Shown: positions 1 through 64,000 of the stretch, one piece after another
Position numbering within the stretch: the first letter of the stretch is position 1
Layout of the letters: every line of letters starts with the position of its first letter
Notes under the pieces: model-generated
Seen by the model: the letters and a program-made list of their open reading frames with translations, nothing else
What the model was told of the DNA's origin: nothing
Database searches by the model: none
Made by a program: the position numbers and the translations under genes
Source of the DNA: Marispirochaeta sp.
GTDB lineage: Bacteria; Spirochaetota; Spirochaetia; JC444; Marispirochaetaceae
Length of the DNA stretch: 64,000 nt
NCBI GenBank assembly: GCA_963676835.2
Contig: CAXXFF010000003.1
Span: 384,001-448,000, forward strand
Direction of reading: 5' to 3'

Positions 1-659
1 TGACCCTAAGCAATATGGCCGTTGAGGCTGGAGCAACCTCCGGAATCTGCATGCCCGACCAGACCACGGTAGATTTTCTCTGGCCCTTCATAAAGGATGA
101 ATTTTCTTCCAAAGAAGCCGCACTTGAGAAATACGGTGAGTTTATCGCCGACGCCGACGCAGACTATGCAGAAACAGTAAGCATAGACGCTGCGGCTATT
201 GTACCTTTGAGCACCTTCGGATACAAACCCGACCAGGTTAAAGCGGTCGCCGAGTTTGATAATGTGCCTGTGGATCAGGTATATATCGGCTCCTGCACCA
301 ATGGCCGGCTTGAAGACCTCCGGGAGGCTGCAGCCGTATTAAAGGGCAAAACAGTTCATCCCGATGTTCGGGGAATACTCTCCCCTGCAACACCGACCAT
401 TTACAAAGATGCCCTGAAAGAAGGTTTGATTGATATTTTCATGGAAGCAGGTTTTTGCGTTACCAACCCCACATGCGGGGCATGTCTCGGCATGAGTAAC
501 GGAGTTCTGGCAGAAGGCGAATCCTGTGCTTCTACCACAAACAGAAACTTTAACGGACGAATGGGTAAAGGCGGAATGGTGCATCTTATGAGCCCTGCCA
601 GTGCTGCTGCTACGGCCATTGCCGGAACAATCAGCAACTCACCTTTTTTCAAGGCCTAG
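1..659 (+). CDS. leuC: 3-isopropylmalate dehydratase large subunit (5'-truncated by window)
   Basis: Aconitase-family motifs YIGSCTNGR, CGACLG and STTNRNF; followed by a small subunit gene. A homoaconitase-type paralogue is not excluded. Confidence 0.85.
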   Translation, partial: TLSNMAVEAGATSGICMPDQTTVDFLWPFIKDEFSSKEAALEKYGEFIADADADYAETVSIDAAAIVPLSTFGYKPDQVKAVAEFDNVPVDQVYIGSCTNGRLEDLREAAAVLKGKTVHPDVRGILSPATPTIYKDALKEGLIDIFMEAGFCVTNPTCGACLGMSNGVLAEGESCASTTNRNFNGRMGKGGMVHLMSPASAAATAIAGTISNSPFFKA

Positions 660-696
660 GCGTCAAAGCTTGAGTCTGCAAGATTTAGGAGTAAAC

Positions 697-1221
697 ATGA
701 AGAATTTTTCAGGTCAGATTCTGTTTCTCGACAGAAGCGATATTAATACAGACGAAATTATCCCCGCAAAATACCTTACAGAAATTACCCGGGAAGCATT
801 AGGGCCCCATCTGCTGGAAGACCTTATACTCGAAGGATTCGATCCCGCAAATGACATCGACGGTAAAACTGTTGTAGTAACCAGGGACAACTTCGGCTGC
901 GGTTCATCCAGAGAGCATGCACCATGGGCTCTTGAGGCACGGGATTTCAACATTGTAATTGCAACCGGGTTTGCCCGGATTTTCCGACAGAATATGTACA
1001 ACTGCGGCATGCTCGCGGTGGAAATTTCCAAAGAGAATATGGATGCCGTTTTTAACACCTTTTCCGGAAAAACCGCCAGTGTGGTCACCGATATTGAGAA
1101 GAAAACATTTACCTTTTCCGCAGGTTCGGAGACTATGGAAATATCCTTTGCTCTGAGCGGTTTTGAAGCAGATCTTATCAACGCCGGCGGATGGGTTGAA
1201 TACGCCGACGCCAAGTACTGA
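697..1221 (+). CDS. leuD: 3-isopropylmalate dehydratase small subunit
   Basis: Motifs DINTDEIIPAKYL and NFGCGSSREHAPWAL. ATG at 697 follows an AGGAG RBS. Confidence 0.88.
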   Translation: MKNFSGQILFLDRSDINTDEIIPAKYLTEITREALGPHLLEDLILEGFDPANDIDGKTVVVTRDNFGCGSSREHAPWALEARDFNIVIATGFARIFRQNMYNCGMLAVEISKENMDAVFNTFSGKTASVVTDIEKKTFTFSAGSETMEISFALSGFEADLINAGGWVEYADAKY

Positions 1222-1255
1222 GTTTGATATTAGAGCTGCCCTTTTCTTTGATCCG

Positions 1256-1287
1256 GAGACTCTCATTTTGAGAGTCTCTTTTTTTTT
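1256..1287 (+). terminator. hairpin plus T-tract after leuD; overlaps a candidate enhancer palindrome
   Basis: GAGACTCTCA-ttt-TGAGAGTCTC followed by a T run. Confidence 0.6.
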
Positions 1288-1414
1288 ATTTGAAAAACTC
1301 TCTCATTATCTCATATTCTTTGGGCTGGCCGATTATAAACCATTGGCACATCTATCATTGTAAATCATTACATTATAATGTTTTATAAATATTATAACCC
1401 CCATCTCTGAATTC

Positions 1415-1430
1415 TGGCATGCTCTTTGCA
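1415..1430 (+). promoter_or_regulatory. sigma54 (-24/-12) promoter
   Basis: TGGCATG-CTCT-TTGCA matches TGGCACG-N4-TTGCW with exact spacing, about 55 bp upstream of the ATG. Confidence 0.75.
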
Positions 1431-1486
1431 CTATATCTGTATAAATCACGAAGCTTCCATAGATACGGAAGCAGGGAGAGAACACC

Positions 1487-2488
1487 ATGACCAGAATAAC
1501 AAACAGGTTTCTACCCGTCATTATTTCCGCAATCGTAATAACACTTCTGTTTTCAGCCTGTGATCAGGCTGGCAGTTCTTCATCGGCAGGAGCAAGTGCG
1601 GACATTGGCGATGTCTCAATCTCACCGGCGGGAGAGTCGGTTCTCATAGCTTGGGAGACAATTTACCCGGAACTCCTCGGTGATGTGGAGATTGTTTATA
1701 CACCCGAGGGCGGATCATCAACCACTGTAACGGTAGATCCTTCAGATGAAGGCATTACTATTTCCGGGTTGACTTCAGATACAAGATACACCATGGAAAT
1801 CCGGGTATTCAGTTCAGACGGCTCACTCATTACCACGGTATACAAAGAGTTTACCCCCGCCTCTTCCGTTACTGTGGCTGATGCAGACGGAAATCCTGTT
1901 TCGCTTAATTTTGTCGATGCCGACGGCGACGGAACCTATGACAATCTCGGCGGAGTTTTCTGGTTCGCTTACGGCCAGGAAATCCCCGATGCAGACAATG
2001 TCTATGAAATCGATATAGACGGTGACGGCGTGACCGATGCCTACCTGATTGTTCAGGAAGATGGTACCTCCAGTATCTCCAGTACAGAAGACGGCACCGG
2101 CAGCGATATTTCGGTTACACAGGATGAATCAGGCAATATTACATCAGTTAATTCGGGTGATACCACATATACGGATTTCGAACGAGGCTCAGTTGGTGTA
2201 ACCATAATTGATCCGCAACTGCCCGAGGTCAGCATCAATGCAGATGCCGGCACCACAACCATTTCCTCCGGTCTTTCAGCAGTATTTACCGCATCTCTTA
2301 ACGGATCATTCGTAATCGAAAGCTGCAGCTGGTACCTGGACGGTGAAATCGTTTCCGGTGAAACCTCAGCAAGCATCTCAATTGACACAAACGGTTTAGA
2401 CAGCGGAATCCACAGCTTATCGGTTATTGCAAGTGTTCAGAGTGAGCACAGCGTATCCGACACCCTGGCATTTACTGTCCAGGATTGA
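1487..2488 (+). CDS. lipoprotein with Fn3-like domain, DxDGDG Ca-binding motifs and a C-terminal Ig-like domain (copy A1)
   Basis: Lipobox ITLLFSA-C; TISGLTSDTRYTMEI (Fn3-like); DADGDG and DIDGDG; paralogue of 5984..7045. Confidence 0.7.
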   Translation: MTRITNRFLPVIISAIVITLLFSACDQAGSSSSAGASADIGDVSISPAGESVLIAWETIYPELLGDVEIVYTPEGGSSTTVTVDPSDEGITISGLTSDTRYTMEIRVFSSDGSLITTVYKEFTPASSVTVADADGNPVSLNFVDADGDGTYDNLGGVFWFAYGQEIPDADNVYEIDIDGDGVTDAYLIVQEDGTSSISSTEDGTGSDISVTQDESGNITSVNSGDTTYTDFERGSVGVTIIDPQLPEVSINADAGTTTISSGLSAVFTASLNGSFVIESCSWYLDGEIVSGETSASISIDTNGLDSGIHSLSVIASVQSEHSVSDTLAFTVQD

Positions 2489-2503
2489 TTGAAGGAGTAA
2501 TTC

Positions 2504-5104
2504 ATGAACTTTTCAACAAGAAAATCTTTGGGCACTTTAATAAAGACAACAGCCCTGTTACTGACTGCACTCTACCTTTTTTCTTCCTGTGCGGACCCCC
2601 TTTCAAGCTCAACCAGTAAATCCGCAGGGACATCTGCAACTACCGGATCTTTGATTATCCGCCTTACTGACGGAACGGATTCTGTGGCCAACACCATTTA
2701 TCCAGACCTGGACAACGCATCTGCGTCGATTGACTCCTACCTTATTACCCTGAGCAGGGAGGGATATAATGACATATCCAGCAGCACAGGAGGTTCCAGT
2801 GCCCTTATCGGTAACCTGGCACCGGGAACCTGGAATGTCGGAATCGATGCATTAAACGCGGAAGGCACAGTTATAGCCCGCGGAAGCGGTGATGCAAATG
2901 TTGTAGCCGGCGTTTCAGGTAATGTTTCCATTGAGCTTGCCTTTCTGGAAGGTGAAGGTTCCGGAACCATAACACTGACCCTTGCTTTTCCTGCAGGTTC
3001 CGTCGCCAGCGTTATCGGTACCCTTGATGGAGAACCCGTCACCTTTACCCTTACAGAAGGGGATGAAAACGGCATAGCCCATGCAACCCTCAATATAGAC
3101 AAGCCCGCAGGCGCATATTCCCTGGTGGCAAAACTTAAAGATTCAGCCAACAGGATCCTTACCACCCTGGTGGAGCAGGTGCATGTTTTCGGCAATATCA
3201 CCGTTGCGGATGAAATCTCCATCGACGCAGCTGAAATAAATGGTCCTCCCCTTGCCCCATCTGCTGTTACGGCTGCGCAAAACGGCATGAATGCAGAGAT
3301 CAGCTGGACCGATAACTCCAATGTGGAAACCTCTCTCGAAATTCAGAGATCCTCAGACTCCGGATCTACATGGTCTACTCTCTCTTCAAGTCTGAATGCA
3401 AATACTGTTTTCTATACCGATTCAGGGGTTGTTGAAAATTTTTCCTACCGCTATAGAGTTCGGGCAGCCAACAGTTTTGGTGCTTCCGACTGGGCTGAAA
3501 GTTCAGACCTGGACATAAGCAGTCTGATATCTCTCACCGATGACACCCTGAGTGCATCAGAGTGGAACTTCTATGAAGGGATTGCCACAACCATCCCTCT
3601 GGCCAATCTTACCAGCAATGACCTCAACAACCTGAACACCGACCCCATCGAAATAATTTCCGTGGACAATGCAGTTAACGGTTCTGTATCCCTTGGTGCG
3701 TCAAGTATAACCTTCACCGGAGCAACGGCCTCTCAGGCTGCAGGCTTTACTTACACCGCCCGTATCCAGGGAACCAGTTACGAAGCATCCGCAACAGTGA
3801 CCATAGAAACCGTAGAAGCAGCTCCCGGCATTATAGCCAACTCAGACGGCCCTTTTGATGTTCAGCAGGGTGGTGAAACCTATCTTACCTTTGCCCAGCT
3901 CCTTCTCAACGACTCTTCAGACAATGCTATCGGCGATAAATGGTTTGTTACCGGCAGCGCTGTCAACTGTTCCGTAGTTGTCAGCGGCACAACCCTTACT
4001 GTAACATCCACCGGTATTGCCTATGTCCCGGCACAATTCAAGTATGAAATTGAAGACAGCCTTGGTCAGACAGCGGAGGGCACAGTTTACCTCAACGTTA
4101 CACCCCTTGCACCTGTAGATGGCTATGTATTTGACGACAGCAGTGCCTTTAACACTTTCAAAGCAAACTACACCCCAATGAGCTTTGCCGACGTCTTTAA
4201 CAACTGGCCCCGCATAAGCGGCACATACTATGGAAGCTCCAGCTACTATGAGACACTGTCCGGTTATAGCGACAGTGCCCTGTCCTGGCAGTATCTGGAA
4301 ACCGATGCGGATGGTGACGGAGACCTTGACCCCAGAGTACTGCAGCCCGACAATGTTTCTCCTGCTGAAGGCTTTGTCTGCCCCGAAGAAAGTGCGCTGG
4401 AAAACTTTACCTTTGAAGCTACCCTTTTCTCCGATAACGCTGACAACGATTCAATCGGGCTTATCATGGCCTTTGAACGTGACGGATCTACCAACAAATA
4501 CCTTGTTGCCCACAGAACAACAAGCGGTAACAGTCCCACTACCGGTTGGGGTATCTCCTACTATGAAGGTTCCAGCTATACAGTCCTGGCCCAGAGTTCA
4601 ACAGACGAAACAGGAGCAGACTACGGATGGGAATCTAAAAAAACCCGGGTTAAGGTTCAGCGTATCGGCGATCTTATCAAAGCATGGATTACCGACTGGG
4701 ATCAGCTAGATACCTACATGCCGGATTCACTCATGGAAATTGACCTTTCAGCCAATACGGTTAATGGAGTATCCGTAGCCAAAGACCTGTCCGTGTTCCA
4801 GGGTGCACAGCAGTGGGGATACTATACCTACAGCCAGCCCTATTCGACCTACCTGGATATCGAAATGTCCGGAGGCTTGAGTGGCGATACCCTCTTCCTG
4901 CTTACCGGCAGTGCCGACACCGACGGCGACAGCATACTTGACCGCTGGACCGGAAGCGAAGTGTGGAAGTACGTCAGCGGCGCCTGGACTGCTCAGGGAT
5001 CACTTTCAATCCAGAGTGAGCTTGGGTATGTGCGGCAGGTGACCAATCCGGAAACAGCAAAAACCTATCTTATAAAAGCCAGCCAGACAGAACTGGTGGA
5101 ATAG
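2504..5104 (+). CDS. large surface lipoprotein: Ig-like, Fn3, cadherin-like/Big repeats, C-terminal lectin/TSP_C-like domain (copy B1)
   Basis: Lipobox LYLFSS-C; WTDNSNVE...YRYRVRAANSFG (Fn3); LLLND-type repeats; DNDSIGLIMAF and WGYYTYSQ; GAAGGAG RBS. Confidence 0.7.
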   Translation: MNFSTRKSLGTLIKTTALLLTALYLFSSCADPLSSSTSKSAGTSATTGSLIIRLTDGTDSVANTIYPDLDNASASIDSYLITLSREGYNDISSSTGGSSALIGNLAPGTWNVGIDALNAEGTVIARGSGDANVVAGVSGNVSIELAFLEGEGSGTITLTLAFPAGSVASVIGTLDGEPVTFTLTEGDENGIAHATLNIDKPAGAYSLVAKLKDSANRILTTLVEQVHVFGNITVADEISIDAAEINGPPLAPSAVTAAQNGMNAEISWTDNSNVETSLEIQRSSDSGSTWSTLSSSLNANTVFYTDSGVVENFSYRYRVRAANSFGASDWAESSDLDISSLISLTDDTLSASEWNFYEGIATTIPLANLTSNDLNNLNTDPIEIISVDNAVNGSVSLGASSITFTGATASQAAGFTYTARIQGTSYEASATVTIETVEAAPGIIANSDGPFDVQQGGETYLTFAQLLLNDSSDNAIGDKWFVTGSAVNCSVVVSGTTLTVTSTGIAYVPAQFKYEIEDSLGQTAEGTVYLNVTPLAPVDGYVFDDSSAFNTFKANYTPMSFADVFNNWPRISGTYYGSSSYYETLSGYSDSALSWQYLETDADGDGDLDPRVLQPDNVSPAEGFVCPEESALENFTFEATLFSDNADNDSIGLIMAFERDGSTNKYLVAHRTTSGNSPTTGWGISYYEGSSYTVLAQSSTDETGADYGWESKKTRVKVQRIGDLIKAWITDWDQLDTYMPDSLMEIDLSANTVNGVSVAKDLSVFQGAQQWGYYTYSQPYSTYLDIEMSGGLSGDTLFLLTGSADTDGDSILDRWTGSEVWKYVSGAWTAQGSLSIQSELGYVRQVTNPETAKTYLIKASQTELVE

Positions 5105-5122
5105 ATATAACTCTCCCCCTTA

Positions 5123-5153
5123 GGGTGCCCGTCTACAGGGCACCCTTTTTTTT
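5123..5153 (+). terminator. intrinsic terminator
   Basis: GGGTGCCC-gtctaca-GGGCACCC followed by 8 T. Confidence 0.85.
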
Positions 5154-5285
5154 ACCCCGTCTACCCTGCCAATCCTTCCTATCTTGTTTATAGTCGTGAT
5201 ACTTGTTTTACCTGCCTGCAACTTTTTTTTCTTTGTGTTGCATATCTCCCGCCAATAACCGTACAATCCATACAGGATTTATCGG

Positions 5286-5744
5286 ATGTACACAAAAGAA
5301 CCTGTGATAGAGATAATGACCCGCAATGGAAACGGATATTTTACCGTCAACTGGTCAAAGATACTGACCGGCGATAAATACAGTATTCAAACCGGCGTTC
5401 CATCCATGTCGGGAATTTATGAAATCTACTATAAGGATCATTACGGCAAGCTTGTACTTATGGAGATTAATTTCGCCTGGTACGGCGGAGTTCGGGCGGA
5501 ACTCAGACGTATTACCGATCCCACCCTGGAAGAGGATGCCTCACGGAGGGCTTTCCTTGAGGGAAAGAAACTCTTTTTCCGTTACAGTTTGAGCAGAAGT
5601 ATCAAGGACATGCAGGATACTGTTTTCTTCCTTGCCCAGTCGAATCCTCCGGTGCGGCAGCCGGAAGAGCCCCGGGAACACTCCGGACGCTTCAGGCGTA
5701 TTTACCTTAAAGAAACGTCACCGAACAAGATAACCACAATATAG
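5286..5744 (+). CDS. hypothetical protein
   Basis: 152-aa ORF filling the gap between the two paralogous operons; no confident family. Confidence 0.6.
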   Translation: MYTKEPVIEIMTRNGNGYFTVNWSKILTGDKYSIQTGVPSMSGIYEIYYKDHYGKLVLMEINFAWYGGVRAELRRITDPTLEEDASRRAFLEGKKLFFRYSLSRSIKDMQDTVFFLAQSNPPVRQPEEPREHSGRFRRIYLKETSPNKITTI

Positions 5745-5754
5745 GTACATACTA

Positions 5755-5801
5755 CTCGCAAAATGAGAGTCTCTCATAATTTATTGAAAAAGACTCTCAT
5801 T
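5755..5801. promoter_or_regulatory. candidate enhancer-binding-protein site (UAS)
   Basis: CTCGCAAAATGAGAG is 14/15 identical to the reverse complement of 1260-1274 and lies at a near-identical distance from the sigma54 GG. Confidence 0.55.
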
Positions 5802-5907
5802 CTATAACCCCACCTCAACATCTCTGCAGCTAACCTCCCCTGCCTTACTAAATATATTTTGTTACAATGTAATACTTTACTTACCCTTAGTTCTCAAATA
5901 TGTGTTT

Positions 5908-5923
5908 TGGCACGATTATTGCA
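5908..5923 (+). promoter_or_regulatory. sigma54 (-24/-12) promoter
   Basis: TGGCACG-ATTA-TTGCA, a perfect consensus match. Confidence 0.85.
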
Positions 5924-5983
5924 ATTGAATATATAGATTATCAATGAGCGGTCCGGGGGAAAACGACCGCAGGGAGTTATACT

Positions 5984-7045
5984 ATGAAGACAGCAGGGAA
6001 AAGAAAATTCCAGGCTTTGGCTGCAGCACTGGCATTGCTGATATTACTGTTCAGCTGCGATCAGGCAGGAGCCGGATCATCCGGCGGTAGCGGAACATCC
6101 GGTGATGAGGCAACATCTGGCGTGGCTCAGATTACCGACCTCACCATCTCACCACTGTATGATTCAGTACTCATCACCTGGATTTCAGAAAACACTGAAC
6201 TTCTGGGTGAAATGGAAATTACCTACTACACCGAAAATGGTCAGCAAATGACAAAGACCATACAGATTTCAAACGGGGAAGTGACCATTCCCAACCTTAC
6301 CCGCGGAGCTGAATATTCCATGGAAATACAGGTAAAAGATGCCGATGGTAATCTCCTTACCACTCTTTATCGTTCATTCTGCCCGAAGGATTCAATTGAT
6401 CTGACTGTTACAGATACAGCTACGGGTTCTGAAACCTCTATTTCCCTTGATTTTGAAGATCCCGATGATAACGGAACCATTGATAACATCGGTGGTGTTT
6501 TCTGGTTTACCGCAGGCCAGGAAGTTCCGGATCCGGACAATATTTACGATATCGACCTGGATGGTGACGGAGTAACCGATTGCTACCTTACTATTGCAGA
6601 AGATGGCACAATGTCTCTCTCCACCAACGAAGATGGAACCGGCGAAGAGATAATGGTTACTGTAGATGACGCTGCCGCGGATCCTGTCAGTATCTCCTCT
6701 GTAAGCATCGGAACAGATATATACACCGATTTTGACCGTGGGCATCTGGATGTAATCATAGTAGATCCCTCCTATCCGGAAGTGACAATTACCACTGAAT
6801 CCGGTCTCTATGTTTTCGAAGCAGGAGATCTCATTACCTTTAATGCTACAGCTAATGAAGGCTTTACCATTTCTGCATGCGAATGGATTCTCGATGGAGT
6901 AAGTGTAATCAGTAACACTACAGTTCCGCTTCAGGTGCAAACTACGGGCTTCACTCCGGGAAGTGTACACACAATGCATGTTTTCGCTGATATGACAAAC
7001 GGAGACTCTGTTTCCGATACCCTGTTTTTCTGGATCCAGGGTTAA
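5984..7045 (+). CDS. lipoprotein with Fn3-like/DxDGDG/Ig-like domains (copy A2)
   Basis: Lipobox ILLFS-CDQAG; shares GGVFWF..GQE.PD.DN.Y.ID.DGDGVTD.YL with 1487..2488. Confidence 0.7.
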   Translation: MKTAGKRKFQALAAALALLILLFSCDQAGAGSSGGSGTSGDEATSGVAQITDLTISPLYDSVLITWISENTELLGEMEITYYTENGQQMTKTIQISNGEVTIPNLTRGAEYSMEIQVKDADGNLLTTLYRSFCPKDSIDLTVTDTATGSETSISLDFEDPDDNGTIDNIGGVFWFTAGQEVPDPDNIYDIDLDGDGVTDCYLTIAEDGTMSLSTNEDGTGEEIMVTVDDAAADPVSISSVSIGTDIYTDFDRGHLDVIIVDPSYPEVTITTESGLYVFEAGDLITFNATANEGFTISACEWILDGVSVISNTTVPLQVQTTGFTPGSVHTMHVFADMTNGDSVSDTLFFWIQG

Positions 7046-7058
7046 TAAGGAGATAGCA

Positions 7059-9887
7059 ATGAATAAATCATTCAATATTAACCAGAAGCAGTCAGTAATT
7101 TTTTCTGTACTGCTATTTTCGATTATCCTTTTTATCTCTGGATGCGCCGACCCGCTCTCAAGCAACATCGGCAGTGAGACCTATGTAAGTACTGCAAGCG
7201 AAGGCTCAGGTTCACTTATCATTCGTCTGTATGACAACACCTCTCTGGTTGCAAACACCATTAAACCTGAACTTGCCAATTCTGAAATTGAGTCCTACAT
7301 GGTAACACTTACCGGTTCTGATGGAACGGTAATCTCAGATGCCGTTACCAGCTCCAGTGCCATGTACAATCTCAACCCCGATACATACACTGTCAAAGTT
7401 GAAGCACTCGATGAGAACGGCACAGTTATAGCCGAAGGTGACACCAGTGTAACCATAGCCGACGGACAATCAGCGTCGGTTACTATAGAACTGGAATTCA
7501 TTGACGGTGAAGGCAACGGTACTATTACCCTATCATTCGCATTTCCCGCCGGCACTGTTGATTCAGTAACAGGAACCCTGGACGGAGAAGAGGTTGTATT
7601 TACCCTTTCCGAAGCAAACTCCGACGGACTTGTTCTGGCAACAGCTACAATAGACAAACCTTCCGGAACCTATACCCTCATTGCTATACTTAAAGATACC
7701 CAGGGAATGATTCTTTCCACCCTGGCTGAAAAAGTCAGAATTCTCGGAAATGTTGCGGTTGTGGAGACAATCACTATTGCCTCGGATGAACTGAATGGAG
7801 CCCCCCTTGCCCCTACTCCAATTTCAGCAAAGCAGGTGGACCTGGACGCGAAAATCTCATGGGTTGATATTTCCCATGTTGAGACTGGCTTCGCAATTGA
7901 GCGATCGGCAGATAACGGCTCAACCTGGACAATTCTTGATTCAGCACTTGCAGCCAATACTGTTTCGTACACCGATACCAGTGTGACCAAAGGCAGCTCA
8001 TACAAATACCGTGTTCGCGCAGTGAACAGCTTTGGGGAATCCGAATGGACAGTAAGTTCAAACCTTACCATTGTTGATCTCATTTCCGTGGCAGACGACG
8101 ATCTTACAACTGCAGACGGCAATTTTTATGAAGGCATTACGGAGCCTATCCTTATTTCAGACCTGACCGGCAATGATACCAACCATCTCAACACTGATCC
8201 CATCGAGATCACAGCTGTAACTGCTGTAAGCAACTGTACAGTGTCCCTCGGAACCAGCAGTATCAGCTTCACCGGTACCGCAGCAGGGTCTGCGGCAAGC
8301 TTTACCTATACCGCACGTGTTGAAGGTACCACCGACACGGCCACCGCTACGGTTACCATCGCCAATGTTCAGGATGCTCCTCCCCTTATCGCCAACACCG
8401 ACGGCCCCTATGATCTCGAGCAGGGTGAGACTGTTTCCCTTGTAATTGCTGACAAGCTTATCAGCAACGATGTACTCCCCACCGGCTCCACAGGTACCCT
8501 GACCTTCGACAGCATTGTCTCCGGTACCAGTGTAAACTGTTCAGCAGTGCTCAGCAGTGACGGGACAAAAGTACTGGTTACCTCCACCGGACTGGCCTAT
8601 GAATCTGCGTCCTTCCAGTACAACTTAACAGACGGTGCATCAGAAGCTGCAGTTGGTACGGTCAAGCTTAATGTAACTCCCCTTCCTGCAACACAGGGGT
8701 ACCTCTTCACTGCAACAGAGAAAGATACCTACGATCTTGACGGGGACAACAACAAGATAGAACTTGCATTCGACGCCATGAAGAACTACTATAAGCCCGC
8801 ATCCATGTCGGACATCGTCAACACCTGGGCACGTTTTCAGGACACATCCTACTATTGGGAGAGCCTCGACAGCATCGACAATACCAGCAGCACCGCCTAT
8901 ACCTGGACCCTTATAGCCGATGAAGACGGCGACGGGTATATTGATGGCGATACCGACGGTGATGGAACCGATGATAACAACACCTACTTCGATACAAGAA
9001 TGGGAAACAGCTCCAGTTACACCCGTATCTATGGTGACATCGACGGTGACGGATTCATAGATGAACGTTTTATGCAGACCCAGAATGGATCCAGAAACGG
9101 TTTTATAAGCCCCGACAAGTACGCAAACTACACCCATGAGGTGACCCTCTGGTCTGCAGACCCCAGTGATGACGATATGTTAGGCGTTGTGGTTGCGTTT
9201 GAGCGTACTTCTTCCAACACCAATAACGTACTCTGGGTTGGGCGGACTCGAGATGGTGTTTATCCCTACAATAACTGGGGATTATATTACAACACCACCC
9301 AAATTGCTGATTTCTCTGTCGGCTCTACCGGTGGGAACTGGGGTGGATCCGCCTCAGGGACACCCGATTCAGATAGTACTGACGACTACCTCAGCCGGGT
9401 CAAGATCGTCCGCGAAGGTGATACCATTACCGCAGTCTGTACCGACTGGATTACCGGTGTGGAAAACTACTCAGAACTCGGTGTTACCGGCGGCGATTAT
9501 GAGTACCTCGATGCGAGCCTTATCTCCATCGATCTGGTAAATAACCAGGCGACCTTCAACGGCTCCACCGTTTCAACCAGCGACCTGTCGGGCTTTGAAG
9601 GTGAAAGCGCCTACGGCTACACCAATTACAGCCAGGCAATGTCCACCTATCTGGATGTTAACTTCGACGGCGGTGCAAGTGCCGATACCATCATCAAGCT
9701 TACCGGCGGAGATGGCTCCAGCTACTGGGACAGCAGCGAAGTATGGAAATACCAGAACGGCAGCTGGGAAAAACAGACCGGTATAACAGCTCAGGATGAA
9801 CTGGGATATGTTCGGGAAGTTACCAATCCCCTGAATAACCTGACCTATCTGTTCAAACAAGACCAGATTGAACTGGTTCTGCCATAA
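7059..9887 (+). CDS. large surface lipoprotein (copy B2)
   Basis: Lipobox LFISG-CADPLSS; colinear paralogue of 2504..5104; DDDMLGVVVAF and YGYTNYSQ; extra DxDGDG motifs. Confidence 0.7.
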   Translation: MNKSFNINQKQSVIFSVLLFSIILFISGCADPLSSNIGSETYVSTASEGSGSLIIRLYDNTSLVANTIKPELANSEIESYMVTLTGSDGTVISDAVTSSSAMYNLNPDTYTVKVEALDENGTVIAEGDTSVTIADGQSASVTIELEFIDGEGNGTITLSFAFPAGTVDSVTGTLDGEEVVFTLSEANSDGLVLATATIDKPSGTYTLIAILKDTQGMILSTLAEKVRILGNVAVVETITIASDELNGAPLAPTPISAKQVDLDAKISWVDISHVETGFAIERSADNGSTWTILDSALAANTVSYTDTSVTKGSSYKYRVRAVNSFGESEWTVSSNLTIVDLISVADDDLTTADGNFYEGITEPILISDLTGNDTNHLNTDPIEITAVTAVSNCTVSLGTSSISFTGTAAGSAASFTYTARVEGTTDTATATVTIANVQDAPPLIANTDGPYDLEQGETVSLVIADKLISNDVLPTGSTGTLTFDSIVSGTSVNCSAVLSSDGTKVLVTSTGLAYESASFQYNLTDGASEAAVGTVKLNVTPLPATQGYLFTATEKDTYDLDGDNNKIELAFDAMKNYYKPASMSDIVNTWARFQDTSYYWESLDSIDNTSSTAYTWTLIADEDGDGYIDGDTDGDGTDDNNTYFDTRMGNSSSYTRIYGDIDGDGFIDERFMQTQNGSRNGFISPDKYANYTHEVTLWSADPSDDDMLGVVVAFERTSSNTNNVLWVGRTRDGVYPYNNWGLYYNTTQIADFSVGSTGGNWGGSASGTPDSDSTDDYLSRVKIVREGDTITAVCTDWITGVENYSELGVTGGDYEYLDASLISIDLVNNQATFNGSTVSTSDLSGFEGESAYGYTNYSQAMSTYLDVNFDGGASADTIIKLTGGDGSSYWDSSEVWKYQNGSWEKQTGITAQDELGYVREVTNPLNNLTYLFKQDQIELVLP

Positions 9888-9906
9888 GTAGGTCTTTCAA
9901 AAAGAT

Positions 9907-9941
9907 AAGGGCCATCCGGAATTTTCCGGATGGCCCTTTTT
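9907..9941 (+). terminator. intrinsic terminator
   Basis: AAGGGCCATCCGGAA...TTCCGGATGGCCCTT followed by T residues. Confidence 0.85.
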
Positions 9942-10015
9942 ATTCAAGCACACTGATAGTACCGTCTTATCTTCGTTCACGCTCATAATGAATCAAACTT
10001 AAATAGTTTTAATTT

Positions 10016-10044
10016 TTGACAACACACGTCGCGTGTGTTATTGT
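10016..10044 (+). promoter_or_regulatory. sigma70 promoter with an embedded operator palindrome (ccdAB)
   Basis: TTGACA-17 bp-TATTGT; AACACACG-tcg-CGTGTGTT at 10021-10039. Confidence 0.7.
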
Positions 10045-10050
10045 ATACAC

Positions 10051-10269
10051 ATGAAAACGCGCATAAATGTCACTATAGACGATACAGTTCTTAAAGCGGC
10101 AAAACATCAGAATCTAATTCTCTCTAATATTCTGGAAACCGCTATCAGGCAGGAATTGTCCAGGATTGAAAAAAAATCATGGGAAGAGGAAAACCGGCAA
10201 TCCATTAATGCATATAATACTTACATCAGCAAAAAAGGTGTCTTCAGTGACAATATGAGAACCTTCTGA
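10051..10269 (+). CDS. ccdA: CcdA-family antitoxin
   Basis: MKTRINVTIDD (ribbon-helix-helix start) and W.EEN+.+I.AYN...GVFSD.+R.F C-terminus; 1-bp overlap with the toxin gene. Confidence 0.85.
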   Translation: MKTRINVTIDDTVLKAAKHQNLILSNILETAIRQELSRIEKKSWEEENRQSINAYNTYISKKGVFSDNMRTF

Positions 10270-10580
10270 TGCCTCAGTTTGATATTGTGGAAAATACAAG
10301 CAAATCTGCGGATGTAAAATACTTTTTAGTGCTGCAAGCAGATGCAATATCATTGCTGGATACCCGAATAGTAGCCCCGTTGAGACCGGCCGATTTGCAT
10401 CGGAAGAACCAGGTAGGAAAAATTCATATTTTAGTTGAAATAGATCAAACTGAGTTCATCATTTTTATTTCAGAAATGGCGGCTATTCCATCTGCTATTC
10501 TTGGTGAAATTGTGACCAATGTTTCATTTTTACGAACTGAAATTGTTTCTGCGATTGATCTTATTTTTACCGGGTTTTAA
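10269..10580 (+). CDS. ccdB: CcdB-family toxin
   Basis: MPQFD..N, LVLQAD...LDTRIVAPL and C-terminal AIDLIFTGF. Confidence 0.85.
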   Translation: MPQFDIVENTSKSADVKYFLVLQADAISLLDTRIVAPLRPADLHRKNQVGKIHILVEIDQTEFIIFISEMAAIPSAILGEIVTNVSFLRTEIVSAIDLIFTGF

Positions 10581-11134
10581 ATAGATAGCAAAATCTGCTG
10601 AATCATGGCCTGAAACATTTCATTATCAATTTCGTTTTTCAGATACTTGCGGATAGTCTTTCTGACAGGCTCAGGGAAACGGTTCCAGTAGATCTCTTCC
10701 CAGTCGCCGAACTCCTTCTCAAGAGCTGCCTTCTCCCCTGCATCAAGCTGCCCGGTTCCGGCGGCCACAAACTGCCGGATCATCTCCAGGAGAACTTCCC
10801 CGGGAACCCCTTTTTCCGTCATCGAACGGGTATCCGGGGTAGGAATCCAGGCGTTTATCAGTTGGTTCAGATGCTCTTCGGGAATATCCGGAGCCTCTTT
10901 TACAATCATTTCCACAGCGAAGTTACGGATCATATCCCGGATGGAATCGATGCTTCCGCCGATTTGCCCTTCTATATCCCGTGAGGTTTCCCGGGCAACA
11001 TTGCCTATATCAAGGCCTCCGTAACCCCGCTGCTTTTCCCGCCGGGCAAGGGCTGCCTTTACAGCAGCCAGTTCATCGGCGTCGGCATGGTTGAGTATAA
11101 AATCAAGAATAGGATAGATCCGGTTGGTATCCAT
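10577..11134 (-). CDS. hypothetical helical protein coupled to ychF
   Basis: 185-aa ORF whose start overlaps the ychF stop (TAATG). Confidence 0.7.
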   Translation of the reverse strand: MDTNRIYPILDFILNHADADELAAVKAALARREKQRGYGGLDIGNVARETSRDIEGQIGGSIDSIRDMIRNFAVEMIVKEAPDIPEEHLNQLINAWIPTPDTRSMTEKGVPGEVLLEMIRQFVAAGTGQLDAGEKAALEKEFGDWEEIYWNRFPEPVRKTIRKYLKNEIDNEMFQAMIQQILLSI

Positions 11135-12243
11135 TACACATTAAACTTAAAGAACATTACGTCCCCGTCTTTAACCAGGTACTCCTTACCTTCCATACGC
11201 AGTTTACCCGCTTCCTTAACTTTCTGCTCACTGCCGTACTGAAAAAGATCTTCACAGTGGTAAACATCGGCTTTAATAAAGCCCTTCTCAAAATCGGTAT
11301 GAATAACTCCGGCAGCCTGTGGAGCCTTGTCTCCCTCATGGAAAGTCCAGGCCCGCACCTCTTTTTCTCCGGCGGTAAAATAAGTCCGCAATCCGAGGGT
11401 GTCGTATGCCTTGCGGATAAGCTTTGAAAGCCCGGATTCCTCAAGGCCCGCATCCTGCAGAAACATCTCTTTTTCTTCCTCGGAATCGAGAGCCGCTATA
11501 TCCGCTTCAAGTTTACCGCTGATAATCACCATCTCGGCACCTTCCGATTCTGCAACTTTTTCAAGAGCCTTGGTGTAGTCATTACCGGATTCAATAGCAT
11601 CTTCACCGACGTTGGCTACATAGAGCTGTTTCTTCATTGTGATCAGCTGGAGCTCCTTAAGGACTTCAAGTTCATCTGTGGTATATTCCAGGCTGCGGGC
11701 AGCCTTTCCCTCACCAAGTACAGTCTGAAGCCGCTTTAAAACAGCATCTGCAGTTTCAGCCTTCTTTTTGATATCCTTATCCGGAGACCTCAGGCTTTTA
11801 CTGTTCTTCTCAAGCCTTTTATCCACTGTCTCAAGATCCGCCAGGGCAAGCTCAATATTGATAGTCTCCACATCGGAAACCGGATCAACCTTGTTTTCCA
11901 CGTGAGTTACATCGGGATCATCAAAACAGCGTACAACATGGGCAATAATACCCACTTCCCGTATATTGGCAAGAAACTTATTGCCCAGCCCTTCACCCTT
12001 GGAGGCGCCCTTAACCAGTCCTGCTATATCGACAAACTCAACCGCCGCAGGAATTATTTTCTGAGGCGGTATCAGTTCAACAATTTTATCCAGCCGTGCA
12101 TCGGGCACAGTGACCATACCGATATTAGGATCGATAGTACAAAAGGGGTAATTCGCAGCTTCCGCCGGAGCAGAAGTAAGTGCTGAAAACAGAGTCGATT
12201 TACCGACATTGGGCAGGCCGACTATGCCGCAGTTAAGTGCCAT
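11134..12243 (-). CDS. ychF: redox-regulated ATPase YchF
   Basis: [33 protein letters not shown] and C-terminal TGS domain ending FKFNV. Confidence 0.97.
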
Positions 12244-12312
12244 ATAGTATATTCTCTCTTAATTTGAAGTATTTGCAGTAGAAAAACAGTATACGCTTAT
12301 CCACCGAACTTT

Positions 12313-13515
12313 TCAATCCGGGGCCTGAGTACGCTTTTCCGGAATCATAAAAATGAGCGGGAGAACCCCCAGAGACCAGACAACTACATAAAAATAGATA
12401 GTGCTGTAGCCAAAACGCTCTACAAGAACCCCTACAACAAACACTACCAGCGCCCGAACACTGAAATTGATAGTCATATACAGTCCGTTAGCCAGGGCGG
12501 GAGAGCGGGCTCCGGCATCCTGAACCAGAGCAAGCAGCACCGGCCCGGATGCAAACAGAAAGAAACCCAGGGTAGCGAGAATGGGAATATAAAACTGTTC
12601 AGGGGCCTTGAGGAATGCCCACATTAATCCAGGGCAGATCATCCCGGAGATATAAAGGGTATTCTTCCGACCGATTTTATCGGAGATCGACCCGGCGGAA
12701 AAAGTTCCCGCAGCCCCTGCAAACTGCAGTACGGAAAGCATAAAACTGGCTTCCACAAGAGACTTACCCTGATGCAGCAGATATGCCGGCAGATACAGGG
12801 TTACTGCAATTTTCAAGGCCATCATAAACGATGTATATCCGGTAATCGATCCGAACAGGGGAAGCATCTCTCTTATACCAGTGCCTGCGCCGGAATCATC
12901 TTTATGACGGGATGAATAAAGCTCCACATTCTTCAGCTTCAGGTACAGCAGAAAAGAGGCAATAAAACTGAAGGGAATAAGCTTCCAGGTACCCTCAAGT
13001 CCCCAGACAGTTATGGCGCCGGTAATAATAAGGGGCCCCAGAGTCCGTGAAGACTCCCCTGCCAGCATATACCAGCTCATTCCTCTACCAGTCTGTGTCC
13101 CTGCAAAGCGCTTTATCATCACCGGGGCCGGCACATGGAAAAATGAGGCACTTATACCCATAACCAGCAGCAGAATACAGGCAACTGCATAGCTGGGAGC
13201 AAGACCCAGAAGGCTCATGGTTATTGCCGTAACCACCGGAGTCAGAATAATAAAATAGCGGGTACGCAGCTTATCGACTATATAACCGAAAAGCGGATTT
13301 AAAAGGGAGGGAATATTGCGGATGGAATCCAGCATCCCCCCGAGGGCGAGGGAAATACCCAGTTTAGCCACCAGCAGCGGAACCAGGGGAGCAAGAAAGG
13401 CGGAATAGATATCGTGAAGCATGTGACCGAAGGAGACGGCTAGGACTTTATCGCCCTGATAGCCTGGGTCAGTATTTACATCTGCCGAGGCAGAGGAATT
13501 AGATTTGTCTGTCAT
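12313..13515 (-). CDS. MFS transporter (Fsr-like)
   Basis: About 12 hydrophobic segments; GHMLHDIY, FHVPA and GSISDKIGRK motifs. Confidence 0.8.
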   Translation of the reverse strand: MTDKSNSSASADVNTDPGYQGDKVLAVSFGHMLHDIYSAFLAPLVPLLVAKLGISLALGGMLDSIRNIPSLLNPLFGYIVDKLRTRYFIILTPVVTAITMSLLGLAPSYAVACILLLVMGISASFFHVPAPVMIKRFAGTQTGRGMSWYMLAGESSRTLGPLIITGAITVWGLEGTWKLIPFSFIASFLLYLKLKNVELYSSRHKDDSGAGTGIREMLPLFGSITGYTSFMMALKIAVTLYLPAYLLHQGKSLVEASFMLSVLQFAGAAGTFSAGSISDKIGRKNTLYISGMICPGLMWAFLKAPEQFYIPILATLGFFLFASGPVLLALVQDAGARSPALANGLYMTINFSVRALVVFVVGVLVERFGYSTIYFYVVVWSLGVLPLIFMIPEKRTQAPD

Positions 13516-13614
13516 CTTTTACCCGGATTTTTTTGAGAACCTGTCTCAAGATAGATACCATTATATAGAAAGAGAAATAAAGCTGTAAGCAGTTATTGGG
13601 ATATACTGATCTTT

Positions 13615-14823
13615 TTATTTCAGAGGGTGCCGGTAAAACCGTGCCAGCCCGCCCAGGGCGGTCTCCCGGTAATCCCGGGTAAGGTCCTTCCCCGTGCGGT
13701 ACATGGTCTCCACAACCTGGTCAAAACTGACCGCATGTCTGCCGTCTGAAAGCAGCGAATACACGGCAATCTCAACCGCCCTGGCTGCTGCCATGGCATT
13801 ACGCTCTATACAGGGAATCTGCACCAGCCCCATTACCGGATCACAGGTCAGCCCCAGATGATGCTCAAGCCCCATCTCCGCAGCGTACTCTACCTGAAAG
13901 GGTGATCCCCCTAAAAGATGAGCAGCCGCCGCTGCAGCCATGGCGCATGCGGTCCCTACCTCCCCCTGACAGCCCACCTCGGCACCGGAAATAGATGCAT
14001 TATGCCGAACCAGAATACCTATCAACCCGGCAGTAGCCAGAGCCCGGTATATACGCTGCTCCTTTACATCATGCAGATCCCGGAACCATGTAAGCACCGC
14101 AGGCAGCACCCCGGAACCGCCACAGGTAGGAGCGGTAACAACTACTCCACCGGCAGCATTTTCTTCAGACACTGCCAGGGCTGATGCAAAAAGATAACCG
14201 TAATCGTGGGTTACACCCGAGGAATGCCGCAGTTTTGCCTCATAGGTCGAAGCCTTGCGTCCAAGCTTCAAACCGCCGGGAAGGACTCCTTCCGCTGCCA
14301 GACCTCGTTTGACCGCAGCGCTCATGGCCTCCCATACATCTGCAAGATGAGCTTCCAGCCCGGGTTCTGTTGCGTAGGCATATTCCCATAATGGAATACC
14401 TTCATTTTTACAGTGATCAAGGATATCTTGAAGACTGGTAAGGGAATAAGTGGAGACCACTTCATTGAAGCCCGGATAAACGATTCGTCCTCCGCCGGTA
14501 CTGTATACCTCCCGGGACAGCATTATTTCATCCTTTGTGTTCCAGGCCGAAAAAACCATTCCGTTGGGATGTTGCTCCAGTTCTTTTTCCTTATACCAGT
14601 TAACTTCCTTAAGCCTGGACCCGAACATCTTTTCCAATACCCGGTCCGTACCGTGTCCCTTACCGGTAAGAGCGAGGCTGCCGTACAAATCCACAGTGTA
14701 ATATTCAGCACCGTCAGTTTCACCAAGAAAAAGCTCAGCCCCCCGTGCCGGCCCAAGGGTATGACTGGATGAAGGACCATTCCCGATACGATATAAAGAT
14801 TTTATACCTTCCATTTCTGCCAT
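13615..14823 (-). CDS. sdaA: L-serine ammonia-lyase (Fe-S, single chain)
   Basis: IGNGPSSSHTLGP, VTAPTCG, ISGAEVGCQGEVG and HHLGLTCDP..GLVQIPCIERN. Start placed at the ATG after GGAGG. Confidence 0.93.
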   Translation of the reverse strand: MAEMEGIKSLYRIGNGPSSSHTLGPARGAELFLGETDGAEYYTVDLYGSLALTGKGHGTDRVLEKMFGSRLKEVNWYKEKELEQHPNGMVFSAWNTKDEIMLSREVYSTGGGRIVYPGFNEVVSTYSLTSLQDILDHCKNEGIPLWEYAYATEPGLEAHLADVWEAMSAAVKRGLAAEGVLPGGLKLGRKASTYEAKLRHSSGVTHDYGYLFASALAVSEENAAGGVVVTAPTCGGSGVLPAVLTWFRDLHDVKEQRIYRALATAGLIGILVRHNASISGAEVGCQGEVGTACAMAAAAAAHLLGGSPFQVEYAAEMGLEHHLGLTCDPVMGLVQIPCIERNAMAAARAVEIAVYSLLSDGRHAVSFDQVVETMYRTGKDLTRDYRETALGGLARFYRHPLK

Positions 14824-14947
14824 GCCCAGACCTCCGGAAAACGGTAAGCTCAATACTATTATAAGGCTCAAAAGAAGTATTACACAATTCCAGAAAAATC
14901 ATTACAGCGAAGAGCTGCAGAAAGATGAAATAACATTTTTTAATATC

Positions 14948-15112
14948 CCGGGCGTCACCCGGCCACATGCTCACGCATGCGGCCGGGTCGGGCCTTGCGG
15001 GGCTCCGGCCCCTGCACCTAAATCCTATATCAGCTATTTTTATATACGAGGGCTCTACAGTAAGGATTTAGGTGCAGGGTCTGCCTCCGGCACCCCTCCA
15101 GTCCCTGACGCG
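14948..15112. repeat. GC-rich multi-hairpin intergenic (REP-like) element containing a 17-bp inverted-repeat module
   Basis: ACCCGGCC...GGCCGGGT hairpin, then CCCTGCACCTAAATCCT (15010-15026) and AGGATTTAGGTGCAGGG (15063-15079). Confidence 0.6.
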
Positions 15113-15246
15113 AAGGCAAGTGTAGAGCTTCTTACATGCGATTTCCCCTGTACAGCCTTCACTCACCTGCATTGCAGTTATTTTACCGGTGCACCGGACT
15201 TTACGAGAACCTCAGCAGTTCCCATCGGCTCCCGCAGGATTACCGC

Positions 15247-18200
15247 TTATCGGGCTTTAATCCCCAGGGGAAAATCATTCCCGAACATAAAAGTTGTTGG
15301 AAATTGAATACTGCTTTTATACCGTTCAGAAAGATTCGGGACCGCCTCGTCTATGTACAAACGCAGACTGGAAGCGGTTATCCTCCCGTCCCGGGTGGCA
15401 GCCTCTCCGCTGATTCCCTGAATAAGCGCATAGGTAAAAACCCCGTGCCCGAGCTGTGCAACCTCAGAGGCAAACTGTTCGTCATTGGTGGCTGTTAAAA
15501 TCACCGAACCGCTGGCCCGGGCAAGCTGCTTCAGGGCGATCTCTTCAGCCGCGCCGCGTACAGCAAAACCTTCCGCAAAAGCGCCGGAATTGCAGGCATC
15601 CACCAGAATCATTTGCTTGGTTGCAGGAATAGCTGAAAGCCGTTCCCGGAATTCGGCAGAGGACAAGCCGTGGGAGAGAATATTGTCGGTCCGGGTCATC
15701 TGGGTAACCTCGGGCAACACAAAATAGAAGCTGTTTTTCCCCTCATCCTCCATGGCTATCCCGTGACCAGCATAATAGAGAACAAACACATCATCCGGCT
15801 TCGAAGATGAAGTTACCTGATCAAGCATGCGTATAACATTTTCCCGGGTCAGGTTTTGTTCATACAGACTGGTTATCCTCACATTCCCGAAAAGTGTGGA
15901 TGAAGCCTGTCTAATAGAGGTCTCAAATGCCTTCGCATCAGCCAGTGCATAATTCAAATTGTATCTTGGATTTTTGTAGGAGTTAGCGCCAAGAATTACT
16001 GCATACAAATCCGGTTTTCCAGAGGAAGAAGACTGGTAACGGGCGGTAAAAGCTGCGGGAATACTCTGGGTTCGTTCACTGCTGAAGGCAACTGCAGAAA
16101 CCGTATTGTCGCCATTTGCAAGGGATATGGTAAAATACTCAACCACAGAGCCGGATGCTGCTGACCGCTGCAAACCTCTTACATTCCTTTCCAGAGCCTT
16201 GTTGTTGAGGTACAGCAGCATATTATCTATCCCCCCTCCCTGATCAACCGCTGTTACCTTTAACTCCAGCTGACCTTTAAATGATCCCGGAACAGAAAAG
16301 AGATTACCCGGAGTTATATATGCACCGTTTTCATTCTTCACTTCAACAGTAACCCTGGGCGGCAGGGAAATCCCGTCCTGTATCGATGCGTTCTGGTACT
16401 GCTGATACTCTTTCCCCTGAATAATAGCCGCCACAATATCAGGGCGGTTATACTTTTCAAAAAACGAGTCTATAGGATAGCAGTTCACACCCTCAACTAC
16501 GTAAATATCATTTCTGGCAATAGAATCGGAGCCTTGAAAATAACCTTCCGGAGTCCAGGTAAGCCAGTCGCCGGATTGCTGGGTAAAAGTGTATGAGAGA
16601 TCTTCCCCTGTCTGAATATTCATTAATTCAACCAGTCCGGAACTATGCGTTCTAAAAACAAGCTTGCTGCCGTCAGGGCTGAGCTCTCCGTAGGAGATCC
16701 AGTGGTACCTTTCAAATTCCCGCTTAATCCTTCCAGTTGCAGTTTCAAGGACGGTAAAGCCTATATCCCGGACAAACAGCACCATTTCACCTGTTCTTTC
16801 GGAAAAGGCTGTCCCATCAATGGTTTGAAATTGAGAAGAAAACTGACTTTTTGAAAAGGAATACCTCCAAATGAGATCTCCGGTCAAAAAGTCGTTGCAA
16901 TATAAAGAATGGTCCGAGGCATTACTATCGCTGCCCCAGAAAAGATATTTCCCATCAGAAGACATACTGAAAATGGCATCGTTACCCGGCGTATTCAGGG
17001 AGTAAGGTAGGGAATTACCCGTAGCGACATCAATCATTCGGTATTTGTTAATGTGCTGACCACTCTGATATTCCTTATAAACCAACCGATTAATTTCCGG
17101 ATGTACAAAAATCCGTCCTTTAATATTTTCTTTTTTCCACAGAAGTCTTCCGGTTGCAGTATCCAGTACTTCTATTGTATCGTTACTGAAGGATTTAAAA
17201 ACTTCATAGCGGCCGTCACCGGTAATGGCTGAGTAATCATTTATTCCAGGCTTTCTATGGGTCTGTACCTGAGCATCCGCATTCCTGCTGATAAGCTGCA
17301 TGCTGTCTGCACTAAATTCCCATTCAACATCCCGTTGCCCAATAAGAATAGATTTTCCATCATCACTGAAGTTGACGTCATAGATATTCTGCATGGTTAT
17401 ACCACCGAGGGATCCTTCCTGATGGCCATTGCTTCTATTCCAGAATTTTATTTCGTTTGTTCTGCTTTTAGTAATCAGATAATTCTGATATTTATCATAA
17501 CAACGAAAATAAATGTTGCTGTCATAAGTATTTGAATGAGGATCATCTGTTTTTACTCTGTAGAGTTTATTTGTTGTAAGGTTGTATCTTTTTAAACCAG
17601 GTAGACGTAAAGTTGATCCTTCATAGAATACATAATCCCCATCTTGGGAATGGATAATTTCACTGATGCTGAGAGCACCAGCGCCACCAATATCTTCCAA
17701 TCGGGTCCAGGTGTTCGTATTCAGGTCCCAAACACCTACATAATGTGTATACGGATTTTCCTGCCTTTCTGTTCCAATAATCTTTGAGAAATTACCAACT
17801 TTTGGATAAATCTCGATACCATCAATCGTTTTATATTCATTTGCCGTAAAAGTGTCTTTGCTCCATCGTTCCAAATAAGTGTTTCCATGTAAGTGGTATG
17901 CCAAAAGAAAATTACCATCATGGTCGCAATCAATAACCTCATGGGTATTCCAGAAATTAAAATCCTTAATCATTTGGCCAGTCGCCGTACTATAAATTCT
18001 TACCCAACTCTGCTTCTGTCCTTTGAAAATGACACCGGTAACAATAAGATATCTGTTGTCATATGAAAACTTAGCCGAAAATGTCCTGTCCATGGGCCCT
18101 TCAAGCTTGACTTCATTTCCTGTTTGAAGGTTTATCAGTGACGATATTTTCCCCCCGCCAAGATAATACATACTGCTGTCAGGGGAAAATTCAATAATAA

Positions 18201-18459
18201 CACTCCCCCCTCCGCTGTCATGTACATGTTCCCGAATACTGGCCCCGGTATTCCTGTAATCCCATAAAATAGATTTATCCCCTCCCCAGGACATCAGATA
18301 TTTACCATCCGGGCTTATCTTAACCAGGTTCGGGGAGCTTGAATGGCCAAGGTTAACCCTTACTTCAGCAGGCGAATTGTTTATGTTCTGTGAATATACA
18401 TTGATTAAAATGCTTATGGAGAAAAAGAGAAAAAACCCCAGTTTTTTATAGTTTTTCAT
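15247..18459 (-). CDS. exported WD40/beta-propeller plus caspase-like (peptidase C14) protein
   Basis: Signal peptide; repeated FSPD/ISPDG blades; WTPEGYF...FFEKYNRPD linker; catalytic YYAGHG and VDACNSG. Confidence 0.85.
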   Translation of the reverse strand: MKNYKKLGFFLFFSISILINVYSQNINNSPAEVRVNLGHSSSPNLVKISPDGKYLMSWGGDKSILWDYRNTGASIREHVHDSGGGSVIIEFSPDSSMYYLGGGKISSLINLQTGNEVKLEGPMDRTFSAKFSYDNRYLIVTGVIFKGQKQSWVRIYSTATGQMIKDFNFWNTHEVIDCDHDGNFLLAYHLHGNTYLERWSKDTFTANEYKTIDGIEIYPKVGNFSKIIGTERQENPYTHYVGVWDLNTNTWTRLEDIGGAGALSISEIIHSQDGDYVFYEGSTLRLPGLKRYNLTTNKLYRVKTDDPHSNTYDSNIYFRCYDKYQNYLITKSRTNEIKFWNRSNGHQEGSLGGITMQNIYDVNFSDDGKSILIGQRDVEWEFSADSMQLISRNADAQVQTHRKPGINDYSAITGDGRYEVFKSFSNDTIEVLDTATGRLLWKKENIKGRIFVHPEINRLVYKEYQSGQHINKYRMIDVATGNSLPYSLNTPGNDAIFSMSSDGKYLFWGSDSNASDHSLYCNDFLTGDLIWRYSFSKSQFSSQFQTIDGTAFSERTGEMVLFVRDIGFTVLETATGRIKREFERYHWISYGELSPDGSKLVFRTHSSGLVELMNIQTGEDLSYTFTQQSGDWLTWTPEGYFQGSDSIARNDIYVVEGVNCYPIDSFFEKYNRPDIVAAIIQGKEYQQYQNASIQDGISLPPRVTVEVKNENGAYITPGNLFSVPGSFKGQLELKVTAVDQGGGIDNMLLYLNNKALERNVRGLQRSAASGSVVEYFTISLANGDNTVSAVAFSSERTQSIPAAFTARYQSSSSGKPDLYAVILGANSYKNPRYNLNYALADAKAFETSIRQASSTLFGNVRITSLYEQNLTRENVIRMLDQVTSSSKPDDVFVLYYAGHGIAMEDEGKNSFYFVLPEVTQMTRTDNILSHGLSSAEFRERLSAIPATKQMILVDACNSGAFAEGFAVRGAAEEIALKQLARASGSVILTATNDEQFASEVAQLGHGVFTYALIQGISGEAATRDGRITASSLRLYIDEAVPNLSERYKSSIQFPTTFMFGNDFPLGIKAR

Positions 18460-18863
18460 GGAATAAGGCTCCTGTTGATCATTGCAATAAGATAAAACCG
18501 CAGGACAGCTTCAGTATTCTGATAACTGTAACGAGTAGCATAATTAAATTCAATATGTGCAAAAATGTAACTGATTGATCTCTAATATTATTTATAAATG
18601 TTTAATTTTTTGTGATTTTTGTTATTTGCGTGAGCATCAGATAAGGAAGCAGAGAGTCGGAATAAATAACGGGAATTGCCTGACAATTATATGGCATTAT
18701 ATTTTAGGATTGACTTGAAGAATGGTTTAATCTACGCAGGCTCCGCTAGGCCGTAATCTTCGATTACCTTGTGTTCGCGCATTTGACCTTGCATAGTCGC
18801 GCTGATCTCAAAAATCGGCGGGCTTTTTGTAACCGTCAATTAAACCTCACCCAGAGAAAAAAA

Positions 18864-20384
18864 TCAGAGGGAAATATTCCATGGCAGCAATTTTTCCCAG
18901 TTATCAGATTCATTCATGAGTGGAGCTTCCTCAAAAACGCGTCTCAGGTAGTCGTTCGGGTTCACATTATTTTGTTTGGCTGTCTCAATCAGTGAATACA
19001 TGGCACAGGAACTTTCAGCCCCCTTTGGACTACCGGAAAATAACCAGTTCTTTCGGCCCAGAACAAACGGCCGAATAGCCTGTTCCGCGCTATTGTTGTC
19101 AGGTGTCAGATAGGGAGAATCGAGGTAGTGTACCAGTTTCTCCCATTCGTTCAAGGTGTACTGAATTGCTTTCCCAAGCAATAACGAAGGAGGAACCTGC
19201 TGACTGCGTTTTTCAAGCCAGGTTCTAAACTTCTGCAAAACCGGTTCCGCCTGAGATTTGCGCTGGTCAACAAACTGGTCTTCGGGCAATTCCATACTGC
19301 GAAGACGCTCTTCAATTCCATACAGTTTCCTGATGGCATTCAATGCTTCCTGTGCACTTGCTGCTTTCTTCGAGGCCTTTGCAGCTTCATGAAACTTTCG
19401 CCGAACATGGGCCATGCAGCCGACATGGACTATCTGTTCATTCCCCGCCAGGGCTGTACGATACGCATCATAGCCGTCGGTCTGTAAAAAGCCGCTGAAT
19501 CCATCGAGAAGTTCTTTAATATGCCGGGACCCGCGGGTTTCCCGGTATGAGTAAAGCAATCCCGGGTTTTCCGGAGGGCCGCCGCGGGCAAGCCACATAT
19601 AGGATTTCGCCGTGTCAGGGCGTTCCGGTTCTCCGTGTACCTGGACCGGGGTTTCATCCATGTTGATGACCGGCCCTGACCGGATATGCGTTTTCAGTGT
19701 TTCTATTAACGGTTCAATTTTATCAAACGCCGCCTGCTGCCAGTTGCTCATGTTCTGACGGCTTATGTGGATGCCGATTCTTTCAAACCGTTTCTCCTGC
19801 CGGTAATAGGGCAGATGATCGACAAACTTGTTCACTATGATGAAGGAGATCAATCCTGGCGTTACAATGCTTTTAGGGATAATACTTGCAGGGGGATCAG
19901 CAACCCTTACTGCCGGCTTCTCTTCATCCCCGGAGCCTTCACAGTTTTTACAGGCATACTTGGGGCGGATAATCCGTTCCACCCACATCTTCGGGGGGAT
20001 TACCTGTAAGCGCTCGCTGGTCTCTTCGCCGATACGAACCAGCGCATGGCCGCAGGCACACTGTTTTTCTTCTTCGGGAATATCAATGATGATCTCATCC
20101 CGGGGAAGGCTTTCATCAATTGGTTTTCTGCCGTATTTCCTGCGGGGATGGGACTGAACTGGTACGGAAGTCTCTGATGCATCGTTCTCCGAAGTACCAT
20201 TCTCTTCAAGTCCGAACAACAGCGGTTGATACTCATCCAGTTGTTCTTTTTCACTTTTACGGCCAAATTTCTGAAGAAGAAGCAATTTGTACTGCTCTTC
20301 CAAGGCACCATAACGCTGCTCCCAGGAAGTATTAAGTTCGTGGATATAGTCCTGTACTTCCCTGGGAAGTTCTGTAACATCCAT
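18864..20384 (-). CDS. tnpC: IS66 transposase TnpC
   Basis: KFGRKSE, CACG...CKNC zinc finger, HLPYYRQ, MDETPV, QTDGY, CMAHVRRKF and DNNSAEQAIR. Confidence 0.95.
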   Translation of the reverse strand: MDVTELPREVQDYIHELNTSWEQRYGALEEQYKLLLLQKFGRKSEKEQLDEYQPLLFGLEENGTSENDASETSVPVQSHPRRKYGRKPIDESLPRDEIIIDIPEEEKQCACGHALVRIGEETSERLQVIPPKMWVERIIRPKYACKNCEGSGDEEKPAVRVADPPASIIPKSIVTPGLISFIIVNKFVDHLPYYRQEKRFERIGIHISRQNMSNWQQAAFDKIEPLIETLKTHIRSGPVINMDETPVQVHGEPERPDTAKSYMWLARGGPPENPGLLYSYRETRGSRHIKELLDGFSGFLQTDGYDAYRTALAGNEQIVHVGCMAHVRRKFHEAAKASKKAASAQEALNAIRKLYGIEERLRSMELPEDQFVDQRKSQAEPVLQKFRTWLEKRSQQVPPSLLLGKAIQYTLNEWEKLVHYLDSPYLTPDNNSAEQAIRPFVLGRKNWLFSGSPKGAESSCAMYSLIETAKQNNVNPNDYLRRVFEEAPLMNESDNWEKLLPWNISL

Positions 20385-20445
20385 GCTAATAAGAATTCTA
20401 GCATGCCGTACATTCTATGTAAATTCCTTTACACCAATAAAATGC

Positions 20446-20793
20446 TTAAGAAACCCGCGAATATTCCAAACTAGTATGTTCATTCCAAAAATCGATGCCT
20501 TTCAACAGCATCGATAGCTGTTCCGGGGTAATCATACGTGCAGTTTCTTCGGTTACGGGCCAGGGAAACTTATGCTTTTCCAGTTTCTTCTGCCAGAGAC
20601 AGAATCCGTTCTTGTCCCAGTAGAGGGCTTTCATAATTCGTCGTTCGCGGTTGCAGAACAGAAACAGATTGCCGCTTAACGGATTTTCATTCATATAGTC
20701 CTGCACCATGACAACTAAGCCGTTGATTGCTTTACGCATATCAGTGATGCCTGGCCGGATAAATATCTGTACCGCTGATAATTCTGGGGTCAT
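20446..20793 (-). CDS. tnpB: IS66 accessory protein TnpB
   Basis: TDMRKAINGL, LFLFCNR and YWDKNGFCLWQKKLE. Confidence 0.95.
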   Translation of the reverse strand: MTPELSAVQIFIRPGITDMRKAINGLVVMVQDYMNENPLSGNLFLFCNRERRIMKALYWDKNGFCLWQKKLEKHKFPWPVTEETARMITPEQLSMLLKGIDFWNEHTSLEYSRVS

Positions 20794-21119
20794 TCATAAA
20801 CCCTCAAGGCTGTTAATACTGCTTTAAGCTGGTCATGGTTTGCTGTTACCGGCAGAGTAATAACAATATCGTGCAACTTTATGGTAATGGTTTCTTTTTT
20901 GGATAAATGATGAAAAGAGCTTTTTACTGGTATGAACCGGGCTGCTGCTGTTTCAGAGCCTATTCCGGTTTGTACGGCACGTTTCCTTTCGGCTTTTTTC
21001 CAGCTGTAAAATGTTGTGGGTGGTATTTCGTGCTGCCGGCAATACACCTGCCCGCTTAACCCACTTTTTTCCCAATTTCTGAGATGTTCACTCTGCTGTT
21101 CCCGGTTATATTTGACCAT
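20790..21119 (-). CDS. tnpA: IS66 accessory protein TnpA
   Basis: WEKSGLS...YCRQHEI...TFYSWKK HTH; 4-bp overlap with tnpB. Confidence 0.88.
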   Translation of the reverse strand: MVKYNREQQSEHLRNWEKSGLSGQVYCRQHEIPPTTFYSWKKAERKRAVQTGIGSETAAARFIPVKSSFHHLSKKETITIKLHDIVITLPVTANHDQLKAVLTALRVYE

Positions 21120-21245
21120 GCGATTCCTCCATTAAGGGAGGATTGTAGGGCATTCATTGATGTCGGCATAAGGTGGGGTTTAATTGACGGTTACGTTTAA
21201 TTGACGGTTACGTTACTTTGGCTGCGCCAAGCCGCGCTGATCTGC

Positions 21246-21311
21246 GACGTCGCCTGGCTTTTTTTTGTCCAACGGTAAAACCGTTTGGACAAAAAAAAGC
21301 CAGGCGACGTC
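21246..21311 (-). terminator. long hairpin at the end of the rRNA operon, overlapping the 5S 3' end
   Basis: GACGTCGCCTGGC-T8-GTCCAA ... TTGGAC-A8-GCCAGGCGACGTC. Confidence 0.55.
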
Positions 21312-21408
21312 CTACTCTCCCGCTTTCGCAGTACCATCGGCGCTGAAGGGCTTAACTTCCGTGTTCGACATGGGAACGGGTGGATCCCCTTCGCTAAGGT
21401 CACCTGGC
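21299..21408 (-). rRNA. rrf: 5S rRNA
   Basis: Reverse complement contains CCCATGTCGAACAC, GCCGATGGTACT and GGGAGAGTAGG, with complementary ends. Confidence 0.95.
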
Positions 21409-22011
21409 AATAATTACCATTTTACGGTCACCATCGGGGTGTACCCCTCCGGCTTCCTTTGTTCAAGCTACTCACAGGTCAGCAAAGCCGCCTGTTCGTA
21501 TTGAACGTTTAGTGCGTCTATCCTAAAAGGATAAACTATTTTGTTTTTGTCTTTCGACTATAGAGCACATACTCAGTAACTGTTTAATCAGCTCTGAAAA
21601 ACGGTCGGGTCCCCCGACCGGCTTTTCATTCGTCGGGCAGAGGGTAGTCGATGGAGTACTCTCCAGCGACGACCGTAAAAGGAGAAGAAGCACACAATAA
21701 TATGGTCAAGCCTCACGACTAATTAGTACTGGTCAGCTGAACATGTTACCATGCTTAGACCGCCAGCCTATCAACCAGATCTTCTCTCTGGTGTCTTCAG
21801 GGACCTTAAAGGCCCTGGGATGTCTCATCTCGAGGGGGGCTTCCCACTTAGATGCCTTCAGCGGTTATCCCGACCGAACTTGGCTACCCAGCACTTACCC
21901 TTGGCAGGATAACTGGTACACCAGAGGTTCGTCCATTCCGGTCCTCTCGTACTAAGAACAGATCCTCTCAAACATCCAACGCCTGTGGCAGATAGGGACC
22001 GAACTGTCTCG

Positions 22012-22076
<65 letters not shown>

Positions 22077-22077
22077 C

Positions 22078-22117
<40 letters not shown>

Positions 22118-22323
22118 TTTGCCGTCGATATGAACTCTTGGGCAAAATCAGCCTGTTATCCCCGGAGTACCTTTTGTCCGTTAAGTGACGGCCCTTCCAC
22201 TCAGAACCGCCAGATCACTAAGACCTACTTTCGTACCTGCTCGACATGTACGTCTCGCAGTCAAGCAACCTTGTGCCTTTGCACTCGTACATTGATTTCC
22301 AACCAATGCGAGGTTACCTTCGC

Positions 22324-22365
<42 letters not shown>

Positions 22366-22636
22366 CGCCCACCTGACATTGTCCACGTACCCGCTTCAGG
22401 GCACCCGTTAGAAATATAACTTGCAAAGGGAGGTATTTCACCAACGACTCTGCGCAACCTAGCGACCACGCTTCTTAGTCTCCCTCCTATCCTACACATT
22501 ACAAGCCACATTTCAATGCCAAGCTACAGTAAAGGTTCACGGGGTCTTTCCGTCTAACCACAGGTAATCGGCATCTTCACCGATACTTCAATTTCACCGG
22601 GTTTCACGTTGAGACAGCGTTCAAGTCGTTACACCA

Positions 22637-22710
<74 letters not shown>

Positions 22711-23406
22711 TGGGGCTTCAATTCGACGCTCTCACATCTCCTCTTAACCTTCCAGCACCGGGCAGGTGTCAGTCCCTATACTTCATCTTGCGATTTAGCA
22801 GAGACCTGTGTTTTTGGTAAACAGTCGCTTGAACCTTTTCTCTGCAACCCCTAACAAACTTTAACATCCATCGGGGGCCACACTTCTCCCTAAGTTACGT
22901 GTGTATTTTGCCGAGTTCCTTAACGTGAATTCTCCCGAGCGCCTTAGAATACTCATCCCGCCTACCTGTGTCGGTTTGCGGTACGGTCCCTTACAGCATA
23001 TCTTTAGAAGCTATTTCTCGGCACCTTGATCCCACCAGCTTCGCTCGTCCGTAGACTCACTCGTCTTAACACCTCGTCTCAAACTGCGGATTTACCTGCA
23101 GCTCTCAACAACTAAGTGCTTAAACCGGGACAACCATCGCCCGGCCTGGCTTCGCCTAATGCGTCGCTCCATCAGTCCTGTAAGAGGTACGGGAATATTA
23201 ACCCGTTTCCCATCGACTACGCCTTTCGGCCTCGCCTTAGGGGCCGACTAACCCTTGGGCAGATTACCTTAACCCTGGAATCCTTAGGCTTTCGGCGGAC
23301 AGGGATCTCACCTGTCTTTTCGTTACTCATGCCTGCATTCTCTCTTCCATCCCCTCCAGCATCCCTTTCAGGACACCTTCAACAGTACATGGAATGCTCC
23401 TCTACC

Positions 23407-23708
23407 CCCTGCACCTATTTAAAATCACCAGTTATTAGACTATTCGATATTCGTTCGAGCATTTGACGTCTTGCTCGTCCGTCTTTTAATCGCTTTTCAC
23501 GTTTTTGCGCATCAGATTTGCTTAAGTATGCTTCATAATACACTAAATGCCATTCGTCATTTTTTGTGTACGGGCTTAGTTTCCCTTCATGCTCACTCAT
23601 TCGTCTTTTAAGATCACTTGTATAACCAATATACACATGCTCTTTTTGACTCTTCAGCACATAAACGTAATACATAATCTAACCTCGTAATTTTAAATAG
23701 GTGCAGGG
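23407..23708 (-). mobile_element. 23S intervening sequence (helix 45 position) with 19-bp terminal inverted repeats, encoding a GIY-YIG protein
   Basis: CCCTGCACCTATTTAAAAT and ATTTTAAATAGGTGCAGGG lie between the conserved ...GCTCCTCTACC and CCGTAGCTTCGGT...TTAGCCCCG tracts. Confidence 0.88.
23415..23675 (-). CDS. standalone GIY-YIG nuclease (UPF0213/SLX1-like), 86 aa
   Basis: YYVYVL...YIGYTSDLKRRMSEH...LVYYEAY..KSDA.KRE..LK; GAGG RBS upstream; same sense as the rRNA. Confidence 0.9.
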   Translation of the reverse strand: MYYVYVLKSQKEHVYIGYTSDLKRRMSEHEGKLSPYTKNDEWHLVYYEAYLSKSDAQKREKRLKDGRARRQMLERISNSLITGDFK

Positions 23709-23758
23709 CCGTAGCTTCGGTACTATGCTTAGCCCCGTTACATTGTCGGCGCACAACG

Positions 23759-23793
<35 letters not shown>

Positions 23794-23794
23794 T

Positions 23795-23827
<33 letters not shown>

Positions 23828-24323
23828 TCGCCGTTGCACTTCCTTTTCCACTCGAGCATAGTTCTGAGACCTTAGCTGACGGTCTGGGCTGTTTCCCTCT
23901 TGACCACGAATCTTGTCACCCGTAGTCTGACTCCCGCGCATCATTTAACCGGCATTCGGAGTTTGACTGAGTTTGGTACCCGGTGAAGGGCCCTAGCCCA
24001 ATCAGTGCTCTACCTCCGGCAAACTAACGCGAGGCTAGCCCTAAAGCTATTTCGAGGAGTGCCAGCTATCTCCGAGTTTGATTAGCCTTTCACTCCTATC
24101 CACACCTCATCCCTGCCTTTTTCAACAGACTAGGGTTCGGTCCTCCACTTTGTGTTACCAAAGCTTCAACCTGGACATGGATAGATCACTCGGCTTCGGG
24201 TCTACCGCATGCTACTAAATCGCCCTATTCAGACTCGGTTTCCCTTCGGCTTCGGTACTTCTATACCTTAACCTCGCAACATACGGTAACTCGCAGGCTC
24301 ATTCTACAAAAGGCACGCCATCA

Positions 24324-24424
24324 CCCGGCACCTAAATCCCCCAAATAAGCTCTTCGTTTTCGCCTACTTGGCTTGTTTAGCTCTCTAAACACCAAGATTC
24401 TCATCTCAGGATTTAGGTGCCGGG
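24324..24424 (-). other. 23S intervening sequence (helix 25 position), 101 bp, no ORF
   Basis: 16-bp IR CCCGGCACCTAAATCC / GGATTTAGGTGCCGGG between CAAAAGGCACGCCATCA and GACCGCTTGTAGG. Confidence 0.85.
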
Positions 24425-25036
24425 CTTTGACCGCTTGTAGGTCCACGGTTTCAGGTTCTATTTCACTCCCCTCCCGGGGTGCTTTTCACCGTTCCCTCAC
24501 GGTACTATTCGCTATCGGTAGCTGTCTCGTATTTAGCCTTGGAAGGTGGTCCTCCCGGATTCAAACAGGATTTCTCGTGTCCCGTCCTACTCAGGTACGC
24601 GCTCAGCGCTCACTCATGTTTCGACTACGGGGCTTTCACCCTCTTTGACCGGCTTTTCCAATACCGTTCGTCTACACTTATAAGTCACCTTTATGCACGC
24701 CCTACAACCCCAGTGCGCATGCGTACTGGTTTGGGCTATATCCCGTTCGCTCGCCGCTACTCAGGATATCTCTTTTGATTTCTTTTCCTCTGGGTACTTA
24801 GATGGTTCAGTTCCCCAGGTATTGCTCATATATGCTATTTTATTCACATATATGTGACAGAGAGTCTACTCTGCCGGGTTACCCCATTCGGTGATCCAGG
24901 GTTCAATAGATGTTTGCTCCTACCCCTGGCTTTTCGCAGCTTACCACGACCTTCTTCGCCGGACAGCTCCAAGGCATCCTCCGTGGACCCTTATTCGCTT
25001 GACCATATTAGTTTGTGCTCCTTCTTTGGCGGTTGC

Positions 25037-25066
25037 CCCTGCACTAAATTATTATTTAGTGCAGGG
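25037..25066. repeat. minimal hairpin of the same IR family, in the ITS
   Basis: CCCTGCACTAAAT-tatt-ATTTAGTGCAGGG. Confidence 0.75.
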
Positions 25067-25294
25067 TCTCCCTTGGTGCTGTTGCGCAGTCTCAGAGTCG
25101 GCAAAGCCGCTCTTCGCTGCACGAAAGTCATCAAGAGTGTAGTCGCAGTTGCCCGCTAAACTACATTCGCAACCATCCCGAAACTCCCCTTTATGATGCA
25201 ACTACTTCCCATTTCGTTACACCGGTATGTTCCGGTTCTCTATGTCAAAAGATCGAAAAAAAATAACCTAAGTTTAAAACTTTGGTTATTGTTA

Positions 25295-25368
<74 letters not shown>

Positions 25369-25546
25369 GGATATATAAAGATAAGGGCGAAGATTTCCGC
25401 TTATTAAAAAGCAAGTTTACCTTGTATGTTTCATACTTATCCCGTCTGTATCCCATTTACAAAAGCTTTGTCAGACTTGCGTCTTAAAAAGCATCCGCTC
25501 AGCTTTAATGCTGATTGAGAACTATTCGTTCCAGTTCCCTTCTCGT

Positions 25547-27073
<1,527 letters not shown>

Positions 27074-27663
27074 ATAATAAGTCTCATACAAGATGAGACT
27101 CTTTAATTCACATAATAAAAGTTTGAATACTCAATTTCAGAATAAGCTGACTTATATCCGTCATTATTGAAATCAACAAAGGTTCCCGCTTTTTATTTCT
27201 CAAATCATTTACCTGCAATTACTTACAAGCAAACAACCCGATCACGGTTATCTTCGCCCCTTCTCATATTCCAGTTAATTCCAATACCCTTTATTTACAA
27301 TCCCAAGGTCATTCACTCTCTCAATTTCAGTGAACCGTCCCTCTTAACCTGGACTAAACAAGGCCGTATCGGCTGTCTTTTAAAGATCATTCTCTCCGCT
27401 GCTCAACCGGGTGACTCACCCCGTCGCTTCAGCGTGATCGCAGTTATATCATTCGGCGCTACTCAGTGTCAACCCGCTGCCGCAGGTTTTTTTACTCACT
27501 TTTTCGTATTGAATCAGCAAGCCGGAGTAGCATAAAGCACGTTGAATACGTGATTCCGCCGAAAGACAGCAGAACCATAAACAAGCAGAAAGAAGAACGT
27601 TGATGATCTAATCACTGTTGATTGGTTCTAAAAGGCGTCCCTCTCACTTGAGGAACGCTGCTA

Positions 27664-27692
27664 AATATATTGAATCCCGCGGCTCTTGTCAA
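27664..27692 (-). promoter_or_regulatory. candidate rRNA operon sigma70 promoter
   Basis: TTGACA-17 bp-TATATT on the minus strand. A second TTGACA lies at 27467-27472, and a boxA-like GATCTTTAAAA near 27380. Confidence 0.55.
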
Positions 27693-28495
27693 CCGTCACA
27701 GCAGTTCTTTTTGACTGATTCAAGGATAATTTCCGCAACTTCTGAAAAACCTGCCCCATAGGGGTTTTCGGTAATGTATCCCGGTTTATGCTCAATAAGA
27801 TTGAGAAAAGACCGGATATTCGCCATCCCGCAGGAAAGTGGAAAAAAACTGAACATGGGCTCGTCATTAGGAGAATCTCCGCAGAATAAAACCGAGTCTT
27901 TGAGCATTTCGGATTTTACATCGAAGTTTTCCGTCAGGATCATGAGCGCAGTATCAAGCTTACTGTATTCACCAAACCAGGTATTCACATGGATGGAGCT
28001 GATTTTTGCAACCGCTCCCTTCTCTTCACAAAGCTTTTTTATCGTCACCGCTGTATCATAGTCAAAACGCGGCGGGTCCTCTGCAAAATCGAGGGCAAGA
28101 TCATACCAGCGGAAATCCTGATCTCGGGAGGTTTTCATTCCGGGGATTTTACCGCACACATATTTTTCAATTTCCCGAAGGCGTTCCTGTATATTTCCTC
28201 CGGCTACATCCGGATGCAGCTTCAAGTCATACCCGCTCTCATTGCGGATCATACAGAATGCTCCATTTTCCCCGATCACAGCCTCCACAGGCCACTGGCG
28301 TATTATCATATCGCACCAGCCGGCAGGTCTGCCCGTTACAGGGATAATGATGAACCCTGCGCTTTTCAGCTTCCATAATGCAGTGTATGCTTCCGGGAGC
28401 AGATATCCGTCCCGGGTCAGAGTGTCATCAATATCACAAAGAATAAATTTGAGACTGCCCAGGTCCGCAGCCTTGAGTGCATCCGTCGGGAGCAT
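27689..28495 (-). CDS. HAD-IIB family hydrolase
   Basis: DIDDTLT, VTGRPAGW, ENGA, SSIHVN and GDSPND. Confidence 0.85.
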   Translation of the reverse strand: MLPTDALKAADLGSLKFILCDIDDTLTRDGYLLPEAYTALWKLKSAGFIIIPVTGRPAGWCDMIIRQWPVEAVIGENGAFCMIRNESGYDLKLHPDVAGGNIQERLREIEKYVCGKIPGMKTSRDQDFRWYDLALDFAEDPPRFDYDTAVTIKKLCEEKGAVAKISSIHVNTWFGEYSKLDTALMILTENFDVKSEMLKDSVLFCGDSPNDEPMFSFFPLSCGMANIRSFLNLIEHKPGYITENPYGAGFSEVAEIILESVKKNCCDG

Positions 28496-28496
28496 G

Positions 28497-29087
28497 TTAA
28501 TCTCCGAAGGATTCCTTAAGCACCGGCCAGGCTCCTTTAAGATAGGTCATAAAGGATGCAACCGAGGCTACAGCTGCCAGAATAAAGACTGCGAGAGTAC
28601 TGATTTTTACGATATTAAAAGAATCTGAAACAAACCCCAGCCGATCCAGGGATACCGTAAGAAAGCCCAGTATACCTGCAATTGCATAGGTGACCGCTTT
28701 CAGCTTGCCCCAGATACTGGCTGCCATTGCTTTGCCTTTTCGAATGAGCACCATCCTGAGAAAGGTAATAGAGAATTCCCGGTACAGCAGAATTGCCAGG
28801 ATTATAACCGGCATAAGGCCCACAGCAGTAAAACAGATAAAATAGGTGATCCGGCTTAAAACGTCCGCAAAAGGATCCAGCACCTTTCCAAGATCAGTGA
28901 CCAGATTATATTTCCGGGCAATATACCCATCCATTACATCTGAAACTTCAATGAGCACATAAAGAACCCAGAGCACAACCATGGAAGGAAGAATAAAATC
29001 TCCGGTCCATTGGGGGACCATGAAGACGAGAAGAAGAATTGGAGTAATTATTATACGGAAAACAGTCAGTTTGTTCGGCAAGTTCAT
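28497..29087 (-). CDS. pgsA: CDP-diacylglycerol--glycerol-3-phosphate 3-phosphatidyltransferase
   Basis: MNLPNKLT..RI and SD..DGYIARK...VTDLGK.LDP.AD. Confidence 0.92.
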   Translation of the reverse strand: MNLPNKLTVFRIIITPILLLVFMVPQWTGDFILPSMVVLWVLYVLIEVSDVMDGYIARKYNLVTDLGKVLDPFADVLSRITYFICFTAVGLMPVIILAILLYREFSITFLRMVLIRKGKAMAASIWGKLKAVTYAIAGILGFLTVSLDRLGFVSDSFNIVKISTLAVFILAAVASVASFMTYLKGAWPVLKESFGD

Positions 29088-29159
29088 AAAACAAACCTAT
29101 AGTGGAGCAGAATACTTGTCAATAATGATTTACATTGCATACAGAAGTTTAACAGAAGC

Positions 29160-29450
29160 TTATACGGCGTTGCTGTCCAATTCTTTAAGGATCTCCACAA
29201 AATGGTCCTTTCTGGCAAAACGATAGAGAACCCGGTAGCCCTGTCGGCTCTTTGTTTTGATTATGCTCCGGAGAGCTCTTTCCATCTCTTTACGGCTTTC
29301 ATACAGCTTTACCTTTTCACGCCCCGCATTTGGCTCACGGCCCCAGGTAATGGTAAAAGCGTAGTCTGCAAAAAGGTTTCCCTGCCTGTCGTGTACCGAG
29401 TAATACCAGAAGTGTCCTTTGGTATCCTCTTTAAAAAAGGTAATAATCAT
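29160..29450 (-). CDS. WGR-domain protein
   Basis: YYSV...QGNLF......WGR...G..K.....K.RQGY pattern. Confidence 0.75.
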   Translation of the reverse strand: MIITFFKEDTKGHFWYYSVHDRQGNLFADYAFTITWGREPNAGREKVKLYESRKEMERALRSIIKTKSRQGYRVLYRFARKDHFVEILKELDSNAV

Positions 29451-29470
29451 CCATCCCCAGTATCGGCTGA

Positions 29471-30259
29471 TTATCCGGAAAAAGATAGTGGCGAAATTTC
29501 TAATTTTCCTTTTCGATATTCAACCTTATAGCTTTTTAACAGATGCAGCTTACGGAAAGCCGGCTCAGTTTTAACAACTGTTATAATCCGTATTTTTTTA
29601 AGCAATTTTGTTACATACGGCAGAATGGTTTCGTTCCCCTCTTTTGTCCTGACAGCACGGACACTCTGGAGATCATCAGACTCACTGCTTCCGACGCTTT
29701 TGATAAATACAGCCTCTTTACTGGTTGATATAAAGGAAAATGGCACAAACTCACTGACAGTAATCATCTCCCCTTCAAGATATATGCCGTCCCCCTCAAG
29801 CCTGTAGACCGCCGAATAGTCCTGCTGCTTAATTTCTACCGATAGATCAGTCTCATCCAAACGCAGAACAAACAGGCTTGTACTGTTTTCATCAATCCTT
29901 AAAGCCGGGTAGGAAACAAGAAAAGAGTAAAGTCCGGCATAAAGGAGTGCAATGACGATTACGAGAATCGATAGAGATGTTTTGGGAAAAAAAGAAAACA
30001 GCCCCCCGAAGACCGCTGATCCAGCCAGGGCTAAAAGCCAGCCCGGATTACCTGATATTACAGGGAGATCGGGCGAGAAGAGTATTCCCAGAGCAATTGA
30101 AAGAAAACCACAGGAGAGAAATACAATTGAAGGTATTCCGGGTTTCTTTTTTTTTATTCCCCGTCGGAGAGTATTTATCAGAAAAAGAGCGAAGAAAATT
30201 CCTGTTAAGTAGATCCAGAGAAAGGGATTTTCCAGAATGCTCGACCAGAGTAGCTTCAT
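29471..30259 (-). CDS. hypothetical membrane protein
   Basis: About four N-terminal TM segments plus a soluble C-terminus; abuts the upstream gene. Confidence 0.65.
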   Translation of the reverse strand: MKLLWSSILENPFLWIYLTGIFFALFLINTLRRGIKKKKPGIPSIVFLSCGFLSIALGILFSPDLPVISGNPGWLLALAGSAVFGGLFSFFPKTSLSILVIVIALLYAGLYSFLVSYPALRIDENSTSLFVLRLDETDLSVEIKQQDYSAVYRLEGDGIYLEGEMITVSEFVPFSFISTSKEAVFIKSVGSSESDDLQSVRAVRTKEGNETILPYVTKLLKKIRIITVVKTEPAFRKLHLLKSYKVEYRKGKLEISPLSFSG

Positions 30260-31774
30260 CTATAGATTATATATTTCGCTGTACTTGTTTTTCAGGTACT
30301 CAAGAAAATAACCCGCTTTCAGGGGTTCCCCGGTAGCAGCCATACATATTTCTTCAGCTGTTCTGGATGCCCCGAAGGCATGAATATTGCTTCTCAACCA
30401 GTTGGTGAGAATAGAGAAATTACCCCTGGCAATCTCCTCTGCAAGACCGGGAATAGCCTTCTCGGCGGCCCGCTGAAACTGAGCTCCGTACAGGTTTCCC
30501 AGTGCATAGGTTGGAAAATAGCCGAGGGCCCCCATGGACCAGTGGATATCCTGAAGTTCCGCATCGGAGCTCTTATCCGGTGTAATGCCTAAAAGTCTGC
30601 CCGAAAGCTCCCGCCATGCACCAGGCAAATCAGCAACAGCAAGATCACCGGTAAGCATGGCAAGTTCCAGACGGAACCGCAGAATTATATGCAGGCCGTA
30701 GGTGACTTCATCGGCGTCTATACGGATAAAGGTTGGAGCCACACGGTTCACTCCCCGGTAGAAACTTTCTAGTTCAATTCCATTCAGGGCAGAAGGAAAG
30801 AGTTTTTTCAGGTCCGGAAGATAGCGCTGCCAGAAACCCCTGCTCCGTGCTACAGCATTTTCCCAGGTTCTGGACTGGCTTTCATGAATTCCCAGGGAAG
30901 TTCCTGTGGCCAGGATATTTCCCTGAACAGCTGGATCAAAGCCCAATTCGTACAGGGCATGACCGCATTCATGTACAAGCCCGAAGAATCCTGTGCCGAA
31001 AAAATCTTCCCGGAACCGTCCGGTTATGCGGACATCGCTGCCCCCAAGGGTTGTGGTAAAAGGATGCGCTGTTTCATCAATTCTACCCCGGGAGAAATCG
31101 TAGCCCAGGTCTTCCACCACCTTGCGGGAAAAATCACGCTGTTTGTCTATGCCATACGTTCTATGCAGAAAGGAATCATCAACCTGGGGCTTACTGCTTA
31201 TTGCTGCCGCCAGAGCTGAAAGGTCTTTCTCAAGGTCAGTGAACAGTGCATCAACCCTGGCAGTTGTCATCCAGGGTTCAAACTCATCGAGAAGTGCGTC
31301 GTAGGGGTGTTCTGTATAACCGACTGCTTCCGCTTTTTCCCGGTTAAGCCTGACAATCTCTTCCAGGTGGGGCTGGAAGAGAGAAAAATCATCCTTGCTC
31401 CGGGCTTCCACCCAGGCGGCCTGCCCGGCACTGGCTGCCTTTGCAAAGGCCCCTACCAGCGACGAGGGGATACGGATATCCCTGGTATAACGGCGATAAA
31501 GCTCCCGAAGAAAGGGGCCGTCGCCTTCCAGTTGTTCTCCGTTTCCCCAGGGGCGGTCATCGGTGCAGCCGCATTGATCAAGAAGTTCTCCCACTTCCGG
31601 GGAAGTTATTTTTTCATGTGCAAGAGACTGCAGCAGTGCCAGCTGCTCTCCCCTTTCGGGGATTGCCTGACGGGGAATATAGGTTTCCTGATCCCAGCCG
31701 AGAATTGCAGCGGCTTCCGCAAGAAGCTGATACTCCCGGCTTATTTTTTTCAAGTTTTCTACCGTCTCTGACAT
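30260..31774 (-). CDS. carboxypeptidase, family M32 (Taq-type)
   Basis: WDQET, HPF, HECGHALYE, HESQS, IRIDADE, QDIHW and GYFPTYALG. Confidence 0.93.
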   Translation of the reverse strand: MSETVENLKKISREYQLLAEAAAILGWDQETYIPRQAIPERGEQLALLQSLAHEKITSPEVGELLDQCGCTDDRPWGNGEQLEGDGPFLRELYRRYTRDIRIPSSLVGAFAKAASAGQAAWVEARSKDDFSLFQPHLEEIVRLNREKAEAVGYTEHPYDALLDEFEPWMTTARVDALFTDLEKDLSALAAAISSKPQVDDSFLHRTYGIDKQRDFSRKVVEDLGYDFSRGRIDETAHPFTTTLGGSDVRITGRFREDFFGTGFFGLVHECGHALYELGFDPAVQGNILATGTSLGIHESQSRTWENAVARSRGFWQRYLPDLKKLFPSALNGIELESFYRGVNRVAPTFIRIDADEVTYGLHIILRFRLELAMLTGDLAVADLPGAWRELSGRLLGITPDKSSDAELQDIHWSMGALGYFPTYALGNLYGAQFQRAAEKAIPGLAEEIARGNFSILTNWLRSNIHAFGASRTAEEICMAATGEPLKAGYFLEYLKNKYSEIYNL

Positions 31775-31807
31775 GTCTTCTCCTTAAAGCCTTGTGAGAG
31801 TACAGGT

Positions 31808-33553
31808 TTAAAGCTCTGCTTTCTCCTGAACAGCCTTTTCTACACGGGTAACGAACTCTTCCAGGGGAATACCGTTTTCCTGTTTTCCGTTTCTCAAACG
31901 CAGAGAAACTGCTTCCGCCTCTGCCTCTTTTTCACCGAGAATCAGCATATAGGGAATCTTCTGCGCCTGTGCATTGCGGATCTTTGCATTCATACGGTCA
32001 TCGGAGTCATCAAACTCAACCCGGAATCCTGCCTTCTTAAGACGGGCATATACTTTGTCGGCGTATTCTTCAAATGCAGGAGCAACGGGAATAACCATAA
32101 CCTGCACGGGAGAAAGCCATACGGGGAAAGCCCCGCCGAAATGTTCAACCAGTACACCGAAAAAGCGTTCCAGGGAACCGAGAAGAGCACGGTGAACCAT
32201 ATAGGGCCGTTTTTCCACACCATCCCGGTCGGTGAAGGTCATGTCAAAGCGTTCGGGCAGATTAAAGTCAAACTGAACTGTCGAAAGCTGCCAGGAACGT
32301 CCCAGAGCATCCTTAACCTTCAGGTCGATCTTTGGACCATAGAAAGCTCCGCCTCCTTCATCAATATCATAATCAAGACCTTCCGCCTCAATTGCCTTTC
32401 GCAGTGATTCCTGGGCGACCTTCCAGTTTTCCGGATCACCCACTGCCTTTTCGGGCATGGTGGAGAGATATGCCTGGATGTCGGTAAATCCGAAGGAACG
32501 CAGCATAAAAAGGCTGAAGCGCAGGACCTCAAGGATCTCATCTTCCACCTGTTCGGGGGTACAGAAAATATGGGCATCATCCTGAGTAAAGCCCCTTACC
32601 CGCATAAGGCCGTGGAGGGTTCCGGATTTTTCATATCGGTACACCGTACCAAGCTCCGCCCAGCGGAAAGGAAGATCCCGGTAGGAGTGCTTGTTGGTCT
32701 TGTAGATCATAATGTGGAAGGGACAGTTCATGGGCTTGGCATAATAGTTGGCCTTGTCCATAACCATTTCCGGGTACATACCTTCGGCATAGAAATCGAG
32801 GTGACCGGAAGTTTCCCAGAGCCAGGATTTACCTACGTGGGGAGTAAAGAGAAACTCATAACCGTTGTTGCGGTGCTCCTCCCGCCAGAAATCCTCAATG
32901 GCAACCCTGATGCGGGCCCCTTTGGGATGCCAGTAGACAAGACCCGGACCGGCTTCTTCGTGGGTACTGAACAGGTCGAGTTCCCGCCCTACTTTGCGGT
33001 GATCACGCTTTTCCAGCTCTTCAAGCTGCTGGAGATACATGCGCAGGTCCTTCGGGTTTGTCCAGGCAGTGCCGTAGATACGCTGAAGCATGGGCCGTTT
33101 TTCATCGCCCCGCCAGTATGCTCCGGCAATGGAAAGAAGCTTGAACGACTGGGCATTCAGCTTGTTTGAACTTTCCACATGGGGGCCGCGGCAGAGGTCG
33201 GAAAACACCCCCTGACTGTAGATGGAGATATCCTCACCTTCGGGAAGTTCATTGATCAGTTCAACCTTGTATGGCTGATCTGCAAACTGCTTCAGAGCCT
33301 CTTCGCGGCTTACCACAGTACGCTCAAAAGTGCGGCCCTCTTTTATAATGTCCTGCATTCTCTGAGTAATATCTTCCAGGTCATCCTCTTTGAGTGACCG
33401 GGGCAGATCAAAATCGTAATAGAAGCCGTTGTCTATTGCCGGGCCTATAGCAACCTTTCCTTCGGGGAAAATCTGAAGTACCGCCTCGGCCATTATATGG
33501 GCCATGGAGTGACGGATCATCTGGAGTTTTTCATCTTTATTGTCTTTGCTCAT
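31808..33553 (-). CDS. thrS: threonyl-tRNA synthetase (short form lacking the N-terminal TGS domain)
   Basis: RHSMAH, DLCRGPH, RDHRK, KPMNCP, RVRGFTQDDAH and GAFYGPKID. ATG at 33553 follows GAGG. Confidence 0.97.
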   Translation of the reverse strand: MSKDNKDEKLQMIRHSMAHIMAEAVLQIFPEGKVAIGPAIDNGFYYDFDLPRSLKEDDLEDITQRMQDIIKEGRTFERTVVSREEALKQFADQPYKVELINELPEGEDISIYSQGVFSDLCRGPHVESSNKLNAQSFKLLSIAGAYWRGDEKRPMLQRIYGTAWTNPKDLRMYLQQLEELEKRDHRKVGRELDLFSTHEEAGPGLVYWHPKGARIRVAIEDFWREEHRNNGYEFLFTPHVGKSWLWETSGHLDFYAEGMYPEMVMDKANYYAKPMNCPFHIMIYKTNKHSYRDLPFRWAELGTVYRYEKSGTLHGLMRVRGFTQDDAHIFCTPEQVEDEILEVLRFSLFMLRSFGFTDIQAYLSTMPEKAVGDPENWKVAQESLRKAIEAEGLDYDIDEGGGAFYGPKIDLKVKDALGRSWQLSTVQFDFNLPERFDMTFTDRDGVEKRPYMVHRALLGSLERFFGVLVEHFGGAFPVWLSPVQVMVIPVAPAFEEYADKVYARLKKAGFRVEFDDSDDRMNAKIRNAQAQKIPYMLILGEKEAEAEAVSLRLRNGKQENGIPLEEFVTRVEKAVQEKAEL

Positions 33554-33604
33554 ACTAACCTCGCATTTGCGCATATGCGCCTGCCAAATTTCCGCAGGTC
33601 TTCA

Positions 33605-33981
33605 GAAAGAAAAAGCCTTCAGGTCTCATCCTTCCCGGGTGCTGATATACACCATCTGCGGGTAAGGACGAAGGCCTGAAGGCTCTCCGCGGTTCCACCT
33701 TACTTCGCCGGCTGAGTCTGTATGTAAATCGACTGCCGGCGCTCTCGTTTCTTCTCTTTTCCTGCATTCATCTTATGAAACAGCAGGCGGCATCACCCTA
33801 CGGCGGAAGTTATCCGGCACAGCTTACTGGGAATCATATCGCTAAATGAAACCGTTCAGCCTGCAGCTCGGAAGGGGTTTTCTCTCCGGACGGAACAGAC
33901 GGCTTCCAGCCCGTATCATGGATACTTCGGCCGTCCTCTCTCTCGATCCGCACCCGAAGGTACTCGTCTTCGTCAAAGCTT
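33605..33981 (-). ncRNA. T-box riboswitch (Thr, ACC specifier)
   Basis: Minus strand: AGTA, AGAGA and GGCTGGAA stem I motifs; ACC specifier at 33878-33876; AAGGTGGAACCGCG T-box at 33701-33688; terminator with U-tract before thrS. Confidence 0.85.
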
Positions 33982-34014
33982 TGTATTCAGTAATACTAAA
34001 ATCTCAACCGGAAG

Positions 34015-35532
34015 TCAACCTGCTTCTGTAATAGCTAAAGCGGTTTTCAGTCCATCCACGGCTGAGCTCATAATGCCCCCCGCTGAACCGCTCCCCTCTC
34101 CGGCAAGATAAAGGCCTGGAATATTTTCAATTTCACCGGATGGGGTACGCATTATCCGTAAAGCAGCAGAAGTAGTGGTTTCCATACCGATAACAGCACC
34201 GGTTTCATAGCCTCTGATCTTGCGGCTGAAATTATGAATTCCATCCTTTAGATCCTCAAGAAGCCACAGCGGGTAAAGAGACCGGTAATCCGCCGGAGTG
34301 AGGGGAAAAGGAAAACTGTTTTCCGGAAGATTTCCATGTTTGTCTCCCTTAAGAAGAGTAGCCGGCAATGCAGCGGGAGCACTGTGTTCACCGCAGATAT
34401 CCCAGGAGTGAGATTCTAGTTGTTCCAGTGCATCAAGAATACTGCCGGGACTTTCTGCACCCGGAAAAAGCTCCTCCGGATGAACAGAGGCTACAACTGC
34501 TGCATTCGACCAGCGGCTGTCACGGCTGTACATGGACACCCCGTTAACAATATTTATCCCCTGCCTCCATGAAGCGGGAACAATCTTTCCTCCTGGACAC
34601 ATACAGAAGCTGTAAACTCCCCTTCCGGAAGAGCTCTTTGCGGTAAGCCGGTATTCAGCTGCTTTAATACCGGAAATCTCTTTACGCCCCCACTGAGACA
34701 GGTTGATCAGTTCCCGGGTATGCTCCATCCGGAAGCCGACGGCAAAGCCTTTGGGCTTGAACACTGCGCCATGGTCCATCAGCAGCCGGAAGAGTAAAAA
34801 CGCCGAATGCCCGGGAGCCAGAAGAGTGATATCCGCAGGAAACTCCCTGCTGCCCGAAGTAAGGCCACCGCAACGCCCATCCGGCTTACGCAGCAGTCCG
34901 TCCGCTTCGGTATTGAAATGAAACTTCACCCCTCTGGACTCCAGTTCTTTCCGGCCGTTCTGCACCACATAAAAAAGCCTGTCACTGCCGATATGAGGAT
35001 GAGCCAGCCAGAGTATTTCCTCCGGAGCACCGCAGGATACATACTTTGCCAGAATATAATCCCGTTCACGGGAGATACCCTTCGTTCGGCTGGTAAGCTT
35101 GCCATCGGAAAACGTACCTGCCCCGCCTTCCCCGCAGGCATAGTTGGAGCTGCCTTTAAGAGATCCTCCGGACTCATAATGTTCGATATCCCTGAGGCGC
35201 TCATCCGCCGGCGGTCCTTTTTCCAGGAGAGTAACTGAAAATCCCCGCCGGGATAGAATATCGGCAGCAAAAAATCCTGCCGGACCGGAACCGGCAATTA
35301 CCGCAGTACCTGCATTCCGCTTGTATTCAACCGGCAGCAGATGTTCCGGAACAGGCGGTGCCGTATTTACGTCGGTTGATATCCGGTAGTTCCAGAAGAG
35401 GTCAGGTTTCTTTCTTGCATCGAGGCTTTTGCGGATAATTTTCCAGGGCTGCGTTTTCCCGGATTTATGTTCCACCAGGCGTGATAACTCATCTTCAGGA
35501 GTTTCTACCGGTACAATCAGGTCAAATTCCAT
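34015..35532 (-). CDS. NAD(P)/FAD-dependent oxidoreductase
   Basis: GSGPAG, GEGGAGTFSDGKL, HPHIGSD, YSFCMCPGG and GEGSG.AGGI.S.AVDG. Confidence 0.88.
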   Translation of the reverse strand: MEFDLIVPVETPEDELSRLVEHKSGKTQPWKIIRKSLDARKKPDLFWNYRISTDVNTAPPVPEHLLPVEYKRNAGTAVIAGSGPAGFFAADILSRRGFSVTLLEKGPPADERLRDIEHYESGGSLKGSSNYACGEGGAGTFSDGKLTSRTKGISRERDYILAKYVSCGAPEEILWLAHPHIGSDRLFYVVQNGRKELESRGVKFHFNTEADGLLRKPDGRCGGLTSGSREFPADITLLAPGHSAFLLFRLLMDHGAVFKPKGFAVGFRMEHTRELINLSQWGRKEISGIKAAEYRLTAKSSSGRGVYSFCMCPGGKIVPASWRQGINIVNGVSMYSRDSRWSNAAVVASVHPEELFPGAESPGSILDALEQLESHSWDICGEHSAPAALPATLLKGDKHGNLPENSFPFPLTPADYRSLYPLWLLEDLKDGIHNFSRKIRGYETGAVIGMETTTSAALRIMRTPSGEIENIPGLYLAGEGSGSAGGIMSSAVDGLKTALAITEAG

Positions 35533-35535
35533 GAA

Positions 35536-36297
35536 TTACCTAATAAAACGGTTTACTGCTTCAAGAACTTCCGCCGGTTTTTCAGCATGAACCCAGTGGG
35601 AAACCCCGTCTATGGTTTCAATTCCGGCTGATGGGAAAAGCCCGCGGATAACATCCATGTCCGAAGGCTTAATATAGGAAGACTCGCCACCTTTAAGAAA
35701 CAGGACCGGTCCGGAGAAAGAGCTGCTGAAATGCGGAAAATCCCTGAGCAGAGAAAGATTAACTTTTAATGCCTTCAGGTTCAGGCGCCAGGCAAAACCT
35801 CCCGATCCGTTCCGTACAAGATTTTTAAGCAGAAAAGAGGCCACCATTCTGTTATCAAGCCGGGAAAACATCCAATTCTCGGCTGTGCTCCGTTTATCAA
35901 CCTCTTCCAGAGGCAGATCGAGCATGGCATCTATTTCGCTGTCCAGCCCCTGGGCATAATTTTTGGGGGCGATATCTTCAATGATCAAGCCTGCAGCAGA
36001 ATCCGGAACAGTCAGAGCCAGATGCATGGCAACCTTACCGCCCATACTGTGTCCAAACAGCCAGGGGTTCTGCAGATGCTCCTGCTGAATAAATTCTGCA
36101 ACATCTGAGGCCATGGACGGATAATCCATTATCTCGCTGTGAAAAGACTCGCCATGATTACGCAGATCCAGAGCAAACACCCGGAATTTTTCAGACAGAC
36201 CTCTCGCGAGGGTAAAGAAGTTTTCCTTGGAGGCGAACATTCCGTGAAGCAGAACAATATCTTTGCCGCCCTCTCCAAACACCCGGAATTTAAGCAT
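35536..36297 (-). CDS. alpha/beta hydrolase (YbfF-like esterase)
   Basis: LLHGMF, DLRNHGES, GHSMGGK and HWVHAEKP. Confidence 0.88.
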   Translation of the reverse strand: MLKFRVFGEGGKDIVLLHGMFASKENFFTLARGLSEKFRVFALDLRNHGESFHSEIMDYPSMASDVAEFIQQEHLQNPWLFGHSMGGKVAMHLALTVPDSAAGLIIEDIAPKNYAQGLDSEIDAMLDLPLEEVDKRSTAENWMFSRLDNRMVASFLLKNLVRNGSGGFAWRLNLKALKVNLSLLRDFPHFSSSFSGPVLFLKGGESSYIKPSDMDVIRGLFPSAGIETIDGVSHWVHAEKPAEVLEAVNRFIR

Positions 36298-37091
36298 CAG
36301 AGAAACGCTCCAACACCCTCCAGGATTATATGCGGACGGTAGGCGAAATTGTTCACTTCCTCCCGGCTGGTAACACCGGAAAGAACAAGCACAGTTTCTA
36401 TTTCAGACTCAATTCCGGCCACAATATCCGTGTCCATCCGGTCACCGATGATAACTGTTTCTTCCCTGCTGCACCCCAGACGGCGCATGGCGGAGCGCAT
36501 CATCAGGGGATTCGGTTTCCCCACATAATAGGCCTTCGATCCGGTAGTCAACTCTATTGGAGCGATCAGTGCTCCTGTTGCAGGAATAATCCCCTCTTCT
36601 GAGGGCCCTGTAACATCGGGATTTGTACCAATCAGCCGGGCACCTCCACGGACCAGATTGATTGCCTTCTGAAGGGTTTCAAAGGTATACGAATGAGACT
36701 CTCCCACTACAACATAGTCGGGGTTGACGTTATTCATGGAAAAGCCTGCGTTATACAGCGCATTTATAAGCCCCGCTTCACCGATTACAAAAGCACTGCC
36801 TCCGGGCATCTGATTTTTCAGAAAAGATCCGGTAGCAAGGGCACTGGTATAAAAATGATCTTCCGAAACCTCTATGCCAAGACGCTTCAGCTTCTGATGA
36901 AGTTCCTTGGGGCTTCGTTCCGAGGAGTTGGTAAGAAAAAGGAACTCCTTATTCTCTGAATGCAGCCAGTCGACAAATTCCTTTACTCCCGGGAGCAGTT
37001 TATTACCGTGATAAATGACTCCATCCATGTCGCAGATAAACCCGCGTTTTGATTTGAGCCGTTCCCTTGTCTGTTCATCAATTCCGTTCAT
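36297..37091 (-). CDS. HAD-IIA hydrolase (NagD-like)
   Basis: DMDGV, LTNSS, TNPD, GKPNP and IGDRMDTD. Confidence 0.9.
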   Translation of the reverse strand: MNGIDEQTRERLKSKRGFICDMDGVIYHGNKLLPGVKEFVDWLHSENKEFLFLTNSSERSPKELHQKLKRLGIEVSEDHFYTSALATGSFLKNQMPGGSAFVIGEAGLINALYNAGFSMNNVNPDYVVVGESHSYTFETLQKAINLVRGGARLIGTNPDVTGPSEEGIIPATGALIAPIELTTGSKAYYVGKPNPLMMRSAMRRLGCSREETVIIGDRMDTDIVAGIESEIETVLVLSGVTSREEVNNFAYRPHIILEGVGAFL

Positions 37092-37948
37092 AACTGTGTC
37101 TCCCCCTGGAGCTGCAGAATTTTATCCGCTGTTTCCTGAATACTGGTATCCGGCGTCGAGGCGCCGGCGGAAATCCCGATAACCGCAAGTTTGCCCACTT
37201 CTTCCGGAACATCCCCAGGCCCCTCAACCTGCCAGGCCGGCAGGCCTGATGCTTTTGCAAGTTCATATAGACGCCGGGTGTTGGCGCTGTTTTTTCCTCC
37301 GATCACAACAATTCCATCTACATCACCGGCAAGTTTCTTTACAGCATCCTGACGAAGGCTTGTAGCCGGGCAGATTGACCGTTCAATATTACAGTCACTA
37401 CAGCGCTGGCGGATTTTTTCTGCGATCTGAAAATAAAGTTCCTTGTCAAAGGTGGTCTGGGCAATTACCGAGACCTTTCCGGACAAACCGATACTCAATG
37501 CCTGGGAAATATCAGCAATGACCATAGCCCTTTCCGGTTGCTCGAGAGACCCTGCAATTGCAAGCATTTCACCATGTCCTGCATCACCGACAAGAATAAC
37601 CTGCCGCCCTTCAGATTCTGCTTCCCGGGCTTTCCTGATTGAGTGAGCAACCTTGGGACAGGTGGCATCAATAATCAGCCCTCCCCGGCCTTCAAGGTCT
37701 GCAAGCACCTGAGACGGCACACCGTGAGCGCGGATTACCACCCGGTCTCCCTTCTGGACCTCTTCCGGACTTTTTACAACCCGAACTCCCCGTGCTTCAT
37801 AGGAATCGACTACCTGCGGGTTATGAATAAGGGGTCCATATGTGGCAAGAGGGGCCTTGCTGTTATCATCCAGAGCCTCTTCGAGAATAGAGACCGCCCG
37901 CCGGACTCCCATACAGAAACCAATTTTATCTGCATATACAATAGACAT
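37088..37948 (-). CDS. ispH: 4-hydroxy-3-methylbut-2-enyl diphosphate reductase
   Basis: GFCMGVRRA, LIHN, RAHG, DATCP, QTT, IC.AT..RQ, SANT and AGASTP. Confidence 0.95.
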   Translation of the reverse strand: MSIVYADKIGFCMGVRRAVSILEEALDDNSKAPLATYGPLIHNPQVVDSYEARGVRVVKSPEEVQKGDRVVIRAHGVPSQVLADLEGRGGLIIDATCPKVAHSIRKAREAESEGRQVILVGDAGHGEMLAIAGSLEQPERAMVIADISQALSIGLSGKVSVIAQTTFDKELYFQIAEKIRQRCSDCNIERSICPATSLRQDAVKKLAGDVDGIVVIGGKNSANTRRLYELAKASGLPAWQVEGPGDVPEEVGKLAVIGISAGASTPDTSIQETADKILQLQGETQL

Positions 37949-38000
37949 ATATCTTAAGCCTCCCGGTTCTGTTAACCGGATTTACTGGTATTACCACCCG

Positions 38001-39071
38001 TCAATGTTCCACGGGATACCGGAAAATTCCATCCTCATAATCGCGGAGCAGATACTCTCCGTCTTCTTCACCTGTAATACTACCGGAATGGAGTAAAATC
38101 TTGCCGCCGCCTCCAGGCAGATCGACTGCCAGGGAAGGCATGGCGAGCCCGGAAACGGTACTCCTCAAGTTCCTGTACAGATCAATCGCAGCCTTCAGGT
38201 TCATTCTGAAGTGAGATGTACCCGAAGCCAAGTCGCCCTGGAAAAGATAGTAGGGTTTTACCCTGGATTCAAGCAGTTGATGAAAGAGTTGTGTAAGTAT
38301 TTCTTTAGAATCATTGACCCCTCTAAGCAGCACCGTCTGGCTCACCAGAAGAATACCGGCATCGGATAAGGCTATAACTGCATCAAGGAACTCATCAGTT
38401 ATCTCGGCAGGATGATTAATATGCAGTACAAGCCACAGGTTCTTTACCTGTCCCAGCATTGCGATAAGCCGGGCAGTAATACGTCCGGGCATAACTGCAG
38501 GAATTCTTGTAGAAAGGCGTATTACGATCGGCCTGCCTACGGACTGGATCAATTCCAGAATCTCACATAGTTTGCCGTCCGGGAGCATCAGAGGATCACC
38601 GCCGGACAGAATCACCTCGTGAACAGAAGGATTTCCTATAAGATATTCGCGGATATTCTCAAGTTCAGCTTGTGATAGAATGCCTGTACCATCACCGGTA
38701 AACCGTCTGCGGAAGCAGTAGCGGCAGTACATTGCACACTGATCGGTAACCAGTAGCAGCACCCGGTCTTTATAGCGGTGGATACAGCGGCTTACCGGTT
38801 CGAAGGACTCTTCGTGCAGGGGATCGGCGGTTTCATAGGGAAGATCAGAGAACTCTTCAACCTGGGGTATCGCCATTTTACGCAGGGCACCGGTCGGGTC
38901 TGAGAGAATGAGTTTACGGTAATATTCGGGGATCCGTACAGGTAGTGTCGGCAGACGCTGTTGAACATCAAAATATGCCGACTCACTTTCATTGAGGACA
39001 ATTCCGGAGTTTACCAATGCATCTCGGTTATTATTGTTTTCAGTTTCTGAAACCTTGTTATTGTTCGACAA
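38001..39071 (-). CDS. KamA-family radical SAM protein (lysine 2,3-aminomutase/EpmB-like)
   Basis: HRY.DRVL, CAMYCRYCFRR, LSGGDPL, QTVLLRGVND, PYYL and DLPGGGGK. The start codon is uncertain. Confidence 0.88.
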   Translation of the reverse strand: MSNNNKVSETENNNNRDALVNSGIVLNESESAYFDVQQRLPTLPVRIPEYYRKLILSDPTGALRKMAIPQVEEFSDLPYETADPLHEESFEPVSRCIHRYKDRVLLLVTDQCAMYCRYCFRRRFTGDGTGILSQAELENIREYLIGNPSVHEVILSGGDPLMLPDGKLCEILELIQSVGRPIVIRLSTRIPAVMPGRITARLIAMLGQVKNLWLVLHINHPAEITDEFLDAVIALSDAGILLVSQTVLLRGVNDSKEILTQLFHQLLESRVKPYYLFQGDLASGTSHFRMNLKAAIDLYRNLRSTVSGLAMPSLAVDLPGGGGKILLHSGSITGEEDGEYLLRDYEDGIFRYPVEH

Positions 39072-39266
39072 AATCAGAAGATCCTAGCTGTAAGACAGTT
39101 CATGCAGTGGATTATAATGCCGGTTGGCAAGGGGATAAAGAGCAGATCCGCGGAATATAATCTTTTTCCATGACAGACTGCGACTACCAGCCGATCTTAT
39201 AACGTTGCGATAACAATTCCAACCAGATTGTAAAATGAATTGATATACAGTAAGCCTTAGCGTCTA

Positions 39267-39968
39267 CTATTTCTCGTTCCTGTAAACTTTTTCAATAGTA
39301 TCAAGAGCACCGTTCTTGTGGTCATTGATCGCATCTATCATTTTATCTTTGTCCCCGGCTTTCCATGCTTCATAAACATTCACGTGATCACTATAAGCCT
39401 GGCGGATTCTGTCAGCCATAATTTCAGATTTGGAGATATATCCATACGCCTTTAAACGCAGCTGCTCATACATCCGTTCTATAGTTTTATTCTGTATGCT
39501 TCTAAGAAAAATAGTGTGATATTCCCGGTCGATCAGGATGTAGTTCATGTACAAATCCATCGATAGAGGTTGTTCGATTTTTTCAATCAGTAATTTGTGT
39601 TCTCTTAACTGCTTCTGCAACCCTTTATCCATTTCTTTCCGTACTTGATCAGAGCAGTTGAGGGAAGCATCAACACAAAGCAGATTCAAAAGCTGCCTGG
39701 CTTCCATCAGTTCTCTCACCTCTTCTCCGCTGACCTTTTTAACAACCACTCCCCGGCGGGGAATAGCCTCCAGTAGTCCTTCACTGACCAAACGGTTAAA
39801 AGCCTGTTTTACCGGGGTTTCGCTGACACCATAGCGTGCGGCGATTTCCATAATTGGGATTTTCTGTCCGGGAACATAAAGATGCTCCATTATGTCGCTT
39901 ATCAGACGGCTGCGGATACTTTCCACAAGCGAAGGGGTTTCAATAATTTTAGGCTCTTTCATATCCAA
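39267..39968 (-). CDS. GntR-family (FCD-type) transcriptional regulator
   Basis: IAARYGVSETPVKQA..RL.SEGL...PRRG wHTH; D.EYH and DH...H C-terminal domain. Confidence 0.88.
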   Translation of the reverse strand: MDMKEPKIIETPSLVESIRSRLISDIMEHLYVPGQKIPIMEIAARYGVSETPVKQAFNRLVSEGLLEAIPRRGVVVKKVSGEEVRELMEARQLLNLLCVDASLNCSDQVRKEMDKGLQKQLREHKLLIEKIEQPLSMDLYMNYILIDREYHTIFLRSIQNKTIERMYEQLRLKAYGYISKSEIMADRIRQAYSDHVNVYEAWKAGDKDKMIDAINDHKNGALDTIEKVYRNEK

Positions 39969-40113
39969 ATCCGAATGAAAATTTCATACTTTCAGTATAT
40001 TTCCATTTACATCACACAACAAGCAATAGATCTTAAATCTGTTACAGAAGGACGATATTCAGAGAAAACCGGAAGGCGTTTTACAATATGGAAACCCCTC
40101 CCGGCTGTTATAT

Positions 40114-41580
40114 CTATTTGGCTCCGCCTTGTACCGGCGAAAATATAATCGGCACCGTTCCTTTCAGGAACTCCCGCCCTCCATGTTTATTCAGCAGAGT
40201 AGTCTGATCATCCTTTGCCTGCTTATCAACAGCTTCCGGATTAACGCGCAGAAAAAGTTCCCGGCGCAGATCGTTAAGGACTTCAGCATAAGCAGATACT
40301 TCAGCTATATTTGTCAGCTCGTCCGGATCATCTTCAAGATTAAACAGGACCGAAGGATATCCTACATACTGAATGAGTTTGAAATTCTGCTTCCGTATCA
40401 TAAACCCGCCGGTAAAAGAGCCGGATGCATGAAATTCACTGAATACTACCCTGTTTTCTTTATTTTCTCCTCGAGCTAACGGCAGCAATGTTGCTCCTGG
40501 AAGATCCTCATCTGCCTCTAACGGCTTTAGGCCAACGCAATCAAGAATTGTTGGAAAAATGTCTACCAGCGAAATGTTAACATCCACAGTTTCATCTTCA
40601 GGAATATCCGGCCCTGCCATAATAAACGGAATACCTGCAGATCCTTCGAACATACAACTTTTATACCAGAGCCCATGATCTCCAAGCATTTCACCATGAT
40701 CCGTCGAGTAGATAATTCTGGTATTCTCTAATTGCCCGCTTTCTTCCAAGGCCTGTAATACACGGCCAATCTGAGAATCAACATAGCTGCACATACCATA
40801 GTAGGCATGGATGGTCTTACGCAGCTGCTCGGGTGAAAGCTCCTCATCAGTACCCTGATAGTGCCGGTGATCAACACAGAAGGGATACTCAGGTCGCTCA
40901 TTTTTAGCATAGTTTTTGGGAAGAGGAAGGTCCTCCTCATTATAAAGGTCCCAGTATTCCTGAGGCGCAATAAAAGGAAAATGCGGCAGAACAAAACCGA
41001 CCTGCATAACCCATGGCTTGTCCTTGTTCACCGATTCATTCACAAGATAGCTGCATGCTTCATCGGCAATTTGTTTATCAAGCTTTGTATACGATGATTC
41101 TCCGATCTTCGGCTCTCTGACACTTTTCGCCAGCCCTAACTTGCAGGCGTCTCTTTCCCTGATTGCACCGAAAAGATCGCCTATCCCGTCCCTGACATGC
41201 AGCGGCAGCCTCTGATCCTTGAATCCGGTATTATCTTCAGGATACCTGAAATGCAGCTTTCCAAAAGTAGTAACATCGATCCCTTCATTTTCCAGCCGAT
41301 GTCCCCAGCTGTCAAATTCTTCACCAAGGTATGGAAAAGCGTTGTCCCAGAGCTTTAGCTGATTAGCGTACCTTCCGGTGGCAAGACAGGCTCTGGCGGG
41401 AACACAAATCGGACTGTTTGAATATGCACTTGTGAATTTGGTGCCACGCTTTGCCAGAGAGTCTATATTCGGGGTTTTTATATACGGGTTTCCATAACAT
41501 CCAGTCTTTTCTTTACTATGTTGATCTGAGAAAATAAAAAGTAAATTCATTGGTTCGCTTTTCATATATTGAATCTCCAA
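40114..41580 (-). CDS. sulfatase (choline-sulfatase-like, Cys-type)
   Basis: SDQH, TPNID, CVPARA formylglycine motif, GKLH, PHFP and DHGEMLGDH. Confidence 0.9.
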   Translation of the reverse strand: MEIQYMKSEPMNLLFIFSDQHSKEKTGCYGNPYIKTPNIDSLAKRGTKFTSAYSNSPICVPARACLATGRYANQLKLWDNAFPYLGEEFDSWGHRLENEGIDVTTFGKLHFRYPEDNTGFKDQRLPLHVRDGIGDLFGAIRERDACKLGLAKSVREPKIGESSYTKLDKQIADEACSYLVNESVNKDKPWVMQVGFVLPHFPFIAPQEYWDLYNEEDLPLPKNYAKNERPEYPFCVDHRHYQGTDEELSPEQLRKTIHAYYGMCSYVDSQIGRVLQALEESGQLENTRIIYSTDHGEMLGDHGLWYKSCMFEGSAGIPFIMAGPDIPEDETVDVNISLVDIFPTILDCVGLKPLEADEDLPGATLLPLARGENKENRVVFSEFHASGSFTGGFMIRKQNFKLIQYVGYPSVLFNLEDDPDELTNIAEVSAYAEVLNDLRRELFLRVNPEAVDKQAKDDQTTLLNKHGGREFLKGTVPIIFSPVQGGAK

Positions 41581-41602
41581 AGATATTCCATGAATGCTCG
41601 TT

Positions 41603-43105
41603 TCATGCTTCTTTCATATTTTGCGGAACTTTTTTTATGTTTTTATAAACAATACTGCCTATAGCCAGTACGGTCAGGAGTATAAAAAATCCGGAAATCG
41701 GCCTTGTGAGGAAGGGTATAAAACTGCCTTCAGCTTTCAGTAGACCTCTGAGAAGATTCGTTTCAATTATGGGACCCAGAATGAAGCCCAGAACTATGGG
41801 AGGCCGTGGATAGTTGAACTTACTCATACCAAAACCAAGCAGCCCGAACACAAGAATAGTCCATACATCGAACATTCTGTTGTTTATTCCAAACGCTCCG
41901 ACGACACAAAGAGAAAAAATTACCGGTAAAAGAATGCTCTTCGGAACTTTTAATACTTTGACAAACAGGCGGATACCGAAATACTCAATGCAGAACATAA
42001 GAACATTAGCCACAATCAATGCCGCAAAGATTCCATATATAATGTCACCATTTGTTTCAAACAAAAGCGGTCCGGGCTGTATCTGATGCAGCATAAGACC
42101 GGCAAGCAGCATTGCAGTGCCGGAATCTCCCGGTATTCCGAGGGTCAGAAGCGGAATGAGCGCCCCGCCGGAAACTGCATTATTTGAAGACTCTGAGGCA
42201 ACGATTCCGTCAATAATTCCAGTACCGAATTTTTCAGGATGTTTTGACTGATTCCTTGCCGCTCCATAGGCAACAATATTTGAAACACCGGCACCAAGAC
42301 CGGGTAAAGAACCAATGCCAACACCGATCAAGGAAGATCTGCAGAAATTGAATATCTGACTTTTAAACTCGGCGAGAGAAAGGCCCAGTCCTTTCATTTC
42401 AAATTTTGTAAGAATTTCTTTTCGACTGAAAATATTTGAATCAGCGTTGCTAAGCATCTCGGTGATAGCATATACACCGATAAGTGTGGGCAGCAGGCTG
42501 ATACCGCCGTCAAACTGATGGAATCCCATGGTGAACCTTTTAACACCCACCACAGGAGCAATACCTATTGTCGATAACAGTATTCCAATTAAACCGCTCA
42601 CTATACCTTTGGAAAGACTTTTTCCCGACAGACCTGCAATCAAAGTAATTGAGAAAACTCCTACTGCGAAGTATTCAAATGGAGAGAACATTAGCGCTAT
42701 GGTTGAAAGTGGGGGCGCTATAAAAAACAGCATAAGCATTCCGACCATGCCCCCCAGGAATGAAAAGGTTATTCCTATACCCAAAGCCCGTCCGGCTTCA
42801 CCCCGGGCAGCCATAGGATGTCCATCGAATGTTGTAGAAATGGATCCGGGTACACCTGGTATGTTTAAAAGAATTGCTGTAATCAATCCTCCGGAAACAC
42901 CCCCGACATATAAACCGATGATCATCGAGATTGCATTGGTGGCTGTCATTGCGTATGTTATGGGCAGACAGAATGCGATACCCATTGATGTGGATATTCC
43001 CGGTAAGGCTCCAAAGATAATACCGAGGATTACACCTAAAACTATTACAAGAATGGTTTTAAAGGTAAATATTACCTGAAATCCGGTTAACAGAAGTTCC
43101 AGCAT
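41603..43105 (-). CDS. tctA: tripartite tricarboxylate transporter permease TctA
   Basis: GALPG, NIPG.P.S..T.FDGHPMA, ESSNNA..GGALIPLLTLGIPG and LGFILGP..E. Confidence 0.93.
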   Translation of the reverse strand: MLELLLTGFQVIFTFKTILVIVLGVILGIIFGALPGISTSMGIAFCLPITYAMTATNAISMIIGLYVGGVSGGLITAILLNIPGVPGSISTTFDGHPMAARGEAGRALGIGITFSFLGGMVGMLMLFFIAPPLSTIALMFSPFEYFAVGVFSITLIAGLSGKSLSKGIVSGLIGILLSTIGIAPVVGVKRFTMGFHQFDGGISLLPTLIGVYAITEMLSNADSNIFSRKEILTKFEMKGLGLSLAEFKSQIFNFCRSSLIGVGIGSLPGLGAGVSNIVAYGAARNQSKHPEKFGTGIIDGIVASESSNNAVSGGALIPLLTLGIPGDSGTAMLLAGLMLHQIQPGPLLFETNGDIIYGIFAALIVANVLMFCIEYFGIRLFVKVLKVPKSILLPVIFSLCVVGAFGINNRMFDVWTILVFGLLGFGMSKFNYPRPPIVLGFILGPIIETNLLRGLLKAEGSFIPFLTRPISGFFILLTVLAIGSIVYKNIKKVPQNMKEA

Positions 43106-43117
43106 TTTCCCTCTCTC

Positions 43118-43591
43118 CTAACCTAATATTCCCGGTGGGAGTATTACACTTAAAAATTTCTGAAAACTGAAATAAACAGATGAGGCTACTATCAGGGCTG
43201 TTACTGAATACATGATCAGTCCCCTGCCTTTTTTGGGTTTAAATAATTGGAACTGCGCAAAAAGACATAATACTGTCATGATTAAAAATCCAACAGTTTC
43301 AAGAAGTGCCATATATATAACGATTATCAGAACAGTTCCAGCAAGAAGACTTTTTTCTTTCTTTACGATCTTACCTGCATTTGCGGCTTTTGATTCTTCT
43401 TTATTTTTTATTCCCTGATAGATTATAAAAACACTCACAACTCCAAGCAAAAGTGATATAAGCTTAGGCATGAAGCTGGGATCGACATCCACAAACCGGC
43501 TTTGCTTTATTCCATAAGAGGAAAACCAGATTATTAGTGAAACAGCTAAAAACAGAGAACCGGATATAATATCCCTACGGCTTGAAGTCAA
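43118..43591 (-). CDS. tctB: tripartite tricarboxylate transporter TctB
   Basis: Four TM segments; P.FMP, Y..LL..VGF and F...L.V.LP.G. Probable TTG start after GGAG. Confidence 0.85.
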   Translation of the reverse strand: MTSSRRDIISGSLFLAVSLIIWFSSYGIKQSRFVDVDPSFMPKLISLLLGVVSVFIIYQGIKNKEESKAANAGKIVKKEKSLLAGTVLIIVIYMALLETVGFLIMTVLCLFAQFQLFKPKKGRGLIMYSVTALIVASSVYFSFQKFLSVILPPGILG

Positions 43592-43755
43592 TTCTCCCCT
43601 CCTTTATTGGCTGCCCTTAATACTAAGGGCAGCACTATAGCTGGCAAAGATTGGAACAAAACCTCATATTTTATAGTGTCCCAATCTTTACCTATGATTG
43701 GAATTCCCCCAAAATTGTCGACACCTGTTATGCTTAGAATCTAAGGAGAAATCAG

Positions 43756-44043
43756 GTGTCTAAGAGTCCATATTCGGAAGAATTTAAGGCAGAAACTATC
43801 AAGCAAATCATGGAAGAAGGCGTTGGCGTTTTGGCTGTTGCCAAGGCAACCGGTGTTAGCGACGTCACCTTATACAAGTGGCTCAAAGTTGCCGGGTGGA
43901 AATCAGGCGAGTCAAAAGACAAAAAGAAAATTACTGAAGCTGACCAGGAAATAAAGGCGCTTAAGGCAGAGCTTAAGCAGGTCAAAATGGAGCGTGACAT
44001 CCTAAAAAAGGCCGCAGCGTACTTTGCCGGGGAGTCCCTGTAA
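43756..44043 (+). CDS. IS3 OrfA
   Basis: YSEEFK.E, HTH and ERDILKKAAAYFA; A-AAA-AAG -1 frameshift site at 44003-44009. Confidence 0.9.
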   Translation: MSKSPYSEEFKAETIKQIMEEGVGVLAVAKATGVSDVTLYKWLKVAGWKSGESKDKKKITEADQEIKALKAELKQVKMERDILKKAAAYFAGESL

Positions 44044-44900
44044 AGTACGCATTTATCAAAGAACATCGTAGCACTTACCCGGTGCGACAGATGTGCAGGG
44101 CCATGAAAGTCCATCCATCAGGCTTCTATCGGTGGATTAAGAACCCAGAATCCAAACGAGCCATCCAAAACCGGGTAATAACCCAAGAGATCCGCCATTA
44201 TTGGGAAGAAAGTGGAGGCACTTACGGAAGTCCCAATATTCATCAGGATTTCAAGGAGGCTGGCTATTCTTACAGTGTTAACCGTATTGCGCGACTTATG
44301 AAAGAAGCAGGTATACAGGGTGCTCACCGCCGCAAAAAGCATCCTTACATTCCTCCAGAAGGACCTGTACACAGTCTTAATCAGCTCAATCGTGAGTTCA
44401 CTGTTAGCGATCCTAATCGTGTCTGGTGTATCGACATAACATATATTCGAACCTGTGAGGGCTGGCTGTACCTGGCAGTTGTCATAGATCTGTTCAGCAG
44501 GCGAATAGTTGGATGGTCTATGAAGAGTAACCAGAAAACAGCCTTGGTCATGGATGCTTTGTTTATGGCAGTCAAACGAAGACGGCCAAAACAGACAGTT
44601 CTAATTCACTCCGATCAAGGTACCCAGTTCACCAGCTATGAATGGGATAGCTTCTGTGAGTTCCACAATTTGGATCCGAGTATGAGTCGAAGAGGCAATT
44701 GCTGGGATAATGCCGTTGTTGAATCCTTCTTCTCCAGCTTGAAAAAAGAACGGGTAAAGAAAAAAATCTACAAAAACAGGGAGGTAGCACGCAAAGATAT
44801 TTTCAATTACATAGAGTTATTTTACAATCCTAAAAGGCGGCATAGCCATTTGGACCGTCGAAGTCCGGCTCAATTCGAAGCTATGTATTTAACCCCGTAA
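44043..44900 (+). CDS. IS3 OrfB (DDE integrase core), probably expressed by -1 frameshift
   Basis: W..DITY, DLFSRRIVGW, HSDQG.QF and GNCWDNA..ESFF; the frame is -1 relative to OrfA. Confidence 0.92.
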   Translation, partial: KYAFIKEHRSTYPVRQMCRAMKVHPSGFYRWIKNPESKRAIQNRVITQEIRHYWEESGGTYGSPNIHQDFKEAGYSYSVNRIARLMKEAGIQGAHRRKKHPYIPPEGPVHSLNQLNREFTVSDPNRVWCIDITYIRTCEGWLYLAVVIDLFSRRIVGWSMKSNQKTALVMDALFMAVKRRRPKQTVLIHSDQGTQFTSYEWDSFCEFHNLDPSMSRRGNCWDNAVVESFFSSLKKERVKKKIYKNREVARKDIFNYIELFYNPKRRHSHLDRRSPAQFEAMYLTP

Positions 44901-44949
44901 AGTGTCGACAGAATCGGGGGAATTCCAGATTGATCAATATAGTTATCAG

Positions 44950-45921
44950 TTAATCCATCAAGGCACTTTTGTATTTACTGGTTTTTGCGTAAACCTTGTC
45001 CATGTAGCTTTCAGCATCCGTGGAGCCAAAGTATTTGGGAATATTGAAGAAACCTCTTACCTCGGCCTGATACTCTTTGTTATTAACTACAGTCTGAAGC
45101 GCAGATGCGAAAGTATCTACTATCTCTATAGGCGTTTCCGGCGGGAAAGCGTAAAACCAGAATTTATCGAAGGAAATATCTACCCCCTGCTCCATGAATG
45201 TGGGGACATCAGGAAGAAGATCACTTCTTTCTTCAGAAAGAACACCCAGACATACGAAGTCTCCCTTTTTCACATAATCCGCTACACCACCGTAAATAGA
45301 GAACATAACATCAATGTGTCCGCCCATAAGCGCTGCAATCTTGTCTGATTGACCTCCGACATCGGCATACTTAAATTTAATACCCGCAGCTTCCTCTATA
45401 GCTGCTGCTATCATATGGGAGGTTCCACCCAGTTCAAGGGCAAACTCTATCTCACCGGGGCGTGCTTTAGCTGCACTGATAAGATCTTCAAGGGAAGCGT
45501 ATTTACTGCTACCGATAATGGCCATGGTATCGCAGACGATTGGTATACCGGCAACCTCAAAGTCTGTCGGGCCGTAATCCGCAACTTCAAGCATCTTATT
45601 CATAAGACTGCCTTCATGATGAAAAAGCATGGTATACCCGTCAGGATCAGCATCAAAAACCTCTGAACTTCCGATGGTACCGCCTGCTCCCTTAATATTT
45701 GAAACAACCAGTTCTACCCCCAAGATTTCTCTCAGGTATTTATTGGTAAGCCTGGCGTTAACATCGGTTCCGCCACCTGCACCTGCCGGAACTATCACTT
45801 TAATGGGCTTATCAGGGTATGTTGCCCCGCCGGCGTCCTGTTGTCCATTGGCAAAAACCAGACTCCCGATTACCAGCATTACTGCTACTGCTGATAAAGT
45901 TGTTTTCCTAATTGAAATCAT
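44950..45921 (-). CDS. tctC: tripartite tricarboxylate transporter substrate-binding protein TctC (Bug family)
   Basis: YPDKPI..IVP..AGGGTD..AR, N..GAGG, PDGYT and PDVPT..E.G; spirochaetal FANGQQ signal peptide. Confidence 0.9.
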   Translation of the reverse strand: MISIRKTTLSAVAVMLVIGSLVFANGQQDAGGATYPDKPIKVIVPAGAGGGTDVNARLTNKYLREILGVELVVSNIKGAGGTIGSSEVFDADPDGYTMLFHHEGSLMNKMLEVADYGPTDFEVAGIPIVCDTMAIIGSSKYASLEDLISAAKARPGEIEFALELGGTSHMIAAAIEEAAGIKFKYADVGGQSDKIAALMGGHIDVMFSIYGGVADYVKKGDFVCLGVLSEERSDLLPDVPTFMEQGVDISFDKFWFYAFPPETPIEIVDTFASALQTVVNNKEYQAEVRGFFNIPKYFGSTDAESYMDKVYAKTSKYKSALMD

Positions 45922-45935
45922 CTACACACTCCTTA

Positions 45936-45981
45936 TTTTGGATCTAAAATCTATTTTAGATCCAAAACTTCCCTATGTCAA
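45936..45981 (-). promoter_or_regulatory. tctC promoter overlapped by a perfect 15-bp inverted repeat (candidate GntR operator)
   Basis: TTGACA-17 bp-TAAAAT on the minus strand; TTTTGGATCTAAAAT-ct-ATTTTAGATCCAAAA at 45936-45967. Confidence 0.75.
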
Positions 45982-46102
45982 TATTTTGTTTTCTGCGCAG
46001 GTAAATCTTGACGACGAAGAATCTGGGGAAAGAGCAGTTTTTAGACTTGCCCCACATAATTAACAAATTGACCAAGGGCTTTCTCCCCGGTACTCTATCC
46101 CC

Positions 46103-46987
46103 ATGAAATGGGCACTGGTCCTCTCCGGAGGCGGCGGCAACGGGCTGTCACACATCGGCGTTATAAAAGCTCTTGAAGAACTCAACCTTCGTCCCGATCT
46201 GATTGCCGGCACCTCCATCGGTGCGATCATCGGGGGTGCTTATGCCTGCGGTATGGAAGTTGAAGACTTTGAAGAGATGCTGGAATCCTTCGATCTGTTC
46301 CAGTATCTGGAAGGGTTCACATTTCAGCTGAACATCGGAGCGGTCACCAGAGTTCTCCAGGCCGAGGAAGCGATAAACCGGATGCTGGTTTCCCGCGGTG
46401 CAGACGGTGGTTCAAAGATCCACGAACTTCTGCGGCGTATGACCAATAATGCAAGCTTTTCAGATACCCGCATCCCTTTCTACTGCAACGCTGTAGATCT
46501 TACCAACGGCAGGGAAGTAATGCTTCATCGGGGATCTGTTGCAGATGCCATACGTGCATCCATGGCATTCCCGGGAGTATTTACCCCGGTGGAACGGAAC
46601 GGTATGCTTCTCTGCGATGGAGCAGTTTCTGACAACATGCCGGTATGGATTCCCCGATCGATGGGTATAAAACACGTAATCGGGGTTAATGTCACGCCCC
46701 GCAGACCCTCGGGGCCGGAAGACCTCGAAAACGGTTTTTCCATACTTCTCAGGGCTTTTACAGTCGCCTGTTATGGACAGATTCGTTCCGAGGCTGATAC
46801 ACCTACACTTGAACTTATTCCCAATGAAAAAGACGTCCCCCTTGATTTCTCAGACAGCAAAGAGTTAATTAATCTTGGGTATGAAACAGTTATGAATCAA
46901 AAGTCACAGTTAAGAAAGGCATTGAATTTCTGGCCGGCCTTCCGCAGACACTCAAAGGTGAGCGCCGGGCGGAGAGCCGCAGAATAA
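46103..46987 (+). CDS. patatin-like phospholipase
   Basis: LSGGG..G..HIG, GTSIG, AS.AFPG and DGA. Confidence 0.9.
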   Translation: MKWALVLSGGGGNGLSHIGVIKALEELNLRPDLIAGTSIGAIIGGAYACGMEVEDFEEMLESFDLFQYLEGFTFQLNIGAVTRVLQAEEAINRMLVSRGADGGSKIHELLRRMTNNASFSDTRIPFYCNAVDLTNGREVMLHRGSVADAIRASMAFPGVFTPVERNGMLLCDGAVSDNMPVWIPRSMGIKHVIGVNVTPRRPSGPEDLENGFSILLRAFTVACYGQIRSEADTPTLELIPNEKDVPLDFSDSKELINLGYETVMNQKSQLRKALNFWPAFRRHSKVSAGRRAAE

Positions 46988-47012
46988 TAAGAAGGGTTAG
47001 GAAACCTGACAA

Positions 47013-47657
47013 TCAGAGGGTTTTTTCGACATAGACCTCAAAAATCTGACTGCTTTCAAAATTATCTATATTCTTTACATAGGTAAGAAACTTTTCAGCT
47101 TCTGCTTTGTATTTGTAGGGCCCTATGCGCACACGGAAATACTGGGTGCCGTTGACATCTTTGGTAAAGATAACTGATTCAAATTCCTTTTCCTGAAGAC
47201 TTTCTTTCGCCTCTTCTGCGCTCGACCGGTGCGAAAACGATCCGGCCTGAATCCAGTATTCCGTTACTCTCACCTTTTTTACCGGATTTACCGGAGCGGG
47301 CGCAGGCTGTACTGCTTTAGGCGCAGGAACCGCCGCTGGTACCGGAGCCTTTACGATTTCTGCTACCGGTGCAGTCTCCGCTGCGTCCGGGGTAACGTCA
47401 GAATCAGCACCTTCGACGACACCGATCACATAACTTGTTTCACCCGTCTCCCCGGAGGACTCTTCCAGGCCCATGGTTTTTTCATCATCCTTGAGAAAGG
47501 CGGTAACATCAAAATTATCGCTTTCAACTGCCGCAGTGGTAGTTTCGGTCTCGCTGCCTGTTCCCGGGGGGACAAATAGTATAAAAGCTGCGGCCACCAC
47601 TACCAGAACACCGGTAGCCAGTGCGAATATTATCCATAAAATTTTCTGCTGTTCCAT
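47013..47657 (-). CDS. SPOR-domain membrane protein
   Basis: N-terminal TM segment, Pro/Ala-rich linker and YWIQAGSF...A...FRVRIGPY. Confidence 0.88.
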   Translation of the reverse strand: MEQQKILWIIFALATGVLVVVAAAFILFVPPGTGSETETTTAAVESDNFDVTAFLKDDEKTMGLEESSGETGETSYVIGVVEGADSDVTPDAAETAPVAEIVKAPVPAAVPAPKAVQPAPAPVNPVKKVRVTEYWIQAGSFSHRSSAEEAKESLQEKEFESVIFTKDVNGTQYFRVRIGPYKYKAEAEKFLTYVKNIDNFESSQIFEVYVEKTL

Positions 47658-47675
47658 CGATCTCTCCGTAACTGA

Positions 47676-48245
47676 TTAACCCAGAAGGCTATTCAGCTCT
47701 TCGGAAACCCTGCGCTCCAGGCGCTTCCGGTTTCCGGCGTTGACTATATCTATAATATCGACAACTTCCTGATCTTTTTGAGGATACACTTTCTTTTGTG
47801 AACGAATTCTTCTGATAAACCCGGGCAAATCCAAACCGTCCCGCTGCCGGGCGCGAAAAAAACGCTTCCAGACTGGAGCTTTTACCCAGAAAACAGTATC
47901 GCACAACCGGAACAGGCCCATAGGATACAACAGGGCGGCATTCACCACTCCATTTCCGTTTCCGGCACGGATTTTTTCAACCTGTTTTTCGGTCTCCCTG
48001 ATCATCCACGGGTGCAGAATAGACTCAAGCTTTTTGAGCTCCTCAGGATGGGAAAAAACAATCCTGCCAAGTTCTCTGCGGTCCAGGGTCCCGAAGGTGT
48101 TCAGTACTGTTTCCGACATGGCTTCCCGGGCCGCATGACCGAGACTGTCTACATCGATTTCTTCAAAGCCCTTCTCAATGAGAATCTGCCCGACTGTGCT
48201 CTTTCCTGCACAATACTCACCGGCAACCCCTATAATAATACTCAA
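47676..48245 (-). CDS. coaE: dephospho-CoA kinase
   Basis: IIGVAGEYCAGKST, D.D, DRRELG.IVF and LE.ILHP; directly downstream of polA. Confidence 0.9.
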   Translation of the reverse strand: MSIIIGVAGEYCAGKSTVGQILIEKGFEEIDVDSLGHAAREAMSETVLNTFGTLDRRELGRIVFSHPEELKKLESILHPWMIRETEKQVEKIRAGNGNGVVNAALLYPMGLFRLCDTVFWVKAPVWKRFFRARQRDGLDLPGFIRRIRSQKKVYPQKDQEVVDIIDIVNAGNRKRLERRVSEELNSLLG

Positions 48246-50938
48246 TGTACACTGCCCCAGCTGTCCCCTGTCTCAAGGCTGACCTTCAAGGGAACAGAAA
48301 GCTTCACTGCATTCTGCATTGTCTCAAGAACCAGGGCGGAAACAGCTTCTTTTTCATTTTCCGGGACCTCAAGAATAAGTTCGTCATGCACCTGCAGAAT
48401 CAGTTTGGCTTTATAATTTTCCTCTTTCAGAGCCCTGGAAAGATTGATCATAGCCTGTTTAACGATATCCGCAGCGGATCCCTGCACCGGGGTGTTAACC
48501 GCAATCCGCTCCGCGCCGGCTTTCTCTGTTTTGTTACGGCTGTTTATACCCGGAACGGTACGCCGGTGGCCCATCATTGTAGATACAGTCCCGGACTTCT
48601 CTGTTTCTTTTACTATGCGGTCGATAAAATCCTTAACTCCCGCATACTGGGTAAAATAGGCATCAATAAAACGCGCTGCATCACCCCGGGGAATCCGCAG
48701 TTCATTGGAAAGGCGAAAGGGGCTCATGCCGTAAATAACCCCGAAGTTGATGGTTTTTGCCACGCGTCGCTGTTCCGGGCTGACCTCATCTTCGGATACC
48801 CCGAAAATCAGGGAAGCAGTCTGACGATGAATATCCCTGCCTTCAACAAATGCCCCTGCGAGGTTTTTATCCTTTGACAGATGAGCAAATACTACAAGCT
48901 CAATCTGGGCATAGTCGGCACTGAGAAAACAGTGTCCTTCTGCAGGAATAAACGCCCGGCGGATTTCCCTTCCCGCCTCGTCCTTGACAGGTATATTCTG
49001 CAGATTCGGATTTTTACTGGCAAGCCGCCCGGTTGCAGTTCCGGTAAGCTGAAAACTGGTATGGATTCTTCCGGTGGTGGGATTAATCTGTTCCGGCAGG
49101 GTATCCACATAGGTCGATTTAAGCTTTGCCAGACCACGGTGTTTCAGTATGAGTTCCGGAACCGGATCTTCCGAGGCAAGCTGCTGCAGAACGCCTGTGT
49201 CAGTGCTGTAACCGGTTTTGGTCTTTTTAACCGGAGTAAGCTTCCGGTCTTCAAACAGCACCTGCTGCAGCTGTTTGGTGGAATTGATATTGAACTCTTT
49301 ACCGCAGAGACTGTAGATCTGTCCCTGAATGGCATCCAGGTCCTTTCCAAGCCGTATTCCGTATTCCTTCAGGGACTTACCGTTGAGACCAATTCCGGCA
49401 ATTTCCATTTCTGCAAGAATCTTCAGAACCGGCATTTCAATATCATTAAAAGTGGATTCAAGCCCCTCTTTCTTCAGTTCTTCTTTGAAAAGATCAAAGA
49501 GACGAAGGGTAATATCAGCATCCTCAACCGCATATTCACATGCTTTCTGAAGTTCTACATCCTGAAAAGTTCCGCCTTTAGGGACAACATCGTTAAAATG
49601 AATGGTTGTATAACCGAGAAACCGTTCGGCCAGTGTATCCATACCATAAGTATTGGCTGTGCTGTCCAGGAGCCATGCGGCCACCATGGTATCGAATATA
49701 CCGCAATTAATTTCTGTTATTCCCCAGTTGCGGAGGACTTTATAATCATACTTGAGGTTCTGCCCGACCCAGAGGAATTTTTCGTTGCCAAGAATTTCTG
49801 CAACAAATGCTTTGACGGTGTCTTCCACAAGACAGGAAACACCGGTGCATTTCAAGGGGATATACCATCCCTGTGCTTTTTTTACTGAAACGGAAATGCC
49901 CGCCAGTACAGCCTGCATAGGGTCGACCGAATCTGTTTCGACATCGAGAGCAAAAGTCCCGGCATGCAAAATCGCGTCCTTAAGCCTCTCAAGAGCCTCA
50001 ATGCTTGTAACCGTTGAGTAGTCGGCACTTTCCGCTGAGAATGAATCGTGCCCTTTCTGCTCCGCTACGGCTTCACTGCCGCCGACCATTTCTGCGAGAC
50101 TTCCGGCTCCCTCCCGGAGAAACAGTGAAGCTACTTGTTCTCCATCGTATGCTTTCAGTTTAAGTTCGGAAACATCTGGCAGCCCGGAAAGATCGGTTTT
50201 AAGGGTAATCAGATCCCTGCTGAGGTAGGCTGTTTCCTTTTCTGTCGTAAATATTTCCCGCTGCCGCGGTGTCAGTTTATCAAGATTCTCATAGATACCA
50301 TCCAGACTGCCGTATTTCTCAAGCAGTCCAACCGCCCCTTTCGGTCCAATACCCTTTACACCGGGAACATTGTCAGACTGATCACCGGTCAGAGATAGAT
50401 AATCCAGAATCTTTTCGGGGGGGACACCCCACTTTTCCGTTACTTCTTCCGGTCCATACTCAATATATCCGCCTGATTTATCCGGAAGCAAAGCTGTTAC
50501 CGGTCCACCGACCAGCTGCATAAGGTCCTTATCTCCGGACACTATGGTGCATCCAATCCCCGACAGACGGGCACTTACAGCATAGCTTGCAATAATATCG
50601 TCGGCTTCAACACCTTCCTGTTCTATGCGGGAGATCTGCATGGCATCAAGAATTTCTTTTATCACCGGTATCTGGGCATGCAGATCCTGGGGTGCTTTTT
50701 CCCTGTTTGCTTTATATTCAGGATATTTTTCATGCCGGAATGTCGGTTTTGCCGAATCAAAGATCACAGCAAGATTTTCCGGATTGTAATTACGTGTTAT
50801 GGAAAGAAGGGTTCTGAAGAAACCGAACACGGCGGAACTGTTTTTACCCGCCGGGTTAAACAGGGGTGCCCGTATAAATGCGAAGTATGATCGGTAAACA
50901 AGGGCATAGCCGTCGATGAGATAAAGCTTATCTGACAC
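48242..50938 (-). CDS. polA: DNA polymerase I
   Basis: 5'-3' exonuclease (IDG, EADD, GDKD), 3'-5' exonuclease (DVET), ADYAQIEL, AK.INFG.IYG and QVHDEL. Confidence 0.97.
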   Translation of the reverse strand: MSDKLYLIDGYALVYRSYFAFIRAPLFNPAGKNSSAVFGFFRTLLSITRNYNPENLAVIFDSAKPTFRHEKYPEYKANREKAPQDLHAQIPVIKEILDAMQISRIEQEGVEADDIIASYAVSARLSGIGCTIVSGDKDLMQLVGGPVTALLPDKSGGYIEYGPEEVTEKWGVPPEKILDYLSLTGDQSDNVPGVKGIGPKGAVGLLEKYGSLDGIYENLDKLTPRQREIFTTEKETAYLSRDLITLKTDLSGLPDVSELKLKAYDGEQVASLFLREGAGSLAEMVGGSEAVAEQKGHDSFSAESADYSTVTSIEALERLKDAILHAGTFALDVETDSVDPMQAVLAGISVSVKKAQGWYIPLKCTGVSCLVEDTVKAFVAEILGNEKFLWVGQNLKYDYKVLRNWGITEINCGIFDTMVAAWLLDSTANTYGMDTLAERFLGYTTIHFNDVVPKGGTFQDVELQKACEYAVEDADITLRLFDLFKEELKKEGLESTFNDIEMPVLKILAEMEIAGIGLNGKSLKEYGIRLGKDLDAIQGQIYSLCGKEFNINSTKQLQQVLFEDRKLTPVKKTKTGYSTDTGVLQQLASEDPVPELILKHRGLAKLKSTYVDTLPEQINPTTGRIHTSFQLTGTATGRLASKNPNLQNIPVKDEAGREIRRAFIPAEGHCFLSADYAQIELVVFAHLSKDKNLAGAFVEGRDIHRQTASLIFGVSEDEVSPEQRRVAKTINFGVIYGMSPFRLSNELRIPRGDAARFIDAYFTQYAGVKDFIDRIVKETEKSGTVSTMMGHRRTVPGINSRNKTEKAGAERIAVNTPVQGSAADIVKQAMINLSRALKEENYKAKLILQVHDELILEVPENEKEAVSALVLETMQNAVKLSVPLKVSLETGDSWGSVH

Positions 50939-50965
50939 CTGAACTCCTTAGGCAGGGAACAGATA

Positions 50966-51346
50966 TCAGCAGGAGAAATCTACAAAAGAAGAGGTATGTT
51001 CTTCCAGGGCGAATATTCTGTTCCGGTCTTTTCTGAAATTACCTTTTTTCAGTCTCGTCTGCAAGGACGAAACCCTCTCTTTAATTTTAGATTCAATCCT
51101 CTGGTGCTGAATTTTAAGGCGTTTATCAAGTTCGGATTCAATAAATTTCAGTCCAGCACCGTCACCGGCTTTTCTACAGGACTTAAGCCTGCGAAAACAG
51201 GCATCCTGAGCCTGAAGATGGAGTTCAAACTTTTCTATATTTTCGGTATTAAGGTCATCTTCGAGGAGTTCCAGAATTTTCAGGTACTCCCCGGTAAGAA
51301 GTGTTCTCCTGGATTCAAGCTCCAGGAGATATGCGGGATATGACAA
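50966..51346 (-). CDS. hypothetical helical protein downstream of fliS (FlgN/FliT-like by position)
   Basis: Coiled-coil-like ORF with probable TTG start just after the fliS stop. The function is inferred from context only. Confidence 0.5.
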   Translation of the reverse strand: MSYPAYLLELESRRTLLTGEYLKILELLEDDLNTENIEKFELHLQAQDACFRRLKSCRKAGDGAGLKFIESELDKRLKIQHQRIESKIKERVSSLQTRLKKGNFRKDRNRIFALEEHTSSFVDFSC

Positions 51347-51350
51347 AGTA

Positions 51351-51785
51351 TTATCCGGCGATGTTGACACCGTGATAATTCCGGTTATGGTTTTCAGCAC
51401 CAACGGCAACCTGGCTGGAAATAGTATTCCATGCCTCCCGGAGGTCTGCAATCATGGACCGTACAGGGCGAAGCATATCGCAGTTTTTCTGGATATTGGC
51501 TTCCATGAGCTGCTGATTGAAATAGAAATAGAGATTGTTGAGATTCATGGCGATCTCGCCGCCCCTGTCAAAATCGAGGGACACCATCAGCTCTGTAACC
51601 ATGTCCTGGGCCTTGATAATGGAATTATTTACCAGATCAAGCCGCTTATCCCCTTTATCCAGGAGATCAATGGCGGTATCAATGTGCTTGATTGCCTCAT
51701 CATAGAGCATGATAACAAGTTTTACAGGACTGCTGCTTTTGATTTTAGTTTCTTTGTACGCGTTCAACGGGTTTGCCGGACTCAA
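51351..51785 (-). CDS. fliS: flagellar export chaperone FliS
   Basis: AYK......SP.KLVIMLYD, KAQD...EL..SLDF..GGEIA.NL..LY and LREAW. Confidence 0.95.
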   Translation of the reverse strand: MSPANPLNAYKETKIKSSSPVKLVIMLYDEAIKHIDTAIDLLDKGDKRLDLVNNSIIKAQDMVTELMVSLDFDRGGEIAMNLNNLYFYFNQQLMEANIQKNCDMLRPVRSMIADLREAWNTISSQVAVGAENHNRNYHGVNIAG

Positions 51786-51818
51786 AGCACTCCCCCTCCC
51801 TGGTGATAGTCACCATTA

Positions 51819-51847
51819 GTATCGACTCGGGCGGTTAAAATCTTGAG
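51819..51847 (-). promoter_or_regulatory. candidate sigma28 promoter of fliS
   Basis: CTCAAG-N15-GTCGATAC, compared with the consensus CTAAAG-N15-GCCGATAA. Confidence 0.55.
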
Positions 51848-51885
51848 TCTGCCCGTTGTTTGAGACTGGGCAGACTTCGTTAGTT

Positions 51886-54159
51886 TTACCTGGCATGGGC
51901 CATAAGCTGACTGACGGGCACAATCTCGTAACCCAACGATATCAACTCGTCTATCATAATATCAAGAGAATGGAACAGATAATCTTCCCGCTCAGGACTG
52001 GTTTTACCAATTCTTAACGGAATAATCGACCCTGGCCGCTTGTTCTTCAATATCCGTTCTACAATATCAGCTGCCGGAGAATAGAGATCCGCCAGGCGGC
52101 CGGTTGAATAGGGAGTAATCCAATCCAGAGGATCAACGTCCCTTCCAATATAAGTATAGTTCATCTCGGATGAGGCCGCAATTATTTCGCTGTTTACGAA
52201 GTAAAAAGGTGCATGCCAGAGAAGAGAGAGCTCGTCTCCGGTGGCTGCAAAGTAATCGTCCTCATTTCTGGCAAGACCCCGCTTGATAAAATCCTTGTTT
52301 ATCTGAAAGCGGCTGTCGGTCATATCAAAATAGGCATAAAAGAGGGACCCTACTTCGTGACCGGACTGGGAAATCTCTTTTACTGCATCCGGATGACGGC
52401 GGATAAACTCTCCATTAAGGAAAAAAGTTCCCCGGATATCATAATCCTTCAGGGTATGCAGAACATAGGTTAAGCCTTCCACAGAGTCAATGGCATTAAA
52501 GACAAGAGAAACTTCTCTGCGGCGAATGCGTGACCCATGTGAGAAATTGGCCAGATCTATATTTTCATCTTCTTTTGGAAAAAGATCGTACTCACGGGCA
52601 GGAAAGCGGAAAAGAGGCCGGGTTACCAGGTTTTTAAGATCCCTGATCATTACTGTATCCTGGTAGGCATTTCCTACAGAATCCTCTATAAACACCCGGA
52701 AATCACCGGCAGCCACCTTTGCCGGCAGAAGAGACTCACCGTCAGCCTCAACCAGTAGATCATTTTCTGCCGTCCAGGTCTTATTATCCTGCTGTATGAG
52801 AATATCGCCTTCGGCATTAAAGCCTGCCGAAGAGTACTGAGCAAGACTGATAAGGGTAAGGCTGTTATCATCCAGGGAATAAAGACTGTTGGCAGAGTTT
52901 CCACAGAGAATAATTTCTGTACTGCTCCGCCATAATGCATGAAGGGGATTCTGATAGCTGATGGTTTGTTCTACAGCGAAATTGTAATAGTTTCTCAGCT
53001 CCGCTTTATCGTTATACAAGAGTACGCATCTTTCCTGATTGGGAGAAATCGCAATACCCGTAACCCCCTCTGCCTCAACTTCCGTAAAGCGGGTCTCCTT
53101 ATTGGCAAGATTCAGCCTGAAAAGACCCGACTTCCGACTGCCCTCCACCAGACTGTTTGTCAGCAGGGTAATAATTCCCGATGAAGACCAGGCGACATCC
53201 TTAACCACGGTATTACGGGGAAGATAGAGATAAGGAAGGGCCGTAGCATCCCCGGTGGAGATATAATCATCCGGCTGCAGCAGGTAGAGAAAGATATTCT
53301 GCCCACCCTTATTGAAAAGGATTTTACCCCCGTCGGGGGATATCCAGTAACTGTCAAAAGCGGGGTCAAACTCAAAAGGAATCTTCCCGGCAATATGCCC
53401 GACATCAAAAAGACCGGTATAAATTGACCGGGTAAAGAATTCGGGGCTGAGAATCTGATAAACAAGATTCCCGGTAACGTAAAACAGGTCATTCCGCCTG
53501 CTCCAGCGGGTGGAAGAGAGGCGCCCCTTGCCAAGGATTCTGAAGCTTTCATCGATAATACGATCCGAAATCAGCTGATCCATGGAAAAGTAGTAGAGAT
53601 TACCCTGTTTCTGGTAGACAAAGTATCCGGAATCGGGAGACCAGGTTGCATTGGGACTGTTGAGAACCATCTCAACCCCGGTACTTATAAGGTATTCCTC
53701 TTCACGGCCAATATGGTACAGCTTCAGTGCCGCGTATCCGTAGGATTCGGGTTCGAGGTAGAGCAGATAGCGGCCGTCAGGAGAGGCCCCGACAGTTGCA
53801 ATCTTGCCGGTCTGTATCTCTTCTCCGTTAACAAAGGCGGGAAAAGTCTTAATGGGAGCCATTCCGGCAAGCTTTTCATCTGTGCGGAACACACCGAAGC
53901 GGTTCTGTATCTGCAGCCGTTCTCCACCGTTGATAAGGGAAGCATGCTCCGGAAAAAAAGTGAGCTGCTGAAGATCTCCCTTGCCGAGATCAGCCTTGAA
54001 AAGAGTGGAGTAAGCACCATCCATGGGTGATTCCGTGGTGGCACGGAAGAGCAGAATCCCGTCATCGGACAAATTTAGCCTGGAAAAAGAGACTTCTCCA
54101 TAGACGGAAAACGTCAGAAAGCCCAGGAGGAGAAAGATTAAGGTATACCTGTACTTCAT
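51886..54159 (-). CDS. exported beta-propeller plus polysaccharide-deacetylase-like (NodB) protein
   Basis: Signal peptide; SPDG/WSPD blades; C-terminal VSLVFN, TFFLNG, GHEVG and DPLDW...PGSII. The canonical metal ligands look altered. Confidence 0.75.
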   Translation of the reverse strand: MKYRYTLIFLLLGFLTFSVYGEVSFSRLNLSDDGILLFRATTESPMDGAYSTLFKADLGKGDLQQLTFFPEHASLINGGERLQIQNRFGVFRTDEKLAGMAPIKTFPAFVNGEEIQTGKIATVGASPDGRYLLYLEPESYGYAALKLYHIGREEEYLISTGVEMVLNSPNATWSPDSGYFVYQKQGNLYYFSMDQLISDRIIDESFRILGKGRLSSTRWSRRNDLFYVTGNLVYQILSPEFFTRSIYTGLFDVGHIAGKIPFEFDPAFDSYWISPDGGKILFNKGGQNIFLYLLQPDDYISTGDATALPYLYLPRNTVVKDVAWSSSGIITLLTNSLVEGSRKSGLFRLNLANKETRFTEVEAEGVTGIAISPNQERCVLLYNDKAELRNYYNFAVEQTISYQNPLHALWRSSTEIILCGNSANSLYSLDDNSLTLISLAQYSSAGFNAEGDILIQQDNKTWTAENDLLVEADGESLLPAKVAAGDFRVFIEDSVGNAYQDTVMIRDLKNLVTRPLFRFPAREYDLFPKEDENIDLANFSHGSRIRRREVSLVFNAIDSVEGLTYVLHTLKDYDIRGTFFLNGEFIRRHPDAVKEISQSGHEVGSLFYAYFDMTDSRFQINKDFIKRGLARNEDDYFAATGDELSLLWHAPFYFVNSEIIAASSEMNYTYIGRDVDPLDWITPYSTGRLADLYSPAADIVERILKNKRPGSIIPLRIGKTSPEREDYLFHSLDIMIDELISLGYEIVPVSQLMAHAR

Positions 54160-54227
54160 ATCACTTCTATTGTCGGCACAGAGGAGCCGTTACGTTTAGC
54201 AAAAAGCGGCAGACCTTCCGCTTAAGT

Positions 54228-55541
54228 CTAAAGCAGTTCCGCCGCAAGCTCCGCAAGCAGACTTCTCTCGGACTTATCCAGGGTTACATGACCGAAAATC
54301 TTCTGCCCCTTCATGGCTTCCACCAGATAGGTAAGGCCGTTTGAGCTGGAATCAAGATACGGACTGTCTATCTGATAGGGGTCACCGGTTAGAACAACTT
54401 TTGTCCCTTCCCCTGCCCGGCTCACAATGGTCTTTATTTCGTGGGGAGAAAGATTCTGGGCTTCATCTACAATGAGAAACTGGTCAGGGAGAGAACGGCC
54501 CCGTATGTAGGTCAGAGCCTCCAGTTCAAGAAGATTATTATTCAGCAGAGAATCCACATTTTTAAGATTCTGCTTTTTATACACCGAAAGAATGTATTCC
54601 AGATTGTCAAAAAGGGGCTGCATCCAGTGGGTCAGTTTTTCGTTCTTGGCCCCCGGCAGATAGCCTATATCCTTTCCCATGGGAATGACCGGCCTGCTCA
54701 CAAGAACCCGCTTATAGGTCTCCGTCTCCAGAACCTGATACAAACCTGCCGCAATGGCCATAAGGGTCTTGCCGGTTCCGGCTTTGCCCACAAGGCTGAC
54801 CAGGGAAATCTCCGGATCAAGGAGCAGTTCAAAAGCCATTCGCTGTTTCTCATTCAAGGGCACTACGCCGCTGACAGGCTCCATCTCGCCATATAAACCG
54901 GTAACGGCCCCGTCCATATGACGGGCAATAACCCGGGTGGCACTCTTGGGATTGGCTGCCAGGACAAATTCATTGGGAAAGAGTTTCTGCTCCCAGGGAA
55001 CCGGATTTCCCTGCAGCAGGGTGTCCAGCATCTCTTCCGATGTCTCCACCTCCCGCCAGCCGGGATAGAGCTCCAGAATGTTGACTTTCTGTTTTTCGTA
55101 ATCAACAGCCCGGAGGCCAAGGGCGGTAGCCTTTACCCGTGCATTGATGTCTTTCGAAACGAAGAAAACTTCTCTGCCCTCATTTTTCAGACTCAAAGCG
55201 GTAAGCAGGATTTTGTTATCTACCTTATCCTTGTTCAGATCAATGGGAACTTCACTGGACTGCACCAGAGAGACCGACAGAGTAATTCCGTCCCCCACTT
55301 TGGCTCCCTTATTCAGGTCACCATGCTTGCCGACTTCATCGAGGAAGCGGATGGCCTGACGGGCATTCCGGCCTTTTTCGTCACTGAAGGTTTTAAGCTT
55401 ATCCAGCTCTTCCAGAACCCAGAGAGGAACAACCACGTTGTTGTCTCTGAACGAAAGTATACAGTCCGGTTTATGAATAAAGACATTAGTATCAATAACG
55501 AAGGTTTTCACTCTGCCTGCATCCTGATCCGCCATGTTCAC
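54228..55541 (-). CDS. PhoH family protein with N-terminal PIN domain (PhoH2)
   Basis: VIDTNV, EELD, SKD.N.R, GKAGTGKT, RGRS, DEAQN and GD..QID. Confidence 0.92.
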   Translation of the reverse strand: MNMADQDAGRVKTFVIDTNVFIHKPDCILSFRDNNVVVPLWVLEELDKLKTFSDEKGRNARQAIRFLDEVGKHGDLNKGAKVGDGITLSVSLVQSSEVPIDLNKDKVDNKILLTALSLKNEGREVFFVSKDINARVKATALGLRAVDYEKQKVNILELYPGWREVETSEEMLDTLLQGNPVPWEQKLFPNEFVLAANPKSATRVIARHMDGAVTGLYGEMEPVSGVVPLNEKQRMAFELLLDPEISLVSLVGKAGTGKTLMAIAAGLYQVLETETYKRVLVSRPVIPMGKDIGYLPGAKNEKLTHWMQPLFDNLEYILSVYKKQNLKNVDSLLNNNLLELEALTYIRGRSLPDQFLIVDEAQNLSPHEIKTIVSRAGEGTKVVLTGDPYQIDSPYLDSSSNGLTYLVEAMKGQKIFGHVTLDKSERSLLAELAAELL

Positions 55542-55632
55542 CGCCTTGCGCCCTGTCTTGATAAGAGCTCCTGTATTAAATGTAATTCAATACAGGAGAA
55601 TTGGAAGTATCTTTTTATGAATAATACAACAG

Positions 55633-56679
55633 TTATTCCAGATACCCTTCAAGCCAGGTCTGTAATGCCTCTCCACGGCGGTCGAAGGATTCAAGCTCAC
55701 CGGCCACTTCGACTATTTTCAGCTGTTTGGCTCCCTTGTTTGACGAAAGTTTTGAGGGAAAGAGCGCTACCATATACACATACTCATCCCCGGAATATGG
55801 CGCCAGCCACATAAAGGTCAAGCCGTTGCTTCCGGTTTTGAGTTCAAGTATCTGCTTATCCCTCAGCAGATACCCAGCCTCTTCCATGTATGCTGTAAGT
55901 GCGGTTTCCCAGAAGGCCATATCCATCACAGGTTCCGGACGTACCTCCCGGATACGCAGCTTGATGCCTTCCGGTGAAACTGCCCGGTAAAGCCGGGAAT
56001 TCCGGTAGACCGAGAAGCCCTCAGGTGCCGTTTCGGGGTCCCCAAAGCGGGGCAGCCAGGAAAATGTACGGTTTAACGGATTTGATTCCATAAAGGAGTA
56101 GAAGTCAATACTGTTAATCCAGGAAAAGTTCGACAACGTGCCCCCGGGATTGGTGACACCCTGGCTTTCAAGATCGAGTTCCAGCGTTGCATAGGTGCTG
56201 CGGATATTCAATGAGGCAATCTGTGCGCGGATTGATTCAATCTCTCCTACAAGATCCAGCACTTCCTTTTCTATTGCAAGGGTACTTGAAAAATCTGACC
56301 GCGCCAGATAGGAGAGGTTCTGATCAAGCACCTCCCGCCGGGAACTCAAAGATGCTTCCAGCCTGCGCAGCTCTCCGGAAACATCCCGGGCAGTAAGACT
56401 GTACCCTAAAAGTTCAGCACTCAGATTTTTAAGATCCTCTTCTGCCCCCGCCGCTTCGGCAGAAGGAAGCCGGCCGATAATTCTGCCGTTTTCCAGGGAG
56501 AGAAAATACCCCCCTTTTGCCTCCAGCCAGTCTACCAGACGATCCCCCGCGGCACCTCCGTCGTACACAACCAGCCTGGCCTCAATACGGTACTCTATGG
56601 ACTCTTGCGCCTGAAGCGCAACCTGAAGCGTAAAAAGGGCAGCAATACAGAAAAAGGCTAAGACAGCTGACTTCTTCAT
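55633..56679 (-). CDS. DUF4349-like exported protein
   Basis: Signal peptide; GG.....RLP, RDV coiled coil and EIE...Y.TL.L; paralogue of the adjacent gene. Confidence 0.6.
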   Translation of the reverse strand: MKKSAVLAFFCIAALFTLQVALQAQESIEYRIEARLVVYDGGAAGDRLVDWLEAKGGYFLSLENGRIIGRLPSAEAAGAEEDLKNLSAELLGYSLTARDVSGELRRLEASLSSRREVLDQNLSYLARSDFSSTLAIEKEVLDLVGEIESIRAQIASLNIRSTYATLELDLESQGVTNPGGTLSNFSWINSIDFYSFMESNPLNRTFSWLPRFGDPETAPEGFSVYRNSRLYRAVSPEGIKLRIREVRPEPVMDMAFWETALTAYMEEAGYLLRDKQILELKTGSNGLTFMWLAPYSGDEYVYMVALFPSKLSSNKGAKQLKIVEVAGELESFDRRGEALQTWLEGYLE

Positions 56680-57854
56680 CAGAATCGCTCCTTCAATGCT
56701 TCATGAAAGGAATCTATCAGATCTGAACCGGACGTGCCCGGGAAAACCCCTTCTACAATCATAAGCCCGCCCTTCTCGGGGACAGCAACGACTTCATACC
56801 GGTATCCCGGTTCTCCGGAGACAGAACAGATAACCCCCTTCAGAGTCTTCTCATTCCCGTCATTCAGGGGCAACTCCAGGACTTCCACTCTGGAATACAG
56901 GGGGGCAAGATAATTCAGCATTGCTTCCTGCCAGAAAGCGGCATCCCCCTCGGGCTCATTTGCGGTTGAAGCCATGCGAAGGACAGCTCCGTCGGCGCTC
57001 TCTGCATAAAAGGCATTACCCGAAGGCGGATCCCGGAAAACGGCAAAGCTTCCGCCGGGGTCTATGGCGGCGCCCTCAAGGGAACCAAGGCTTACTCCGA
57101 AGGGATCCAGGTTTCTCATCCAGCGAAAAGGAATCAGGCCACGAGAATCGTAACGGCTGCCCATCTTGGTAACCAGCTGGCAGGAGACCCGTGAAAAGGC
57201 AATGCGTTCCTTCATGGTGGCCAGCTGGAGCTCCATGGTTTCAATCTTTTCCGAAAGCCTGCGGATTTCCCGGAGAATAGCCAGACGCTCTTCACCTTCC
57301 CTTGATTCCTCAAGGAGGTCATACAGACGCTGCCTGGCCTCTCTGGCAATCTTAAGCCGGGTTTCGGTCTCCGCAAGGGCTTCACTCACATCAAGGGCAC
57401 TTACATTTCTGTCGATCAGAACTCCCAAAGCTTCCGCTTCATCGAGATAGGGGAAGAAATACTCCGCAGGAACAAGGACCACAATGCCCTCACTGCTGAT
57501 TCCTTCAATCCGTCCCCCAAGCTCCAGGGCTCGTTCTCCCAGGCTGTTACGGACGGTTTCCACCCTGGTTACCTCAAGCGAGAGAGATGCGCTGTATATA
57601 CGGGCCCGCTCTTTTTCCAGAGGCGGTGCGGTATTAACAGCAGCCCCTTCAGGTGCAGGCGCACTCAGTTCATCTGCCATGGATGCGTCCCGATAGGACT
57701 CCTTGGGACTCATGGCAACGGCAGGAAAACTGCCTGCCTCATAATCCGCCTCCGATCCTGCGCAGGCGGGAAGAATTAGCAAACAGATAATAGTTAGAAC
57801 CCCTGCGGCAATCAGAAACCGGACTGATCCATTACGCAATAATGACATTTTCAT
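56679..57854 (-). CDS. DUF4349-like lipoprotein
   Basis: Lipobox ILPA-C; RIYSA.L.LEV, GG.I, VP, DV....D/E.R, RL..LL and IE...+.FS.V. Confidence 0.7.
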   Translation of the reverse strand: MKMSLLRNGSVRFLIAAGVLTIICLLILPACAGSEADYEAGSFPAVAMSPKESYRDASMADELSAPAPEGAAVNTAPPLEKERARIYSASLSLEVTRVETVRNSLGERALELGGRIEGISSEGIVVLVPAEYFFPYLDEAEALGVLIDRNVSALDVSEALAETETRLKIAREARQRLYDLLEESREGEERLAILREIRRLSEKIETMELQLATMKERIAFSRVSCQLVTKMGSRYDSRGLIPFRWMRNLDPFGVSLGSLEGAAIDPGGSFAVFRDPPSGNAFYAESADGAVLRMASTANEPEGDAAFWQEAMLNYLAPLYSRVEVLELPLNDGNEKTLKGVICSVSGEPGYRYEVVAVPEKGGLMIVEGVFPGTSGSDLIDSFHEALKERF

Positions 57855-57909
57855 TCCTTGTTCGAGTTATTTTCTTGTACTAATGTAACAGGATACAATC
57901 TTGTTGGTG

Positions 57910-58122
57910 TTATTTTTTTTCAAGTCCCGCACGTTCTTTCATGGCAGCCTTTACCACTTCCGAGCTTACAAAGCCTTTTCTTACAGCAATTCGGCCGAAG
58001 GCTTCGTACTGATGCTCCGCTGCAAGCATTTTCTGTTCTGCAGCCACAGCCCGCTCCTGTTCTACCGAAAGAAGCCCCCGGGCAATCATAAACTTTCCAA
58101 TTGGTGTCCGTTTTCCGCTCAT
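57910..58122 (-). CDS. small standalone MshEN-like (GSPII_N) protein
   Basis: Two tandem degenerate RLGxxLxxxGxxxxxxLxxxLxxQ motifs: IGKFMIARGLLSVEQ...EQ and FGRIAVRKGFVSSE; AGGAGG RBS. Confidence 0.65.
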   Translation of the reverse strand: MSGKRTPIGKFMIARGLLSVEQERAVAAEQKMLAAEHQYEAFGRIAVRKGFVSSEVVKAAMKERAGLEKK

Positions 58123-58184
58123 GATATTTCCTCCTATTTCTTCCGCTGTTGCGTATGCTTACCCATTCGGCTTATATTTGCTCT

Positions 58185-60341
58185 ATGGGTAACATTACCG
58201 TCCGCGCCGTAGCGCTGCCTCATTGTGAAGACATTCTTGTCAAAGAAGCTGAATCTCTGTCCATTCAGCCATCATCCATAAGCGCTTCGGGTATAGAATT
58301 TTCCGCAAACCTGCAGAAAATTTACCGTTTTCTAATAGAAAACCGTAGCGCAAGCCGGCTGATTTTTCCATTGGGAAAATTTTCTCTTGATACTCAGAAG
58401 GATCTCTATGATGCTGTAGCAGGTATTCCATGGGAAGATCATCTTGATTCCGCCGGTAGTTTTATTATCGACAGTTCAGTTAAAAGTCATCTTTTTAAAC
58501 ATACAAATTTTCCCGTTCTCAAGGCAAAAGATGCTATTGTCGACCGCCTGCGAACAAAAACAGGCAGCCGGCCGAATATAGATAACGAAAACCCCGGGGT
58601 GAGACTGTTCCTGCGGGTATTCCGCAATGATGCGGAAATTTCAATCGATATCGGCGGGGGCAGCAGACACCAGCGGGGCTACAGAAAGAAAAACGTGGCC
58701 GCTCCTCTTCGTGAAAATCTTGCAGCAGCCATTCTCTACCGGGCAGGATGGCCTGAAACTGCAGCCGGGGGTGGTGCTTTTCATGATCCTTTCTGCGGAT
58801 CGGGAACCCTCTGTGTTGAGGCTGCTCTTATGGCAGCCGGCATTGCCCCGGGAGCAGACAGAGAGAAAACCGGAATACGGCAGTGGAAACTGCATGACAG
58901 GACTTTGTGGGAAACCCTGGTCGAGGAATACAGGCAGTCTAATAAAAAATCTCTGGAAAGCTATAAAAAGAACAGCTTATCCATTACCGGAACCGACATT
59001 GATCCTGATTGTGTTGCAGCAGCCCGTATTAATGCCGCAACAGCCGGTCTTGAAGGGTGTATCAGCTTCAGCAGTTCATCTGTGCATACGGTACATCCGG
59101 TTTCCCGGGATATAAGCGGACTTATAGCAACCAACCCTCCCTACGGGGAGCGCCTGGAGAACGATCTTCAGGCCCGGGTTATCTACACAGATATGGGCGT
59201 AAGCCTGCGGCAGAATTTCAGCGGCTGGAAACTCTCTTTCCTGGCCCCGGATAAAGAACTGGGACTGATGACGGGTATTCAGGCGGGAAAAATCCATAAG
59301 CTCTCCAACGGATCAATTCCAGTACAGCTTATCCATGGTGTGATCCCCGAATTTGTTCTTTCCGCAGGGTCGGAGATGTTTATCAACCGGCTGAAAAAAA
59401 ATCGCAGACAGCTTCAGTCCTACCTTAAAAAAAGCGGAACCACCTGCTACAGACTCTACGACAAGGACATGCCGGAGTATGCCTTTGCGGTGGATCTTTA
59501 CGAAGAGAACTACTGTCACCTGCAGGAATACTCCGCTCCGTCCACCATTGATCCCGCCAATGTCCGAAGGAGAAGAAGGGAAGCCCTGGAGGGACTGCTG
59601 AACTATCTCCCCTTCGGCTCGGAAGGAATATTCCTTAAGGAGCGCCGGAAACTCGGTGCCAGCGACCGCTACGCGGGGCAGGCGCAGAATGAGACCCGGT
59701 ATATCTGCAAAGAAGGGAACTTGAAATTCTTTGTCAATTTTACGGACTATCTCGATACCGGCCTCTTTCTCGACAGCCGTGAGCTGAGAAAAAAAATTGC
59801 CCGCCTGTCAGAAGGCAACCGGTTTCTCAACCTCTTCGCCTATACCTGCACAGCCTCCGTGGCTGCAGCTGCAGCGGGTGCCCGTTCTACAGTCAGTGTA
59901 GATACTTCTGCAACCTACCTTAAATGGGGTGAGGCAAATATGCGGCTCAACGGGCTTAGCCTGACAAAAAACAGCCGCGAGATCAGTGACACCTTCGCCT
60001 GGCTCAAAAAAGCCCGTCGGGAAAAATCACGGTTTGATCTGATTTATGTTGATCCGCCTACTTACTCCAACTCTAAAAGCCGCAGAGGAGACTTTGATAT
60101 TCAACGTGATCACGCTTCTCTGTTAGAGATGTGCCTTGATGTTCTCTCCCCTCAGGGCACGATCCTTTTCTGTACTAACTTTACCCGTTTTGAACCGGAT
60201 AAGGAGCTGTTCAGTAAATATGCAGTTACCGAAACAACTCAGGAGACGATTCCCCAGGACTTTGCCCATAAAGGAAAAATTCACCGGTCGTTCCTTATAA
60301 AGAAAGATTCTTCCCTTGATAGCCGCAGGATTCAGGGATAG
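58185..60341 (+). CDS. rlmKL: bifunctional 23S rRNA methyltransferase RlmKL
   Basis: THUMP domain, H.RGYR...APLRENLA, DPFCGSGT, NPPYG; second MTase domain YRLYD.D.PEY, DYLDTGLFLD and DPP. Confidence 0.93.
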   Translation: MGNITVRAVALPHCEDILVKEAESLSIQPSSISASGIEFSANLQKIYRFLIENRSASRLIFPLGKFSLDTQKDLYDAVAGIPWEDHLDSAGSFIIDSSVKSHLFKHTNFPVLKAKDAIVDRLRTKTGSRPNIDNENPGVRLFLRVFRNDAEISIDIGGGSRHQRGYRKKNVAAPLRENLAAAILYRAGWPETAAGGGAFHDPFCGSGTLCVEAALMAAGIAPGADREKTGIRQWKLHDRTLWETLVEEYRQSNKKSLESYKKNSLSITGTDIDPDCVAAARINAATAGLEGCISFSSSSVHTVHPVSRDISGLIATNPPYGERLENDLQARVIYTDMGVSLRQNFSGWKLSFLAPDKELGLMTGIQAGKIHKLSNGSIPVQLIHGVIPEFVLSAGSEMFINRLKKNRRQLQSYLKKSGTTCYRLYDKDMPEYAFAVDLYEENYCHLQEYSAPSTIDPANVRRRRREALEGLLNYLPFGSEGIFLKERRKLGASDRYAGQAQNETRYICKEGNLKFFVNFTDYLDTGLFLDSRELRKKIARLSEGNRFLNLFAYTCTASVAAAAAGARSTVSVDTSATYLKWGEANMRLNGLSLTKNSREISDTFAWLKKARREKSRFDLIYVDPPTYSNSKSRRGDFDIQRDHASLLEMCLDVLSPQGTILFCTNFTRFEPDKELFSKYAVTETTQETIPQDFAHKGKIHRSFLIKKDSSLDSRRIQG

Positions 60342-60352
60342 GATAAGCAGGT

Positions 60353-61114
60353 ATGAAAGACAGTAACCTGCTGAAACTTGCAGTTCTTATCGATGCAGAT
60401 AATGCTCAGGCATCTATTATAGAAGGACTTTTAGCCGAAATTGCCAAATATGGAATAGCCAGCGTAAAACGCATCTATGGAGACTGGACCAGCCAGAAAC
60501 TGCGCTCCTGGAAGGATTCCCTTCTGGAGTATTCCATCCAGCCGATCCAGCAGTTCAGCTATACCACCGGAAAAAACGCCACCGACTCGGCCCTGATCAT
60601 AGATGCCATGGACCTCCTCTATACCGGGGATCTTGACGGATTCTGCATCGTCTCTTCCGACTCGGATTATACCAAGCTCTGTGCGCGCCTCAGGGAAGCG
60701 GGAAAAACGGTTTATGGTTTCGGAGAAAAAAAGACTCCCAAGCCTTTTGTTGCGGCGGTAGACAAATTCATCTATACCGAGATCCTGCGGGATTATGAGG
60801 ATGAAGAGGATGATGAAGTCAGCAGCAAACGCCGCATGAGCTATGCCGACCTGAGACAGGACTCACGACTGGTACAGCTTCTCCGCAGTGCCGTTGAGGC
60901 ATCTGCAGATGACTCGGGATGGGCCTATCTGGGAAATATCGGGCAGAATATCGCCAAAAAGTCCCCGGACTTTGATCCGAGAAACTATGGCTTTAAAAAA
61001 CTGAGCGACCTGATCACCGCTACAAGCCTTTTTGAGATTGAAGAAAAGGTTCTGAATAATGCGCCGGGAAAACAGATATATTTTCGGCGGGTAAGCAGAA
61101 AGAAAAGAAAATAA
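60353..61114 (+). CDS. NYN (LabA/DUF88) domain plus OST-HTH/LOTUS protein
   Basis: LAVLIDADN, KRIYGDW, GKNATD....IDAMD, SSDSD and FDPRNYGF.KL. Confidence 0.9.
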   Translation: MKDSNLLKLAVLIDADNAQASIIEGLLAEIAKYGIASVKRIYGDWTSQKLRSWKDSLLEYSIQPIQQFSYTTGKNATDSALIIDAMDLLYTGDLDGFCIVSSDSDYTKLCARLREAGKTVYGFGEKKTPKPFVAAVDKFIYTEILRDYEDEEDDEVSSKRRMSYADLRQDSRLVQLLRSAVEASADDSGWAYLGNIGQNIAKKSPDFDPRNYGFKKLSDLITATSLFEIEEKVLNNAPGKQIYFRRVSRKKRK

Positions 61115-61137
61115 AAAAGCCGGTCGACTGACCGGCT
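61113..61137 (-). terminator. intrinsic terminator (minus strand, possibly bidirectional)
   Basis: AGCCGGTC-gact-GACCGGCT preceded by an A run on the + strand. Confidence 0.6.
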
Positions 61138-61252
61138 ATGCGCTCTCTTTCTGATCTTCCACGGGAATCTTTTCTTCGTTGTTCCAGCGTAAAAGACCAA
61201 GCATTATACATCCGGTAATGCACACAAACAGAATCAGATAGCCGAATGCCAT
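61136..61252 (-). CDS. putative 38-aa single-TM protein
   Basis: GGGGAG RBS, MAFGYLILFVCITGCIMLGLL plus a charged tail, and its own terminator. Confidence 0.5.
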   Translation of the reverse strand: MAFGYLILFVCITGCIMLGLLRWNNEEKIPVEDQKESA

Positions 61253-61450
61253 TAGTATAACTCCCCCGCATTTCTGCATGATCAACTTGTTATTTTTATC
61301 AATGTAGCACACTTTCTGCAATAAAGAGAAGTATTTCTGTGGATATTCTGTTAACAAAGTGTGAATACCTTCACAAACGTATAGATTTCATATTCCTACT
61401 TGTAGAGTTTGCATCTCCGGGGTAGACTATTTTGATCAAGAGGTTAATGA

Positions 61451-62644
61451 ATGAGAATAGTCTTTGCGACCGATACCTACTGGCCGCGAGTAAACGGTGC
61501 CACCGTTTCTATAGATGCTTTCAAACTGGAATTTGAAAAACTTGGACACGAAGTTCACATAATTGCACCTGAATATCCCAATATGGAACCCTCTCCGGAT
61601 CCTACAATTCACCGTTTTAAATCATATCAGCTTCTATTCAGCCCGGAGGACCGCCTTGTATGGAAAGCTGAAAGATGGAAAATCTTCAGAACCCTGAAAA
61701 GACTGAACCCGGACATAATACACTGCCAGACAGAATTTCAGCTTTCAATAATGGTTATGAAATTCGGCCGGAAACGAAATATTCCCATTATTTTTACCTG
61801 CCATACCTACTGGGAGGAGTATATCAATCTATACCTCCCCTTTCCCGATAAAATCGGACGCCAGGTTGCCCGGTCCATGCAGCGGGCCGCTCTTAAGTAT
61901 GTTGATGAAGTGGTTACTCCCACAGAACCAATGAAGGAAGTTCTTCATTCCTACGGGATCAAAAAGCCCATCCATGTACTGCCTACGGGAGTACCTGAGG
62001 ATGACTTTGCCGGACTGGACAGACAAGATGCTGCAGAGAACTCTTTTCTTTTTAAAGAGTTTCCCGGACTTAAGGGCAATCCCCTGCTGTTATATGTAGG
62101 AAGGGTAACCAGAGAAAAAAATATGGATTTTCTGATGGATTGCTTTAAAACAGTCAGGGAACAGGTTCCGGATCTGCATTTTCTGATTACCGGTGGCGGG
62201 CCCTACCTGAGCGAATTGAAAAAAAAGGTTAAAAAGAGGGATTACGGTGCTTCTGTCACCTTTACCGGATATGTTCCGAAAGAAAAGGTTAAATACCTGT
62301 ATGCCATGGCAGATGTTTTTGTCTTCGCTTCGAAGACAGAAACCCAGGGGCTTGTTACCATAGAATCCATGATGGCGGGAACTCCGGTAGTAGCCATAGG
62401 AGAAATGGGCACAAAGATTGTCATGAATGGTGATAACGGCGGATTCATGGTTTCCGAGGATATGGAACTTTTCTCATCAAAGGTGCTATCTCTCCTTACT
62501 GACAATGCTCTATGGCAGCGTAAATCTGCAGAAGCTGTTGAATATGCAAAAAACTGGAGCAGTGAAACCATGGCTGAACGGCTGTTCGAGATTTACCGGA
62601 GCATAAAAAAACGCAAGGAAGAGACTGAACCGGAAATATCTTGA
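61451..62644 (+). CDS. GT4 glycosyltransferase (glycolipid synthase-like)
   Basis: TDTY.P.VNG, HT.WEEY, YVGR...EKN and F.S.TETQGLV..E.M. Confidence 0.88.
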   Translation: MRIVFATDTYWPRVNGATVSIDAFKLEFEKLGHEVHIIAPEYPNMEPSPDPTIHRFKSYQLLFSPEDRLVWKAERWKIFRTLKRLNPDIIHCQTEFQLSIMVMKFGRKRNIPIIFTCHTYWEEYINLYLPFPDKIGRQVARSMQRAALKYVDEVVTPTEPMKEVLHSYGIKKPIHVLPTGVPEDDFAGLDRQDAAENSFLFKEFPGLKGNPLLLYVGRVTREKNMDFLMDCFKTVREQVPDLHFLITGGGPYLSELKKKVKKRDYGASVTFTGYVPKEKVKYLYAMADVFVFASKTETQGLVTIESMMAGTPVVAIGEMGTKIVMNGDNGGFMVSEDMELFSSKVLSLLTDNALWQRKSAEAVEYAKNWSSETMAERLFEIYRSIKKRKEETEPEIS

Positions 62645-63552
62645 CAGATACCTCCGGTTCAGAAGAGAGTATTCCCATGAAAACACTCAGAACCTGGCTG
62701 GACAGTTCTCTCCCTTCAGTTGTATCCGAACTGGAAGAAAGCATTACCTCCGGTTTCCATATTCAGGGAGATGATCAGCTCTCACTGTCTGCCCGGGAAG
62801 AAATTTTTGACATTCTTGATATTCTCCATTCGGTAATTTTTCCAGGGCGGTACGGGAATCAATGTCCTTCACAGGGAGAAGATCTCCATTTTTTTATCCG
62901 AACCTCCCTTCTCGAAGCAGTTGCATTGTTAAAACGTCATCTGATTAGAATTTACAGTTCGTTGAATAATGAGGAAAAAGATAAAAAAATTACTGAGATT
63001 GTTTCGACCCTGGTGGAGAAACTTCCGAAAATACGCTCAATGCTGGTTGAGGATATCAACTCCGCATACGAAGGAGATCCCGCAGCCAGCTCATTTGACG
63101 AGATAGTCTTGAGCTATCCCTTTATAGAAGCAATAGCCACACACCGGATCGCCCATAGCCTGTATCACCAGGGGGTCCCCATAATCCCCAGAATCATGAC
63201 AGAGCGGGCCCACTCAAGAACCGGAATAGACATACATCCGGGAGCGGAGATTGCACCGGGATTTTTTATCGATCACGGAACCGGTGTAGTTATAGGCGAA
63301 ACCTGCCGTATAGGCCGCAATGTAAAGATTTATCAGGGAGTTACCCTGGGAGCTCTCTCCCCCCTGGATAAAGAAGGAAACCCCAAGCGGGGGGTAAAAC
63401 GTCATCCCGACATTGAAGACGATGTAATTATCTATGCCAATGCAACCATCCTCGGAGGGAATACAGTCATAGGTAAAGGCTCTGTTATCGGCGGTAATAC
63501 ATGGATAGTAAAGTCGGTTCCTCCGGGGTCACTGATCTATAACAAGAAGTAA
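62641..63552 (+). CDS. cysE: serine O-acetyltransferase (long EpsC-type)
   Basis: GDPAA, HRIAH, GIDIHPGA.I, IDHGTGVVIGET and KRHP. The start may instead be the ATG at 62677. Confidence 0.9.
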   Translation: MTDTSGSEESIPMKTLRTWLDSSLPSVVSELEESITSGFHIQGDDQLSLSAREEIFDILDILHSVIFPGRYGNQCPSQGEDLHFFIRTSLLEAVALLKRHLIRIYSSLNNEEKDKKITEIVSTLVEKLPKIRSMLVEDINSAYEGDPAASSFDEIVLSYPFIEAIATHRIAHSLYHQGVPIIPRIMTERAHSRTGIDIHPGAEIAPGFFIDHGTGVVIGETCRIGRNVKIYQGVTLGALSPLDKEGNPKRGVKRHPDIEDDVIIYANATILGGNTVIGKGSVIGGNTWIVKSVPPGSLIYNKK

Positions 63553-63729
63553 ACCTGATTCTTTCATACATTTCCGTGTATAGCGTATTACTTGACTACA
63601 TTTTTGTAGGTAAAAAATACACATTATGCCTTTTTGTCAGTTAGATACCATATGGTAAAAAATACTGTTTTATTTTATTTTATTGTTACATATAGATTTA
63701 AACAATTTCTAAATAACGGAGCTGATTTT

Positions 63730-63745
63730 TGGCACAGCTCCTGCA
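63730..63745 (+). promoter_or_regulatory. sigma54 promoter of amtB
   Basis: TGGCACA-GCTC-CTGCA, preceded by an AT-rich tract and the palindrome CTACA-TTTT-TGTAG (63596-63609). Confidence 0.7.
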
Positions 63746-63785
63746 TTATAGATGTCAAGTTGAACACATCCTTTAGGAGGAGTCT

Positions 63786-64000
63786 ATGAAACGAGTCTTC
63801 GTAATCCTTGCTCTGCTGCTGGTTACAGCAGGCACACTTTTTGCTGATGATGTCAGTGATTCACTGGCACTCTACAGCGACGCATTTGACATGATCTGGT
63901 TGATCCTGTCTGCGGCACTTGTATTCTTTATGCAGGCCGGTTTTGCTATGGTTGAAACTGGTCTTACCCGCGCCAAAAACGCTTCGAACATCCTGATGAA
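63786..64000 (+). CDS. amtB: ammonium transporter (3'-truncated by window)
   Basis: Own translation gives [12 protein letters not shown]...[43 protein letters not shown]. Confidence 0.92.

Follow-up and report, generated by a model that had tools for sequence, protein, structure and literature searches.

Features of the locus

The window (the whole stretch of 64,000 nucleotides that was analysed) contains a 23S rRNA gene with two inserts, one of which codes for a small GIY-YIG nuclease. The first-pass annotation had singled out four inverted repeats, and each of these is indeed present and perfect at the coordinates given here. The features concerned are:

14950-15111, minus strand: repeated structured unit that hosts the 70-bp hairpin (150-190 nt, four copies in the genome)
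15010-15079, minus strand: gene-less 70-bp family hairpin with 17-bp arms
21702-25004, minus strand: 23S rRNA gene containing both inserts (Rfam LSU model)
23407-23708, minus strand: full cassette in 23S helix 45 (302 bp; the GIY-YIG ORF is enclosed by perfect terminal inverted repeats of 19 bp)
23415-23675, minus strand: ORF for a minimal GIY-YIG nuclease of 86 aa (PF01541), co-oriented with the 23S rRNA
24324-24424, minus strand: gene-less hairpin insert in 23S helix 25 (101 bp, 16-bp arms)
25037-25066, minus strand: family hairpin in the 16S-23S spacer (30 bp, 13-bp arms), 33 nt upstream of the 23S 5' end

The segment between the two rRNA inserts corresponds to positions 594-1205 of the 2925 positions of the Rfam LSU model. 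We take the insert sites to be helices 25 and 45, which is consistent with these positions. No intron family was found in the window at Rfam gathering scores.

The arm pattern CCCKGCACCTAWWT matches six times in the window, versus a mean of 0.01 in 100 shuffles, none of which reached six. The pattern misses the spacer copy because one C is absent from both of its arms. Such differences between copies are paired on both arms, as had been claimed. The predicted RNA folds of all four hairpins are far more stable than those of shuffled sequence (z -6.2 to -9.7). The fold of 23407-23708 has -100.9 kcal/mol (z -9.7), and its stem extends over the Shine-Dalgarno sequence and the AUG.

Gene-less copies have the first 11-13 arm nucleotides in common with the cassette of this genome, and their interiors show no likeness to that of the cassette. 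The first-pass annotation considered all interiors to be unrelated. This is correct for gene-less interiors versus that of the cassette, but not for the 70-bp copy, the interior of which (36 nt) is conserved in three other copies from the same genome, being inverted relative to them. The proposed common flanks (GC- and -TCT) did not prove to be a general feature; different flanks are found at other copies.

The GIY-YIG protein

The cassette ORF codes for a single-domain protein. Its only Pfam matches are to GIY-YIG (PF01541, 54.8 bits versus a cut-off of 22.6) and to T5orf172; no Pfam match to PF05635 (S23p, the protein of intervening sequences, IVSs) was obtained. NCBIfam has no family for the GIY-YIG protein from the window, and a homologue from genome G001 scored 16.8 bits with TIGR01453 (cut-off 56). 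Upon profile comparison, the nearest solved structures are from UPF0213 (1zg2, E 1.2e-13; 1ywl, E 8.5e-9), followed by SLX1, while the match to I-TevI has an E-value of 0.17.

The protein has 1312 homologues at E<=1e-5. All of 34 aligned sequences have Y15, G17, R25, H29 and E60, and at least 90% of them have Y5. The two conserved tyrosines, the arginine, the histidine and the glutamate presumably have catalytic roles. Homologous ORFs are intact in 80 of 81 cases, and dN/dS is between 0.06 and 0.37 in all 13 scorable pairs. As judged from such sequence comparisons, the gene is under purifying selection. Its last codons and the stop codon are located within the right arm of the cassette. A gene for RNase III is present in the genome.

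Filled and empty sites

The cassette occupies helix 45 in one of the four rrn operons of this genome, and the other three have a native 20-nt tip. Helix 25 carries the gene-less insert in all four operons. It is filled in one and empty in three of the four operons of G003, empty in G002 (all three operons) and in G004, and occupied by a GIY-YIG cassette in G001. Filled and empty sites from this genome and the genus were compared for 23S helices 25 and 45, for the repeated unit and for a MITE (see below). In all of these, the insert takes the place of the tip of a hairpin that was already present, and landing in pre-existing hairpins, as postulated in the first-pass annotation, is borne out. 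Filled and empty alleles do not show a target duplication at either of the two 23S helices, in the repeated unit or at the centre of the MITE. At the 16S-23S spacer, tip replacement is less sure: the hairpin at 25037-25066 occurs only in the operon from the window, and the corresponding position is taken by an unrelated hairpin in each of the other three.

Contigs from sequencing runs were also inspected. In run X2, which may be the assembly's own sample, the filled helix-45 form has a depth of 4.9 and the empty joint one of 19.4. Run X1 has the empty helix-45 joint only, and the middle of the helix-25 insert is outside the contig cover of every run; such gaps in contig cover prove nothing.

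In G000 and G003, the repeated unit contains a long hairpin, the position of which is occupied by a short stem-loop in G002; the MAFFT alignment of six copies of this unit is poor at one end. A riboswitch or leader function of the unit was rejected because the four downstream genes are unrelated (coding for a serine dehydratase, a chemoreceptor, CheW and a TRL-like protein). A CGTC-tagged REP (ends GCGTC...GACGC) was considered but not adopted. The unit is unlike published CGTC repeats, which, in the part of that report available, have 8-9 bp stems beginning with A-T pairs (PMC3733652).

The MITE has about 160 nt and occurs in 19 copies. Its central hairpin is found in three alternative forms (in 8, 8 and 3 copies) at identical junctions, and forms A and B occur in otherwise near-identical MITE copies. 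The MITE itself is flanked by 4-bp repeats. An Rfam search with the 70-bp hairpin, the repeated unit and the MITE did not reveal any family, yielding only weak microRNA-like chance matches.

The family in the genome and the genus

With the strict arm motif, nine paired hairpins were found in this genome. It has 144 perfect hairpins with stems of at least 13 bp, and 18 of these carry the family motif. The genome scan and the comparison of filled and empty sites thus bear out that there is one family with further copies and empty sites. The predicted link between IVSs and intergenic repeats was also confirmed: the arm motif is common to 23S IVSs and to intergenic repeats within a single genome.

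A loose pattern, CCNGCACYWAWWT, was searched in 81 genomes. It is close to background in most of them and is informative for G000 (30 matches versus 5 in the control) and G003 (23 versus 5) alone. The matches in G003 include helix 25, the repeated unit and RNase P. In G002, all six matches are unpaired singles. The family hairpins of G003, a congener, are accompanied by a single GIY-YIG match, within a UvrC-sized frame of 645 aa. A helix of RNase P RNA is probably occupied by a gene-less family hairpin. Its length does not vary among the six species of the genus, three of which have an imperfect version of the hairpin. This pattern looks like old vertical inheritance with compensating changes. 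The observations on G003 and on RNase P both count against reading the family as derived from a cassette.

Cassette loci across phyla

The best 79 of 565 loci encoding relatives of the 86-aa protein, from many phyla, were analysed; counts over these 79 loci overstate independence because close kin and paired operons are included. An inverted-repeat bracket of 270-370 bp surrounds the gene in 62 of the 79 loci, and 17 have no clear bracket. In this set, the arms of 42 of the 62 bracketed loci have GCAC within their first 10 nt (about 2.7% expected by chance) and start with YCCNGCAC, with a C three nucleotides before GCAC in all 42; the exact GCAC is absent from the other 20. Among the same best 79 loci, 37 are in or beside rRNA genes, at no fewer than 11 sites, and the gene has the sense of the rRNA in every one of the 37. 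For the 26 loci outside of rRNA genes, co-oriented neighbours (13 of 24 upstream, 16 of 24 downstream) do not indicate a clear bias.

When mapped onto the protein tree, the arm subtypes are clustered (16 changes versus a shuffle mean of 27.3, with none of 500 shuffles as low). Loci L060 and L073 are at different 23S sites and have 14 identical arm bases, with proteins that are 69% identical. Together with the bracketed loci, this supports that the arm motif and the small GIY-YIG gene go together across phyla and insertion sites; the first-pass annotation had suggested testing such co-occurrence across Spirochaetota. The nearest relative of the protein (68-70% identical) is encoded in helix 45 of a 23S gene with 73% DNA identity, and the cassette protein of a congener is 51% identical and is encoded in helix 25. 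These protein identities, set against identity and site of the host 23S gene, speak for horizontal spread of the cassette.

Interpretation and alternative explanations

We consider it probable that the four repeats belong to one family of hairpin-ended insertions, which comprises a cassette with a Slx1/UPF0213-type GIY-YIG gene and gene-less members that include classical IVSs. The first-pass annotation had proposed a MITE/REP-like family with a GIY-YIG coding member. This is supported in part: that there is one family, that it is linked to the gene and that it targets hairpins has held up.

A full member of this family has about 300 bp, with perfect terminal inverted repeats starting with YCCNGCAC, and a gene of about 85 codons. 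It is positioned at the tip of an exposed helix in a stable RNA gene, which is 23S helix 45 in this genome. Gene-less members with the same ends are those in 23S helix 25, the spacer, the repeated intergenic unit and the MITE, and probably also in the helix of RNase P RNA. The cassette is best read as a selfish element. Having the sense of the host transcript, its gene would be read from the rRNA precursor. The long stem would be tolerated because the helix is merely lengthened, and RNase III would then excise the stem from the transcript. The nuclease might recognise a hairpin or cruciform, or the GCAC motif. Upon cutting of a hairpin, repair would copy the family hairpin into the cut site by homing-like gene conversion, which the short G+C matches at the base of the stem would facilitate. 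Gene-less copies may have arisen by internal loss or may be served in trans. Excision, translation and nuclease activity of the cassette are assumptions of this model. We know of no strand-transfer chemistry in GIY-YIG enzymes, and, together with the lack of target duplications at the sites compared, this leaves the arrival of the first copy at a new site unexplained.

A wider reading is put forward tentatively. Hairpin-swap cassettes might be a separate class of prokaryotic mobile elements, in which a minimal Slx1-like nuclease recognises extruded hairpins and has the element's own palindrome substituted for them. Throughout the Bacteria, such elements would have colonised helices that are exposed in rRNA and RNase P RNA, in tRNA operons and in further repeats, and would be the source of many classical IVSs and of some REP-like families.

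It is rather unlikely that the hairpin came first, as an independent module that provides stable RNAs and repeats with a structural or RNase III-type stem, and that the GIY-YIG gene is a secondary, homing-type invader of its loop. The arms would then be the target site instead of terminal repeats of the gene, and gene-less hairpins would be uninvaded targets instead of derivatives. This would fit with gene-less copies being far more numerous than the single cassette, with their interiors being unrelated to it, with the presence of hairpins but no small GIY-YIG gene in G003, and with the equal length of the RNase P hairpin in six species. However, closely related ORFs keep their arm subtype at different rRNA sites, and arms and gene therefore move together. 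The location of the last codons and the stop codon in the right arm suggests a tightly integrated unit. Finally, an invader of older hairpins leaves unaccounted for why gene-less hairpins have replaced native tips in rRNA, in the repeated unit and in the MITE.

It is very improbable that REP/MITE-like repeats are mobilised by a Y1 transposase (IS200/RAYT-type), by IS66 or by the transposase of the MITE, with the GIY-YIG gene as a passenger. The genome does contain one Y1_Tnp gene, with a family-like hairpin about 2.9 kb upstream, and IS66 genes are beside two rrn operons. One hairpin form is carried by 8 of the 19 MITE copies, so that MITE transposition can multiply a hairpin. However, neither the GTAG nor the CGTC tag of REPs, as far as these are described in the available text of PMC3733652, is present on the arms. 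The hairpin inserts have no target duplication, whereas the MITE has its 4-bp flanking repeats, and the arm motif also tracks the GIY-YIG gene in those phyla and loci for which a transposase of this kind was neither looked for nor noticed. Mobilisation by RAYT/TnpA, which the first-pass annotation had named as the alternative, finds no support in this genome: family hairpins are absent from the regions of about 1.4 kb to the left and right of its only Y1_Tnp gene.

That there is no mobile element at all, the stems being alike by chance or by convergence on a host processing signal and being spread by ordinary rRNA-operon recombination, is barely credible: RNase III substrates require long perfect stems, and the spacer of the window operon is 76% identical to the other three, which suggests recombination or import of rRNA segments, but the motif counts (six CCCKGCACCTAWWT matches in the window versus 0.01 expected) already make this unlikely, non-rRNA repeats share this motif of 8-13 nt with the surroundings of the gene, at many sites and in many phyla, and RNase III, to our knowledge, does not require a GCAC-type sequence.

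Comparison with known systems

Classical 23S IVSs are found in helices 9, 25 and 45, among others in Salmonella, Leptospira, Campylobacter and Coxiella, and are excised by RNase III. Their origin and mode of spread have been an open question since about 1990. A mobile origin has long been suspected and some have an ORF, and in the portion of the literature available to us, "remnant of transposition" and "mobile element with an ORF" are still named as hypotheses that await a test (PMC4990558). Compared with IVSs as covered in the same partial source, the inserts described here are similar in using the helix 25 and 45 sites, in replacing the tip, in having terminal complementarity that results in a long stem, and in being sporadic among operons and species (PMC4990558). 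They differ in cargo, which is a GIY-YIG nuclease rather than an S23p/PF05635 protein, and in having an arm motif that is conserved across phyla and is also found on gene-less hairpins outside of rRNA genes. This genome unites a coding member, gene-less members inside and outside of rRNA, clean filled and empty alleles, and an end motif that can be mutated. Their presence in one genome makes the question of IVS origin testable at the bench.

GIY-YIG ORFs in non-intron insertions of rRNA genes have already been published for CPR bacteria (Patescibacteria) (PMC11270868). As in our case, these are small GIY-YIG genes at several rRNA sites, in neither group I nor group II introns. In contrast to our results, inverted repeats (no occurrence of the term) and gene-less relatives are not mentioned in the accessible text of that report, which is doubtful of homing as the mode of spread (PMC11270868). 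Also, the host analysed here is spirochaete-like, and the loci span many non-CPR phyla. The statement from the first-pass annotation that no element of this kind has been described must thus be restricted, since rRNA IVSs are classical and the CPR ORFs are in print; for the rest it stands, as literature searches did not yield a description of a hairpin-ended GIY-YIG family.

Homing endonuclease genes of the I-TevI type resemble the cassette in being selfish and in coding for a nuclease. Both filled and empty alleles exist, and genes for rRNA or other conserved genes are a frequent location. Unlike these, the cassette has no self-splicing intron, and its 86-aa protein has no DNA-binding domain and is, by sequence, closer to UPF0213/SLX1 than to I-TevI.

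REP/REPIN-RAYT systems and MITEs, as far as covered by the text at hand, are likewise short multi-copy palindromes, most of which are transcribed and located between genes, and some members are coding while others are not (PMC3733652). Unlike REP/REPIN-RAYT in that same text, the hairpins described here have arms that start with CCC rather than carrying a GTAG or CGTC tag, and have no HUH or DDE enzyme. As in MITEs, there are terminal inverted repeats and many copies, but no target-site duplication. Also, and unlike REPs and MITEs, the inserts swap out an existing hairpin instead of landing between bases.

A literature search for UPF0213, YhbQ and GIY-YIG jointly returned no papers. With its minimal catalytic domain and no auxiliary domain, the protein resembles the stand-alone Slx1-like GIY-YIG domains of prokaryotes (PMC1564403). 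In the available part of that survey, inverted repeats (no occurrence) and an rRNA context are not mentioned, and the bacterial members have no assigned function (PMC1564403). If the nuclease acts on hairpins, this would provide a function for the large family of stand-alone bacterial GIY-YIG proteins.

The Inverted Repeats and Their rRNA Operon

Four perfect inverted repeats had been reported in the first-pass annotation as one family, and all four are perfect and correctly placed. They are listed here with the other relevant features of the window.

Features in the window
14950-15111, copy of a repeated unit (see below)
15010-15079, 70-bp hairpin within this unit
21299-21407, minus strand, 5S rRNA
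21702-25004, minus strand, 23S rRNA
23407-23708, minus strand, 302-bp copy ("cassette") with 19-bp arms around a GIY-YIG ORF (23415-23675)
24324-24424, 101-bp hairpin in 23S rRNA
25037-25066, 30-bp hairpin in the 16S-23S spacer
25295-25368, minus strand, tRNA
25549-27073, minus strand, 16S rRNA
46000-46045, partial copy of a MITE of about 160 nt (see below)

The arm pattern CCCKGCACCTAWWT has six matches in the window against 0.01 expected (100 shuffles). It misses the spacer copy because one C is absent from both arms of that copy. Upon RNA folding, all four repeats scored far better than shuffled sequence (z -6.2 to -9.7). We take the insert sites in 23S rRNA to be helices 25 and 45; the stretch that separates the two inserts corresponds to positions 594-1205 of the Rfam LSU model, which fits this assignment.

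The genome probably belongs to a spirochaete: the neighboring serine dehydratase has its closest named homolog in Marispirochaeta aestuarii (68% identity). A 1070-aa protein (15247-18459) has beta-propeller repeats and a C-terminal caspase-like domain (Peptidase_C14), and another caspase-domain protein adjoins a copy of the repeated unit elsewhere in the genome (L003). Genes for IS66-family transposases with small upstream ORFs are found at 18864-21119 and on contig C3 (951931-954196), directly downstream of the 5S gene in two different rrn operons.

Filled and Empty Sites

The genome that holds the window (G000; 4.43 Mb, four contigs) has four rrn operons. At helix 45, one of these carries the cassette, while the other three have a native tip of 20 nt at exactly the same place. 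The congeners lack this insert, and their tips differ in sequence. At helix 25, an insert is present in all four operons of G000, in one of four in the congener G003 and in none of three in G002, and it is absent from G004. In a further congener, G001, helix 25 is occupied by a cassette of 289 bp that has 22-bp arms and contains a GIY-YIG gene. In the comparison with empty sites, which had been proposed in order to define the ends and any target duplication, the native tip at helices 25 and 45 is replaced entirely, and there is no target duplication.

The spacer hairpin occurs only in the window operon; in the other three, an unrelated hairpin takes up the aligned position, the alignment there being weak (76% identity). 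This spacer (25005-25548) is unlike that of the other operons, the identity applying only to the alignable part, and a 146-nt stretch with the single tRNA found there replaces 405 nt. The sequence suggests that the spacer is an import or a recombination product.

Relatives outside rRNA Genes

Perfect inverted repeats were sought across the genome with a seed of 11 and loops of up to 420. The further copies sought by the first-pass annotation exist: the family motif is at the start of 18 of the 144 hairpins having a stem of at least 13 bp. These perfect palindromes form a family marked by a conserved motif at the ends. Its members outside rRNA genes include the following.

Family-related features outside the window
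L001, L002 and L003, further copies of the repeated unit in G000
L018 (G003) and L019 (G002), copies of the repeated unit in congeners
G000 contig C1, 401360-401522, copy of the MITE (18 others elsewhere)
G000 contig C1, 59294-59661, RNase P RNA
L160, 1501-1533 (G003), RNase P RNA helix

(a) The 70-bp hairpin is hosted by a repeated unit of 150-190 nt with the ends GCGTC...GACGC, of which G000 has four copies. Rfam has no matching family for it. Each of the four copies lies between genes that are co-directional and functionally unrelated, and all six copies, including those of the congeners, fold better on the strand of the genes (by 2-12 kcal/mol). In G003, the unit has a variant long hairpin, and in G002, only a 5-bp stem with a small loop is found at this place. 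The 36-nt interior of the window hairpin is inverted relative to the three other G000 copies (after flipping, 26-30 of the 36 bases agree, against 19-20 without). This fits either re-insertion in the opposite orientation or recombination between the arms. The unit also has a second, variable hairpin, which is family-like in two copies.

(b) The MITE of about 160 nt possesses terminal repeats of its own and is flanked by 4-bp repeats (e.g., TTAC, ATAC, TTAA). Full copies number at least 19, and two more have internal deletions. In the 19 aligned copies, the center is occupied, with identical junctions, by one of three hairpins: form A (family, eight copies), form B (unrelated, eight) or form C (a second family variant, three). 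Forms A and B occur in copies that are near-identical elsewhere.

(c) In G003 and in another congener, G005, one RNase P RNA helix forms a perfect hairpin of the family type; that of G000 is nearly perfect, and G001, G002 and G004 have a diverged, imperfect hairpin of equal length.

Existing hairpin tips have thereby given way to inserts in host sequences of at least four kinds. In one intergenic region of G000 (contig C4, 490904-491011), two different family hairpins of 36 and 40 bp lie 32 bp apart.

The GIY-YIG Gene and Its Relatives

(a) The ORF within the cassette codes for 86 aa in rRNA sense and matches Pfam GIY-YIG with 54.8 bits (cut-off 22.6). In the fold predicted for the 302-bp copy, the Shine-Dalgarno sequence and start codon are covered by a continuation of the stem. 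Since both are predicted to pair with the cassette's 3' end (23676-23708 with 23407-23440), translation may need opening or cutting of the stem.

(b) The best matches among solved structures are two UPF0213 proteins from structural genomics (E 1.2e-13 and 8.5e-9), followed by SLX1; I-TevI and UvrC match weakly. Slx1 is a structure-specific nuclease. Because it cuts in this manner, we infer that the window protein probably reads hairpin structure. A published survey assigns stand-alone bacterial GIY-YIG domains to the Slx1 cluster; inverted repeats and an rRNA setting are not mentioned in it (PMC1564403).

(c) The window protein has 1312 homologs (E<=1e-5), many from short contigs. A 34-sequence profile run against one-genome-per-species contigs retrieved 565 relatives; the 79 best loci were analyzed, with gene positions assigned by BLAST against the window rRNAs. 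Among these best 79 of 565, the gene lies inside or adjoining rRNA genes in 37, at no fewer than 11 sites.

Sites of the gene in rRNA genes
23S, helix 25: nine loci
23S, helix 45: six loci
23S, about position 2266: six loci
23S, about position 3189: four loci
in or adjoining 23S: three singletons
16S, about position 64: six loci
16S, elsewhere: three further sites

All 37 loci have the gene in rRNA sense. Of 20 non-rRNA loci, two directly adjoin a gene for a tRNA or for RNase P RNA. In Lagierella massiliensis (L037, L084), each of the two 23S copies appears to hold a pair of inserts (about 310-330 bp), one at helix 25 and the other near position 2266; the GIY-YIG gene was confirmed in one insert per locus.

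(d) Inverted repeats bracket 62 of these best 79 of 565 loci at 270-370 bp. GCAC is found within the first 10 nt of 42 of the 62 bracket arms (about 2.7% expected by chance), and the other 20 are near variants for the most part. The consensus is Y-C-C-N-GCAC-Y-N-A. A quick protein tree requires 16 changes of arm subtype, compared with 27.3 when shuffled, and none of 500 shuffles is as low; kinship by itself can yield such a pattern. More telling are pairs with the same arms at different 23S sites, such as L060 and L073 (proteins 69% identical, 14 arm bases identical). Intact ORFs of 70-110 aa were found in 80 of 81 cases, and dN/dS is 0.06-0.37 in all 13 scorable pairs. The end motif is physically linked to a selected, sense-oriented gene for a putative nuclease.

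(e) The closest relative of the window gene (68-70% identical) also resides at helix 45, in a 23S gene that is only 73% identical in DNA, yet the helix-25 protein of G001 is just 51% identical to the window protein. This points to horizontal spread.

Proposed Mobilization and Mechanism

G000 and G001 are the only members of the genus to have a small GIY-YIG gene. Paired family hairpins are found in G000, G003 and G005 (only in RNase P RNA in the latter); in G001, the cassette is the sole one, and G002 has none. Gene-less copies therefore persist where no nuclease gene resides, as non-autonomous elements usually do. A rival view, in which the hairpin is a module of its own, separate from the gene, agrees with this as well.

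The interpretation of the first-pass annotation, a MITE/REP-like family with a coding member, is largely borne out by the further copies, the filled and empty sites and the arm-gene linkage, with the GIY-YIG enzyme as its putative mobilizer. Its alternative mobilizer (RAYT/TnpA) finds no such backing, as no family hairpins flank the sole Y1_Tnp gene of G000. Apart from the cassette gene, the sole match to Pfam GIY-YIG in G000 lies in a 614-aa frame, taken by its size as UvrC.

For a GIY-YIG-borne family, we propose that the nuclease would cleave hairpins or cruciforms, and that repair of the cut would copy a family hairpin into the gap. The stem would be harmless, as it lengthens an exposed helix, and RNase III, the gene for which is present in G000, would then excise it from the transcript. 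Gene-less members would be decayed copies or copies served in trans. Taken whole, this best explanation is in our view fairly probable; the description stands much firmer than the mechanism.

Comparison with Known Systems

Intervening sequences (IVSs) at helices 25 and 45, their processing by RNase III and IVS-borne ORFs are classical (PMC4990558; see also PMC2801512). For CPR bacteria, GIY-YIG ORFs in non-intron rRNA insertions have been described (PMC11270868). In the literature searched, neither the conserved ends nor tip replacement were found described, nor were gene-less family members beyond the rRNA genes. To these known systems, the window adds a genome from outside the CPR whose filled and empty alleles can be cleanly contrasted within that genome and its genus, gene-less members in two further repeat families and in RNase P RNA, and the swapping of hairpins within a MITE.

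Follow-up and report, generated by a model that had tools for sequence, protein, structure and literature searches.

A hairpin cassette with a minimal GIY-YIG nuclease gene in 23S rRNA helix 45 of Marispirochaeta sp., probably a selfish element

Overview

In one of its 23S rRNA genes, Marispirochaeta sp. carries a 302-nt hairpin cassette in place of helix 45, found in a 64,000-nt stretch of genomic DNA that was analyzed as a whole (the window). With moderate confidence, we regard it as a selfish element of about 300 nt, in which two arms with a common outer motif lie tight around a minimal GIY-YIG gene, and which is tolerated in the manner of intervening sequences (IVSs) and probably moved by its own nuclease. 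The anatomy of the cassette, the polymorphism between filled and empty sites, the unrelated targets, the shared end motif, the duplications beside non-rRNA copies, purifying selection and the existence of ORF-less copies are directly established. How IVSs arise and spread is a long-standing question, and to our knowledge the cargo known from them has no catalytic function. The features of the window are as follows:

21702..25004, minus strand: host 23S rRNA gene, in the tRNA-Ile operon
23407..23708, minus strand: hairpin cassette of 302 nt that takes the place of 23S helix 45 (E. coli about 1165-1184)
23690..23708, minus strand: 5' arm (rRNA sense), perfect over 19 bp, with the family end motif CCCTGCACC at its start
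23682..23686, minus strand: Shine-Dalgarno-like GAGGT, paired in the predicted stem
23415..23675, minus strand: ORF of a predicted 86-aa minimal GIY-YIG nuclease, with Y5, Y15, G17, R25, H29 and E60 conserved
23407..23425, minus strand: 3' arm (rRNA sense), with the TAG stop codon inside
24324..24424, minus strand: ORF-less hairpin of 101 nt that sits in 23S helix 25 (E. coli about 543) of each of the four operons and carries the same end motif (CCCGGCACC)
25037..25066, minus strand: hairpin of 30 nt that has these ends too and lies in the spacer immediately before this 23S gene; it is missing in the three other spacers
15010..15079, unstranded: ORF-less hairpin of 70 nt with the shared ends, seated in the loop of a structured repeat that is dispersed; the genome has 4 similar copies, and genome G002 a short form without the hairpin

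The insert in helix 45

Alignment to E. coli rrlB and the Rfam alignment place the insert at helix 1164-1185, and the insert and its ORF lie on the minus strand, in rRNA sense, because the 23S gene itself does. The arms form a perfect inverted repeat (IR) over 19 bp, which reaches 25 nt at 92%, and the predicted fold is a 22 + 12 bp stem (z-score -8.3) equaled in stability by none of 100 shuffled sequences. GC content is 37% in the insert and 51.5% in the remainder of the 23S gene. GAGGT, 6 nt upstream of the ATG, is complementary to the 16S 3' end CACCTCCTTT, and just 41 nt of the insert remain outside the ORF; no model of an intron or other RNA family matched the insert at E values up to 10. 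The original prediction of an AT-rich, 302-nt helix-45 insert with a perfect 19-bp inverted repeat, containing an 86-aa GIY-YIG ORF in rRNA sense with its own GAGG ribosome-binding site (RBS) and its stop codon within a repeat arm, and leaving no room for a ribozyme core, agrees with these coordinates, alignments and model searches.

This is a real IVS-like insert: it replaces the loop of a variable helix, has complementary borders and is patchily distributed among operons and relatives. The helix-45 locus itself has no flanking duplication. A Logan contig of run X2 (359 nt, zero differences) covers the insert and both junctions with flanks of 28-29 nt, below the 31-nt bridging rule; X2 is possibly the source sample, and the contig counts as weak, non-independent read support. 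Run X1 contains solely a joint across the helix-45 site, and the contigs of RNA runs X4 and X6 leave the ORF uncovered, which says nothing on its expression.

According to the available part of the source, the Coxiella IVS is cut from pre-23S rRNA by RNase III without ligation, and its RNA is rapidly degraded and apparently not translated (PMC4990558). The further suggestion that the present cassette is excised as a ready-made mRNA is doubtful, both because of this short-lived IVS RNA and because the bases from GAGGU through to the start codon are paired in the predicted stem of the insert.

Operons and related genomes

The genome studied here (G000; 4.4 Mb) has four rRNA operons, among which filled and empty helix-45 alleles, envisaged in the original prediction, coexist: one of the four rrl copies is filled, and the other three have a short 20-nt hairpin with flanks identical to those of the filled copy. 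The filled operon is the only one with tRNA-Ile, the three empty operons having tRNA-Ala. Its spacer measures 544 nt, compared with 800 nt for the tRNA-Ala spacers, and seven positions between nt 329 and 605 set its 23S copy apart from the three others. G000 encodes RNase III and has two reverse transcriptase (RT) genes. FlaA genes number three in G000 and none in 14 control genomes, which indicates a spirochaete. A lone RAYT-like Y1_Tnp gene (L242, G000 C2:781279-781614) has no flanking palindromes.

In 60 related genomes, matches to the flanks were found in 22 and to the insert in none; helix 45 is short in all 21 other loci that were readable with anchors (30 fetched), and the replaced hairpin differs between congeners. 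Congener G001 has an empty helix 45 and an intact, IR-bounded cassette of 305 nt in helix 25, whose 84-aa protein is identical to that of G000 at 40 of 81 positions (49%); each of these two genomes has one coding copy. Of the copies fetched from G003, one bears an ORF-less insert in helix 25 and another has none there, and both G003 and G005 possess motif hairpins and no close GIY-YIG gene. Close homologues occur in at least 2 of 401 genomes of the class, a lower bound because rRNA operons are often unassembled. A further 19 weaker matches, in 17 genomes of the class, were rejected as family members, as they resemble other GIY-YIG genes and have no rRNA or tRNA neighbors. The element originally assigned to helix 45 is thus correctly located, but it is not exclusive to that helix, given the G001 cassette in helix 25 and the many sites of the family.

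The encoded protein

The ORF matches the PF01541 profile at E 1.2e-14, in line with its original assignment. Across 118 aligned homologues, H29, R59, E60 and K64 are invariant and Y5, Y15, G17 and R25 are at least 90% conserved, and the proteins share the clade signature WxLVYYEAY. The roles of the catalytic Tyr, Arg, His and Glu residues are established; this residue set, the domain match and the modeled fold together argue for a GIY-YIG nuclease. The predicted structure is of high confidence, with a pLDDT of 87.5, and its nearest solved structures are UPF0213 proteins, HIGLE and Slx1, with I-TevI ranking behind; the closest matches in sequence and fold are 1zg2, 1ywl, 7wme and 6seh. Both comparisons favor the minimal UPF0213/SLX1-like type over an I-TevI-like one, as had been proposed. 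Neither the domain search nor the predicted structure revealed a DNA-binding domain in addition to the catalytic core, the TIGR01453 model of group I intron endonucleases scored 15 bits against a cut-off of 56, and in the search for transposases of known classes only GIY-YIG-type domains exceeded the cut-offs. Purifying selection is indicated by pN/pS below 1 in 71 of 71 close homologue pairs (median 0.23), many of which share members.

Homologous loci

The locus set was drawn from two sources, genomes (the best 80 of 256 loci) and metagenomes (the best 80 of at least 599 loci); removal of 17 that were at least 90% identical reduced these 160 to 143 non-redundant loci, to which site labels were assigned by rules. 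Among the matches listed, 56 of the 143 lie in rRNA genes (42 in 23S and 14 in 16S) and 4 in RNase P RNA, another 28 are located at the 5' ends of tRNAs, and 55 have other locations, with seven sites in 23S (E. coli about 270, 540-553, 1164-1185, 1710, 1870, 2210 and 2790) and three or four in 16S; the same cassette layout recurs at 54 further rRNA loci, and the rRNA-adjacent ORFs comprise 57 in sense and 0 in antisense orientation. Three other cassettes occupy helix 45 (L140, L142, L145). The named hosts are mostly CPR bacteria, with Omnitrophota, Planctomycetota, Desulfobacteraceae and others also represented. Searches of phage collections gave no match, those of plasmid collections one weak match, and those of viral collections four matches over 29 residues only; none of these is a close relative.

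An IR score of at least 11 was reached, among the matches listed, by 101 of the 143 loci, whereas 5 of 226 ORFs taken as controls reached it and, among swapped pairs, 27 of 1500; such strong repeats flank 54 of 56 rRNA loci and 2 of 28 tRNA loci and are absent in 42 of the 143. The association of homologues with similar inverted repeats, on which the original prediction depended, is therefore present, and it takes the form of the terminal repeats by which IS elements and MITEs are recognized. IR-wrapped cassettes have a median span of 305 nt, and their stop codon overlaps the right arm in 84 of 101 cases; therefore gene and arms constitute one unit. In 76 of the 100 cassettes folded (of 101 IR loci), the start region and RBS are at least 60% paired.

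The end motif CCN[ACG]CAC[CT] occurs in 51 of the 101 IR loci (background 0.5%) and a looser version in 70 (background 2.4%), about half of the IR loci being without the strict form. The tests for the motif and for duplications were confined to those 70 of the 101 IR loci that have a loose-motif anchor. Next to the arms, 15 of 31 non-rRNA loci have duplications of 4-11 nt (null 57/930), cases that are not independent because they are confined to a few related clades, and 1 of 39 rRNA or RNase P loci has one. The lengths of the duplications vary (4, 5, 9 and 11 nt), unlike those left by one transposase.

In a quick, weakly resolved tree (13 of 141 branches starred), the four helix-45 proteins are not grouped (4 changes for 4 rows) and have their near kin at other sites. 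Site labels require 54 changes, compared with 93.3 when shuffled, a partial clustering that fits some inheritance or homing per site. Neither a fixed conserved target nor a site-linked protein clade, the marks of intron homing, was found in this family.

GIY-YIG cassettes also lie just upstream of the conserved GAGGAAAGTC of RNase P RNA (L039, L040, L043, L045, L108, L174, L177), and judging from this position they should split RNase P RNA near its 5' end. At the gathering score, Rfam found none of the five RNase P-motif loci among 20 scanned; L040 was recovered by searching past the insert, as a truncated match (E 1.4e-28) whose 91.4 bits are below the gathering score of 100. Such inserts mask RNase P genes from Rfam at the usual threshold. 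An IR-less subclass is situated directly 5' of tRNA genes (L052, L076, L088, L096, L109 and others) and frequently has a partial copy of that tRNA, up to 57 nt long, ahead of it.

ORF-less hairpins with the same ends

G000 contains 17 hairpins starting with the end motif, namely the cassette and 16 ORF-less ones, compared with 0-8 (median 0) for 30 permuted motifs; the motif used in this count was chosen after inspection of the data, and the hairpins represent about eight contexts, because four of the 17 are at helix 25 and six are in one dispersed repeat. The ORF-less hairpins occupy variable hairpin tips in the operon spacer, a leader and the loop of the dispersed repeat, and in the leader, whose downstream gene we take from its start to be rplK, congeners have different hairpins. 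The arms of the 101-nt helix-25 insert resemble those of the helix-45 cassette, and it is through the arms that ORF-less and coding copies are linked, because a comparison of the ORF-less interiors with the coding cassettes revealed no resemblance. Since the helix-25 insert is present in all four operons, every 23S rRNA of the organism may be split there. G001, G002, G003 and G005 each have a single occurrence of the CCNGCTAC arm variant of G001, so that a comparison of arm variants between genomes gave no specific match to the coding copy.

Motif hairpins occur in the loops of a dispersed, GC-rich, highly structured repeat (window 14950-15130; G000 C3:496030, C3:951417 and C1:632907), which is also present in G002 and G003; Rfam at the gathering score gave no match to the copy within the window. 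Another dispersed repeat, at least 150 nt long, has an identical 29-nt motif hairpin at its center (G000 C1:401427, C2:1419363, C2:1687161, C2:1930792, C3:876271 and C4:203775).

Proposed mechanism and alternative explanations

In 23S rRNA, the arms would lengthen the host helix to a stem of ~34 bp, from which RNase III, by analogy with known IVSs, would cut the cassette without ligation and leave the 23S rRNA split; the cassette would be harmless there because the extended stem would be removed. Most probably, the element spreads because the protein, a predicted structure-selective DNA nuclease of the SLX1/HIGLE-like kind, nicks the base of extruded hairpins, both its own motif-bearing cruciform and those of its targets, and host repair then joins element to target, either in place of a variable hairpin's tip or with a short duplication left behind. 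Sense insertion into highly transcribed stable-RNA genes could supply a promoter, and pairing of the RBS in the finished stem would keep expression low, while the ORF-less hairpins may be deletion derivatives, scars or copies moved in trans. A broader proposition, which we put forward tentatively and rate at somewhat less than an even chance, is an autonomous class of ~300-nt mobile elements, whose sole enzyme is a bare GIY-YIG nuclease recognizing its own hairpin ends, and which insert at hairpin tips (rRNA, RNase P RNA, leaders, tRNA 5' ends) in many bacterial phyla and mobilize ORF-less copies. If true, many classical ORF-less IVSs would gain an origin and a means of spread.

The gene might instead be a passenger, retained for example for DNA repair, in REP-like or IVS-like hairpins that another enzyme or recombination spreads. 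Motif hairpins in G003 and G005, where a close GIY-YIG gene is missing, the Y1_Tnp gene of G000 and the resemblance of the protein to housekeeping UPF0213 are compatible with such an arrangement, but the overlap of stop codon and right arm in 84 of 101 cassettes makes gene and arms one unit, and a close homologue in 2 of 401 class genomes (a lower bound) is unlike a housekeeping gene. RAYT was rejected as the mobilizer: the fetched locus around Y1_Tnp contains no motif, 1 of the 160 homologous loci has a match to Y1_Tnp, and the palindromes expected to flank a RAYT are missing. Because this link is absent, the passive-cargo reading is weakened, and we consider it unlikely. Homing of a site-specific IVS, in which cleavage of the empty helix-45 allele by the nuclease would let gene conversion copy the insert, is distinctly unlikely as well: although the catalytic residues are intact, three further cassettes share helix 45 and the tree clusters to some extent by site, the genome retains three empty alleles whose flanks are identical, the replaced hairpin is not alike between congeners, helix-45 proteins are scattered with near kin elsewhere, and the catalytic core has no extra DNA-binding domain. 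The CPR cases were likewise judged to be outside homing in the available part of the report on them (PMC11270868).

An RNA intermediate is conceivable too, with a host reverse transcriptase turning the excised hairpin RNA back into DNA at a GIY-YIG nick, or with the protein cutting its own RNA stem. Reverse copying at a nick made by a GIY-YIG protein is the logic of Penelope-like retroelements, and the strict sense orientation (57 versus 0), the variable duplication lengths, the two RT genes of G000 and the preference for abundant stable RNAs as targets would suit it. The need for a host promoter explains the orientation equally, however, neither RT is linked to the cassette and, as far as the available text goes, the Coxiella IVS RNA is short-lived (PMC4990558); this route seems improbable to us. 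Least credible, to the point of being nearly negligible, is a spliced intron or an assembly artefact: read support consists of one short contig, but intron models are unmatched at E values as high as 10, the ORF leaves 41 nt of the insert free, and the layout recurs at 54 other rRNA loci among the matches listed.

The genus lends itself to testing, since at both of the classical IVS sites it combines filled, empty and ORF-less states. The idea that IVSs are footprints of a nuclease-driven hairpin element becomes directly testable with an 86-residue protein, the filled and empty alleles, the helix-25 cassette of a congener and ORF-less copies being available in one genus.

Comparison with known systems

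In IS/MITE pairs and REP-RAYT systems, a coding element coexists with short ORF-less copies that have common ends, and short duplications flank the insertions. The present cassette differs from these in having no DDE or HUH enzyme, in its length of about 300 nt and in replacing an rRNA hairpin tip without duplication. With the group I intron homing endonucleases typified by I-TevI it shares the catalytic domain family, but it is without ribozyme, linker, DNA-binding domain and fixed target. UPF0213/YhbQ, SLX1 and HIGLE nucleases, the closest matches in sequence and fold, are host genes, whereas the present clade has its own WxLVYYEAY signature and is IR-wrapped.

The ORF-bearing 23S IVSs of Coxiella and Leptospira, which encode the four-helix-bundle protein S23p, resemble the cassette in their location at helix 45 (and 25), complementary borders, patchy occurrence among operons and similar size, as far as the available part of the source describes them (PMC4990558). 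Here, in contrast, the cargo is a predicted nuclease under purifying selection, and the cassette is also found at many non-rRNA sites. That coding IVSs carry four-helix-bundle proteins, as the original prediction stated, holds for Coxiella and Leptospira, but this is not the sole cargo, GIY-YIG ORFs being known from CPR bacteria (PMC11270868, available in part).

In the open-licence PMC and bioRxiv literature, searches brought up no paper that deals with shared ends, with duplications, with ORF-less partners or with RNase P and tRNA as targets. Inserts within CPR bacterial rRNA genes were reportedly described by Brown et al. in 2015. In the accessible portion of a later study, GIY-YIG ORFs are recorded in non-intron rRNA inserts of CPR bacteria, 15 in 16S and 15 in 23S, which are sparse, lie at several poorly conserved sites and are not homing-like (Tsurumaki et al. 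2024, PMC11270868); the bare phenomenon of a GIY-YIG ORF in an rRNA insert is therefore already in print. Those inserts are like the present one in being unlike either intron class and in their scattered sites, and the difference, judged against that same portion (PMC11270868), lies in the shared ends, duplications, ORF-less partners and RNase P and tRNA targets described here for the family. A further difference is the host, which in the present case is a 4.4-Mb, four-operon, FlaA-bearing bacterium of spirochaete type in which filled and empty alleles occur together.
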